Shown here: piece by piece, positions 1 to 48,036 of the stretch
Numbering within the stretch: position 1 is the first letter of the stretch
How the letters are laid out: the number at the start of each line of letters is the position of its first letter
Virus record (IMG/VR): IMGVR_UViG_3300042199_000477
Span: 1-48,036 of that record
Direction: 5' to 3' (one strand)
Source: a virus
Taxonomy: Duplodnaviria > Caudoviricetes
Length of the DNA: 48,036 nt
Notes under the pieces: generated by a model
Databases searched by the model: none
What the model was told of the DNA's origin: nothing
Seen by the model: only the letters and a program-made list of their open reading frames with translations
Made by a program: the position numbers and the translations under genes

Positions 1-353
1 CCGAGGGCGGCGTCGCCCGGTCGCTCGGCACGGGCATCGCGCAGTTGAATCGCGACATCGACATCCGGGCCGCCGAGTCGCAGTTGGCGGGCGAAGAGCA
101 GGCGGCGCGCATGCTGGCCGCTTTGCTCGGGATCGAGCAGCAGCCGACGCGCGACCTAGCCAACGCCTACCTCGGTCAAGGGGCGGCGATCGCATCGACG
201 CCCGATCCGTGGGCGGGCTTCTTCGAGAAGTCCGGCACGGCGTTGGCCGGCGCGGGCTCCAACGTCATGACGCTCCTCGAGCAGCGGCGTCGTGAGGCGG
301 AGCAAAAAGCGCAGTTCGATCAGATTTTGACGCAGATCATGGGGCCGAAGTGA
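1..353 (+). CDS. 3' part of small ejection/DNA-transfer protein (full copy 44592..45299)
   Basis: Identical to the end of 44592..45299; truncated by the window edge. Confidence 0.75.
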   Translation, partial: EGGVARSLGTGIAQLNRDIDIRAAESQLAGEEQAARMLAALLGIEQQPTRDLANAYLGQGAAIASTPDPWAGFFEKSGTALAGAGSNVMTLLEQRRREAEQKAQFDQILTQIMGPK

Positions 354-1636
354 TGCCTCCCTCCGACACGAGCGCCCCGCCGCCCGCCTTCGACGGCATC
401 CTGCAAGCGATTGCGATGGGATTCGCCGCCGGTTTCGGCGGGAAAAGCGTCGCCGATATGCAGGCGGAGCAGCGCCGCATGTCGTGGGAGGCGTGGCAGC
501 GCGAGCAAGACGCGAAACTGCGCCGTGAGGAAATGGACCGCAGCGATCGGCGGTTCCAGCAGCAACTCGACATGCAGCGGACGCAGCTCGAAATCGAGCA
601 ATCCCGGTACGAGCGGGAGGACGCGCGCCGCTTTGCCGAAGACCTGAGCCGCGGCCAAGCGCTCGGCATGTTGGCCCCGGTCGGGGAAGCGGAGTTCACC
701 GCGGCAATGGCTCGCGAGGGCCGCGCCGCAGACGAAGCGAGCCGGGCCGAAGCGCGCGCCGCGGACCAAGCGCAACGAGACAAGGAAGCGGCGGACGCGG
801 CGGCGTTCGGCGTTCAAGAAGGGCTTTTGCCGCAGGGCACCACGAGCTTTTCCCCGACGATTCTTCCGGCGCTGGTCAACAGTGCCGAACGGAAGTCGGC
901 GCAGGAGGATCGCAAGGCGGCGCGATACGACGCCAACAAGGCGCGCGAAGAGCAGATGGCCTTCGATATCTGGCGGACTTTGCGCCAAGAGGACCAGAAC
1001 ATCGAGCAGTTGGACAGCACGTTTCGGCAAGCCGCCGTGTCCGCCGCGCGAGACGACCTTATCAACGGGCGCACGACGTCGTTCGAGGGGTCGGTCGAAG
1101 CGTACATGCGACTCTTCGGCAAGGGCAAGGCGGCGTCCGCCAGCTCCTCCGACGTCGCCAAGATCATGGCGCAGATTCGCGGCGGCGACGTGGCGGCGGT
1201 GACCGCGCTGCAGAACGCGATGCCCGCTGCGGAGTCGCGGCCGGTGGCGGAGTCGAGGCCTGCGGCTGAATCGCGTCCGGTGGCTCCCGCCGCGGCCGAC
1301 ACGCGGCCTGCCGCGGGCACGATCCCGCCGGTCGGCAAGAAGCCGTCCGTGGTGTTGCGGGAGAAGGCGGATTCCAAAGTAAAAGCGCAGAAAACCGCAC
1401 AGCAAGAGGAGCGCGCCGGTTGGGTGCGAAAGTTCCTCTATAGCGAAGTTCCGCAAGAAGTTTTGGTGGCGATCGAAAACCGCCTTGGCGACAAGGCCGA
1501 CGAACAGGCGGTGATTGATGCGATTCTGAGCAATTGGGACGCCGCTTCGCGCCGTGCCAACCAGTCGCGCTCGCGTTCGTCGGCGGGACCGGCCACGATC
1601 GTTTTGGAAGCGGCCAAGGCCGCGGCTGGTAAGTGA
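350..1636 (+). CDS. Putative internal virion/ejection protein 2
   Basis: 428 aa, Ala/Gln/Glu-rich helical protein; second of three coupled genes after the tail genes, as in podovirus ejection operons. Confidence 0.6.
   Translation: MMPPSDTSAPPPAFDGILQAIAMGFAAGFGGKSVADMQAEQRRMSWEAWQREQDAKLRREEMDRSDRRFQQQLDMQRTQLEIEQSRYEREDARRFAEDLSRGQALGMLAPVGEAEFTAAMAREGRAADEASRAEARAADQAQRDKEAADAAAFGVQEGLLPQGTTSFSPTILPALVNSAERKSAQEDRKAARYDANKAREEQMAFDIWRTLRQEDQNIEQLDSTFRQAAVSAARDDLINGRTTSFEGSVEAYMRLFGKGKAASASSSDVAKIMAQIRGGDVAAVTALQNAMPAAESRPVAESRPAAESRPVAPAAADTRPAAGTIPPVGKKPSVVLREKADSKVKAQKTAQQEERAGWVRKFLYSEVPQEVLVAIENRLGDKADEQAVIDAILSNWDAASRRANQSRSRSSAGPATIVLEAAKAAAGK
1225..1311 (+). repeat. Degenerate 18-bp in-frame tandem repeat (AESRPV/AESRPA)
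   Basis: Translation AAESRPVAESRPAAESRPVAPAAADTRPA. Confidence 0.7.
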
Positions 1637-4600
1637 TGCCAGACCCCTTCAAACTTCCCGCTCTCGGCGGATTCACGACGCGCCAAGACGCGCTGGACGG
1701 ATACCGTCCGTCTGAGCTCGAAGTCCGCGCGGAGTTGGAGCAGCGAAAGAAGGACCAAGAGGACGGGCTGTTTACGACGATCCTCAAGACGCCGGAAACG
1801 CTCCTCGGGGCGCACGCGATTCGCGGATCGGTGCGCGGCATCGGAGAGCAGGGCACGTTCGAGGGGTTCGTCGAGGGCTTCTATCGCGGCCTGCCGACCA
1901 CCAAATTGACGGACTGGCTCGGCATCACCGAGGACCATTTTCGCGAGACGTATACCGCGGACATTCGCCGTGCGTTCGGAGACACCGACCAAAGCGGGAT
2001 GGGCAATTTCGTGCTCAACCTCGCCGGGGACATCCTGACCGATCCGTCGTCGTTCGTGACGGCCTTCGGAAAGACGGCCAAGGGCGTTGCGGCGGGCATG
2101 GACATCGCGGCAGGCGTGGCGCAGGGGATCAAGAACGGCGAGCGCGCGGCGCTGGTCTTCAAGTTCCCTTGGATGGAGCGCATCGCGTTCGGGCTGCCCG
2201 TGCTCGATGCGTCGTTCCGAAAGATGGGCTTCCAGTCGCTTTCGCTGAACATCGCGGAAGGGCTCGATTCGTGGGCCGGATGGATGCGCACCGGCCCCCT
2301 CAACGGCATCACGCGCGCGCTGACGTCCCAAGCGATCGGCATTTCCGATCCGGAGCAAGCCCGGGCGATTAAGCGTCTCGGCGAGCAGTTGCGAGGCACT
2401 CGCGCGGGCGTCGAGTCGGCGTTCCTCCAAGTCTTTGCGCAGACGCCTAAGGAGGCGCAAGAGTTCCTGCTGAGTTCGCCCGCGGCGCAGCGCGTCGTGC
2501 TGGAAATGCGCGAGCGAGGGCTGGCGTCGTTCGACGACATCCACCAGCTGAAAGCGATCCTCGAGCAACCGGCGATGGTTCCGATTACGCCCGATTGGGT
2601 GCAGATCGCGGATCGCACCGCCGGGGTCGGCGACATTGCGACGCCGCTCGAGAAGGCGCGCGCCGACGTCGCTTCCTCGGTGGCGATGCAAGAGGCGCGC
2701 ACGATCGAAGGCGCTCGCGAGTCGGTTCTACGCGACGTCGACGAAGTCATGGCGGCGATCGACGCTTCGCAGGCGGGCGGCGGGAAACTTCGCGAAGGGC
2801 TCGACAAGTACCTCGTGAACGCCGTCGGCTTCATGCGGAAGCTCGGCGACAAGGAAGTAGCCGAAGGCATCCTGAACGGGATGTTTGAACACTACGTTCC
2901 GCGGCACGTGACGGACGAAGCGCGCAAGCTCATCAACGCGCGGTTCGATGCGGCGATTCAAGGGGCCGGATCGGGGCTCAATCGCATCGAAGCGTTCATG
3001 CGCGGTCGCAAGTTCACGGACCTCACTACGGTGGAAGCGAACGCCGTGGTGCGCGAGCTCGGCACGCGCGCGACCGGCTACGTCCCGCTCGACGACATCG
3101 CCAAACTGGCGGAGCAAGAAGCCGGGTTCTTCACCAAGATTTTCGACGCGGATTTCGTCAAGCAGTTGCGCAAGGTCGACGACGACGCGGCCGACTTCTT
3201 CAACGTCAACCCGATTTTCGCGGACCTCTTGCGGGCGCGCGCTTCGGGGCAGGCGCTCGGCTCGGCGAACTTCCGCCGCAACGCTCTTCGCGCGATCTCG
3301 AAGGGCGACTTCGCCGCGCGAGATTTGGCGGCGCGGGCGCAAGAAATCCAGCAGTTGAGCGACAAGGGCTACGTGGCCGTCGTCGAGGGCAAGGGCGGCC
3401 GCCTCGAGCGCGTTGCGGAAGACACCTTCGTCGCGGAGCAATTCGGTCGCGACGGAAATTCGCGGTTCTTGCTCCATCGCGATCGCCTGCGCGATCACGT
3501 GGACGGACTCATCGACGCCGAAGGCGCGGACTTCGACAAAACGGTCGCCGGTCTGGAAAAGGCCCGCGACATCGGGCACGTCGCGGGCGCCCCGACGAAG
3601 CCGAAGCGCGCGGGCCTGCTACCGAAGGGCACGCGCCGCCCGATGTCGGAAGAGGAGTTGCTGAACGCCGACCTGCGCGTTTACGACAACGACGACGCCG
3701 CCACGGTGATGATGAAGCAGGCGCTCGTCGATCAACGGCTGGCGATTCAAGAGCGGAACCTGTTGCGGCAGGCTCGCGAGCTCAATGCGTCCGGCGAGAC
3801 GGCCTTTGTCGGCACGAAGGGCGGCGGGGCGCAGCGGAATTTCACGGCCGATACGGTCGTGCGCGATGCGCGGCAGCGCGCGGCGGCGCGACTCGAATCG
3901 GCCAAGACCGCCGAGGCCGAACTCGAGGCGGTGCGGCAGTCGATCGTCGGAATCGACGATGAATTAGCCGCGCTCGCGGAGGCGGACCGCAAGGCCACCG
4001 AGGCGGCCAAGGCCGCCTTCGTGGGCGGCGAAAAGGTCCGCAAGACGGCAGCCCGGGCGGAGCGGTCCGGCCAAGCCGCGGATCGCGCCTTCGGCGCCGC
4101 GGACGTCCGGCAGACCGAAGCCGCCGACCTCGCGGCCGAGCGGGCCGGTCGGAATTTTCAGTTCTACTCGCGGCAGGCCGACGAAGCCTCTGGCGCGATT
4201 CCTGAGCTCGCGGGACGGGTCGATGCGGCAGAACTCGCGGCATCGTCCGCGGCCGAACGAGCGGCCGTCCTGCGGGCGGAGCGGGCCGCCTTGGAAAAGG
4301 ACGCGGCCATTCTCGCGTCCTTCAAGGACGACTTAGCGATTGCGAAGAATCCGAAGGCCATCGAAACGCTGGTCGAGCGCGAGTTGCGCGAGCGCGCCGC
4401 AGACGTCCGGGAGCGCCTGTCGCGGGCCAAGCTCAACACGCAAAGCACGCGCGCGGCGATTCAGTCGCAGATCGACGAACTCTCCGATGAATTCCGAGAG
4501 TACGCGACGTCGGTTTACGGCGACCTGCGCGCCGCTGAAAAGCATCTTGCACACCTGAAAAAGCTCGGCACGCACGGAAGCGTCGCCGCGCGCCAAATTC

Positions 4601-6306
4601 GTGAGTACCGCCGCGCCGCACGCGAGGGCCTGATTCCATTCCAAGCGCTCGACCCCAAGCAGCAGGCGGCGATCGTGCGGCGCTCTCCGGACGCGCGGGT
4701 GCATTTCGTGGACCAGCGCGACCTGAACGCGGTCACCGAGTACCACCGCGACCTCACGCGGCCCGACCCGCTGCGCAAGTATGCCGTGGTGCGCGGGCTC
4801 GATTCGGTCACGTCGCTCTGGAAGGCATGGACGGTCGGCAACATCGCGTTCTTCAACGGCCGCGTGCGCGACGCCATCACGGGCTTCGCGACCCTGTCCA
4901 TCGGCCGCGGCGCGCCGGTGTCGCGCTCGGCCGTGTGGGACGCGCAGGCGACCGCCCGGGCCTTCAAGCGCGTCATGGCGGGGCACGGGACGATTGAAGA
5001 GCTCGGAGCCAAGGTTGCGATCAAGGGCGTTCCGGCGGAGTTCTCGACCGCCGATCGCGTGCTGACGTTCCTGTCCGACAACGGCGTGCTCGATTCCGGG
5101 CTCATTCGCGACGCCGTCATGGAATCGTCGGCGACCGCGGTGCGGGCGGGCGGCGCGACGCCGTGGACCGACTTTTTCTCCCGCAAGATTTTCTCGCCGT
5201 CTCCGACCACCAATCCGTTGACGCGGAAGGGCTACGAGGTCGCCAATTTCGGGGACAATTGGGTCAAAATCACGGGATTCATCGACGGCTTGAAGCGCGG
5301 CGAGACGCCGCAACAAGCGCTCGATTTCGTGCGGCGCAACACCTACACGCCCCGCGCCAACGCCACCACGTTCATGAAGTCCAAGGTGGCGCGCGCGTTC
5401 CCGTTCGGGGAGTTTGCGTCGTGGGCGATGGCCACCACGGTGCGGCAGTTCATCGAGAAGCCCGGCACCGTTTCGTGGATCGAGAAGATGCAGCGCAACG
5501 CGGCGACGTCCGTGGGCGTCTCCGATGACATGGAGCGCATCCTTCCCGACTTCGTCAAGGACGGGCTCGGGGTGCCGTACAAGAAGACGCCCGCCGGTCC
5601 GGCCTACTTCCTCTTCGGCGGATACCTTCCCGCGGCCGAACTTTCCAAGCTCGCCTCGGCGCTCGAGTCGATCGGGAAGCCGGTCGAGGAGGGGAAGGCG
5701 GGGCCGGTCTACCGCTACTTGGTCGGCCAGCTCAACCCGATCGCGAAACTCTCGATCGAGCTCTTGGTCAACAGCGACTCGTTTTCGGGAGCGGAGATCG
5801 AAGCCTACGAGGGGCAGGCCAAGGAGATGTTCGGCGTCGCCGTTCCGGCCAAGGTCTACCAGACGTTCCGGCAAATCCGGCTTCTTTCGGAGCTTGATCG
5901 CCTGAACGTCATCAACTTGGACCAAGCCAGGCTGATGGTCAACGCCGTCGAGCGTGGCCAGAAACTCGGATCGCGCGAGGAATTGCCGATCGCGGAGCGG
6001 TTGGCGAGTTCGGCTTTCGGCGTGCTTCCGAAGCAGTACCAGATCGACGCCGCGGAGCAGGTCCGCGAGGCGCGGCGCCACGACCAGAACCGACGTTCTG
6101 CGGCCGCCGCGCGGCTTCGTGGGCAACTGGAGAACGCGCCACCCGGGGCGAAGCGCGACGCCAACATCGAGGCGCTGCGGAAAGAGCTCATCGAGGGCGC
6201 CGCCGACGCCGCACAGACGGAAGCCGCCGCCCGGGAATACGGAGCGGAGCAGAAGATTCAAAGCCGATCGCGGGCCACCTTGGGGTTCGGACGCATCGGT
6301 CGCTGA
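1633..6306 (+). CDS. Large internal virion/ejection protein
   Basis: 1557 aa, mostly helical with a coiled-coil middle; the C-terminal LNPIAKLSIELLVNSDSFSG segment resembles large podovirus internal proteins; position in the operon. Confidence 0.65.
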   Translation: MMPDPFKLPALGGFTTRQDALDGYRPSELEVRAELEQRKKDQEDGLFTTILKTPETLLGAHAIRGSVRGIGEQGTFEGFVEGFYRGLPTTKLTDWLGITEDHFRETYTADIRRAFGDTDQSGMGNFVLNLAGDILTDPSSFVTAFGKTAKGVAAGMDIAAGVAQGIKNGERAALVFKFPWMERIAFGLPVLDASFRKMGFQSLSLNIAEGLDSWAGWMRTGPLNGITRALTSQAIGISDPEQARAIKRLGEQLRGTRAGVESAFLQVFAQTPKEAQEFLLSSPAAQRVVLEMRERGLASFDDIHQLKAILEQPAMVPITPDWVQIADRTAGVGDIATPLEKARADVASSVAMQEARTIEGARESVLRDVDEVMAAIDASQAGGGKLREGLDKYLVNAVGFMRKLGDKEVAEGILNGMFEHYVPRHVTDEARKLINARFDAAIQGAGSGLNRIEAFMRGRKFTDLTTVEANAVVRELGTRATGYVPLDDIAKLAEQEAGFFTKIFDADFVKQLRKVDDDAADFFNVNPIFADLLRARASGQALGSANFRRNALRAISKGDFAARDLAARAQEIQQLSDKGYVAVVEGKGGRLERVAEDTFVAEQFGRDGNSRFLLHRDRLRDHVDGLIDAEGADFDKTVAGLEKARDIGHVAGAPTKPKRAGLLPKGTRRPMSEEELLNADLRVYDNDDAATVMMKQALVDQRLAIQERNLLRQARELNASGETAFVGTKGGGAQRNFTADTVVRDARQRAAARLESAKTAEAELEAVRQSIVGIDDELAALAEADRKATEAAKAAFVGGEKVRKTAARAERSGQAADRAFGAADVRQTEAADLAAERAGRNFQFYSRQADEASGAIPELAGRVDAAELAASSAAERAAVLRAERAALEKDAAILASFKDDLAIAKNPKAIETLVERELRERAADVRERLSRAKLNTQSTRAAIQSQIDELSDEFREYATSVYGDLRAAEKHLAHLKKLGTHGSVAARQIREYRRAAREGLIPFQALDPKQQAAIVRRSPDARVHFVDQRDLNAVTEYHRDLTRPDPLRKYAVVRGLDSVTSLWKAWTVGNIAFFNGRVRDAITGFATLSIGRGAPVSRSAVWDAQATARAFKRVMAGHGTIEELGAKVAIKGVPAEFSTADRVLTFLSDNGVLDSGLIRDAVMESSATAVRAGGATPWTDFFSRKIFSPSPTTNPLTRKGYEVANFGDNWVKITGFIDGLKRGETPQQALDFVRRNTYTPRANATTFMKSKVARAFPFGEFASWAMATTVRQFIEKPGTVSWIEKMQRNAATSVGVSDDMERILPDFVKDGLGVPYKKTPAGPAYFLFGGYLPAAELSKLASALESIGKPVEEGKAGPVYRYLVGQLNPIAKLSIELLVNSDSFSGAEIEAYEGQAKEMFGVAVPAKVYQTFRQIRLLSELDRLNVINLDQARLMVNAVERGQKLGSREELPIAERLASSAFGVLPKQYQIDAAEQVREARRHDQNRRSAAAARLRGQLENAPPGAKRDANIEALRKELIEGAADAAQTEAAAREYGAEQKIQSRSRATLGFGRIGR

Positions 6307-6371
6307 TACCATGCCGACGCGGCCCGTGCGCTCGGTCGGCTGAGGGCCGGTCGATCGGGAGCACGGGCCGC
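6304..6371 (+). promoter_or_regulatory. Possible extended -10 promoter (TGATACCAT) followed by a long leader hairpin
   Basis: TG-n-TACCAT at 6304-6312; perfect 11-bp stem GCGGCCCGTGC 6319-6329 / GCACGGGCCGC 6361-6371; GGAG RBS before ATG 6391. Confidence 0.5.
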
Positions 6372-6390
6372 GAAGGCGCTTGGAGTCGTC

Positions 6391-6744
6391 ATGAGCATTC
6401 GGTCGAAGTCCGGAAACCCGTGGACCTCCCGGTTTAGCCTCGCGGGTACTACCGCCGCGTCGCTGACCTACTCGGAGGCGACCGGGGACGGATATGCGGG
6501 CGTCAACACGGTGATTCTGACCTCGGACACCGACGTCGAAATCACCGCCAAGTGGGGCGCCGCCGCGCCGACCACGGATGGCACGGCCGCCACCCCGGTG
6601 GCGGGCTACTCCTACTGGATCGGCCCGTCGCACGGTCCAGCGGTCATCGCCTGCGAAGACCGCCAAACGTCGCTCGGGGTTTACAACCTCTCTGCGTCGA
6701 CCGCGATCATTCACGCGATCGGCCTGTACGCCTCGGTCGGCTGA
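6391..6744 (+). CDS. Hypothetical beta-rich virion-associated protein
   Basis: 117 aa, Thr/Ser/Gly/Ala-rich, RBS GGAG, directly upstream of the spike gene. Confidence 0.6.
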   Translation: MSIRSKSGNPWTSRFSLAGTTAASLTYSEATGDGYAGVNTVILTSDTDVEITAKWGAAAPTTDGTAATPVAGYSYWIGPSHGPAVIACEDRQTSLGVYNLSASTAIIHAIGLYASVG

Positions 6745-6747
6745 GCA

Positions 6748-8190
6748 ATGGCGACCTACTACGTCTCGACGACGGGCAGCGATGCCGCGAACGGGTCGGA
6801 GGCGACGCCGTGGGCGACCGTTGCTCACGCTTGCGCTACGGCGTCCGCCAACGACACGATCATCGTTTCGGAAGGGACGTACACGGATGCGGTTGCCATC
6901 GCGGTTTCCGGCTTGACGGTTCGCGGTGCGACGGGGCAAGCGAAGCCGATCATTTACGGCGGCGCGGCGGTGGCCGGATCGTGGGTCAATCACGCCGGTA
7001 ACGTGTGGAAGATCACTTCCTACGCCAGCGATCCGCAAGCGTTGATCTTCCGGCCTACGTCAACGACGTGGGTTAAGGGCGATCGGCGCGATTCCGTCTT
7101 GGAACTCGACGCGGAATACAAGTGGTACTACGATTCGGGAGCGACGACGCTTTACGTCTACGCGGCGACGACTCCCGCGACGCGGTACTACCGGGTGGAC
7201 AACACTTCGCAGACCGGAACCTCAGGGTTGTACGCCAACAGCGGCGGCGTTTACTTGCTGACGGCTGACGACGTGACTTTGGAAGGGCTGGCCGTCTATG
7301 GGTGGGACGGAAACGGCGTCCTTGGCGACGATTGCGACAGCCTGACGATTCGCGACTGCGACCTTTCCTACAACTCGGAAGACGGTTGCGGCGGATACAA
7401 CCTGCCCAGTTTCACGGTGTTCCGCTCGCGGTGCTGCTGGAACGGGACGCGCAAAGCGCGATCGTTGCCGGAGCTACTGACGGACGGCGACGGGGTATCG
7501 ACGCACAAGGGCGGAGCGATGGGGGCCGGGGCTCCGAACTTCTTGGTTTCCAAGTGCTATTTCGAGGGGAATACCAAGAGCGCGGTGCAGAACATCAACA
7601 ACTCCGCCGGGGTCGTTGAGCGGTGCTTGTCCGTCTCGTGCAATCTCAACTTCGTCATCAACGCGGTAGACGCCGGTAGCGAGCAAACGGTGCGATCGTG
7701 CAAGGTGGTTTGCAACGCGAGCGACCTTGGCGGCATCGGCGCGTCAACGTCGGATCGCGGCAACTTCTACGGATGCACCGTCTACGGCGCCGCCGCTTCC
7801 GGGGTGGCCGGGTTCTTCGTGCTGAGCGGCACGGTTTACTTGGTGAACTGCATCATCACGAACTTCGATGTGGGGGTGTCGGTGTTGGCGGGCACGCTGA
7901 ACCACACCTACAACTGCTTCGGCGGCAACACCTCGGTAGGCGTCGTGCTGTCTACCGGCGAAATCACCACCAACCCTGCGCTGTCCGGCACCAGCAACGG
8001 GCAGTTCGGAATCCTCCGCACGTCGCCGTGCTTCAACACGGGGACCGATCTTTCCGGCTCCGGCGTCACGCATGACTTTTCCGGCAAGCGCAAGAGCGCG
8101 ACCGCGAAGTCGATGGGTGCGATGGAGCCTTCGCGGGCCGGTGGATCGTTGCTCTTGTCCGCTCTCTTTGCCGAAATGGACATCCTATGA
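6748..8190 (+). CDS. Right-handed beta-helix (pectin-lyase-like) tailspike/depolymerase
   Basis: N-terminal YYVSTTGSD..NG...PWATV motif, parallel beta-helix repeats (DDVTLEG, LTIRDCDLSYN, NCIITN) and a C-terminal SPCFNTG...MGAME segment. Confidence 0.8.
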   Translation: MATYYVSTTGSDAANGSEATPWATVAHACATASANDTIIVSEGTYTDAVAIAVSGLTVRGATGQAKPIIYGGAAVAGSWVNHAGNVWKITSYASDPQALIFRPTSTTWVKGDRRDSVLELDAEYKWYYDSGATTLYVYAATTPATRYYRVDNTSQTGTSGLYANSGGVYLLTADDVTLEGLAVYGWDGNGVLGDDCDSLTIRDCDLSYNSEDGCGGYNLPSFTVFRSRCCWNGTRKARSLPELLTDGDGVSTHKGGAMGAGAPNFLVSKCYFEGNTKSAVQNINNSAGVVERCLSVSCNLNFVINAVDAGSEQTVRSCKVVCNASDLGGIGASTSDRGNFYGCTVYGAAASGVAGFFVLSGTVYLVNCIITNFDVGVSVLAGTLNHTYNCFGGNTSVGVVLSTGEITTNPALSGTSNGQFGILRTSPCFNTGTDLSGSGVTHDFSGKRKSATAKSMGAMEPSRAGGSLLLSALFAEMDIL

Positions 8191-8429
8191 TGGCTCCGGA
8201 CACGGTCGTGCCTGACGACCCAAGCATCAAGTGGATGCTCGGGACTCTGATCGTGATTCTCGGCGCCCTCTTGGCCTACGTGGTCAAGGCGGTCGTCGAT
8301 CGCATCGGTCCCGGGCAAGAGAAGGTCGTCGACGGATTGAAAGACTTGGTCGCCGCGGTGAAGGAAAACACCGGGGTTTTGAAAGACCTCAACGAAACCG
8401 CACGAGATCGGGACCGAGCGCGCGTATGA
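8187..8429 (+). CDS. Holin-like single-TM membrane protein
   Basis: TM segment WMLGTLIVILGALLAYVV plus coiled-coil tail; lysis-cassette position. Confidence 0.55.
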   Translation: MMAPDTVVPDDPSIKWMLGTLIVILGALLAYVVKAVVDRIGPGQEKVVDGLKDLVAAVKENTGVLKDLNETARDRDRARV

Positions 8430-8439
8430 TCCCGCCCGC

Positions 8440-8721
8440 ATGGAATGGGCAGGTGTCGCGATTCTAACCGCAATCGTCGCATACCTTTCGCTTCGCGTTC
8501 GTCGCCTTGAGCGCGACCTGCGAAGTCTTCATTTGCGGTGGCACGATGCGGCCAGCCGCGCGATGCGGCGGCATCGACGCGAGCGGTACTTTCGGCGGCA
8601 AGTGGACGGGATTCTGCGCATCGTCTGCCGAGAAACGCTGCCGGGGCTCGACGTGCCAGACTTGCTGGAAGGACCGCCGGACGATCCCGACACGCCCACC
8701 GGCGATTCCGACATGCTATAA
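8440..8721 (+). CDS. Small membrane-anchored protein (lysis region)
   Basis: N-terminal hydrophobic helix followed by a basic region. Confidence 0.5.
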   Translation: MEWAGVAILTAIVAYLSLRVRRLERDLRSLHLRWHDAASRAMRRHRRERYFRRQVDGILRIVCRETLPGLDVPDLLEGPPDDPDTPTGDSDML

Positions 8722-8791
8722 TCTGCCCGCCGAGTCGCGCGACCGCCAAATGAACTCCGGGCGGCAAGGTGAGACTTGGGCGCGGCTCGGC
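8714..8791 (+). promoter_or_regulatory. Extended -10 promoter TGCTATAAT with structured 5' leader
   Basis: TG-n-TATAAT at 8714-8722; 12-bp stem 8729-8740/8780-8791 (one G-U) enclosing two small hairpins. Confidence 0.55.
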
Positions 8792-8800
8792 CCTCAAACC

Positions 8801-9394
8801 ATGAAAACCACCATTCTGTTCGTGTGCCTCCTGATGGGAGGATCGTGCGCCTCGGAGTACGCCTTGGTCGCCGCGCAGCACAACGCGCAACTGACCAGCG
8901 CGCGCAACGCGGAGTTCCGCGATTTCGTGCTTGCCGTCGATGCCCGACAACGCACGTCACTCGAGCGCGAGCTCGACCTGATCGTGCAGATCGGCGAAGC
9001 GGCGATCGAAGCGAAGTTCGCCCGCGATCTCGCGGACGCCTCGGCCGTCGTGGCGCCGGCTGGCGGAGCCGGTTCGCCCTCGGCGGGCGCGTCGCGACCG
9101 TCCGGGCAACTCGACGACGGCGCGCCCGCGTTGCGCGTGGTCGAGGTCGGAACCGTCTCGCGCCTCGTCGCGCAACAGAACGCCGACCGCGCCGCGACCC
9201 GCGCGGCCGTCGCAGCCAAGCGCCGGGAAATCACAGCTCAGCTTGATCGCGAGCTCCGCGCGTGGCTTGACGATCCGAAGGGGCGACAGCAGGACCGCAT
9301 CGCCGCGGCGATGGAGGTCTACGCGCGGCAGGAATCCGAGTTCGCGCGCTTCATGAAGGACACCGGCGCCAAGATCGGGGTGAACATCCAATGA
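8801..9394 (+). CDS. Putative lipoprotein with coiled coil (possibly spanin-like)
   Basis: Start re-assigned to ATG 8801: signal peptide MKTTILFVCLLMGGS-C with lipobox-like Cys, then a helical body. Confidence 0.55.
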   Translation: MKTTILFVCLLMGGSCASEYALVAAQHNAQLTSARNAEFRDFVLAVDARQRTSLERELDLIVQIGEAAIEAKFARDLADASAVVAPAGGAGSPSAGASRPSGQLDDGAPALRVVEVGTVSRLVAQQNADRAATRAAVAAKRREITAQLDRELRAWLDDPKGRQQDRIAAAMEVYARQESEFARFMKDTGAKIGVNIQ

Positions 9395-9666
9395 CCTACA
9401 GCGACGACGAAGTGCTCAAGGCGGCCCGGGTTTTGTTGACGGCGCGGCTCGAGCGGGGGCCGGTCGGAGAGGTTCCGGACGCCGTCTCCGCGGCGCTCGG
9501 CCTCGTCACGCTGCCGCAGGACGACGCGATCGCGCGCGGGCCGCGGTCCGTGCTGACGGACGAAGAAGTCGCCAAGAACTTGGCGGCGCTCGCGCAAGAC
9601 GTCCAGCGCGCCGATTTGAAGCTCGGTCTGGTGCGCAAGGCGTTTAGCCTCTTCGGGCTGGCGTGA
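9391..9666 (+). CDS. Hypothetical protein
   Basis: 91 aa, ATGA-coupled to the upstream gene. Confidence 0.6.
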   Translation: MTYSDDEVLKAARVLLTARLERGPVGEVPDAVSAALGLVTLPQDDAIARGPRSVLTDEEVAKNLAALAQDVQRADLKLGLVRKAFSLFGLA

Positions 9667-9761
9667 GCGGGCCGCTGACGGACGAGCGGGGCAACCCCTA
9701 CCTGGAGTCGCCGCCGCCGTCCGAGCGGCTGGCGGGGCCGCCTGAGCAGACTATTCGTTGA
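9663..9761 (+). CDS. Possible 32-aa microprotein (MSGPLTDERGNPYLESPPPSERLAGPPEQTIR)
   Basis: GTGA overlap with the preceding stop; below the ORF-track cut-off. Confidence 0.3.
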   Translation: MSGPLTDERGNPYLESPPPSERLAGPPEQTIR

Positions 9762-9924
9762 CCTGCTCTGCGCATCTTCCAGCCCACTGTGCAAGGAAGA
9801 CCAGCAGCTTAACGGCATCGGATACCGTCAAAGTGACGTGCTGCTCCTGCTCAAGACCTACGTCAACCGATAGGAACTCGAAGCAGTCCTTGACGCTGAG
9901 CGTGTCCGAAAGGATGTGGCGCAT
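9751..9924 (-). CDS. Hypothetical protein, 57 aa (MRHILSDTLSVK...)
   Basis: TAATG stop/start coupling with the Tad1-like gene. Confidence 0.55.
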   Translation of the reverse strand: MRHILSDTLSVKDCFEFLSVDVGLEQEQHVTLTVSDAVKLLVFLAQWAGRCAEQVNE

Positions 9925-10277
9925 TAGGTGCCTTCGTGCGTGCCTTCGACGCCTTGAGCCGTGCGCCTCGCGGTGCGCGCCTGCAAGGCGTCCATGGCGA
10001 TCTTGAGCCCGCGCAGGGCTTCGTGGTTCTCCTCGCACGCGAAGCCCGCAGCGTTGTAGAACTCGATGCGCTTCTGCGCGATGTAGATCAAGTCTTCCAC
10101 GAACGCTCCGTTGCGGCCCTTGGCATCCTTGATGGGGCCTTCTTGAAAGTCCGCTCGGGCAACGATCGAATGTCCCTGCCCGAACGGGATGTTCACGAAG
10201 GCCGTCCCACCAGCCGGTTTGCCGTTCTCGTCGAGTTGGTTGCGGATGGTGATCTTGCTTGGGTCGAACATGGTCAC
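9924..10277 (-). CDS. tad1: Tad1-family (Thoeris anti-defence 1) signalling-molecule sponge
   Basis: FQEGP...NGAFVEDLI.I...RIEFYN...FACEEN..AL..L..A...LQ.RT.RR...GVEGT matches the Tad1 signature (FQxG, GV..DLL.I..DRL..FQ.G.F..REN..AL, R..R..R.V.GT). Confidence 0.8.
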   Translation of the reverse strand: MTMFDPSKITIRNQLDENGKPAGGTAFVNIPFGQGHSIVARADFQEGPIKDAKGRNGAFVEDLIYIAQKRIEFYNAAGFACEENHEALRGLKIAMDALQARTARRTAQGVEGTHEGT

Positions 10278-10396
10278 TTTCTCCCCGCGACCGGCGGGGG
10301 CGGTAGGTGCTGGTCGTTCAGATGGACGACGTAAGCCGCCGCGACCATCGCGGCGTAGAGGACGGCGACGAGCAGGACGGAGGCGAGGCGCTTCAT
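10274..10396 (-). CDS. Small membrane protein, 40 aa
   Basis: MKRLASVLLVAVLYAAMVAAAYVV hydrophobic helix; GTGA-coupled to tad1. Confidence 0.5.
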   Translation of the reverse strand: MKRLASVLLVAVLYAAMVAAAYVVHLNDQHLPPPPVAGRK

Positions 10397-10409
10397 GTCA
10401 TCAGTTCCA

Positions 10410-10775
10410 TCACGCGCCGCCCGACGACTTCCGCGACGCCTGTTCCCTGCGACCGTCCGCACGCATCTTTGCGGCGCATGGGTCGCCGCAGCACTTGTTT
10501 CGCAAACGCTTGCGCGGATTTACCGTGAATGGCGATCCGCAAACGACGCACTTCTTTATGTCTGGGTAGGACTGCTTGTGCAGTCTCATGTGTGCCGCGC
10601 TCAAGAGAACGACAAGATTTTCTTCGCGGTTGTCCAATGGGTTTCCGTTGATGTGGTGGACATGCTCCGAAGCAAGTAGCTTTCGCCCGAGCTTCTGCTC
10701 CATGATCCAGCGATGAGCGCGGACTTTTTTCCCATCCCGCCATATCAACCGCGTCCGAGTGTTTGGGCTTGTCAT
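10410..10775 (-). CDS. HNH (homing-type) endonuclease with C-terminal Zn finger
   Basis: AHRWIME..LGRKL..EHVHHINGNPLDNREENL..L....H..H plus CVVC...CC..C. Confidence 0.85.
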   Translation of the reverse strand: MTSPNTRTRLIWRDGKKVRAHRWIMEQKLGRKLLASEHVHHINGNPLDNREENLVVLLSAAHMRLHKQSYPDIKKCVVCGSPFTVNPRKRLRNKCCGDPCAAKMRADGRREQASRKSSGGA

Positions 10776-10778
10776 GCA

Positions 10779-11723
10779 TCATGGTAACGCAATGCGTTTC
10801 CTGATTTCAAGCAAGCGACGGCCGGCCACCTCGGCAACGGCAGGAACTACGGCGTTTCCGAGGCACTTAAGCCTGTCCACCCGAGAGGGAACCCCATGAG
10901 CCACTCGACCCACGGAGGGTTCAGGTGTCCACCCACGGTCGCGTTGAGCCCCGACGATCGCGCCCCACCCGGCGTCGTCGATACTCCGCCGCGGCTGTCC
11001 TCTTTGGTCGGCGTCGGCCAAAGCCGTACCGCTCTCGCAAGCGTCGGATTGTCGCCAGCAAACTGCGAGTCCTGATCCGGTCTTCCCGCTTTCGGCGTCG
11101 GCCACATTCGCACGGCCTGTCCGAGCGTGTCCGATACGAGCCTCCCGGTCACCTTGTCGTAAAGCCGCTGATTCGGATGCCTCGGTGGATTCCCGCTCGC
11201 ATCCACAATTCGATCTATTCTTAGTCCGCATTCCGACGTTGTTGGCGTCGGCCATAATTCCGATGATGAAGACCCGATCCCTACGGTGATGGGCGCCGAC
11301 GGCGGACGCCGGAATGCAATCCCACTCCGCATCGTACCCGCTCTCGGAAAGCTCTCCGAGTACGTCGCCCATTCCCCGTCCAAGCAACGCTGCGACGTTT
11401 TCCAGCACGACGAAGCGCGGTCGAACCAAGCGAACGACTCGCATGAGTTCGTAGAACAGTCCGCTTCGTGCGCCTTCGATTCCGGCTCGTTTTCCGGCAT
11501 TGGAAATGTCCTGACACGGGAACCCTCCGCAGATCAGATCGACCGGCGGAACGTCGTGCATCTTCGTGATGTCGTCAAACCGTTGAGCATCCGGCCAGTG
11601 CTTCGCAAGAACGGCCCGCGCATAGGGGTCGATTTCGCATTGCCAAACGGTGCGACCGCAACCGGCTCTTTCGAGTCCGAGTTCAAGGCCGCCGATGCCG
11701 CTGAAAAGCGAGCCGATTTTCAC
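10779..11723 (-). CDS. DNA (cytosine-5)-methyltransferase, alpha polypeptide
   Basis: Motif I FSGIGG, IV GFPCQD, VI ENV, VIII HRRDRVF and X LGNAVVP are present; motif IX is absent from this frame. Confidence 0.92.
   Translation of the reverse strand: MKIGSLFSGIGGLELGLERAGCGRTVWQCEIDPYARAVLAKHWPDAQRFDDITKMHDVPPVDLICGGFPCQDISNAGKRAGIEGARSGLFYELMRVVRLVRPRFVVLENVAALLGRGMGDVLGELSESGYDAEWDCIPASAVGAHHRRDRVFIIGIMADANNVGMRTKNRSNCGCERESTEASESAALRQGDREARIGHARTGRANVADAESGKTGSGLAVCWRQSDACESGTALADADQRGQPRRSIDDAGWGAIVGAQRDRGWTPEPSVGRVAHGVPSRVDRLKCLGNAVVPAVAEVAGRRLLEIRKRIALP
10847..11500 (-). CDS. Nested alternative-frame ORF: putative C5-methyltransferase beta polypeptide (motif IX plus WPTP repeats)
   Basis: 217 aa, ATG with AGGA upstream; ends in LNPPWVEWLMGFPLGWT (motif IX-like); three WPTP units. 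Confidence 0.7.
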   Translation of the reverse strand: MPENEPESKAHEADCSTNSCESFAWFDRASSCWKTSQRCLDGEWATYSESFPRAGTMRSGIAFRRPPSAPITVGIGSSSSELWPTPTTSECGLRIDRIVDASGNPPRHPNQRLYDKVTGRLVSDTLGQAVRMWPTPKAGRPDQDSQFAGDNPTLARAVRLWPTPTKEDSRGGVSTTPGGARSSGLNATVGGHLNPPWVEWLMGFPLGWTGLSASETP

Positions 11724-12028
11724 GCTTCGCCTTTCTCGATGGCGGAGGCGCGGGAGCGGAGATCGTCGGCAAACTCATCCCAGTGACTCATAGTGCCGGG
11801 ATTGCGTTCGTAGATCTTGGCAATCTCCCTGAGCGCCTTCGCGGCGGCTTTGCGCTCGCGGGCTTGGCATCGCGCTTCGTAGGCGGCGTTGATCGCGGCG
11901 GCACGATCATTAGCATCGCGCTCCGACGTTTCTCCGACGTAAACATCGGCGTCTCGCGTAGGCGAACCGACGTACCAAACGTCGCCGCTCCACTGATAAG
12001 CCTCCGCAAACGGCTTCTCGTCGCTCAT
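11720..12028 (-). CDS. Hypothetical protein
   Basis: 102 aa, GTGA-coupled to the methyltransferase. Confidence 0.6.
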   Translation of the reverse strand: MSDEKPFAEAYQWSGDVWYVGSPTRDADVYVGETSERDANDRAAAINAAYEARCQARERKAAAKALREIAKIYERNPGTMSHWDEFADDLRSRASAIEKGEA

Positions 12029-12034
12029 GTCGGC

Positions 12035-12217
12035 TCATTTTGCCAGCTTCGCCAGTGCTTCCGCCGCGCGGTGCAACCGCTCGGCCGTCTCAATCATCAG
12101 TCGGCGGGCCTCATCGTTGTATCCGCCGAGTCCAAAGTTATTTCGGTACTCGAAGTCACTGATGCGCTCGCGCAAGGCGAACACCGCGTCTATCGCCGTG
12201 GTGATTTCCCCGCTCAC
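12035..12217 (-). CDS. Hypothetical protein, 60 aa (MSGEITTAIDAVF...)
   Basis: GTG at 12217 overlaps the stop of 12214..12729. Confidence 0.55.
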   Translation of the reverse strand: MSGEITTAIDAVFALRERISDFEYRNNFGLGGYNDEARRLMIETAERLHRAAEALAKLAK

Positions 12218-12729
12218 GTCGTCCCCTTCTCCGCCGCGCGGCGGGCGCGGTGATGGTCCCATGCGCGCCAATAGGTTTCGGCGTCGATCTTCTCCGTCGT
12301 TCCGAAGATGGAGTTGTGCGTCTTGGTTCCGGCCGAGTAGAAGCCGTCGCACGCCTTCCGCTCCGCGTCGCGTTCCTTCATCGTCGAGTGCAGAAGGTTG
12401 CGCATGGCCAGCACGTTGTCCACAACGCCTTCAACCGTGAGGCTATGGTCGTCTGGGTCGTTCTCGGGGGAGACGATGTTGAGGATCGCGTCGAGCGCCG
12501 CGCGCAGCCGCTCGACTTCGGCCACGAGGGCGGGAATGTCGTTGCGGGAGTGCTGAACGAAGTCGGCGTTCGCGTCCAACGTGACGTATGCGATGTGCAA
12601 CAGGTCTTTCGTGACGATTTCCCAGATGTGTCGTCCCGCCATGCGCATCCGCCAGATGCTTCCGTCGCGGTACGGCTCGCTGGTCGTCGCCTTCTCCGCC
12701 CGCTCCTTGATCTTCCCGATGTCAAGCAT
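12214..12729 (-). CDS. Ead/Ea22-like protein
   Basis: IKERAEKAT...ANADFVQHSRNDIPALVAEVERLR motif. Confidence 0.6.
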   Translation of the reverse strand: MLDIGKIKERAEKATTSEPYRDGSIWRMRMAGRHIWEIVTKDLLHIAYVTLDANADFVQHSRNDIPALVAEVERLRAALDAILNIVSPENDPDDHSLTVEGVVDNVLAMRNLLHSTMKERDAERKACDGFYSAGTKTHNSIFGTTEKIDAETYWRAWDHHRARRAAEKGTT

Positions 12730-13270
12730 GGTCGGACTCCTTCAACGGCCACGTCGGATAGTGCCGTCGCACAACGTCGGCGCACTCGCTTAGGACGCGC
12801 GAACAGGCGGCGTCGTAGGCGGCGGCGTAGGCGGCGGCGTAGGCGGCGGCGTCGGCGGCGTAGGCGGCGGCGGCGGCGGCGTCGGCGGCGTAGGCGGCGC
12901 GGGCGGCGGCGCGGGCGGCGGCGCGGGCGGCGGCGTAGGCGGCGTCGTAGGCGGCGGCGCGTATATCGGACATAGATACATCATCGCCCCGCGCGAAGCG
13001 GTCGCACAGATCCAACGTCGCACGCACTCGCCCGTCTCCCGGTCGGCGATGCTCAAAGATCGGGAGCGCCAAACGCGCGCACTCGGCGGCGGCTCCGACA
13101 AGTCGGCGGCGTCCTTCCGACATAGGCGGCCCCGCGAGCTTTCCGCAGAGCCAAAGCATCCAGTCTCCGCGTTCACAAGCCGCCCAAATGGTCGGGCCGT
13201 CCTTGTCGGAAGCCCAATCCAACGCCTCGCGGCACGCCCCCATCGCACTCAGTTTGTCTTGGACGGTCAT
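12722..13270 (-). CDS. Imm5-like protein with Ala-rich tandem repeat (paralog A)
   Basis: Start ATG 13270; MGACREALDWASDKD..IWAACERGDWMLW, AAECARLALPIFE..PGDGRVR, then (Y/R/D)AAA repeats. Confidence 0.65.
   Translation of the reverse strand: MTVQDKLSAMGACREALDWASDKDGPTIWAACERGDWMLWLCGKLAGPPMSEGRRRLVGAAAECARLALPIFEHRRPGDGRVRATLDLCDRFARGDDVSMSDIRAAAYDAAYAAARAAARAAARAAYAADAAAAAAYAADAAAYAAAYAAAYDAACSRVLSECADVVRRHYPTWPLKESDHA
12807..12960 (-). repeat. GCC-rich in-frame tandem repeat (YAAA/RAAA/DAAA)
   Basis: Runs of ggcggcggcgta and ggcggcggcgcg on the + strand. Confidence 0.85.
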
Positions 13271-13962
13271 TGGTTGGCCTCCGCTTCCGCCGCGTCGATC
13301 GACAGCGCCAAATCGATCATGGCGTCGAGGTGGCGGGTTCGTGGCAAGTATGCGGCGTTTTCGATGGCGGCGGCGGCGGCGTCGGCGGCCAAGGCGGCGT
13401 AGGCGGCGTAGGCGGCGTCGGCGGCGGCGGCGTAGGCGGCGGCGGCGTCGGCGGCGTAGGCGGCGGCGGCGGCGGCGGCGTAGGCGGCGGCGGCGACGTA
13501 GGCGGAGGCGTCGGCGTCGGCGGCGGCGTCGGCGGCGTCGGCAGCGTCTCGCATCTCCCCCATCGTCGCCGTTGGCGGCAACGACGCCAGCCGGTCGGCT
13601 TGATCCGTCATCCCAGCGGCTCGCAACGCCTCCGCCGCGATCACCGTGACGGCGTACCGTGCGACCGCTTCCGCGCGTCGTCTCGTCGTCTCGTCGTCGC
13701 GCCGCGAACCGATGATCCGGTCGATCATCGGCAATGCCCATTGTTTGCGAAGCTCGCCGTCCATCGGCAAGTCGTTCCGCGCGATCGCCAGCCTGCGAAC
13801 GACGGGGCACGCGCAGTCCAGTACGTCGGTCGCCTCACCAAGAGGCTCGCCGCGCGAGACGCGCAGCTTCGCGACGGCGGCAGACATGATGCACGCGGTG
13901 CCTTTGGCGGGATTGCCCGCACCGATCACGAAGGTAAGCGTAGACGGGTCGAAGGTGGTCAT
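13267..13962 (-). CDS. Hypothetical protein with Ala-rich repeat tail
   Basis: Start ATG 13962; ACIMSAA...DCACPVVRRLAIARND domain followed by A/D/Y low-complexity repeat. Confidence 0.6.
   Translation of the reverse strand: MTTFDPSTLTFVIGAGNPAKGTACIMSAAVAKLRVSRGEPLGEATDVLDCACPVVRRLAIARNDLPMDGELRKQWALPMIDRIIGSRRDDETTRRRAEAVARYAVTVIAAEALRAAGMTDQADRLASLPPTATMGEMRDAADAADAAADADASAYVAAAAYAAAAAAAYAADAAAAYAAAADAAYAAYAALAADAAAAAIENAAYLPRTRHLDAMIDLALSIDAAEAEANQ
13366..13545 (-). repeat. GCC/GAC/TAC low-complexity in-frame repeat
   Basis: Visible ggc runs interrupted by gta/gtc on the + strand. Confidence 0.85.
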
Positions 13963-14243
13963 TGGAGTTCCTTTTCCGCCGCGTCGAGGGCGGCGTCGAT
14001 GGGTGCGTAGGAGCAAGTCTCGCCGTGCTTTTCGTAATGGCCGCATCCGTAGCACTGCCACTGGAAACCGATCGACGGAGGAACGCGCCGCCACGGCCTT
14101 TCCACCGCCGCCCGCACGATGGCGATCAGCACGGGCGCGGCGTTCACAGCGGCGATATGGCCTTCGCTCGGCTTCATCAGATCCGGCGTCGCCTTCGCCG
14201 CCTTCGCGTCGAGGTCGTCGAGCCACGCCTTAAGCGCGCTCAC
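13959..14243 (-). CDS. Hypothetical protein (Ead/Ea22-like N-terminus, Cys/His cluster)
   Basis: AKATP...IAAVNAAPVLIAIV; CYGC..H..C; coupled overlaps on both sides. Confidence 0.55.
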   Translation of the reverse strand: MSALKAWLDDLDAKAAKATPDLMKPSEGHIAAVNAAPVLIAIVRAAVERPWRRVPPSIGFQWQCYGCGHYEKHGETCSYAPIDAALDAAEKELQ

Positions 14244-14542
14244 TTCGCACCGCCTTTGCCGTCGAGGCGGGAGAGGAAGGCGCGGGCGTCAGCGACAATC
14301 TCGAAAAACGAGCGGTTGGTTTGAACTTCGTGCCACGCCAAAAACTCTCGCAGCAGCGCCACCGCCTCGCCGTCATCCTTCGCGGGATCGGCCTTCCACG
14401 GCGCGACTCCGGCGGCTTCGAGGGCGTCGGCGTCCTTATTGGCACGATCAATCGCGTCGCGGAACGGAACGCACAGCGCGCGATGCGTCGTCATTTTGTC
14501 GTACTTTTCCGCGCGATGAAGAACCCACTTATTCCTAGTCAT
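14240..14542 (-). CDS. Hypothetical protein
   Basis: 100 aa, RBS GAGG. Confidence 0.6.
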   Translation of the reverse strand: MTRNKWVLHRAEKYDKMTTHRALCVPFRDAIDRANKDADALEAAGVAPWKADPAKDDGEAVALLREFLAWHEVQTNRSFFEIVADARAFLSRLDGKGGAK

Positions 14543-14556
14543 CTCGTCCTCGATCT

Positions 14557-14624
14557 AAAAGCGCCGCCGCGGCTCGCGGTGTGCGACGTAGAAACGCAAA
14601 AGGAAGGTCGCGCGCCGCGGCGGC
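14557..14624 (-). terminator. Long-stem hairpin with short U tract (terminator/attenuator-like)
   Basis: 11-bp perfect stem 14563-14573/14614-14624, TTTT on the minus strand, then the RBS of 14240..14542. Confidence 0.5.
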
Positions 14625-14684
14625 ATTGATTGAAATGGCCCCCTACAAACGCAACTCGGGGGCCGCCCCGGAAACGCTCCGAGG

Positions 14685-15182
14685 CTATTCGTCTTGCCCG
14701 GGCTCGCGCTCGGGCGGAATCTCCTCGTCGGGCGTAGGCTCCTCGGTCGCAGCCGCTTCGGGCGCGTCGTCGATCGGAGCTTTGAGCTTGCCGATCGGCG
14801 TCGCGGGATCGAGCGCCTTGGCCCGAATGCGCACGGCGCACACGGTCTTGTTGCCGAACTTGACCTTGGTGTCCACGAACAGCGCGACCTTCTTTCCGTA
14901 CCAGTCCGCCGTGCTGCTGCCGTAGGCGGCGATGAGCGAACGCAGGTTGGTCGCGTTCAACACCAATTCGCGATCGACGTTCTTGAACTTGAGGGAACCG
15001 ACGTCCGATTTGACGTCTTTCAGCTTAGTCCCGGGGCGCGCGAACTCCACGCGCTTGCGGTACCGAACTTCCTCGATTTCGACGACGATGTCGGAATCGA
15101 GGGACAGCATTTCAAACGTGATCCACGGCGTCGACCGCAGGCGGCCCGCCACGCCGGTGAACTTCTGAAACGACTCGGTCAT
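14685..15182 (-). CDS. Putative single-stranded DNA-binding protein
   Basis: Start ATG 15182; LVLNATN...YG....WYGKKVALF...FG....VRIR beta-rich core, acidic C-terminal tail, in a recombination module. Confidence 0.6.
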   Translation of the reverse strand: MTESFQKFTGVAGRLRSTPWITFEMLSLDSDIVVEIEEVRYRKRVEFARPGTKLKDVKSDVGSLKFKNVDRELVLNATNLRSLIAAYGSSTADWYGKKVALFVDTKVKFGNKTVCAVRIRAKALDPATPIGKLKAPIDDAPEAAATEEPTPDEEIPPEREPGQDE

Positions 15183-16000
15183 GCGTTCTCGCTTTCGTCC
15201 ACGAGGGACAGCAGATCGGAAGACGCGGGCATGTCGATGACTTGCCACTCGTCCGGGGTGCCCGGCCAAACTCCGCTTCGCTGGCACTCCAGCAAGCGAT
15301 CCAGCGTCCGTTGGTTCTCGCACGCGAGCACGTCCAAGTCGTTCTCTTTGAGCTCGACGAGCCACACGTGATGCGGCGGCTTCGGATGCACGACGACGAG
15401 CCGCGCCCCGGCGACGCGCAAGCCGCACGTTTGCAGGCCCGTGCGATAGTGCGCGGCTTGGTGCATCCAGCCCTCCGCCCACGCTCGGAACGGCACGGAC
15501 CGTTCGCACGCGAAGCGGCTGACCTTCAAGTCGTAGATGTAGTCGTCGGCGAAGAAGTCGAGGCGGCCCTTGCAGACCGCGCCGTGTTGCGACCACAGCA
15601 CCGACAGCTCGACCGTTTGCGCTTCCGTCGCTTTCGCAAGCGCCTCGGCCGCCGCGCGCTTGGCAAGGAACGCCCCGGCCACGCCGCGAACGATCTCGGC
15701 TTGCGTCGCCGAAAGAATCTCGAACTCGGCGTGCTCAAGTTTCCACGCCTTGCCCTCTTTCGTGGCGAAGCTCATGCCGTCCGGCTTGAAGCGGTAGCGC
15801 TCGGCGAAGCGCTGCGGCTCGAGGATCGCCATGTGGCACGCCGTGCCGAGTTGCATCGCGTCGGTGGGCTCGTCGTTCTGCGCGCGGCGCCACGGCACCA
15901 AGGCCGGGGGGCCTTCGCGCATCGCCTTCAAGTCCGACGATCCCCACGCGGGCAGGGCGTGATACTCCGCCGCGGCGTAGTTTTTGAGAATCTGATTCAC
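15179..16000 (-). CDS. PD-(D/E)XK exonuclease (RecE/exonuclease VIII, DUF3799-like)
   Basis: Start GTG 16000; EYHALPAWGSSDLK, GTACHMAILEP, CKGRLD...YDLK, QAAHY. Confidence 0.85.
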   Translation of the reverse strand: MNQILKNYAAAEYHALPAWGSSDLKAMREGPPALVPWRRAQNDEPTDAMQLGTACHMAILEPQRFAERYRFKPDGMSFATKEGKAWKLEHAEFEILSATQAEIVRGVAGAFLAKRAAAEALAKATEAQTVELSVLWSQHGAVCKGRLDFFADDYIYDLKVSRFACERSVPFRAWAEGWMHQAAHYRTGLQTCGLRVAGARLVVVHPKPPHHVWLVELKENDLDVLACENQRTLDRLLECQRSGVWPGTPDEWQVIDMPASSDLLSLVDESENA

Positions 16001-17193
16001 GCTTGCGGCTCCTGCACGCGGCCGTCCTCGATGATGATGGAGCACTCCTCGCCGTGGCCGACCCGTTCGATCCACAGCTGCGCCGCGCCGTCCTTCACCT
16101 GCGTCGCGAGCAGCTTGAGGCTTTCGTCGTCGAGCAGCGAGCCGTCGCGAATGAGCATCACGCGAAGGGTCGGATTCATCGCGAGCCCCATCGCGACGCT
16201 GACGCGCAACTTCTCCGCCGCGCTCGCCTGCGAGAACGGGACGCCGCGGTAGGTGACGCCGTCCTCGGACAGCGACAGGCCCTCCACGGGCATCTTGGCC
16301 CGGGCGATCATGTCCGCCTTCTCGCGGTCGATCGCCTCGATTTCGGCGGTGAGCTCGTCCGACACCTTCTGCTGCCGCTGCGCCGCGTCGGTCGCGGTGC
16401 GGTGCGAGTAGTTCTGCCGAATGAGCTTGTTGGTCGCCTGCGCGTTGGCGATCTCGGAAGCCAGCGAGGAAACGTCCGGCACTTCGGCCGCCGCGGTCGG
16501 CTCGAGCGTGATGATTTGTTGCTCGGCGGCGGCGATCTTCTCGCGCCACTCCGCGATCGAACGCCGAAGGTTGGCGATGACCGTGCGCGCCGCGTTGGTC
16601 TCCCGCGCGCGCTCCATCATTTGATCGCGGCGATCGACCAAGTCTTGCAAGACGATCTCTTGCTCGGGCAAGTCGGGCGTGAACGTCGCCGAAGCGGCCT
16701 GCGCGCGCAAGCGATCCCGCTCGCGGTTCACTTCCGTGCGTCGCGCGTAGGTCTTTTCGCGCCGCTCGTTGAGCATCGTGAAGTCGAGTCCGACCACCCG
16801 CCGCAACATTTCGATTTGCGACGAGTGCTTGGCGCGCGAGAACTCGAGCGGATCGAACGTCAGCGAGCCCGTGATCTTGTCGAGCAGCGCTTGCGGCGAC
16901 GAGAACCGCTCGCCTTCGCGTCCCTTGACGACGAGCTTTTCCCCGCGTCCGAACGTGCGTTCGACCACGTATTTGCCGAGGTCGACCGTGATGGTCGCTT
17001 GATCCTCCCCGTGCCGGATCGGCTCTTCGGGAGCCGCGTCACGCCCGCCCAAGGCGGCCATGATCGCATCGAGCACCGAGGATTTTCCCTGCGCGTTGCG
17101 GCCGCCGATGACCACCATCCCCGATTCGTCGGGCGTGATCTCGACCGCTTCGAGGCGCTTGAAGTTTTGCGCCGAGAGCTTCACTACTTGCAT
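15997..17193 (-). CDS. SbcC/SMC-like coiled-coil ATPase
   Basis: NFKRL, Walker A GRNAQGKSS, coiled coil, signature ASAAEK, Walker B-like MLIRDGSLLD. Confidence 0.85.
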   Translation of the reverse strand: MQVVKLSAQNFKRLEAVEITPDESGMVVIGGRNAQGKSSVLDAIMAALGGRDAAPEEPIRHGEDQATITVDLGKYVVERTFGRGEKLVVKGREGERFSSPQALLDKITGSLTFDPLEFSRAKHSSQIEMLRRVVGLDFTMLNERREKTYARRTEVNRERDRLRAQAASATFTPDLPEQEIVLQDLVDRRDQMMERARETNAARTVIANLRRSIAEWREKIAAAEQQIITLEPTAAAEVPDVSSLASEIANAQATNKLIRQNYSHRTATDAAQRQQKVSDELTAEIEAIDREKADMIARAKMPVEGLSLSEDGVTYRGVPFSQASAAEKLRVSVAMGLAMNPTLRVMLIRDGSLLDDESLKLLATQVKDGAAQLWIERVGHGEECSIIIEDGRVQEPQA

Positions 17194-17229
17194 GCGTTTC
17201 TCCGCGACGCGCCGGCGCCGCACGCGCTC

Positions 17230-17258
17230 TTTATACAGCGTCGGAAATCTTTGTGCAA
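17230..17258 (-). promoter_or_regulatory. Sigma70-type promoter of the leftward recombination/accessory operon
   Basis: TTGCAC-N17-TATAAA on the minus strand. Confidence 0.75.
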
Positions 17259-17264
17259 GCCCCG

Positions 17265-17293
17265 TTGCGTTTTCTTTTCCGTCGCTCTATACT
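17265..17293 (+). promoter_or_regulatory. Sigma70-type promoter of the rightward operon (probably leaderless)
   Basis: TTGCGT-N17-TATACT, with the ATG at 17301 seven nt downstream. Confidence 0.75.
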
Positions 17294-17300
17294 CTCGCCC

Positions 17301-17510
17301 ATGACCCACTGGTTAACGGTCGTGCAAGCTGCGCAACGGAAGGGCGTGACCGAACGCACCGTGCGCAACTGGATCAGAGACGGCGTACTGCGCGCCACCC
17401 TGCGCACGCCCGAAGACATCGAGCCCGTCTTGCACGTCGATCGAGACTTGCTCGATCGAGTTCCCAAGCTGGCGGTCGGCGTGAAAAGAGGAGCGAAGCG
17501 TGTCCGATAA
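17301..17510 (+). CDS. Excisionase/MerR-like helix-turn-helix DNA-binding protein
   Basis: WLTVVQAAQRKGVTERTVRNWIRDGVL. Confidence 0.85.
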   Translation: MTHWLTVVQAAQRKGVTERTVRNWIRDGVLRATLRTPEDIEPVLHVDRDLLDRVPKLAVGVKRGAKRVR

Positions 17511-17760
17511 CGAGGAATCCCTGCGTCGCGAATCCGTGAAGGCGCGTCAGCAGCGCGTGTGCTTCTACCTGATGCGCGCCGGAACGGCGTTGGGGGCGGC
17601 CATACGCGATTTGCAGAAGGCGATGGACCTGCACGGAGCGGCGCTGCAGATGGACGGCATGATGCCTTCCGAGGAGGATTGCCGAGCGATCGCCACGCTT
17701 ATCATTAACGAGGAGCGCGCCGCCGCGGGAGCTCCGCCCAAGCCGAGGATCATCACGTGA
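17500..17760 (+). CDS. Hypothetical protein
   Basis: 86 aa, RBS GAGGAG. Confidence 0.6.
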   Translation: MSDNEESLRRESVKARQQRVCFYLMRAGTALGAAIRDLQKAMDLHGAALQMDGMMPSEEDCRAIATLIINEERAAAGAPPKPRIIT

Positions 17761-17912
17761 AATTCGTCGGCGGCGAACTGGACGGCTACGACGTGCCGGT
17801 CGAACTGGTCGAAGTAACCGACCACGTGTTTTCGATCGACCGGGCGCGGTGCTGGTTGCTCGTGCGTCGCGACGACGGCGTCCTCGTATTCGAGATTTTC
17901 AATGCTCCTTGA
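17757..17912 (+). CDS. Small hypothetical protein, 51 aa ([13 protein letters not shown]...)
   Basis: GTGA coupling; FVGGxxDG start common in small phage proteins; not in the ORF track. Confidence 0.55.
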
Positions 17913-18684
17913 ACGAGTCGAGATCGGGCCGCACGTGCTCTATCGCGCGGACTGCCGCGACGTGCTGCCGCTCGCCGACGCCGACGTGTGCGTCACCGAC
18001 CCGCCCTACGGCGAAACGTCGTTGGCTTGGGATCGGCGCGTCGACGGGTGGCTCGACGCGCTTCGCACCGTGCAACTTTGGTGCTTCGGCTCGTTGTCGA
18101 TGTTCATGGAGCGGTCCGCAGACTTCTTGCGGTTCGGCACGAAGGCCCAAGAAATCGTGTGGGAAAAGCACAACGGATCGAACTTCCACGCCGATCGCTT
18201 TCGGCGCGTTCACGAATTGTTCGTGCATTTCTATCGCGGGGCGTGGTCCGACTTGTACCGCTCCGTACAGACGACGCCCGACGCCGTCCGGCGCGTCGTT
18301 CGCCTCAAACGCAAGGCGCCGCATCACACCGGCGCGATCGAGCCCGCGCCCTACTCTTCGGAAGACGGCGGGCCGCGGCTCGCCCGCTCCGTGATGCGCG
18401 TGGCTTCGGCGCACGGCTATGCCGAGCATCCCACCCAAAAGCCGGTCGCGATCATCACACCCGCCGTCGCCTACTCGTGCCCGGCGGGTGGCGTCGTGCT
18501 CGACCCTTTTATGGGCAGCGGCTCTACCGGAGTTGCGTGCGCACGGCTCGGCCGCCGCTTTATCGGAATCGAAATCGACGAAACGTACTTCCGCATCGCG
18601 TGCCGTCGCATCGCCGACGCCGTGAACGGAGGAGTACAACCTAATTTGTTCGACTCGGAGGCATTCACCCAAGGAGGGGATTGA
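17902..18684 (+). CDS. DNA N6-adenine/N4-cytosine methyltransferase, beta class
   Basis: DPPY precedes HPTQKP and [11 protein letters not shown], then GIEID. Confidence 0.92.
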
Positions 18685-18854
18685 TCGTCCCTCATGCAGT
18701 CCGCCGTCATCGGGGCGCGCACCTGCGAGTTCGACTGCTCACGTTCTCAGCGACGGATCGGTCGTTGCAAAGCGCGCAACTTTCTCACACGCCGGGAGCC
18801 GTGTTGCAACGGCGGAAGCTCCCATCAGATTCTCTCGAGCCGGGTGGTTCGGGG

Positions 18855-18905
18855 CCGCCTGCGCCGCATTCGTGGCTAAAAAGCGTGCGGCGCGGGCGGT
18901 TTTTT
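18855..18905 (+). terminator. Rho-independent terminator/attenuator-like hairpin
   Basis: 14-bp stem 18855-18868/18886-18899 (one G-U) plus T6, immediately before the RBS of 18919. Confidence 0.65.
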
Positions 18906-18918
18906 CTTCGGAGGCAAC

Positions 18919-19221
18919 ATGAAAACTCTCCTCGTCCTCGCCGCGCTCGCCGCGGCCGCGTCCGGCCAGATCGCTTGGCGGCGCGTCGACTACCCTTGCG
19001 ATCCCGTGCCCTTCGCCATTTCCGTCATGGTCGAGCGGTGCCCCGGCGGAGAAGTCATCTGGGCGCGTTCCTTCGCGCCGCCCGAGCCGTGCGTCGGATA
19101 CGTCAACGTCCCCGTCAACATCGCGGACGCTCCCGCCCGCTGGCGCGTCATCACCTACACGCTCACGGCGAACGGCCCGATGCCGACCTCTTGGACGGAA
19201 TGGGGGATCGGATGCCCGTGA
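18919..19221 (+). CDS. Small secreted Cys-containing protein
   Basis: Signal peptide MKTLLVLAALAAAASG-Q, RBS GGAGG, 4 Cys. Confidence 0.65.
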   Translation: MKTLLVLAALAAAASGQIAWRRVDYPCDPVPFAISVMVERCPGGEVIWARSFAPPEPCVGYVNVPVNIADAPARWRVITYTLTANGPMPTSWTEWGIGCP

Positions 19222-19508
19222 CCTACCAACACGGAGAGGCACCGGCGGATGCGCCGGTGACGTGGCAAGAAAACAGCGAAGCCTTTGACATCGGAGGCCA
19301 TGAAGGATCTCCGGTTTGGGTATTCCTCGACAAAAATACGCACGTTGTGAGCGACGCCGACTCAATCTGCCGCGCCTTCCACTTGGCGAAGCTTGCGAAG
19401 GATGCTGCCCCGTGCGTTCAACGCGCCGCCGACGACGAAGACTTTGAACGCGCGCAACCGGCCGCCGACTGGCTCCGCCGCTTCCGCGCGGCGAAGGGGG
19501 ACGCGTGA
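19212..19508 (+). CDS. Hypothetical protein
   Basis: 3' portion of track ORF 18681..19508; start at ATG 19212 or GTG 19218. Confidence 0.55.
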   Translation: MPVTYQHGEAPADAPVTWQENSEAFDIGGHEGSPVWVFLDKNTHVVSDADSICRAFHLAKLAKDAAPCVQRAADDEDFERAQPAADWLRRFRAAKGDA

Positions 19509-20023
19509 GTATCCATAGCGACCTGATCCGACTCGGCGCGTGCGAAAAAGCTCGCATTTGGGCCGATGACAAAGACGAAGCCGTGATCTGGGCGACCTGT
19601 CCGCACACCGAATGGATGTTCTGGTGGATCGGCGCTACGAAACCGGACGGCTACGAGCGAGACTTGCGGTGTATTGCCGCCGACATCGCGGAGATGGTGC
19701 TGCCGATTTACGAAATCGACTATCCCGGCGATGATCGACCGCGCAAGGCCATCGCGGCGGCGCGTGACTACGCGCACGGACGTATCGACGCCTCCGCACG
19801 GGCCGCCGCAGGGGCCGCCGCAGGGGCCGCCGCATGGGACGCCGCAGGGGACGCCGCATGGGCCGCCGCACGGGCCGCCGCACGGGCCGCCGCATGGGCC
19901 GCCGCATGGGCCGCCGCATGGGCCGCCGCACGGGCCGCCGCACGGGCCGCCGCAGGGGACGCCCACCGTGACATTATCCGCAAGTACTACCCGACGATGC
20001 CCAAGGCGAATGGGGAGGCGTGA
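19505..20023 (+). CDS. Imm5-like protein with Ala-rich tandem repeat (paralog B)
   Basis: LGACEKARIWADDKD..IWATCPHTEWMFW, AADIAEMVLPIYE..PGDDRPRKAIAAAR, then (W/R/G)(A/D)AA repeats. Confidence 0.7.
   Translation: MSIHSDLIRLGACEKARIWADDKDEAVIWATCPHTEWMFWWIGATKPDGYERDLRCIAADIAEMVLPIYEIDYPGDDRPRKAIAAARDYAHGRIDASARAAAGAAAGAAAWDAAGDAAWAAARAAARAAAWAAAWAAAWAAARAAARAAAGDAHRDIIRKYYPTMPKANGEA
19799..19963 (+). repeat. 12-bp tandem repeat (T/C/G)GG-G(C/A)C-GCC-GCA, about 13-14 units
   Basis: Read directly from the sequence. Confidence 0.9.
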
Positions 20024-20122
20024 AGCGCAAACCGAAGATGGTCAAGGCGTGGGCGTTCTTCGTGCCACACATCCGCGACGGTTACTTCGTGGATGCCTTT
20101 GAACTCAAGAGAGAAGCGACGC

Positions 20123-21625
20123 ATGACCCTCCGCGACTACCAACTCGACGCCGTCGCACGCGCGCTGGACGCCGTCGCGCGCCGCGTCTCGGCCGTCGTG
20201 CATCTGCCGACCGGCGCCGGGAAAACGCAAGTCGCCGCCGAAGTCGTGCGCCGGCTGGCGCGCCCCGTCGTCTTCGTCGCTCACCGCCGCGAGCTCATCG
20301 CCCAAGCCGCCGCGCGTCTTGAGTCCTTCGGCGTCCCGTGCGGGCGCATCGTCGGCGGCGCGCCGCGCACCGACCACGCAGTGCAGGTCGCCTCGGTGCA
20401 GTCGCTCGCCCGCGCCGCCGTCCTGCCGCCCGCCGCCGTCCTCATCGTCGATGAGGCGCACCGCGCCGTGTCCGCCACCTACACCGCCCTCTTCGCCAAA
20501 GCGCCGGACGTCCCGCGCCTCGGGCTCACGGCCACCCCGTTCCGTCTCGACGGGCGCGGCCTGCGCGGCGTGTTCGACGAAATCATCACCGGCCCCACCG
20601 TCGCCCAGCTCGTGACGCAAGGCTTTCTCAAGCCAGCCCGCGTGTACGTGCCGCCCGGGCCGGACCTCTCCGCCGTGCCTAAGCGCGCCGGAGACTTCGC
20701 CCAAGACCGCCTCGGCCAAGTCATGCGCGACGCCAAGCTAATCGGCGACCTCGTCGAGCACTTCCGCCGCCACGGCGCGCCGCCCGCAATCCTCTTCGCC
20801 ACCGGCATCGAGCACTCCGAGGAATGCGCCGCCGCGTTCCGCTTTCAAGGCATCCCCGCCGAGCACTTGGACGGCGGTACCGATCTCGACGTCCGCGCCG
20901 CCGCGCTGGCCCGTCTCGCTTCCGGCGAAACCAAGATCATCTGCAACGCCGACCTTTTCGGCGAAGGCTACGACCTCCCTGCGATCCGCACCGTCATTCT
21001 TGCCCGTCCGACCGCGTCGCTCGCCCTCTTCCTGCAACAGATCGGCCGCGGCGCCCGGCCCGCTCCGGGCAAGGACTGCTTCACCGTCCTCGACCACGGC
21101 GGGAACTACGCGCGCCACTTCGCCCGACTCACGTTCCACTGGTTGCCCGACCGCCGCTCGAACTGCGTCGACGTCCTCGGCGTGACCCTCGACGGCCCCC
21201 CGCCAAAGCCTCCCAAAGAGACGGAGGCCGCCGTCCGCCGCTGCCCGGCCTGCTTCGTCTTCGTCGTCCCCGGCGACGCCGTATGCTGGTCCTGCGGCGC
21301 CGCCGTGCCGCCCCCCGCCAAGAAGAAGCCCCCCGCCAACAACTCGGACGACCTCGTCCCCCTGTCCCCGGAGGAGCGCGCCGCCGCCTCGTGGGCGGAC
21401 CGCCGCGCGTGGTGGCTCGTCCACCAGAACGACAAGAATCTGGCCGCCAATTTCCGGGCAAAATTCGGCCACTTGCCGCCCGTCTATCACGGCCAATTTT
21501 TGGACCCGGAAGACCCCGCCCTCGAGTCACTCCGCCGCCGCCTCTTGCAATCCACTACGCTAGCGATCGGCGATCGAGCCTATTTCGTCGTCCGCGCCAA
21601 GTTCGCGGGGCAATGGCCAGCATGA
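20123..21625 (+). CDS. SF2 DEAH helicase (RadD/YejH-like) with C-terminal Zn finger
   Basis: LRDYQ, LPTGAGKT, DEAH, TATP, QQIGRGAR, CPAC..CWSC; ATG at 20123. Confidence 0.92.
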   Translation: MTLRDYQLDAVARALDAVARRVSAVVHLPTGAGKTQVAAEVVRRLARPVVFVAHRRELIAQAAARLESFGVPCGRIVGGAPRTDHAVQVASVQSLARAAVLPPAAVLIVDEAHRAVSATYTALFAKAPDVPRLGLTATPFRLDGRGLRGVFDEIITGPTVAQLVTQGFLKPARVYVPPGPDLSAVPKRAGDFAQDRLGQVMRDAKLIGDLVEHFRRHGAPPAILFATGIEHSEECAAAFRFQGIPAEHLDGGTDLDVRAAALARLASGETKIICNADLFGEGYDLPAIRTVILARPTASLALFLQQIGRGARPAPGKDCFTVLDHGGNYARHFARLTFHWLPDRRSNCVDVLGVTLDGPPPKPPKETEAAVRRCPACFVFVVPGDAVCWSCGAAVPPPAKKKPPANNSDDLVPLSPEERAAASWADRRAWWLVHQNDKNLAANFRAKFGHLPPVYHGQFLDPEDPALESLRRRLLQSTTLAIGDRAYFVVRAKFAGQWPA

Positions 21626-22017
21626 AAGAGTCCGGAATCTACACCGCGTTCGAGCGCTTGCTCGCCGAGCAACGCCTACCCGTGCTCGCCTTCCGTACCA
21701 ACGCCGGGGACCACCTCGCCGAAGGACCCGCAGGCCGGTACCGAATCCGCGGACTGCCCCGCGGCTTTTCGGACTACCTGATACTTCTCCCGGGTGCCCG
21801 CGTCCTCTTCCTCGAGTTCAAAACGGAAACGGGGCGGACGACCACGGCGCAAGATCGTTTCGCCGCTTCGGTCGCCGCCCTCGGGTTTTCGTACACCGTG
21901 CAGCGGTCCGCCGCCGCGGCCGCCGCCTTCGTTGCTTCGCGCGCGCGAGAGTTTACGGGTGCGCCTCCTTCCATGCAATCGCCGCCCGATCCCGGCACGC
22001 CCCGCACGAGCCGTTAG
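21622..22017 (+). CDS. VRR-NUC domain nuclease
   Basis: Start ATG 21622; RGFSDY...FLEFKTETGR....Q..F......GF.Y.V.RS. Confidence 0.85.
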   Translation: MKESGIYTAFERLLAEQRLPVLAFRTNAGDHLAEGPAGRYRIRGLPRGFSDYLILLPGARVLFLEFKTETGRTTTAQDRFAASVAALGFSYTVQRSAAAAAAFVASRAREFTGAPPSMQSPPDPGTPRTSR

Positions 22018-22273
22018 CGAAGCGCCGCCCGCCCGGGCCGCCGCAGTCCATGCAGACTCGCCGCCCGGGAGGCGCCGCCGGACGGCCGGAGCGGATCGGG
22101 GCGCCCCGGAGCGCCGCGTCGACGTGCTCCTGAGCCTCGAGCCCCTCCGCCCGACGTCGCCGGTCGCAGTCCGCGCACCACGGCGGGAGGGCGCCGTACT
22201 TCGGCGCCCCCCCTCCGAACCACGCCGCGACGTAGCCCGCGGCGAGCTCCGCCCCGCAGTCGCGACAGTTCAC
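21953..22273 (-). CDS. Multi-CxxC zinc-finger protein
   Basis: GTG 22273; CRDC, CADC, CMDC, CGAC. Confidence 0.5.
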   Translation of the reverse strand: MNCRDCGAELAAGYVAAWFGGGAPKYGALPPWCADCDRRRRAEGLEAQEHVDAALRGAPIRSGRPAAPPGRRVCMDCGGPGGRRFANGSCGACRDRAAIAWKEAHP

Positions 22274-22365
22274 GGCCGCTTTCCGGCTAGCATCGCAGCC
22301 GCTCCGACGCACGCGACCATGACGACGACCGCCAACGCTACGGCGCCCAACGCCGCGACGTTCAC
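22270..22365 (-). CDS. Hydrophobic microprotein, 31 aa
   Basis: GTGA-coupled on both sides; single TM segment. Confidence 0.4.
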   Translation of the reverse strand: MNVAALGAVALAVVVMVACVGAAAMLAGKRP

Positions 22366-22478
22366 GGGCGCCCTTCGCCGAGCGGCGTATCCGGCTCTTC
22401 GCTCCAGTCCGCCGCGACCGGCTCCGGCCGTCCGCGCCACGCATCCCACAATCCGAGCAACAATCGCACGAAAAACAT
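22362..22478 (-). CDS. Microprotein, 38 aa (MFFVRLLLGLWDAWRG...)
   Basis: AGGAGG RBS, coupled stop; not in the ORF track. Confidence 0.45.
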   Translation of the reverse strand: MFFVRLLLGLWDAWRGRPEPVAADWSEEPDTPLGEGRP

Positions 22479-22490
22479 GCTCCGAACCTC

Positions 22491-22643
22491 CTAAATCGCG
22501 TCTTCCGCACACGTGGTGCAAAGGGGCGGAACGATCGCCCGCCCCCCGCACGCCCCGCAACGCTCCGCCCAAGCTACGGGCGTCCGCGGGCGCCCGAAGC
22601 GCCCGCACCACGCCCCCAAGAGCTCGAGCGCGTCCCCGATCAT
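22491..22643 (-). CDS. Small zinc-finger protein, 50 aa
   Basis: ATGA-coupled; CGAC...CTTC. Confidence 0.45.
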   Translation of the reverse strand: MIGDALELLGAWCGRFGRPRTPVAWAERCGACGGRAIVPPLCTTCAEDAI

Positions 22644-23047
22644 AGAGGGGTGTCCCCCTCTAACCAGTCCGCCCAGGACCGCGCCGCCTCGAGCGTCGCC
22701 GCCGCGACGTCGGCGCCGCGTTCGACGATCCGCGCGACGGCGAGGCCCGACGAGTCTTGCCGGACGACGCGCCACGTACCGTCCGCGCCGAGCGCCGGAC
22801 GGAACCACGCGACGGACCGGGACCGGCCGGTCGGCAAAAGCCGCTCGACCGTAACCGTCCCGTCCGGACCGGGCGGGTCCGGGATCGAGAACCGCGCCGG
22901 GGGCTGTTCCTTCCGCCGCCGGTCCTCCGACGCTTTGAAGGTCGCCCCGCATTCGTGGCAGAACGGTCCGCCGCCGATGTTCAGCGCATGGCAACGCCGC
23001 CCGCCTCTGGCCGCGGTCCGCGCGTAGCAGTTCCAGTCGGAGCTCAT
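22640..23047 (-). CDS. Hypothetical protein with N-terminal Cys cluster
   Basis: 135 aa, coupled; C..C..CHEC. Confidence 0.55.
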   Translation of the reverse strand: MSSDWNCYARTAARGGRRCHALNIGGGPFCHECGATFKASEDRRRKEQPPARFSIPDPPGPDGTVTVERLLPTGRSRSVAWFRPALGADGTWRVVRQDSSGLAVARIVERGADVAAATLEAARSWADWLEGDTPL

Positions 23048-23229
23048 GATCCGCCCTCCGCCTTGGAATCGGCCGCGCGCGCCTCCCGCTCCGCCCTAAT
23101 CCGCTCCCGCCGCGCCTCCCGCTCCGCCTCGAGGCAAGGGAGGCAGACGGAAACGTACATCCCGGCGAGCTCCGGCGCGGTGTAGCGCGTCGTCGCGGGC
23201 GCCTTGTCGCACCATCCGCAAGTCTTCAT
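23044..23229 (-). CDS. Small zinc-finger protein
   Basis: CGWC...CLPC, coupled. Confidence 0.55.
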   Translation of the reverse strand: MKTCGWCDKAPATTRYTAPELAGMYVSVCLPCLEAEREARRERIRAEREARAADSKAEGGS

Positions 23230-23918
23230 GACGCCCCCCCCGCCCGCTTCGCGACGTAGGCCCGGGCCGCCTCCGGCATCTTCTCCGCGACGCCGTACCA
23301 GTAGCCCTTAAACCAGCTGTACCCCGCCGCCTTCAACGCCGCGACGACGTCCCGCCCGGGGTATTCCACGCTCCGGAACGTCGCGTAGCCGTTGCCCCGG
23401 TCCTCGATCGCCGCCCCGCCCGCCGCCTCGAGCGCCGCATCCGCCGCCCGCCGCGCGCGGATCGACTCCGCCCGCTTGTCGCAACGGAGCGCCTCCCGGC
23501 GCGCCGCCGCCGAACTCCAACGCCGCCCGCCCGGACCGGCCGGGACCGCCCCGCCCGCCTTCCGCGCGTCCGCGATCGCCCGGAGCGCCGCGGCCTTCTC
23601 CGCCAAGCGCTCGAGCGCGTCGACGTCGTCGTCGAAGATCGCCCGATCGAGCGCCGCCTCGAGCCCGTCCGCCGCCGCACGATGCGACGTCGCCGCCTTT
23701 TCGTGCTCAAGCGCCGCGTCGAACTTGCCCGCGATCCGAGCTCGATAGCGCCGGTCGCGCCCTTCCGAATAGTGCCCCACGAGAATAGGTTGGCCGAGGG
23801 GAATTGCCGCCGCCATGTCGGACCCGGCGGACCACGCCGCCGCCGCCTTGGCCGTCCTGCCCTTCGCCCACTGCAGCCGTTGCTCGAGCTTCCGCTCGAG
23901 CCGTTCACGTCGCGACAT
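23226..23918 (-). CDS. DUF3560-domain protein
   Basis: IPLGQPILVGHYSEGRDRRYR signature; C-terminal ALKAAGYSW domain. Confidence 0.8.
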   Translation of the reverse strand: MSRRERLERKLEQRLQWAKGRTAKAAAAWSAGSDMAAAIPLGQPILVGHYSEGRDRRYRARIAGKFDAALEHEKAATSHRAAADGLEAALDRAIFDDDVDALERLAEKAAALRAIADARKAGGAVPAGPGGRRWSSAAARREALRCDKRAESIRARRAADAALEAAGGAAIEDRGNGYATFRSVEYPGRDVVAALKAAGYSWFKGYWYGVAEKMPEAARAYVAKRAGGAS

Positions 23919-23930
23919 ACTTTCACTCCG

Positions 23931-23954
23931 AAAAGGCCCGGACTATTCCGGGCC
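23931..23954 (-). terminator. Terminator-like hairpin before the DUF3560 RBS
   Basis: GGCCCGGA-ATAG-TCCGGGCC-TTTT on the minus strand. Confidence 0.6.
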
Positions 23955-23958
23955 GAAG

Positions 23959-23998
23959 GCGCCGCGGGGAGTCGAACCCCGCCTAAGACCGTCAGCGC
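23959..23998 (-). other. tRNA T-arm-like minihelix
   Basis: GCGGGG-TTCGACT-CCCCGC stacked on GCGCT/GGCGC; no D or anticodon arm. Confidence 0.5.
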
Positions 23999-24918
23999 TT
24001 GATTGGCAGAACCGGCATAATGAAGACGGATCGGTCTCCCTCCGCCGCGTCGATTCGAACCGCCTTTTCGTCGGACCCGAACCAAGAAAGGACAAGCCTC
24101 CCGGACCGCAGGAACCGGACCGCCTCTTTCAGACGGTCCGCCGGAAGCCGGAACGAAAACGCCCTATCGCCCCGCCCCATAACCGCCGCCCGGATCATGC
24201 CGCGCGCGCCCTCGATAACGACGCCCGGCTCTTCATCGGTCCGGAACGTGACCCCCTCCGGCAAGTCTCCGGCCGCAACGGTCCGGACCGCCGCCGCGAC
24301 GTCGGTCGCGGCGAGCTCGAGAACCGACGTCGGCGCCCCGTAGCACTCGGCGAGTTTACGGAACACCCCCCCGGCATCGTGCGCACCTCGAGCGAGCGGC
24401 GCGCCGCCGGACCAGAACTCCGCCCCGTAGTCCGCGACGTCGCCGCCTTTCCATCGTGCCGACAATTGGAGCGACGCCCCGACGATCCGGACGCCCGCGA
24501 CAACCGCCGCGGCGATCGTCTTACCGTCCGTCGCCGTCAACGTCGCGACGTCGTCGCCGATCGGTTCCGCCGAGACTCCGTACTTGTCCCCGGCGAACCC
24601 GACGACGTCGCGCGCTACCAGCTCCGCCGCCGCCGTGAGCTCGAGAAGTTTATGCCCCGGTCCGCCGCCGCCTTGGTACTCAGTCTCCTTCGCGAGCTTC
24701 TGCCGATACTCCGCGACGGCGCGCGCCGCGCCCTCTTCGGCGGTCCGCCCCTCGCCCGTAAAGACCCACGGACCGCGGAAAGTCGCTCGAGCGTCCGGCG
24801 TCCGCCCGATTAGCGTAACCGTCTCTCGGACCGGCGGCGGCGCTTGGAACCGCGCCCACAAAAACCCCGGTCCGATCCGTTTCCACGTCGCGCCCTCGAT
24901 TCGTGGCAGTTTTCCCAT
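23992..24918 (-). CDS. Divergent DNA polymerase III beta-clamp-like protein
   Basis: Start ATG 24918; LTATDGKTIA (cf. DnaN ATDGHRLA) and C-terminal VFIMPV (cf. DnaN LIMPM). Confidence 0.5.
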   Translation of the reverse strand: MGKLPRIEGATWKRIGPGFLWARFQAPPPVRETVTLIGRTPDARATFRGPWVFTGEGRTAEEGAARAVAEYRQKLAKETEYQGGGGPGHKLLELTAAAELVARDVVGFAGDKYGVSAEPIGDDVATLTATDGKTIAAAVVAGVRIVGASLQLSARWKGGDVADYGAEFWSGGAPLARGAHDAGGVFRKLAECYGAPTSVLELAATDVAAAVRTVAAGDLPEGVTFRTDEEPGVVIEGARGMIRAAVMGRGDRAFSFRLPADRLKEAVRFLRSGRLVLSWFGSDEKAVRIDAAEGDRSVFIMPVLPIKR

Positions 24919-24934
24919 GGCTTTCTCCGAAATG

Positions 24935-24960
24935 GGAGGGGCGGACCGCGCCGCCCCTCC
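24935..24960 (-). promoter_or_regulatory. Intergenic 10-bp GC hairpin before RBS
   Basis: GGAGGGGCGG/CCGCCCCTCC, then TTTCGGAGAAAGCC-ATG on the minus strand. Confidence 0.5.
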
Positions 24961-24968
24961 GGCCCCTA

Positions 24969-26000
24969 TCACGCTCCGGCAAGCTCGAGCGCGACGCTGA
25001 GCGCTTCCGCCGTCCGGTCCGCCCCGGCGCCGAGGAACGTAGACACGGCGCGCGCCTCCGTCCGTCCGCCGTCCGCCCCGTACTGGAGCGCTTCCGTCGC
25101 TGCGGAATACGCGGACCACCAAGTGCCGGCGATCGGTCCGCCGATCGTGCCGGTTGCGCCGTTCATGATCGCGCCGACGCGGGCGCGCCGCGTCGCCCAA
25201 CGGTCGCGCGCCGCCTCGTACTTCTCGCGCGCCGCGTCGAACGCCGCCGCGTCCGCCCCGTAGCGGTCCGGGTCCGGCGCGACCGGCCGCGGGTCAAGTC
25301 GCTCGAGGAACGCCCGGAACCCCTCCGGCGTAATCGGCGCCTTAACGAGCCGGTCCGCTTGCGCCGCGATCGTCTTATGGGCTTCGATCATGGCCTGCAG
25401 GACCGCGGACCCCTCCGCGATGCGCGTTGCGACGTCGCCGCGGTGCGGGATCGCAACGCCTGCCGCCGCCGTGCCCCGCGCCGCTCCGTCCGCCCCGGCG
25501 CGCGCCGCGCGGATCGTGTTCATACACACGATCCGGACCGGCGTAGCGAAGGCCCGCAAGGCGCCGCCGCCGTCGTGATTCAACGTCACTGCGGCGTACG
25601 CTTCGACGGGGTCAACGCCCGCAACGGCGAAATCGGCCGGAAGCCGGACCGTTGCGAACACGATCCGCCCCCCGCGGACGCTTCCGAGAGTCTCGATCGT
25701 GGCGCCGAGCTCGCGCGCGCCGTCCAAGATGGAAAGCGCCGTTTCATTCTGAACACGACGGTATGACCCCGAAACGACGCCGAGAACGTCCCTCGTGTCG
25801 CTCCTGACGTTCGCGACGACGTCGGCGACGTCGCGCCCTTCGCATTGAACGGGAACCGCCTCGACCGTCCACGTAAGACCGGCCGCCTCGAGCGCTTCCC
25901 GGACCGTCGCGGGCGGCGTCGCGAGGACGCGCCCCAACCCGTGCCACGCCGGACGCCCGACAAAGGCCGCTCCGTCCGTCGCCGTGATTTCGTGTGCCAT
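24969..26000 (-). CDS. DUF932/DUF945-family phage/plasmid protein
   Basis: MAHEI...PAWHGLG, VLGVVSGSY..VQN, NHDG, TPVRIVCMNT, HRG, GTWWSAYSAATE. Confidence 0.85.
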   Translation of the reverse strand: MAHEITATDGAAFVGRPAWHGLGRVLATPPATVREALEAAGLTWTVEAVPVQCEGRDVADVVANVRSDTRDVLGVVSGSYRRVQNETALSILDGARELGATIETLGSVRGGRIVFATVRLPADFAVAGVDPVEAYAAVTLNHDGGGALRAFATPVRIVCMNTIRAARAGADGAARGTAAAGVAIPHRGDVATRIAEGSAVLQAMIEAHKTIAAQADRLVKAPITPEGFRAFLERLDPRPVAPDPDRYGADAAAFDAAREKYEAARDRWATRRARVGAIMNGATGTIGGPIAGTWWSAYSAATEALQYGADGGRTEARAVSTFLGAGADRTAEALSVALELAGA

Positions 26001-26002
26001 GA

Positions 26003-26392
26003 TTAGCTCCAGATCCCCGCGCCGCCCGCGATCGCTCCCGGGAGCTTGACCGACGCCGGACGGACCGGCGCCGCCTTCGGAGCGGGAGCCGATTGCACCG
26101 GCGCCGCCGGAACCGCGACGACGGGCGCGCGCTTCATCGTCGCGATCTCGTCCCGGAGCGCCGCGACGTCGGCCCGGAGCCGCTCGATCTCGTCCCGGAG
26201 CGTCGGGCCGACGTCGGCCGGACCGTCCGGGAGCTCCGGCAGGCGCGCCTCGAGCCCGTACCAGCAACCCTCGGACGACGCCCAACGGAACCCCGCCGCC
26301 TTCAACGCTTCCCGGACGGCTTCGGACGGCTTCGCGGCGAACCGCAACTCGACGAAACCTTCCCGTTTTCCCGCGCTCTTTTCGTACTTCAT
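26003..26392 (-). CDS. Hypothetical protein (F..KP....R..LK..GFRW domain plus coiled coil)
   Basis: First gene after the promoter at 26434-26462; its domain also occurs at the C-terminus of the DUF3560 protein. Confidence 0.65.
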   Translation of the reverse strand: MKYEKSAGKREGFVELRFAAKPSEAVREALKAAGFRWASSEGCWYGLEARLPELPDGPADVGPTLRDEIERLRADVAALRDEIATMKRAPVVAVPAAPVQSAPAPKAAPVRPASVKLPGAIAGGAGIWS

Positions 26393-26433
26393 GACGTTTT
26401 CCAATCGCGGGCGGAATTGCCCGCGCCGCCCAG

Positions 26434-26462
26434 ATTATCGACTATCGGAAATGATAACGCAA
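26434..26462 (-). promoter_or_regulatory. Sigma70-type promoter of the DUF932/DUF3560 operon
   Basis: TTGCGT-N17-GATAAT on the minus strand. Confidence 0.7.
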
Positions 26463-26485
26463 GCCCCGAATTGTAACGACCGCAA

Positions 26486-26695
26486 CTAAGCGTTCGGCTT
26501 AGGTTTACGTCGCTTTCGCTTCCGCGCCGCCTCAAAACGCTCGAGCTCGGCGCCGCTGAACCATGGGGCGCGGGGGAAAACGCGTACCAGTTTGCCGTCG
26601 TGAACGTAAGTCCGGATTGTTCCTTTGTTTACGCCCAAAAAGGCGGCGGCTTCGCGGGTGGAATAGGCGAGGAAAGAGCGAACCAAAATCGGCAT
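26486..26695 (-). CDS. Excisionase-like helix-turn-helix DNA-binding protein
   Basis: YSTREAAAFLGVNKGTIRTYVHDGKL; TAGACT-N6-ATG suggests a leaderless start. Confidence 0.8.
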   Translation of the reverse strand: MPILVRSFLAYSTREAAAFLGVNKGTIRTYVHDGKLVRVFPRAPWFSGAELERFEAARKRKRRKPKPNA

Positions 26696-26742
26696 GTTCT
26701 AAGTCTACCGAACGTCGTTCGCCGCCGTCGAATTCGCCCAGT

Positions 26743-26758
26743 TGTTTCACGTGAAACA
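26743..26758. promoter_or_regulatory. parS: parS centromere site (perfect 16-bp palindrome)
   Basis: TGTTTCACGTGAAACA, an exact match to the widespread chromosomal parS consensus, in non-coding DNA. Confidence 0.85.
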
Positions 26759-26899
26759 CTCGAGGCGCGCCGAATTCGGCCCCGAATCGAGCTCGCCGAC
26801 GTCCAAAGGCGCCAAATTCGGTCGCCGTGGTCATATCGAGCATTATCGGACGTTGATCTGCACGGCCCGGAGGGCCTCGAGCGGCGTCGATCTGCGGCC

Positions 26900-27360
26900 C
26901 GCCCACCGGGTAGGGGGCTTCCGGGGGGGCCGCCCCCGCCCCGCCCGTTCAATTAATACTTACCCCAACCCACCCCCCGAAACCGAAAAAAAACCGAAAT
27001 CGCCCATTTGACGAGTGAATAGGTGCGATTGCACATATCCGCACGTTAATTGTTGACCAGTTAGCCATTGACGCACCGTTTGCGCACTTTTGTGGTCGAA
27101 GGTGTGGGTACGGCGCCCTAAAAAACCGAACGTCCCGGTAACGTCACCCGTACCAACACGCACTTAAGTTGAGGCTACATAACGTCAGAAATTGGTACGG
27201 CAAACCTTCGGGACGTTTTGATGGGCTACACGCGTGCGCGTACACGCTCCCGCCTTACGTCGCGCGCACACGCGAGGGCTGAAAAACGTCCCGAAGGTCA
27301 CCCGTACCCACACGGGGTGATTTTTCCGTTTTGCTTTGGTGTGGGTACGGACTAAGATCG
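26900..27360. other. Putative replication origin with iterons
   Basis: Non-coding and lower GC; five CCGTACC(C/A)A(CAC) copies in both orientations; 16-bp inverted repeat 27204-27219/27283-27298; G/C strand-skew switch; near the helicase gene. Confidence 0.7.
27331..27358 (+). promoter_or_regulatory. Putative promoter with an iteron in its spacer
   Basis: TTGCTT-N16-TAAGAT; the spacer contains GTGTGGGTACGG (27339-27350). Confidence 0.45.
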
Positions 27361-27367
27361 GCCGACC

Positions 27368-27604
27368 ATGACGCGCCCGAAGCACCTGCCGATGACGGAG
27401 GAGGAGAAGACGGAGGCGGTCCTGCGGTTGTCGGACGAGGGCGTCCCGGACTGGACGACGGCGGGGCGGCTGGTGGCGCGACTCGGCCTGACGGCGCAGG
27501 CGACGACGTTCGCGCGGTCCGTCTTGCGGCCGATGGTGGCCGAGGGCGCCTTAGAGACGCGGGAGCGCCGCAACGCCACGCAGTACCGCTCCGCCGCACG
27601 CTGA
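27368..27604 (+). CDS. Small winged-HTH-like protein next to the origin
   Basis: 78 aa; TAGRLVARLGL...VLRPMVAEGALE...YR wHTH pattern. Confidence 0.6.
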   Translation: MTRPKHLPMTEEEKTEAVLRLSDEGVPDWTTAGRLVARLGLTAQATTFARSVLRPMVAEGALETRERRNATQYRSAAR

Positions 27605-27726
27605 CGCGCCCGGACGGGGCGGGAGGGCCTCCGGGGCTATCCGGCAGTCCGAACGCCTCTCCTTGCGTTCTGTGGCGACTGCGGCATCATGGGCGCGAAC
27701 CACGAACCTCTGCCGAGATTCGTCGG

Positions 27727-27773
27727 ACGGCGCGCCGAGGCGGGGCTGGTAGCACCGTCCGGCGCGCCGTTTT
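27727..27773. terminator. Hairpin between convergent genes
   Basis: ACGGCGCGCCG 27727-27737 / CGGCGCGCCGT 27760-27770 with additional inner pairing. Confidence 0.55.
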
Positions 27774-29623
27774 CATAGCCGCTGCAGGTACCAGTAGGAC
27801 GCCGAACCCGTCCCGGACCGCCGGACGAGGTACCCGAGCACGGGCCGGTCCAGCGCCGTCCGGAGCACCCGGAGCGCGAACGTCGTCGCCAAACTCCGCT
27901 CCGTCGCGCGGTCCACGACGCGGGGGAACCAGCCGCCCTCTTTGGCGGTCTGCGCGAGGGTCGCGGCGGCCTGCGGACGCCCCTCAAAGCGCAGCCACCA
28001 CTCCTGCACGAAGGCTTCGAGGTCTTCTTGGTCGGGGTCGGCGTTCTTTCGCCACTCGTGCGCGTTCTCGAACCACGGCGTGCCCGCCAACACGCCGCTC
28101 ATCGCCTGCATCCACTTCTCGAACCCGCCGAGGCGCTTGGCTCCGGGGGGCGACCCCGCGGCCTTCCAGTTCTCCACGAGCCCGAGCAGCGCGGCGATGA
28201 TGCGGGGGCGGTGCGCCAGCACGTAGGCCGTGAGGTCGGGGTGGACGAAATCGGTCCGCTCTTCCGGGCGCGCGGTCTTCGGCTCGAGGCAGATCGGGAC
28301 GGTGCGCTTGACCAGCTCGCCGGTGGCCCGCACGTTGTTGCCGGTCATCACGACGGTGGCGCGGTTCTTGAACTCGCCGAGGACGGAGGTGCCGAGCAGG
28401 CGGCCCTCCCAAACTTGGCCGGTGACGAGGGCGGCGAGGGAGGCGGAGTCGAGGAATTCGCGGAGGTTGTCGAAGAAGATGATGGGCTTCCCGGCCATCA
28501 TGGCGGCGGTGATGCGCTTCTCGGTTTCCTCTTCTTTTTGGCTGATTTGCATGGCGGGGACGGGCGAACCTGAGACGACGAGCCCGAGTATGTCGACCAG
28601 CTTGGTCTTGCCGGTGCGCTCCATCGGGGAGTGAATCAGGTGGTAGGGGACGTTCTCGACGGCGAAGCGCAGGAAGGGGGTGAGGAGCAGCCCGATCATG
28701 TTGAAGCGGGAGGCTTCGTCCTTGAAGGGGAAATCGACGAGGAGATCGAGGAGCAGGTCGTAGTCGTCGGCGGGGGCGAGGTCGGCCAGTTCCGGGGGCG
28801 GGTCGTAGAAGATGCCGCGGTCGAAGCCCGGGGGCGACAAGGTCCAGTCGGTGCGGTAGACGGGGAAGCGGACGATGCCGTCGAGGATGCGGCACTTGTC
28901 GGAGGAGCGGGCGGCGTCGATGAGCAAGCTGGCCTGATCGACGGAGCACGCCACGAAGGTGAGCACGTCGGAGGTCGCGGTGCGGAGGGCGCCGGAGTCG
29001 GCGGGGACCAGCTCGTCGTGCGATTCTTGGTCGGGGCGGCCTTGGAAGAGGGCGACGGCGGAGTCGATGAGGCGGCGCGCGGCTTGTGGGGTGAGGGGTT
29101 CAAAGCGGCGCGCTCCGGCGGGGCCGGTGATGAGTCCGACGTCGAGCCCGCGGCGGTACAGCAGCCCTTCGGGCAGGTAGTGGAGGACGCGGGCGGCGAA
29201 GTGGTCGGTGCCGACGCAGATGTTGTCGCCGCGAATGACGTGCTGGCCGGGGACGAGGACGACGGGGCGGGAGCCGCAGGTGGTGCCGATGCCTTGCAGG
29301 CGGCGCAGTTGGGCGATGTAGCGGGGGAGGAACTTCGGGGAGTGGGTCGCCTCCATGAACTCGATGAGGCGTCCCATCGGCAGGTCGGCGATTTCGCGCT
29401 TGGCGTGCTCGCCGACGAGGACGACGTCGGCGTCGGGGCCGAGGCGGCGGAGGATTTCAAAGACGGCGCGGGGCGCGCCGGTGAGCTCGTCCGCGGCGAG
29501 GTCGCACGTGGCGAGCAGGGAGGGGTCTTGCAGGAGACAACCGACGATCCCGGCTTGGATGTCGGGCACCGATACCGCGTTGATGAGGTCTTCGTCGGAG
29601 ATCGGTGCGGTGGGCTTCGGCAT
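27773..29623 (-). CDS. Replicative helicase/initiator: DnaB N-terminal-like domain + SF3/AAA+-like NTPase + C-terminal wHTH
   Basis: IQAGIVGCLLQDP...VFE....D.V.V (DnaB-N like); Walker A SPMERTGKT, Walker B IFFDN, sensor MTGNN, ELVKR. Confidence 0.7.
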   Translation of the reverse strand: MPKPTAPISDEDLINAVSVPDIQAGIVGCLLQDPSLLATCDLAADELTGAPRAVFEILRRLGPDADVVLVGEHAKREIADLPMGRLIEFMEATHSPKFLPRYIAQLRRLQGIGTTCGSRPVVLVPGQHVIRGDNICVGTDHFAARVLHYLPEGLLYRRGLDVGLITGPAGARRFEPLTPQAARRLIDSAVALFQGRPDQESHDELVPADSGALRTATSDVLTFVACSVDQASLLIDAARSSDKCRILDGIVRFPVYRTDWTLSPPGFDRGIFYDPPPELADLAPADDYDLLLDLLVDFPFKDEASRFNMIGLLLTPFLRFAVENVPYHLIHSPMERTGKTKLVDILGLVVSGSPVPAMQISQKEEETEKRITAAMMAGKPIIFFDNLREFLDSASLAALVTGQVWEGRLLGTSVLGEFKNRATVVMTGNNVRATGELVKRTVPICLEPKTARPEERTDFVHPDLTAYVLAHRPRIIAALLGLVENWKAAGSPPGAKRLGGFEKWMQAMSGVLAGTPWFENAHEWRKNADPDQEDLEAFVQEWWLRFEGRPQAAATLAQTAKEGGWFPRVVDRATERSLATTFALRVLRTALDRPVLGYLVRRSGTGSASYWYLQRL

Positions 29624-29626
29624 GAG

Positions 29627-29675
29627 AAAAAAGGCGGGGACGGCGACGTCGATCGCGGTTGACGCCGCCGCCCCC
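29627..29675 (-). terminator. Attenuator-like hairpin plus U6 directly upstream of the helicase start codon
   Basis: 15-bp stem (2 G-U) 29661-29675/29636-29650, then GCC-TTTTTT-CTC-ATG. Confidence 0.6.
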
Positions 29676-29764
29676 TATGGGTGGCCCGCTTGAGGTCGGG
29701 CACCAGTGCGATTTCGTCCGCGCGGCCGCGATTCCGCAGGGACGAAAAAGGGTAGAGTACGGAC

Positions 29765-30775
29765 ATGCCGAAATCAACCCGCAAGGGAAAGCGCCGTCGG
29801 TCGAAGAAGGCGCCGGCCATAGTGCCGGAGTTGGGGCGCGGGTACTCGTGCGTGACGCGCGGGTCGGGGTTGAATCCCGACGTGTGGGTCGAGACGCAGA
29901 CGGGCAAGCGGGCGATGGTGTGGCGCTTGCAGGGCGGCGCGCTGACGACGGCGGCGGACGGCGCGCTGCCGATGGAGTCGGCGCTGTCGCTGGTGAAGCC
30001 GTACAAGTTGTCGATGTCGCGGCGGTGGTGGCGGGTCTTCGCGGTGCTGCCGACGTTGGCGGATCGGTTCGTGACGAGGGACGGGTGGACGCGGCTCGGA
30101 TGGGTGAACCTGTACCAGTACCAGTCGGGGATGCGGACGTCGCTGCAGGTGTGGCGGAACGAGAACGGCGATTTTGTGGCGCGCAATCCGATTTGGGCGC
30201 GGCACATCGTGTGGTTGCAGGGGTCGGTTCCGGAGCTCGGCGCGTGGTGCGCGACGCTGTGGCAAGAGGCGTTCCTGCGGTGCCGGGAGGCGGCGATGGC
30301 GGCGGGCGTGCCGGAGGAATCGGCGTGGCGCGCGCTGAACTACTTGGGGCCGCAACAAAGCCCGCGGTGGTACCATCGGGCATGGCGCGAACCGCGGCAC
30401 GGACGGCTTCTCGGCCCGAACGGATGGGGCGAGGAGATCGACTCGGCGGAGCGCGCGGCGAAGTTGGCGGCGTCGCGCGGGCGCCGGTGGGTGGGCGATG
30501 GCCGAATCGAAGAGCAAAAGCGACCCGTTCGCGGCGCTGACGGGAGCGGTGACGTCCCCGAGCACCTCTGCCCCGGCGGCGCACAAGCTGATCGCGAACC
30601 AGCTGCGGGAAGTGTCGCAAGCGACGACGCCGTCCAAGGAGAAGCTTCGCGACCTGTTGATGAAAGTGTCGATCATCGGCTTGGCGCAGGCGATCGACGA
30701 GCAGGCGGAGAAGTCGATGCTGGACTGGTCGAAGCTGCTTTCGGCGCAGACGGGGTTGACGAAAACGCCGGGTGA
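29765..30775 (+). CDS. Hypothetical Trp-rich protein with basic N-terminus
   Basis: TAGAGT-N6-ATG leaderless start; last 278 nt overlap the next gene. Confidence 0.55.
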   Translation: MPKSTRKGKRRRSKKAPAIVPELGRGYSCVTRGSGLNPDVWVETQTGKRAMVWRLQGGALTTAADGALPMESALSLVKPYKLSMSRRWWRVFAVLPTLADRFVTRDGWTRLGWVNLYQYQSGMRTSLQVWRNENGDFVARNPIWARHIVWLQGSVPELGAWCATLWQEAFLRCREAAMAAGVPEESAWRALNYLGPQQSPRWYHRAWREPRHGRLLGPNGWGEEIDSAERAAKLAASRGRRWVGDGRIEEQKRPVRGADGSGDVPEHLCPGGAQADREPAAGSVASDDAVQGEASRPVDESVDHRLGAGDRRAGGEVDAGLVEAAFGADGVDENAG

Positions 30776-30860
30776 CGCGGGGAGCGGCGGCGAAGAGGAC
30801 GAGACGCTGCGGCGCGAGCTCGAGGAGGCGGCGCGGCGGCAGAACGAGGCGACGCGGTGA
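30498..30860 (+). CDS. terS: Putative terminase small subunit
   Basis: 120-aa helical protein GTGA-coupled to terL; positional call only. Confidence 0.5.
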   Translation: MAESKSKSDPFAALTGAVTSPSTSAPAAHKLIANQLREVSQATTPSKEKLRDLLMKVSIIGLAQAIDEQAEKSMLDWSKLLSAQTGLTKTPGDAGSGGEEDETLRRELEEAARRQNEATR

Positions 30861-32521
30861 CGATCGCGGCGCCCGGGCTGAGCCCGCAGGCGGGGCGCGC
30901 GCCGGACTGGCGGCCGGTCCGCAAGGCGGCGGTGGCCAGTTTCCCGTTCTTCATCGAGCACATTATTCGCGACTTCTACGGTCGCGAGTTGGCGATCAAT
31001 TCGCGGTACGGGTTCCACCGCGACATGGCGGGTTTCATTTCGCGGCCGCGGTCGGAGCGGAAGGACGTGGCGCTCGTGATGGCGCCGCGCGGCTACCTGA
31101 AATCGACCATCTGCACGAACCTGCATTCGCTGTGGTCGTTGCTCGTCGATCCCGACGAAACGATCATGATTATGCACGGCGTCGAGCGCATGGCGCAGTC
31201 GTACTTCGAGGAGATCGAGCGCATCATTTTTCGCTGCGGGTGGCTGCGGTGGATCGCCAAGGACATCTTCGGCGCGGACCCGGCGAAGGACTTGGAGAGC
31301 AAGGACTACACGCTGCGGGTGAACTGCCGCCGCGGCGACAAGGTGCCGTCGCTGTCGTGCTACGGCATGAACTCGGCGACGGCTGGCCATCACTACTCGC
31401 TGTACAAGCTCGACGACTTGGTCAACGACTCGAACTACGACACGCCGGAGGGCATCGAAAAACCGATCAAGAAATTCTGCGCGGTGATGAACACGATGCG
31501 CGGGACGCGGTCGCGGGTGGACGTGATGGACACGGTCTACGCGAACGACGACTTGACGCAGTTTTTGCAAGACCCGAAGGGCCAGTGGTCGACGTCGATC
31601 GACGTGTTTCACCGGCGCTGGTACGTGGAAAGCAACGTCGCTTGGGGGCCGCGCCGCTTGAAGCCGGACGGGACGGAATTCGCGCCCGGCGAGGAAAGCT
31701 GGTGGCCCGAGGTCAAGCCGCGGGAGTGGATCGAGGGACGGAAGCGCATCGGCCCGGTGGCGTTCGCGCAGCAGTTTTTGTGCGAACCGGCGGTGGACGG
31801 GGCGCGGCTGTTCCGCAAGGAGTGGCTGCCGCGCTACCCGCTGTCGGTGGACGAACACGACAACGTGGTCTTGCCGGGGTCGGAGTGGGACGAGAGCGGC
31901 GCGGAGCGGCGCACGTGGCGCATCGACATGGCGCTCGACGGCGTGGCCAAGGAGAAGGCGTCGCAGTCGAAAGACGTCGCCTGCATCCTCGTCGGCGCGC
32001 GCAACGACGAGGGCGAGCTTTACCTGTTGGACGTCTTCTACCAGCGCCCGAACGAGGAAGACTGGTACGAAACGGTGCATCGTTTCTTCTGCAAATGGCG
32101 CCCGAAGCGCATGCCGATGGAAGACGTCGGCGTCTCGGCGGTGCTCTACCGCGCGTTGGAGCAGGACGGCAAGCGGCGGGGGGTGAAGTACCCGCTGTAC
32201 CCGTCCCGGCGCGACGGCAGCGGGGTGTCGGCGTCGTCGAAGCTGAAACGAGCGCAAGCGCTGCAGGGGTTCTTGCAGCGCGGCGAGTGCAAGATTCCGG
32301 AGGGCGAACTGTGGGAAGGCCCGATCCGCGAGCTCGTCTCGTACCAGTACGGGATCAAGGAGCAGCGGGACGACTTCTTGGATTGCCTCTTCGATCTGTG
32401 GGACTTGCCGACGCCGCCGTCGCCGTCGCGGGTGGCGGCGACCGAGGCGGCGTGGTCGAGCGGGGTGGCGTGGCATCCCCGGATGCGGCGGTGGGGATCG
32501 AAACGGGAAGTGGCGCGTTGA
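30857..32521 (+). CDS. terL: Terminase large subunit
   Basis: Walker A APRGYLKST, Walker B-like YKLDDL, FAQQFLCEP, nuclease acidic residues (MALDG, SKDVACI, RDDFLDC). Confidence 0.9.
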   Translation: MTIAAPGLSPQAGRAPDWRPVRKAAVASFPFFIEHIIRDFYGRELAINSRYGFHRDMAGFISRPRSERKDVALVMAPRGYLKSTICTNLHSLWSLLVDPDETIMIMHGVERMAQSYFEEIERIIFRCGWLRWIAKDIFGADPAKDLESKDYTLRVNCRRGDKVPSLSCYGMNSATAGHHYSLYKLDDLVNDSNYDTPEGIEKPIKKFCAVMNTMRGTRSRVDVMDTVYANDDLTQFLQDPKGQWSTSIDVFHRRWYVESNVAWGPRRLKPDGTEFAPGEESWWPEVKPREWIEGRKRIGPVAFAQQFLCEPAVDGARLFRKEWLPRYPLSVDEHDNVVLPGSEWDESGAERRTWRIDMALDGVAKEKASQSKDVACILVGARNDEGELYLLDVFYQRPNEEDWYETVHRFFCKWRPKRMPMEDVGVSAVLYRALEQDGKRRGVKYPLYPSRRDGSGVSASSKLKRAQALQGFLQRGECKIPEGELWEGPIRELVSYQYGIKEQRDDFLDCLFDLWDLPTPPSPSRVAATEAAWSSGVAWHPRMRRWGSKREVAR

Positions 32522-32546
32522 CGGCGCCGTTGTAGACTACGACCCG

Positions 32547-34406
32547 ATGCGCCTGCGATCCTCCAAGCGAACCGAGCGGCGTCCGATTCCGGACTCCGAT
32601 TCTCCGGCGTACTGCGAGCTGTTGCGGCAGGCGTTCGAGGAGGCGCGCGGCAAGACGGTCGATGCGTGGTGGACCGCGATCGACGACTTGCTGACGCGGC
32701 GCGTTTTCGACGACAACCGGATCGACCCGGACGACATCGCGAATCAGTGCGTCGAGCCTCCGCGCGCGCACCAGTTGGTCAATCAAGTGGTGTCGACGGT
32801 GCTCAGCGGTCTGCCGAAATTCCACGTGCAACCGCGCACGCCGTTTTATCAGGACTTCGCGGAATTCTCGGAGGTCGCGGCGAACAACGATTGGCAGTCG
32901 GACTACAGCCCGATGCGGCAGGTTCGCCTGTGCGCAAAGGACTGCGCGGCGAAGGGCATCGGCATCATGTATACGATCCCCGAAATGGACTTCGGGGAGG
33001 CGACGCGCGAGCGCCGCAAGCGCATCAAGTTGGCGGAGAAACTGAACGCCGACGTGCGCGCCGGGCTCGCGGACTTGGCCGACGAAGAGACGATGGCGCC
33101 GTCGCTCGAGTACGCGGAAACGGGCGTGGAAAACCACGACCTTTCGCGCGTGGGTCGGATCGGATCGCGGCGCATCGACCCGTGGCGGTACGGGTTCGAT
33201 TGGACGGCCGAATCCGAACACGACATGCGCTTTCAGTGGCGCTGGTACTACGCGACGCGGGAGTCGCTGGAAGCGCAAAAGCACTGGAACCAAGCGGCGA
33301 TCCGCAAACTCAACTTCGGTTCGCGGAACTCGGAACTGTTCTCGCACACGATCGAAGGCGATCCGTGCGAGTACGTCCGCGTTTTTGAAGGGTGGTTCAA
33401 AGATCCCGGCGGCAAGTGGAACTTGCGGGTGTGGTTCGAGGGCGCCGGAGAAGAGGACGAGTTTCTGTATCAGGCGGACAATCCGCTGATTCACGGACAC
33501 CCGTTCCGCCTTCTGCGTTGGGGCGAAACCGGCAACACGATCTGGTGCGCCTCGGACTTGCTGCACGTCTACCAGTCGCTCGTGATGGAGCGACACGTAC
33601 AGACGCGGATGTACGACCAGATGATGCGGCAGGCCGTGGACGTGACGATCGTGGACGCTGCGGCGACGACCGAGGATGAACTGCATCCCGTCGAAGTGGA
33701 CGGCATCGGAACGCTGCTGCGACTCGACCTTGGGGGCAAGCGTCCCGACGAGGTTTTCAAGCGACTCCAACGCGATCCGGTGTCCACCGAGTTGCTGGCC
33801 TACTTGCAGCTGTTGCAGCGGCAAATCGAGGACGGCGTCGCTCTGGACGCCAACCAAATCGGGCGCTTCGGCAAGTCTGAGACGTCGGCCACCGAGATCA
33901 TGCGCATGGACAAGGCGGCGAGGTCTCGCAACGCCTTGCGGTTCGTGGCGGTGGACGAATTCGTGGCCGGAATCGCGCACGACCGGCTGCGCATGCACGT
34001 GCAATACAGCCCGTCGGAAATGATCCGCGCGCTAGCCGGCCCGAAGGCGGCGGCGTTGTTCTCCCTCAACACGTTCACGGACGGAGACGTGCAATTTGGC
34101 CTGCACGTTTCGGTGATTCCGGGCACGTTGCAGCCGGTGTCGGACGAGTCCAAGGCGGCGTCGCTGCAAGAGGTCCTGCTGCTGCTGCTGCAAGGAAACC
34201 CCACGGCTACGGCGATGGTCAACGCCCCGGCGCTGTTCCTCGAGTGGCTGAAAACGAAGGGCATTCACGAGGGCTCAAATCTCCTCATGCCCGGGATCGA
34301 CGGCCAAGCCGTGCAAGCGCTGGCGATGCAGATGGCGATGGCCGGAAAACAAGGCGGTTCTCCCGCGGCCGCGGCGGGTCAAAGCAACGCGGCGACGGTG
34401 GCATGA
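32547..34406 (+). CDS. Portal protein
   Basis: 619 aa after terL; RRIDPW..GFD and TSATEI motifs typical of podovirus portals; Gln/Ala tail. Confidence 0.85.
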   Translation: MRLRSSKRTERRPIPDSDSPAYCELLRQAFEEARGKTVDAWWTAIDDLLTRRVFDDNRIDPDDIANQCVEPPRAHQLVNQVVSTVLSGLPKFHVQPRTPFYQDFAEFSEVAANNDWQSDYSPMRQVRLCAKDCAAKGIGIMYTIPEMDFGEATRERRKRIKLAEKLNADVRAGLADLADEETMAPSLEYAETGVENHDLSRVGRIGSRRIDPWRYGFDWTAESEHDMRFQWRWYYATRESLEAQKHWNQAAIRKLNFGSRNSELFSHTIEGDPCEYVRVFEGWFKDPGGKWNLRVWFEGAGEEDEFLYQADNPLIHGHPFRLLRWGETGNTIWCASDLLHVYQSLVMERHVQTRMYDQMMRQAVDVTIVDAAATTEDELHPVEVDGIGTLLRLDLGGKRPDEVFKRLQRDPVSTELLAYLQLLQRQIEDGVALDANQIGRFGKSETSATEIMRMDKAARSRNALRFVAVDEFVAGIAHDRLRMHVQYSPSEMIRALAGPKAAALFSLNTFTDGDVQFGLHVSVIPGTLQPVSDESKAASLQEVLLLLLQGNPTATAMVNAPALFLEWLKTKGIHEGSNLLMPGIDGQAVQALAMQMAMAGKQGGSPAAAAGQSNAATVA

Positions 34407-34822
34407 AACTTCTCGAGCGGAAAAAAATCGGCGACGGCAAGGTCTTCGTTCGCGTCCTGAACGACGACGGCAACGAACAGGGTTGGGTGACATCGGAGGG
34501 GTCCGACTCCGACATCCAGCTGCGGCCGCATCGTCACGGGGCGCACGCCGGACGCCGTTTCGAGTCGCATATCGAGGAGTACAACGTCAAGCGGCGGGGC
34601 ATGAAAGAGGGCTCGCTGCGGTCCAAAATCTGCCAAGAATTGCACGAGCGTTCCGGAAAGACGGAGGCGGCTTGGCGCGAGCGCGGCGGAAACTATGGTA
34701 GGATGACCGACCAACGGGGCACCGTGATCGCGGGGCCGATTTTCCGTTCCGACCGGGAACGGAGCTCCTACATCCAGCTCCACAACTCGCTGCATCCTCG
34801 GATGCAGTTTCACGAGGCATGA
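34403..34822 (+). CDS. Hypothetical protein
   Basis: Start ATG 34403, coupled to the portal stop. Confidence 0.6.
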   Translation: MKLLERKKIGDGKVFVRVLNDDGNEQGWVTSEGSDSDIQLRPHRHGAHAGRRFESHIEEYNVKRRGMKEGSLRSKICQELHERSGKTEAAWRERGGNYGRMTDQRGTVIAGPIFRSDRERSSYIQLHNSLHPRMQFHEA

Positions 34823-34992
34823 CCATGAAGCCCAAGGCACTCGGCAACGGCCGCGCCGTCGCGCTCGGCGGCACGATGGGACCGATCAAGTCCTTCAACC
34901 AAGGCGCGCCCAAGCCGGGCGTGTCGGCGTGGGAAGGCAAGCACAAGGCCGGAGGCAAGATGACCTTCAAGGCCAAGAAGGGCGGCGCGTGA
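34819..34992 (+). CDS. Small basic Lys/Gly-rich protein, 57 aa
   Basis: MTMKPKALGNG...KAKKGGA; coupled on both sides; not in the ORF track. Confidence 0.55.
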   Translation: MTMKPKALGNGRAVALGGTMGPIKSFNQGAPKPGVSAWEGKHKAGGKMTFKAKKGGA

Positions 34993-35897
34993 AGATCGGC
35001 GGTCAACGGCAAGGCCCGGCCGCTGGCGAGCCCGATCCCGCCGATGCGCCGTTGGAAGACGGCGCTCCGGCGATCGACGACGTCGATCCGAGCGAAGGCG
35101 ATCCCCAACCGGCGCAAGAGCCCGCGGCGCCCCCGGCGGCTCCGAGCGCTCCTTTGGGAGTCGATCCGGGGCAGCTCGACGCCGTCCGGCGCGCGGTGAT
35201 GCGCGTGGCGGCGGCGCGGACGCCCGAAGAGCGCGAAGCGGCGCAACGCGACTTGCGGCAGGTGTTCAATCTGGACGCCACGCAGGCGGCGGAGCCCGAC
35301 GCGCCCGATGTCGAAGTGTTGCGGCTTGAAGCCGAAATGCTCGACACGATGCAGGGCGAAACGCCCGAAGAACGGCGCAAGAATTTGGCCGCCTATCACA
35401 AGATGGGCGACTTGCAGTTTGCGCGCAACGCGAAGCGCGTGGCGGAAATGGCCGCGCGGGAAGCGAAGACGGCGGTGCAATCGGCGCTGTCCAGTCTCGG
35501 CTTGACGCCCGACGACGTGCAGGGGCTCTTGGAGCTCCGGCGAAATCAGGAGTGGGAGCCGCACATTCAAAAACTCGGAGCGGGAGCGTCGTCCTACGTC
35601 AAGGACGCGCGAGCGCTGCGAGAGAAACTTGCTCGAGCGGGAGAGGAACTCTCGCACGAGGAGGCGCTGCAATTGGTGATGCAGCGTCAGAAGAAAACGA
35701 CGGCGCCCGCGGGCGAACCTGCGCCGCGTCGTCAGGCTCCCCCGGTGACGAGCGCGGAGGCTGGCCCTTCTCTGCGCCCCGGAAACCAAGGGCGTCTCGG
35801 CACGTTGACCAACGAAGAAATCCTCGCGTCGTTCCGCGCGTCCCAAAAGGGCGGCGGGAGCGGCGGCGGGGGTCTTCCGGGCTTCCGCGCCCGGTAA
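34989..35897 (+). CDS. Capsid scaffolding protein
   Basis: GTG 34989; acidic Pro-rich N-terminus, coiled coil, immediately before the capsid gene. Confidence 0.7.
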   Translation: MKIGGQRQGPAAGEPDPADAPLEDGAPAIDDVDPSEGDPQPAQEPAAPPAAPSAPLGVDPGQLDAVRRAVMRVAAARTPEEREAAQRDLRQVFNLDATQAAEPDAPDVEVLRLEAEMLDTMQGETPEERRKNLAAYHKMGDLQFARNAKRVAEMAAREAKTAVQSALSSLGLTPDDVQGLLELRRNQEWEPHIQKLGAGASSYVKDARALREKLARAGEELSHEEALQLVMQRQKKTTAPAGEPAPRRQAPPVTSAEAGPSLRPGNQGRLGTLTNEEILASFRASQKGGGSGGGGLPGFRAR

Positions 35898-35906
35898 GGA
35901 GAAGCA

Positions 35907-37064
35907 ATGCCTCCGCTGACTGCGACGCGACCGGGGAATGGCCAGTACCACCCGATCTTCGTCCACACGGTCGAGAAGCGCATCGCGGAGGTCGCCGACC
36001 TTCGCGCAAAGCGCGTCCCGATCATTTCGATGCTGGAAAGCCTCGGCCTGCTGATGCAGGAAGACGGCGGCTACAGCAAGCTCCAACCGATCCTGACGGA
36101 GAACAACACTCCCGTCACGCCCTACGGGTCCGGCGTCACGCCGCCGATCTTCATGGGCGGCTACGCGGGCACGATGCGCACGGAGTACGCCTCGTACCTC
36201 GCCCCGGTGGGTTGGGAGTACCAAGACGAGCTCAACCGCATCACGTCGGAAGCGGCGGCCGTCAACGTCGCCACCGTCCGCACCTACAACGCCTTGAAGG
36301 CGATGGGCGAGACGATGGAGGCGGACATCGTCGGCGGCAATGCGTCCAACGCCTTGCGCATGACGGGCCTCGAGCAGCTGATCCACGCGACCACGCACTT
36401 GGCCGCGACGGACACGCTCGCCGAGATTCTGAACGCGGACGATTGGAACTTCCGTCAGTGCGCGAACACGGTGCAGGGCATCGCGCGCACGGCGATGTCC
36501 GGGCCGAACTCCGGCGGACCGCGGCTCATGAACAACATGTGCATCGCGTTCGACGACATCGGCGTCAGCTCCGGCTCTCGCGCGTTCGGCTTGTCTTCGG
36601 GCGAGTTGAACGACGTCTGCAAGATTTTCGAGCACTTCTACTTGCTGTCGTGCTCGGGATCGGAATACCCCGACCTCATCTGGTCGACGCAGCGCCCCAT
36701 GTCGGACGCGCGGCGGTGCGGTCAGGCGTTCGTGTCGTTCCAAGTCACGGACAAGGAATCGCCGCAGGCCAACATCGGCCCGGGCGGCCTGCGCTACGGC
36801 GCGGCGACGTGGTACGCGATGCCGACGCTCCGGGCGACCGGACTGAACGGCGGCGCGGCGGTCGCGGGCGACGACATGATCTACCTGATCAACTCGGCGC
36901 ACATCGGCTTCGAGCTCGACGCGGACCATGCGTTCGAGCCGGTTTTTGAAGATTGGCAATGGTCGCACTCCCCGCTCGGACGCTTCCAGCACTACGAGCT
37001 TCGGGGGCAACTGCTGTCGGACATGCCCGGCATGCACAGCGTCGTGGCGCGCTACGGCAGCTGA
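35907..37064 (+). CDS. Major capsid protein
   Basis: 385 aa, strong RBS AAGGAG; GLEQL, YPDLIWST, MIYLINS...F and GQL motifs of HK97-fold capsids; position. Confidence 0.8.
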   Translation: MPPLTATRPGNGQYHPIFVHTVEKRIAEVADLRAKRVPIISMLESLGLLMQEDGGYSKLQPILTENNTPVTPYGSGVTPPIFMGGYAGTMRTEYASYLAPVGWEYQDELNRITSEAAAVNVATVRTYNALKAMGETMEADIVGGNASNALRMTGLEQLIHATTHLAATDTLAEILNADDWNFRQCANTVQGIARTAMSGPNSGGPRLMNNMCIAFDDIGVSSGSRAFGLSSGELNDVCKIFEHFYLLSCSGSEYPDLIWSTQRPMSDARRCGQAFVSFQVTDKESPQANIGPGGLRYGAATWYAMPTLRATGLNGGAAVAGDDMIYLINSAHIGFELDADHAFEPVFEDWQWSHSPLGRFQHYELRGQLLSDMPGMHSVVARYGS

Positions 37065-37082
37065 GCCGAAAGGGGAACAATC

Positions 37083-37856
37083 ATGGCTCTCTTCTACAAC
37101 AACGGCTCTCCGGCCGCGTCGTTCTCGCCGCTCACCGCGGCGGGAACCGTCTCGTACAACGAGGTGACGGAGCCCGCGCATCAGGTCGCGTGGTACCGCC
37201 TCGGCGGCGCCAATCACATCTCGATGGGCCTCGGCCTGATGATCGACACCGCGGAGCCTCGTTCGGGGTTCGGCGGCGGCGGATCGGCGGGCACGGCTAA
37301 GGCGCCGTCCACGTCCGGCTTCCTCGACGGCAACAGCCGCCCCGACTACTGGGGTCGCCAAGTCGTCGTGTGCGACTCGGACGTCATCGCCAACATCACG
37401 GCGACCTACACCAAGTGGGTCGGCGTGTTTACCGGCTTGGTCGCGATGGCGGGCGGTGGCTACGGCTACAACTTCGTCGGCGACGCGGCGGTCGGTTCGG
37501 CGACGACGCCTTTCGGCACCAGCGACGCTTCCGATCGCGTGAGCAACGGTTTCACCTACTTGGGTGCGACCTCGGCTCCGTGCGTCGATCCGCTCAACGG
37601 CGGCCGTTCCTACGCGAAGTTCGGCGACATCATCGCCGTGCGGCGCACGGGTCCGGCGGTCGCGTGGGTGTCCGACGTCAACGCGACGGCGGCCAACGAC
37701 ATCATCAGCATGGGCGGCGTGAACGCTCCGGTGGACGGCACGTTGAGCGTCGTCGCGGCGGCCTCGGCGGCCTTCGCGGTCGGCGTCGTGCTGGTCAACC
37801 CGACCACGTTCGACGCGGACGGCACCGGTATGGGTTGCCACGTCTGGCTCAAGTGA
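37083..37856 (+). CDS. Putative capsid decoration/cement protein
   Basis: Gly/Ala/Thr-rich beta protein after the capsid gene, ending AFAVGVVL. Confidence 0.55.
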   Translation: MALFYNNGSPAASFSPLTAAGTVSYNEVTEPAHQVAWYRLGGANHISMGLGLMIDTAEPRSGFGGGGSAGTAKAPSTSGFLDGNSRPDYWGRQVVVCDSDVIANITATYTKWVGVFTGLVAMAGGGYGYNFVGDAAVGSATTPFGTSDASDRVSNGFTYLGATSAPCVDPLNGGRSYAKFGDIIAVRRTGPAVAWVSDVNATAANDIISMGGVNAPVDGTLSVVAAASAAFAVGVVLVNPTTFDADGTGMGCHVWLK

Positions 37857-38116
37857 GCGATCCGATCCCACTCCAAGAGATCGCGAATCTCGTTGAAGCC
37901 AGCGAGATTTGGAACATCTTGGAGTGCGGCATCTGCGGGAAACCGGACCGGGAGGATTTCTGCATGCGGCGGGTGAAGGAACGAGACTTCGCCTGCAAGC
38001 ATTGCAAGAACCCCGGTCTGGGCCTGCTGACCTTCAACGAGCCTCGCCGATCGAGGCACGCGATTCCGACGATGATTCGAGCGGGACACTTCAACCGCTA
38101 CGAAGCGTTCGCATGA
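37853..38116 (+). CDS. Zinc-ribbon protein
   Basis: GTG 37853; CGIC...CKHC. Confidence 0.55.
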   Translation: MSDPIPLQEIANLVEASEIWNILECGICGKPDREDFCMRRVKERDFACKHCKNPGLGLLTFNEPRRSRHAIPTMIRAGHFNRYEAFA

Positions 38117-38679
38117 TTCACGAAAGGCCCAACGTGAGCCAAGACGTCGCCGAAAAGCCCGCCGCGTTCGTTCCCGAATACACGGCTTCCCGCCCGTGGG
38201 ATAACCCGTTCGCCAAAGACAACGGCATCCCGTGGGAGGACCGCAAGTACGTCTTCAATCCGACGATCGGCCGCATCACCGTGGCGCCGTGCGGCGACGG
38301 CTTGGCCTCACACGGCGGCTGGACGGTCGAAGTCGAGACGGACGCGAAGACGGGCAAGCAGCGCACGAAGCGCTGCGAAGCCGACGAGGACGCCTACCAA
38401 GAGCAGAACCGCAACGGCTACCCGATGCTGACCTACAAGCAGGTCTGCGAAGTGTTCGCCATCGCGGAAAAGCACGCGCTTTGCCTGCGCGATGCGCTGT
38501 TCAAGACGATCGACCTCGATGAACTCGGGCTGAACGAGGCGCAAAAGCTCGCGTGCGCCGGCTCGCGCGAAGTCTTCCCGGTGGCGCGACCGGAACTCAA
38601 GAAGGCGTCGGACGAGAAGAAGCGCGCCCGCGAGAACCTCGACCGATTGACGGGCGCTCCGTCGCGCAAGAAGGGCTGA
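38113..38679 (+). CDS. Hypothetical protein
   Basis: ATGA-coupled start at 38113. Confidence 0.6.
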   Translation: MIHERPNVSQDVAEKPAAFVPEYTASRPWDNPFAKDNGIPWEDRKYVFNPTIGRITVAPCGDGLASHGGWTVEVETDAKTGKQRTKRCEADEDAYQEQNRNGYPMLTYKQVCEVFAIAEKHALCLRDALFKTIDLDELGLNEAQKLACAGSREVFPVARPELKKASDEKKRARENLDRLTGAPSRKKG

Positions 38680-38682
38680 GCA

Positions 38683-39432
38683 ATGGCGCCGCCGGTAAAA
38701 ACCGTCGGTTCGTTGGTCAGTGACATCGCGGAGATCGTCGCTAACACGGCGTCGCCGCAGACGTCCTACGCGAACCAGATCAAGGCGGCGGCGCAATTTG
38801 CGCTGATGGAACTGGTCAACAAGACGCGCCCGTCTTGGTTGCACCGCGAATCGGGGACGCCGATCACGACGGCGGACGGAACCTCGGATTACACGCTTGC
38901 CGACGACTTCTTCATGATGGTCGACACGGCGGGCGTCTGGTGTACGGCGGCGCCCTTCGCGGTGTTGCAGTACATGACGATGCAGGATTGGGTCGCCAAC
39001 CGAGGACATGACACGTCGCGGAAGTCCGACCCTCCGACGCACTACTGCCTGCCGCATTCGGACGTCTCGACGGGGGCGCAGATCATTCGGCTCTACCCGA
39101 CGCCGTCCACCGTGCGCACGCTCAAATACCGCTACATCGCGACGCCTGCGGCGATCGACGCCGCGGCCGACTCGACGAATCTGGACGTCCGCATTCCGCC
39201 GTCCATGCACCACGTGCTTGTGTGGGGCGCCGTGGCGAACCTCCCGGGCCTGATGAACGATCCGCAACGGCTGGCGCTCTACGAGTCTCGCTGGCGCTCG
39301 GCGTTGTCGGACACGAAGGCGGCTTCCAATCGGATCATCGGGGCGCAACGGCAGCGAGCCCGCTACGACGCGGGGCGCGGCATTTCGCGTCTTGATCCGG
39401 CTCCGACGATCGACGGGACGGCGGCGCCCTAA
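38683..39432 (+). CDS. Head-tail adaptor / tail tubular protein A-like
   Basis: GTSDYTLADDF, PTHY, IRLYPTP, IPPSMHHVLVWGA motifs. Confidence 0.8.
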   Translation: MAPPVKTVGSLVSDIAEIVANTASPQTSYANQIKAAAQFALMELVNKTRPSWLHRESGTPITTADGTSDYTLADDFFMMVDTAGVWCTAAPFAVLQYMTMQDWVANRGHDTSRKSDPPTHYCLPHSDVSTGAQIIRLYPTPSTVRTLKYRYIATPAAIDAAADSTNLDVRIPPSMHHVLVWGAVANLPGLMNDPQRLALYESRWRSALSDTKAASNRIIGAQRQRARYDAGRGISRLDPAPTIDGTAAP

Positions 39433-42400
39433 TGGGCCGGATCGTTTCAGAGCGGATCGAGCGCGGCTCGCGTCCGTTCAAGGGGTTGTCCGACAAGAGC
39501 CGCCCGGATGCGCTGACGGTCGGCGAGTGCTGCGAGCTCATCAACTCCGACTTTTTCGAGGACGGCGCCAAGCGCCGCGGCGGAACGGTGCGGATCGCAG
39601 GGCCGCTGCGCAACGGCTCGACGCGGCTCGACGGCCGCAACGACCACTTGGTCATCAAGAACCAAGCGGGCTACCAGCCGACGAATTCCAACTTCTATTT
39701 CGGGATCGGCTTGGTGCTGCGGCGTCGTCCGGCGGCCGCGGTGACGCTGGTGTCGTGGGGCTTCGGCGCGGCAGGCAATCTGTTCTTCGACATCCGGTAC
39801 GACCCCGCGGCGGGCACCGGAGCGCTTGGCGCATGGGTGCTGCGCGTGCGCGACGCTACTGCGGGAGCCACGCGAACGCTGACGCTCGATGACGGCGACG
39901 GCACGACGCGGCCGGTCGGCGCGTATCGGTTCATCGAGTTCTCTGCGGCGTTGCTCGATTTCGGTTTTCGCATGTGGGATGAAAGCGGAAACGCGACGTC
40001 GGTGTCGTTTGGCGGCGGCATCGCCGCATTCAACTGGACGGCGGCGCAGGACATCTACCTCGGCGTCGGTACCACCGCATTGAACACGATCGGGACCGAC
40101 TTCATCGACGCGACCATTTGCGAACCGCGTCTTGGCGCTTCGTTGGCGGGCGGCCCTGCGTCGTTCGACTTCTACCCGACGACCGCGAACAAGTACTACA
40201 TTCGCGAGTTGCCCGCGTCGCACGCGGCGGCGCTCGACGGCTACTGGAAGCTCAACGACGGAGACGACGCGGGCATCAAGCGCGACTTCGTCGGCACGAA
40301 CCACGCGCTGATTCCCAACAACCCGCCGCCGTGGGAGCGTCAGTCGGACAACGTCCGCGTGCTCGGGCAGTCCGCCGTGCGGTTCAAGGGCGGCAACCAG
40401 TTCATCGACCTGCGCGACACGACGAGCGGCACGACGACGATTGCGTCGGTGTTCACCGTCGCGGCGGGAAATTGCGCGCACTGGACGGTGCGGATCATCT
40501 ACGAGCCGGAGATGCCTCCCGGAGCGACCGCCGTTCCCAACGGCACGATCTTGTGGATGGGAGCCGACGCGGCGATTCCGGCCCCGGTGGCAATTCGCGT
40601 GGTGTCGGATCGCTTGCAGTTCGACTATCGAGACGGCGGTGTCACGGCGACGATGACGGCGGGCGCTCCCGTGCCGACGATGTCGTCGTTGGTCGGCAAG
40701 CGGCTGCGCATTTCGGTGCTGCGAACCGGATCGGTGAACGGTTCGTGGGGCTATCAGATCGCGATTGACGACGGGAATCCGCTCGTCTTCGGCACCAACT
40801 TCTTCACGAACCTCACGGCGTGCGGCGCGCTGAACCCCGGCGTGACTTCGCAGGACTTGGCGATCGGGAATCACGTCACGAACTTCGCATCATCGCGCCT
40901 TGGCACGATGGTGTTCGGCGCGTCCGGTGCGCTGTGGGGCATGGTCGACGATTTCCAAATCGTCTCGACCGACGCGAATTCCGGGCTCGTGTTCGTCGGC
41001 GTGGGCGGCATCTTCCAAACGGGGTTGCCTTACGGACCGTTCGCCGAAGTGGACAACTGGAACGCCTCGACGAGCGGCGGCGTTCATCGCATCGCGTGCT
41101 ACCTCAAACTGAACGAGGGAGCCGGAACCGGGCCGCTTTCGGTGCTCGGGTTCCAGCCGGTCACGAACGGTGGCTGGCAGGCGTACTTGCGGCCGCTGGC
41201 GGATTCGGGGTGCTCCTCCGACGTCGGCTTGGTGGACCCGCAAGAGCCGGTGCGCGCGACGCTCTTTCGCGCCTACGACCGATTCGTCAACGACCGCAAG
41301 ACGCGACGAGAGGCGATCGTTTTCGCTGGCACGACGGCCTATGCGCTCAACGTGCTCACGGCCGACTTGCGAATCATCGGAGCGCTTCCGGCGGCGGCCG
41401 ATGCGTGGACGTCGGCGCAGTACGGGCAGCGGTTCCTTGCCGCAGGGGCTCCCGGGCGTCGTCCGATTTGGACCAACGGCGACGGCGTTTTCGGGCTCGG
41501 AATCGAACCACCCGAAGCGGCGGCCATTCCGACGTTCGGGACGACCGGCTCTTTCACCGCGGGCTCGTACTACCTGTACGTTCGATTCCGAAACCGCGAC
41601 ACCGGCGAAGAGTCGAATCCCGGCCCGGGCACGCTCATCACCTTTGTGGCTCCGGACGACCAGATCGCGACGCTGACGATCCCGGTTTCGTCCGATTCGC
41701 AGGTCAACCAGCGCCGCGTGTTCATGACGGCGTTGGGCGGCGCTGACGGCGACGTCGCCTACTTGGTCGCCGAGATCAACGACAACACGACGACGGTTTA
41801 CTCGACGACGATTGACAGCGTCTCGACGTCGTCCGAGGCGATGACGGACTACTTTGGGCAGGCCGCCGCCCCCAAGGGCACGATCATCGCGCAGTTCAAG
41901 GATTACACGCTCGTCGGCGGTTCGCAGGAATTCCCGACTCGGCTTTACTTCTCGCAGCCGGGAGTCCCGGGCTACTGGCTCCCCGACGACGGGCTGCTTG
42001 GCGGCGACTACAAAGACCTCGACTTGGATTCGGGGCGCCCGATCACGGCGATCACGTCGCTCATCAACTCGGCGGCGGTCGATTTCTCGGACGGCCGCGC
42101 GGTGCTGACGACGACCGGCGATCCGGACGATCCGCTGGCGTTTCAGTTTACGGAGCGATCTTCCGGCGCGGTCGGTCCGCAGGCGATCGTCGGCGTCGGC
42201 AACACCGCGTACTTCATCGGCGAAGACGGCATCTGGTTCACTAACGGATTCGACCAATCGAATCTGTCCGGACCGGGAGAGCGCACGCTTGATGCTCCGA
42301 AGTTCTTGCAGGAAGCGGAGCGTCCGTCGATTTCGCGCACGATGCTGCGCAAGGTTCGCGGCGAGAATCGGCGTCGATTCGTCGCAACGCGGAACCGCTC

Positions 42401-43214
42401 CAAATCGCAGATCGTTTTCGCGGTCAACCTCTCGGCGTCGGCTTCGTCGAACGACACGCTTTTGATCTTCGACACGGAGCGGCGCGTGTGGTCGAAGTGG
42501 GACGTGTCGCTCGACTGCGGCGACCAGATCGACGACGAGAACGGCTCGGCGTCGCTGTGGGGCGTCAGCGGCGGCTACATCTGCAAACTGGACGTCGAAG
42601 ACCAGTTGGCGGACGGCTTCTCCGGCGTGACCGCGGTGGGCACGGTGTCGTCGGTGTCTGGCAAAACGATCACCGTTTCGGGCGCGCTCGGCCCGGTGTC
42701 CGAGCTTCGCTTTCAGCGGTGTTACGTGCTCATCGCGGCGACCGGGCAGGCGGCGGAATTCACGCTGCGCGACAACCCGGACGCGACGACGTTGATTGCG
42801 GCCGATGACGCCGACCTCACCGGGATCGCCAACGGCGACGTGTTCATCGTCGGCGGCATTCAGAGCTACCTTGAGCTCGTTTTCCGGTTCGGGTCCGCCC
42901 TCGACAAGAAGCGCATGAAGTGGCTGCGCTTCTACGGAGAATCGACGGTTGACCCGCTGTACCTGCGCGTCGCCTACAAGCTCGACGAAAACCGCTACGA
43001 CCAGTCGATCGCTGGTTGGGCGAACGAAATCCGCCAGTGGCCGGTGGGCACGTCAGCGCTTGAAATCAACATCGGAGGCATCGGCGGCTTGCTGCGCGTG
43101 CGCATCGGCGAGCAGGCCCTTGCGACCGGCACGCCGACGATGTGGATGCCGAGCGTCGGAGCGATCAAGATTTCCGCCATCGAAGCGATTGCGGAGATGA
43201 TTGCGGCGCTCTGA
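39432..43214 (+). CDS. Tail nozzle/stabilisation protein with inserted LamG/ConA-like domains
   Basis: N-terminal FKGL...INSDF...KRRGG; propeller-type RLYFSQPG.P..W, GAVGP, AYFIGEDGIW; LamG-like GYWKLNDG, GMVDDFQI, YLKLNEG. Confidence 0.75.
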   Translation: MGRIVSERIERGSRPFKGLSDKSRPDALTVGECCELINSDFFEDGAKRRGGTVRIAGPLRNGSTRLDGRNDHLVIKNQAGYQPTNSNFYFGIGLVLRRRPAAAVTLVSWGFGAAGNLFFDIRYDPAAGTGALGAWVLRVRDATAGATRTLTLDDGDGTTRPVGAYRFIEFSAALLDFGFRMWDESGNATSVSFGGGIAAFNWTAAQDIYLGVGTTALNTIGTDFIDATICEPRLGASLAGGPASFDFYPTTANKYYIRELPASHAAALDGYWKLNDGDDAGIKRDFVGTNHALIPNNPPPWERQSDNVRVLGQSAVRFKGGNQFIDLRDTTSGTTTIASVFTVAAGNCAHWTVRIIYEPEMPPGATAVPNGTILWMGADAAIPAPVAIRVVSDRLQFDYRDGGVTATMTAGAPVPTMSSLVGKRLRISVLRTGSVNGSWGYQIAIDDGNPLVFGTNFFTNLTACGALNPGVTSQDLAIGNHVTNFASSRLGTMVFGASGALWGMVDDFQIVSTDANSGLVFVGVGGIFQTGLPYGPFAEVDNWNASTSGGVHRIACYLKLNEGAGTGPLSVLGFQPVTNGGWQAYLRPLADSGCSSDVGLVDPQEPVRATLFRAYDRFVNDRKTRREAIVFAGTTAYALNVLTADLRIIGALPAAADAWTSAQYGQRFLAAGAPGRRPIWTNGDGVFGLGIEPPEAAAIPTFGTTGSFTAGSYYLYVRFRNRDTGEESNPGPGTLITFVAPDDQIATLTIPVSSDSQVNQRRVFMTALGGADGDVAYLVAEINDNTTTVYSTTIDSVSTSSEAMTDYFGQAAAPKGTIIAQFKDYTLVGGSQEFPTRLYFSQPGVPGYWLPDDGLLGGDYKDLDLDSGRPITAITSLINSAAVDFSDGRAVLTTTGDPDDPLAFQFTERSSGAVGPQAIVGVGNTAYFIGEDGIWFTNGFDQSNLSGPGERTLDAPKFLQEAERPSISRTMLRKVRGENRRRFVATRNRSKSQIVFAVNLSASASSNDTLLIFDTERRVWSKWDVSLDCGDQIDDENGSASLWGVSGGYICKLDVEDQLADGFSGVTAVGTVSSVSGKTITVSGALGPVSELRFQRCYVLIAATGQAAEFTLRDNPDATTLIAADDADLTGIANGDVFIVGGIQSYLELVFRFGSALDKKRMKWLRFYGESTVDPLYLRVAYKLDENRYDQSIAGWANEIRQWPVGTSALEINIGGIGGLLRVRIGEQALATGTPTMWMPSVGAIKISAIEAIAEMIAAL

Positions 43215-44152
43215 TGCCCAAGCTCACGTGGCAGGGCGGAGAGCCCCCGGAGTTCCCCCGCGACCTTACGGGGCTCGCTCCGTTTCGTCAGCGGTGGCAC
43301 ACCTTCATGTCGTGGATGTCGGACACGCTGCGGCGCGTGTTCTTGCGTCAGAACAACCACGACGACCGTATCGAAGCGCTCGAGTCGGCGATCCCCTCGC
43401 TTCCGGTGAGCATCGCCAACGGCGGCACGGGGCAGACCAGCAAGACGCCCGCTTTCGACGCGCTGGCGCCGGGCACGACCAAGGGCGACCTCATTGCGCA
43501 CGACGGGACCGACCACGTGCGCGTAGGTGTCGGGACGAACGGCTTTCCTCTGATCGCCGCTTCCTCCGCGGCGGCCGGAGTCGCTTGGGCGACGACCAAA
43601 GAGACGATCACGTGGTGGTACGAATTCGACCGACGCCCGATCGTTGGAACGGCGGCCGTGTCGCCCCCCACGTTGGCGGTGGCGGACGGGTCCATCAATG
43701 ACACGACGGACGGCGACGGGCACTTTGTCGGCCGCGACGCCACGGACGCGAACGTCACGTGGTGGCACTTCCAGTTTCCGATCCCTGACGAACTCGACCT
43801 AACCGAAGCGGTGGACGCCAAGGTGTTTTTCCGCCTCGCGTCTAACGCCGGTGCTGGCAATCAGGTGCAGCTATCTACCAGCGTGCGATCCGTCGCGCGC
43901 GACGAGCTCCTGTTGAGCGGCGGGACGCTGCGGGAAGTGTCGGGAACGATCGTCTTGACGGGGTACTCGGCGGGCGACCTCGCGACGTGTTCGATCACCG
44001 GAGTCTTGGCCGCCAACGACGCGGAGGCGGACGACTTCGTCAAGGGCGTGATTCAGCGCGACGCGACGGCCGGAAACGCCAACGACACCTATGCGGCGAC
44101 GATCCGCGTCACGTGCATCAAATTCACCGGGAAGCGGAAGGTGCGGACGTAG
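43214..44152 (+). CDS. Tail fibre/needle-like protein
   Basis: ATG 43214; short coiled coil, IANGGTG and TTKGDLI...GVGTNG fibre motifs, beta-rich C-terminus. Confidence 0.6.
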   Translation: MPKLTWQGGEPPEFPRDLTGLAPFRQRWHTFMSWMSDTLRRVFLRQNNHDDRIEALESAIPSLPVSIANGGTGQTSKTPAFDALAPGTTKGDLIAHDGTDHVRVGVGTNGFPLIAASSAAAGVAWATTKETITWWYEFDRRPIVGTAAVSPPTLAVADGSINDTTDGDGHFVGRDATDANVTWWHFQFPIPDELDLTEAVDAKVFFRLASNAGAGNQVQLSTSVRSVARDELLLSGGTLREVSGTIVLTGYSAGDLATCSITGVLAANDAEADDFVKGVIQRDATAGNANDTYAATIRVTCIKFTGKRKVRT

Positions 44153-44172
44153 GGGTCGGGTATCATCCGGAC

Positions 44173-44595
44173 ATGCTCCCCATCGGCTACAGCCACGCGA
44201 TTGACGTGCTCGAAATCGAGCTCGCGCGCGCGCCGCAGGTGGAGTGTCCCACGTCGCACCATTTCGTCGGCGGCGTCTACATTCGCGAAACGAGCGCCCC
44301 GGCCGGAACGCTGGTCACGACCAAGATTCACCTGACGGAGCATCCGTTCATGGTGCTCAAGGGCCGCGTGCGGGTGTTCACCGAAGACGACGGCGTGGTC
44401 GAGATCGCGGCGCCGTTCTGCGGCGTGACGAAGCCCGGGACGCGCCGCGCGTGCTACGTCGTCGAAGATGTGGTGTGGGTGACGATCCATCAGACGAGCG
44501 ACACGGACGTCGAGCGCATCGAAAAGACGCTGTTTCTGGACTACGACCACGGCGGGTTGGAGTTGGAAAAGCGGTTGACGGAGGCGATCCAATGA
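44173..44595 (+). CDS. Cupin-fold phage protein
   Basis: HHFVGGVYIRE...PAGT....KIH..EH...PGTRR...TIH; precedes the ejection genes. Confidence 0.7.
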   Translation: MLPIGYSHAIDVLEIELARAPQVECPTSHHFVGGVYIRETSAPAGTLVTTKIHLTEHPFMVLKGRVRVFTEDDGVVEIAAPFCGVTKPGTRRACYVVEDVVWVTIHQTSDTDVERIEKTLFLDYDHGGLELEKRLTEAIQ

Positions 44596-45299
44596 GCGGC
44601 CTTATCACCGCGGCGGCCATCACGACGGCGGGGGCCGTGGGCGGCAACCTTCTCGCGGCGGACGCGGCATCGAAGCGTCAAGACGCCGGATTTGCCCGTC
44701 AGGACCAAGGCATTCGTCGGCTTGAAGGCTTGGCGGCAGGGCAGGCCGAAGACCCGCGGCTGCGGCTTCTGTCGCAGTTGGTCGAGCGTCGGCTAATCAA
44801 CCCGTCCGCGCTGGACCCGCGCACCGTGGAATTGCTCAAGGCGCGCGGTGCGGCCGACATCAACACGGCTTCGCAGTCGGCGCTAAACGCGATCCGTTCG
44901 CGCGCGGGCGCGTCCGGCAGCATCCGGTCCGGCACGACCGGCAAGTCCGAGGGCGGCGTCGCCCGGTCGCTCGGCACGGGCATCGCGCAGTTGAATCGCG
45001 ACATCGACATCCGGGCCGCCGAGTCGCAGTTGGCGGGCGAAGAGCAGGCGGCGCGCATGCTGGCCGCTTTGCTCGGGATCGAGCAGCAGCCGACGCGCGA
45101 CCTAGCCAACGCCTACCTCGGTCAAGGGGCGGCGATCGCATCGACGCCCGATCCGTGGGCGGGCTTCTTCGAGAAGTCCGGCACGGCGTTGGCCGGCGCG
45201 GGCTCCAACGTCATGACGCTCCTCGAGCAGCGGCGTCGTGAGGCGGAGCAAAAAGCGCAGTTCGATCAGATTTTGACGCAGATCATGGGGCCGAAGTGA
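44592..45299 (+). CDS. Small ejection/DNA-transfer protein
   Basis: ATG 44592; Gly/Ala-rich hydrophobic N-terminus, GSIRSG motif, helical Gln-rich body. Confidence 0.65.
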   Translation: MSGLITAAAITTAGAVGGNLLAADAASKRQDAGFARQDQGIRRLEGLAAGQAEDPRLRLLSQLVERRLINPSALDPRTVELLKARGAADINTASQSALNAIRSRAGASGSIRSGTTGKSEGGVARSLGTGIAQLNRDIDIRAAESQLAGEEQAARMLAALLGIEQQPTRDLANAYLGQGAAIASTPDPWAGFFEKSGTALAGAGSNVMTLLEQRRREAEQKAQFDQILTQIMGPK

Positions 45300-46582
45300 T
45301 GCCTCCCTCCGACACGAGCGCCCCGCCGCCCGCCTTCGACGGCATCCTGCAAGCGATTGCGATGGGATTCGCCGCCGGTTTCGGCGGGAAAAGCGTCGCC
45401 GATATGCAGGCGGAGCAGCGCCGCATGTCGTGGGAGGCGTGGCAGCGCGAGCAAGACGCGAAACTGCGCCGTGAGGAAATGGACCGCAGCGATCGGCGGT
45501 TCCAGCAGCAACTCGACATGCAGCGGACGCAGCTCGAAATCGAGCAATCCCGGTACGAGCGGGAGGACGCGCGCCGCTTTGCCGAAGACCTGAGCCGCGG
45601 CCAAGCGCTCGGCATGTTGGCCCCGGTCGGGGAAGCGGAGTTCACCGCGGCAATGGCTCGCGAGGGCCGCGCCGCAGACGAAGCGAGCCGGGCCGAAGCG
45701 CGCGCCGCGGACCAAGCGCAACGAGACAAGGAAGCGGCGGACGCGGCGGCGTTCGGCGTTCAAGAAGGGCTTTTGCCGCAGGGCACCACGAGCTTTTCCC
45801 CGACGATTCTTCCGGCGCTGGTCAACAGTGCCGAACGGAAGTCGGCGCAGGAGGATCGCAAGGCGGCGCGATACGACGCCAACAAGGCGCGCGAAGAGCA
45901 GATGGCCTTCGATATCTGGCGGACTTTGCGCCAAGAGGACCAGAACATCGAGCAGTTGGACAGCACGTTTCGGCAAGCCGCCGTGTCCGCCGCGCGAGAC
46001 GACCTTATCAACGGGCGCACGACGTCGTTCGAGGGGTCGGTCGAAGCGTACATGCGACTCTTCGGCAAGGGCAAGGCGGCGTCCGCCAGCTCCTCCGACG
46101 TCGCCAAGATCATGGCGCAGATTCGCGGCGGCGACGTGGCGGCGGTGACCGCGCTGCAGAACGCGATGCCCGCTGCGGAGTCGCGGCCGGTGGCGGAGTC
46201 GAGGCCTGCGGCTGAATCGCGTCCGGTGGCTCCCGCCGCGGCCGACACGCGGCCTGCCGCGGGCACGATCCCGCCGGTCGGCAAGAAGCCGTCCGTGGTG
46301 TTGCGGGAGAAGGCGGATTCCAAAGTAAAAGCGCAGAAAACCGCACAGCAAGAGGAGCGCGCCGGTTGGGTGCGAAAGTTCCTCTATAGCGAAGTTCCGC
46401 AAGAAGTTTTGGTGGCGATCGAAAACCGCCTTGGCGACAAGGCCGACGAACAGGCGGTGATTGATGCGATTCTGAGCAATTGGGACGCCGCTTCGCGCCG
46501 TGCCAACCAGTCGCGCTCGCGTTCGTCGGCGGGACCGGCCACGATCGTTTTGGAAGCGGCCAAGGCCGCGGCTGGTAAGTGA
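45296..46582 (+). CDS. Ejection protein 2 (repeat copy)
   Basis: Translation identical to 350..1636. Confidence 0.6.
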   Translation: MMPPSDTSAPPPAFDGILQAIAMGFAAGFGGKSVADMQAEQRRMSWEAWQREQDAKLRREEMDRSDRRFQQQLDMQRTQLEIEQSRYEREDARRFAEDLSRGQALGMLAPVGEAEFTAAMAREGRAADEASRAEARAADQAQRDKEAADAAAFGVQEGLLPQGTTSFSPTILPALVNSAERKSAQEDRKAARYDANKAREEQMAFDIWRTLRQEDQNIEQLDSTFRQAAVSAARDDLINGRTTSFEGSVEAYMRLFGKGKAASASSSDVAKIMAQIRGGDVAAVTALQNAMPAAESRPVAESRPAAESRPVAPAAADTRPAAGTIPPVGKKPSVVLREKADSKVKAQKTAQQEERAGWVRKFLYSEVPQEVLVAIENRLGDKADEQAVIDAILSNWDAASRRANQSRSRSSAGPATIVLEAAKAAAGK

Positions 46583-48036
46583 TGCCAGACCCCTTCAAAC
46601 TTCCCGCTCTCGGCGGATTCACGACGCGCCAAGACGCGCTGGACGGATACCGTCCGTCTGAGCTCGAAGTCCGCGCGGAGTTGGAGCAGCGAAAGAAGGA
46701 CCAAGAGGACGGGCTGTTTACGACGATCCTCAAGACGCCGGAAACGCTCCTCGGGGCGCACGCGATTCGCGGATCGGTGCGCGGCATCGGAGAGCAGGGC
46801 ACGTTCGAGGGGTTCGTCGAGGGCTTCTATCGCGGCCTGCCGACCACCAAATTGACGGACTGGCTCGGCATCACCGAGGACCATTTTCGCGAGACGTATA
46901 CCGCGGACATTCGCCGTGCGTTCGGAGACACCGACCAAAGCGGGATGGGCAATTTCGTGCTCAACCTCGCCGGGGACATCCTGACCGATCCGTCGTCGTT
47001 CGTGACGGCCTTCGGAAAGACGGCCAAGGGTGTTGCGGCGGGCATGGACATCGCGGCGGGCGTGGCGCAGGGGATCAAGAACGGCGAGCGCGCGGCGCTG
47101 GTCTTCAAGTTCCCTTGGATGGAGCGCATCGCGTTCGGGCTGCCCGTGCTCGATGCGTCGTTCCGCAAGATGGGCTTCCAGTCTCTCTCGCTCAACATCG
47201 CGGAAGGGCTCGATTCGTGGGCCGGATGGATGCGCACCGGCCCCCTCAACGGGATCACGCGCGCGCTGACGTCGCAAGCGATCGGCATTTCCGATCCGGA
47301 GCAGGCCCGGGCGATTAAGCGTCTCGGCGAACAGCTGCGCGGCACGCGCGCGGGCGTCGAGTCCGCGTTCCTCCAAGTCTTTGCGCAGACGCCGAAGGAG
47401 GCGCAGGAATTCCTGCTGAGTTCGCCCGCGGCGCAGCGCGTCGTGCTGGAAATGCGCGAGCGTGGGCTGGCGTCGTTCGATGACATCCACCAACTGAAAG
47501 CGATCCTCGAGCAACCGGCGATGGTTCCGGTAACGCCCGATTGGGTGCAGATCGCGGATCGCACCGCCGGGGTCGGCGACATCGCGACGCCGCTGGAGAA
47601 GGCGCGCGCCGACGTCGCTTCCTCGGTGGCGATGCAGGAGGCGCGCACGATCGAAGGCGCTCGCGAGTCGGTTCTGCGCGACGTCGACGAAGTCATGGCG
47701 GCGATCGACGCTTCGCAGGCTGGCGGCGGCAAACTTCGCGAAGGGCTCGACAAGTACCTCGTGAACGCCGTGGGCTTCATGCGAAAGCTCGGCGACAAGG
47801 AAGTGGCCGAGGGCATCCTGAACGGGATGTTTGAACACTACGTTCCGCGGCACGTGACGGACGAAGCGCGCAAGCTCATCAACGCGCGGTTCGAGGCGGC
47901 GATTCAGGGTGCCGGATCGGGGCTCAATCGCATCGAAGCGTTCATGCGCGGTCGCAAGTTCACGGACCTCACTACGGTGGAAGCGAACGCCGTGGTGCGC
48001 GAGCTCGGCACGCGCGCGACCGGCTACGTCCCGCTC
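46579..48036 (+). CDS. Large ejection protein, 5' part (variant allele, truncated by the window end)
   Basis: Same frame as 1633..6306 with mostly synonymous differences. Confidence 0.65.
   Translation, partial: MMPDPFKLPALGGFTTRQDALDGYRPSELEVRAELEQRKKDQEDGLFTTILKTPETLLGAHAIRGSVRGIGEQGTFEGFVEGFYRGLPTTKLTDWLGITEDHFRETYTADIRRAFGDTDQSGMGNFVLNLAGDILTDPSSFVTAFGKTAKGVAAGMDIAAGVAQGIKNGERAALVFKFPWMERIAFGLPVLDASFRKMGFQSLSLNIAEGLDSWAGWMRTGPLNGITRALTSQAIGISDPEQARAIKRLGEQLRGTRAGVESAFLQVFAQTPKEAQEFLLSSPAAQRVVLEMRERGLASFDDIHQLKAILEQPAMVPVTPDWVQIADRTAGVGDIATPLEKARADVASSVAMQEARTIEGARESVLRDVDEVMAAIDASQAGGGKLREGLDKYLVNAVGFMRKLGDKEVAEGILNGMFEHYVPRHVTDEARKLINARFEAAIQGAGSGLNRIEAFMRGRKFTDLTTVEANAVVRELGTRATGYVPL

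Follow-up and report, generated by a model that had tools for sequence, protein, structure and literature searches.

The two reading frames of the locus

The window, i.e., the whole stretch of 48,036 nucleotides analysed here, is a tailed phage genome in which a scan of 34 ORFs recognized a terminase, a helicase, a RecE-like exonuclease and, by a weak match, a major head protein. Its positions 1-3090 recur at 44947-48036; the contig is either a circle or a molecule with terminal repeats, the unit being ~44.9 kb. The locus of interest lies on the minus strand, and its features are as follows, in the direction of transcription.

11720..12028, minus strand: 102-aa ORF with no assigned function; its stop overlaps the alpha start (GTGA)
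10779..11723, minus strand: alpha chain, C5-cytosine methyltransferase of 314 aa, GTG start, motifs I-VIII and X
11708-11688, minus strand: alpha motif I
11525-11508, minus strand: alpha motif IV, GFPCQD, with the catalytic PC
11509..11512, minus strand: AGGA, candidate Shine-Dalgarno-like sequence, 8 nt before the beta ATG
10847..11500, minus strand: beta chain of 217 aa, ATG start, +1 frame, wholly inside alpha
11255..11500, minus strand: N-terminal arm of beta (WKTSQ ... FPRAGTMRSG), overprinted on alpha motifs V-VIII
11405-11394, minus strand: alpha motif VI
11291-11271, minus strand: alpha motif VIII
11105..11254, minus strand: WPTP unit 1 of beta, 50 aa, from a family of 28 units, with a predicted beta-hairpin insert
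11021..11104, minus strand: WPTP unit 2 of beta, 28 aa, with no close relative among 937 units
10925..11020, minus strand: WPTP unit 3 of beta, 32 aa, from a family of 7 units
10874..10924, minus strand: motif IX of beta (LNPPWVEWLMGFPLGWT), overlying the conserved alpha stretch EPSVGRVAHGVPSRVDRL
10862-10842, minus strand: alpha motif X
10410..10775, minus strand: HNH endonuclease gene of the HNH_3 type, beginning 3 nt past the alpha stop

The alpha chain matches PF00145 over residues 1-167 (E 2.7e-47) and phrog_363 over nearly its whole length. A preliminary description of this DNA had assigned C5-methyltransferase motifs I, IV, VI, VIII and X to alpha and noted that motif IX is absent there; all five were located on the minus strand, and no motif IX-like string occurs in the 314-aa frame. 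The usual C5-methyltransferase arrangement, in which the catalytic chain also holds motif IX and the variable region, was not found, motif IX being in the +1 frame. The nested 217-aa ORF proposed in the same description is indeed there, also on the minus strand and in the +1 frame relative to alpha. It carries LNPPWVEWLMGFP at residue 193, and the alpha stretch EPSVGRVAHGVPSRVDRL is conserved and leads into motif X.

The beta chain is matched by phrog_1008 (E 2e-22), and 1378 beta homologues were counted among 1787 candidates. No match to beta was obtained in Pfam, NCBIfam, PADLOC or solved structures; the best solved-structure match, a glycolipid transfer protein (E 0.047), was taken as chance. 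When folded alone, beta gave a low-confidence model (pTM 0.36), in which the arm has three strands, unit 1 contains a hairpin predicted with confidence, and each unit closes with a short helix. This low-confidence model found none of the solved folds at Z 2 or more, a BFVD search with it returned family members only, and an Atlas search with beta returned unnamed viral clusters.

Within PCQD, the codons for Q and D create the AGGA ahead of beta, and the beta ATG, 6 codons past the catalytic PC, is the only ATG ahead of the conserved arm in the window. Upstream, the beta frame is limited by a TGA 5 codons before the PC. The earlier suggestion that the catalytic codons themselves create an AGGA, a putative ribosome-binding site, is correct for the window but does not describe the family: AGGA stands at the equivalent place in 58 of 127 loci and an ATG 6 codons after the PC in 9 of 127, the two together in 6 of 127 only. 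The commonest beta ATG lies 7 codons before the PC (37/125 loci). A start codon ahead of the arm was present in all 125 loci examined, and it was ATG in 117 of them.

The stop/start overlap between the 102-aa ORF and alpha suggests translational coupling. The HNH_3 neighbour gives no sign of being a cognate restriction enzyme, and no restriction gene was recognized beside the locus, where the neighbours are the HNH_3 gene and small ORFs of no known family. In run X12, one low-depth contig connects position 10437 directly with 10849; its short side comprises 30 letters, and it is a weak hint of a variant without the HNH_3 gene. The window sequence was found in freshwater DNA runs, while no RNA runs were listed as containing it. 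Among contigs from four DNA runs that contain the window in part no cassette swap was seen, and none of these contigs spans the gene.

Conservation of the nested frame

The length of the beta ORF alone proves little, because this genome of 66% G+C contains several other long shadow ORFs, and the case for beta therefore rests on conservation. When the alpha protein was fixed and the codons were resampled (5000 draws), a stop-free +1 frame over the beta span of the window had P = 0.0096. For an open alpha frame over the units of the window, P was 0.063. The third frame of the locus has 6 stops.

Homologous loci were collected from both sides. The beta-selected set comprised the best 80 of 592 viral loci, the window's own locus included. 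Motif IX was in the +1 frame relative to the catalytic frame in all 80, and motifs IV and X were in one ORF in 77 of the 80 by pattern, the remaining three being intact on reading. The alpha-selected set comprised 79 loci (best 80 of 113, self removed). The beta profile (HMM) matched the +1 frame only in all 75 parsed loci of this set, and the 4 unparsed loci were the same on reading. The alpha-selected set is not fully independent, since the pattern YDAEWDCI overlies the beta arm and some contigs are common to both sets. Interruption of the nested frame in homologues, which had been named in advance as the observation that would speak against a second gene, was seen in 2 of the 79 alpha-selected loci, L115 and L153, which have a stop inside beta. 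Two further loci of this set have a stop ahead of the conserved arm.

For the stop counts, 6 pattern failures and 26 redundant loci were removed from 159 loci, which left 127. Both frames were open in the 6 dropped loci on reading, and one of them reaches the contig end. Expected numbers were obtained by fixing the alpha protein and resampling its codons. Over motifs IV-VIII, 1 stop was seen in the +1 frame against 251 expected, so that the stop-codon check across homologues proposed earlier came out in favour of an open nested frame. The controls behaved as they should: 141 stops were counted in the +1 frame over motifs I-III against 209 expected, and the third frame had 249 against 263 and 547 against 379. 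The alpha frame over the units had 0 stops against 494 expected, although this figure is partly fixed by the locus selection. Moreover, the third-position entropy of conserved alpha columns falls from 1.81 bits over motifs I-III to 1.18 over motifs VI-VIII. Judged from these comparisons, the nested beta frame is under selection.

It could be argued that beta is a shadow that is never translated, or else an unrelated protein, and that alpha is active alone or has decayed. The long shadow ORFs of the G+C-rich genome and the missing Pfam or NCBIfam match would agree with this, but the conservation tests contradict it through the near absence of stops and the reduced synonymous variation. The restriction of motif IX to beta, the number of beta homologues, and the occurrence of the same units within single-frame methyltransferases (see below) also stand against a shadow, and we regard this explanation as very improbable.

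The WPTP units and their single-frame relatives

The three WPTP units reported for beta were recovered at residues 83, 133 and 161, with an exact 11-nt repeat at the three unit starts (spacing 84 and 150 nt). Above them, alpha reads ADA at residues 158, 208 and 236. Alpha residues ~158-260 are unconserved and stop-free, and at the WPTP anchor the free base is the third position of beta, while alpha varies there among D, Y and H. Because the free base is beta's third position, it is alpha that is the shadow at the units, and the impression that the main frame merely follows the repeats proved right, since alpha wobbles with beta.

Cutting 294 proteins gave 937 units, 1-10 per protein, with a median length of 36 codons. 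By heuristic clustering, which sometimes merges two units, 595 of the 937 group into 46 families with at least four members, and 200 remain singletons. In the unit loops, G, R, S, T, N and K are frequent. All five closest betas (73-84% arm identity) have unit 3, placed elsewhere in the array and beside different partners; unit 1 is absent from all five. None of the 8 locus pairs with scaffolds at least 90% identical has the same array (108 loci). On a quick scaffold tree of these 108 loci, seven of eight unit families tested are scattered; family 0 needs 14 changes for 16 carriers, and family 9, with 2 changes among 10 carriers, is clustered. One-unit loci occur naturally, among them mycobacteriophage Che9d gp80, whose single unit recurs in P0006 and P0013. 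From this distribution, the units evidently reassort faster than the scaffold. Exchange is nevertheless not free, because some families keep one position: family 0 is last in 40 of 49 cases, family 16 in 10 of 10, and family 9 is first in 17 of 18. The earlier picture of exchangeable cassettes thus stands as regards modularity, reassortment among relatives and location in the variable-region slot, but not for the several families that are fixed in position.

The relatives of the locus show where the units belong. In RedFox gp42/43 and Samy gp49/50, alpha is closed after motif VIII and the +1 frame carries the arm, the units, motif IX and motif X. Single chains of the order I-IV-VI-VIII-units-IX-X were found in 10 of 76 longer matches, and 82 of the 113 new matches of a follow-up search are single chains of the order I-VIII-units-IX-X. 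Among the 192 units of these 82 single-frame proteins, 129 match units of nested loci. Since the units stand between motifs VIII and IX in the single-frame relatives, they are the variable region by position, i.e., the part that makes specific DNA contacts in solved enzymes (PMC3404938). Tandem modules between VIII and IX, as in multispecific methyltransferases, are thus present, and there is a good probability that the units form the DNA-recognition region. In the model of one single-frame chain, the core and the region of motifs IX and X are confident (pLDDT 90-98 over the latter region), the units are of low confidence (pLDDT 34-66), and the best structural match is M.HhaI.

An ADA-like remnant after motif VIII is retained in 62 of the 82 single-frame proteins and the beta arm in 4 of the 82, which suggests that the single-frame forms derive from the two-frame form. 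The loss of the arm in single-frame proteins in turn suggests that the arm may serve only to join two chains. The same remnant bears on another explanation, namely that one chain is made by programmed frameshifting, which would leave alpha after motif VIII, switch to the +1 frame for the units and motif IX, and shift back for motif X. The single-frame relatives do follow such a path, and the alpha-type remnant in 62 of the 82 also speaks for it. However, two shifts would be needed, the +1 frame is stop-free and conserved over motifs V-VIII, where such a product would not use it, and a start codon, mostly ATG, precedes the arm in every locus examined. Furthermore, M.EcoHK31I works as two separately encoded chains (PMC2836561). 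A frameshifted product therefore has little to recommend it, and separate translation of two chains is strongly preferred; we consider it very likely, from the sequences compared, that the locus encodes a two-chain enzyme.

Whether the units act singly is a separate matter. Multispecific C5 methyltransferases with tandem target-recognising domains were reportedly described by Trautner et al. in 1996; they come from Bacillus phages and are single chains. Several short exchangeable tandem modules in the variable region are common to those enzymes and the present family. The modules of the multispecific enzymes, dissected by domain swaps, follow the TL consensus P[STCA]PT[ILV][TASV] (PMC2413257). 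By comparison, the full consensus fits only 12 of the 937 units, although its core is matched by PTPT in 365 of the 937. The specificities of the multispecific-enzyme modules were shown by swapping, whereas the present units are candidate modules that mostly do not fit the consensus. Across the family, the end of a unit reads L-x-x-A-V-(R/K)-(M/L); among 592 non-final units, L is present in 48% and the TL dipeptide in 22%. The unit ends TLGQAV, TLARAV and GLNATV were also considered as a strict TL motif, which was rejected on account of these family-wide ends.

These data can also be read as a two-chain enzyme with one specificity, in which the units fold together into one surface, or base reading falls to the unit adjacent to motif IX alone, with the remaining units adding affinity or serving as spares. 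Several observations are in keeping with this: the position bias of several unit families, the poor fit to the TL consensus, the shortness of the units (median 36 codons) and the existence of one-unit loci. It is less easily reconciled with the several positions and the 13-29 different partner families recorded for most large families, with the different arrays on near-identical scaffolds, and with a copy number from 1 to 10. We therefore consider a single specificity unlikely, about one chance in several. One specificity per unit is a plausible reading that still falls somewhat short of an even chance.

Further rearrangements were observed in the family. In a third split (L032:1150-2200), motifs I-III are fused in frame to beta, and motifs IV-VIII and X are in the other frame; the same split occurs in P0021, P0025, P0028, P0034, P0037, P0057, P0058, P0092 and P0099. 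Motifs I and IX without IV were found in 14 of 119 near matches. At least two different junction sequences recur in the third split, which suggests separate origins. Single chains P0157, P0169 and P0182 are permuted, with alpha (I-VIII, X) followed by the units and motif IX, and P0157 retains the beta arm. In the single-frame proteins P0166, P0172, P0176 and their relatives, further units lie between IX and X. Large inserts are present in the beta frame of other members, LAGLIDADG-like in L026 and P0132 (PF00961) and HNH/zinc-ribbon-like after motif IX in L016 and L059, with alpha still open in each case. Mobile endonuclease genes are, on this evidence, tolerated within the doubly coded gene.

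Known two-chain enzymes and the possible function of the family

[quoted passage not shown] Activity on its target, YGGCCR, requires both chains, and N-terminal truncation of beta weakens the association (PMC2836561, PMC3404938). For comparison we used an M.EcoHK31I-like sequence, an E. coli locus (WP_001328257.1) identified with a primer given in PMC2836561. Of 5426 complete E. coli genomes, 81 contain the primer site; in the single genome opened (L161:2514-3443), RefSeq gives alpha, beside a NotI-family endonuclease, but not the beta chain known from experiment.

The layout shared with M.EcoHK31I is a beta fully inside alpha in the +1 frame, with motifs I-VIII and X in alpha and IX in beta. 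The arm is homologous to the M.EcoHK31I-like arm (WSNSGMAFRGEYW against FPRAGTMRSGIAF, in the same register). The arm motif, WSNSG in E. coli, lies 21 codons ahead of motif VIII in both loci, and the distance from motif IX to X is 18 codons in the M.EcoHK31I-like locus and 16 here. The phage beta profile matches the E. coli +1 frame weakly (E 5e-6 for three sequences). Given the same frame and register, the overlap is likely homologous, and the two-chain layout is thus already known. The proposal that this is a two-frame enzyme of the EcoHK31I type, beta holding its motif IX, is accordingly supported by the frame, the register and the conserved open frames.

On the other hand, M.EcoHK31I is part of a restriction-modification pair, whereas the phage enzyme is an orphan without a cognate endonuclease beside it. 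The M.EcoHK31I-like beta (176 aa) has no PTP unit, unlike the phage beta. The recognition domain of M.EcoHK31I is assigned to alpha, and the M.EcoHK31I-like alpha has YTLDSRG, with a TL dipeptide, before motif X; in the phage family, the corresponding region of alpha is a shadow, and it is beta that carries the units. What differs from the known layout is, as far as the sequences tell, that the variable region is in the hidden chain, in the form of reassorting units. M.AquI is another natural two-chain C5 methyltransferase, in which the small chain holds part of the variable region and motif IX (PMC3404938). The small chain of M.AquI also holds motif X, in contrast to the window, where X is in alpha and beta is fully nested; RedFox and Samy have an M.AquI-like split, with IX and X in the small chain.

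Paenibacillus phage Shelly gp55/gp56 (phrog_363/phrog_1008) belongs to the same family and has the nested layout, known by annotation, with gp56 entered as 'g55 internal gene'. PMC6070908 describes two adjacent cytosine methyltransferases, in passages that do not discuss an overlap. The expectation that annotation pipelines would miss beta is correct for many records, among them S-H1, Che9d and ShroomBoi, where beta is unannotated, but not for Shelly, and beta does match phrog_1008. A literature search with poor coverage of subscription journals found no publication on the phage family or its units. In cellular assemblies, the best 80 of 520 loci span 18 named phyla. The frames are nested in 68 of these loci and overlap partly in 2, while 2 more are truncated where the contig ends and 8 were left unclassified; many of the 80 come from bins and may be prophage or misbinned DNA.

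We hypothesize that the two conserved overlapping frames of the locus likely encode both chains of one orphan C5 methyltransferase, in which beta would supply the recognition region and motif IX, and each unit would possibly add a target. A single message would give rise to both chains, with translation of beta beginning at an internal start. Beta would dock on alpha via the arm and the packing of motifs IX and X, as in M.EcoHK31I; by analogy with the M.EcoHK31I truncations, the arm is likely the alpha-binding part. Alpha residues 158-260 would be a passive linker that stays stop-free so that motif X gets made, and units would be gained, lost and swapped in whole codons at the repeated WPTP ends. 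Orphan methyltransferases of mobile elements are described as antirestriction tools (PMC12707154), and from its context the present enzyme may methylate phage DNA against host restriction. In a broader and more tentative form, which we put at somewhat below even odds, phages would share a library of at least 46 families of stand-alone base-reading cassettes of a non-TL type, swapped in a doubly coded gene. Each phage would build its own multispecific anti-restriction enzyme from them, and the parts would recur in nested, partly overlapping, re-split and single-chain forms.

M.EcoHK31I is cited as a rare exception, and the present locus is one member of a large phage family that has this overlap; in the family, the region for recognition seems to have shifted into the hidden frame. 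Should specificity be set by the units, annotation of alpha only would mean that targets are predicted from the wrong frame, and the library of units would provide natural parts for m5C specificities. With its nested, partly overlapping, re-split and single-frame members, the family is a rare series for the origin and undoing of gene overlap, and one-unit members in cultured phages such as Che9d make it testable.

Two further observations concern the same genome. A second orphan methyltransferase, of the N6/N4 type (PF01555, phrog_67), is encoded at 17902-18684 of the window on the plus strand, and two long overlapping frames with no Pfam match lie in this region. In addition, the palindromes GGCC, CTAG, CGCG and CCGG are under-represented in window positions 1-44946 (z -8.2 to -5.8); such a deficit would be expected from restriction avoidance and is not linked to the methyltransferase described here.
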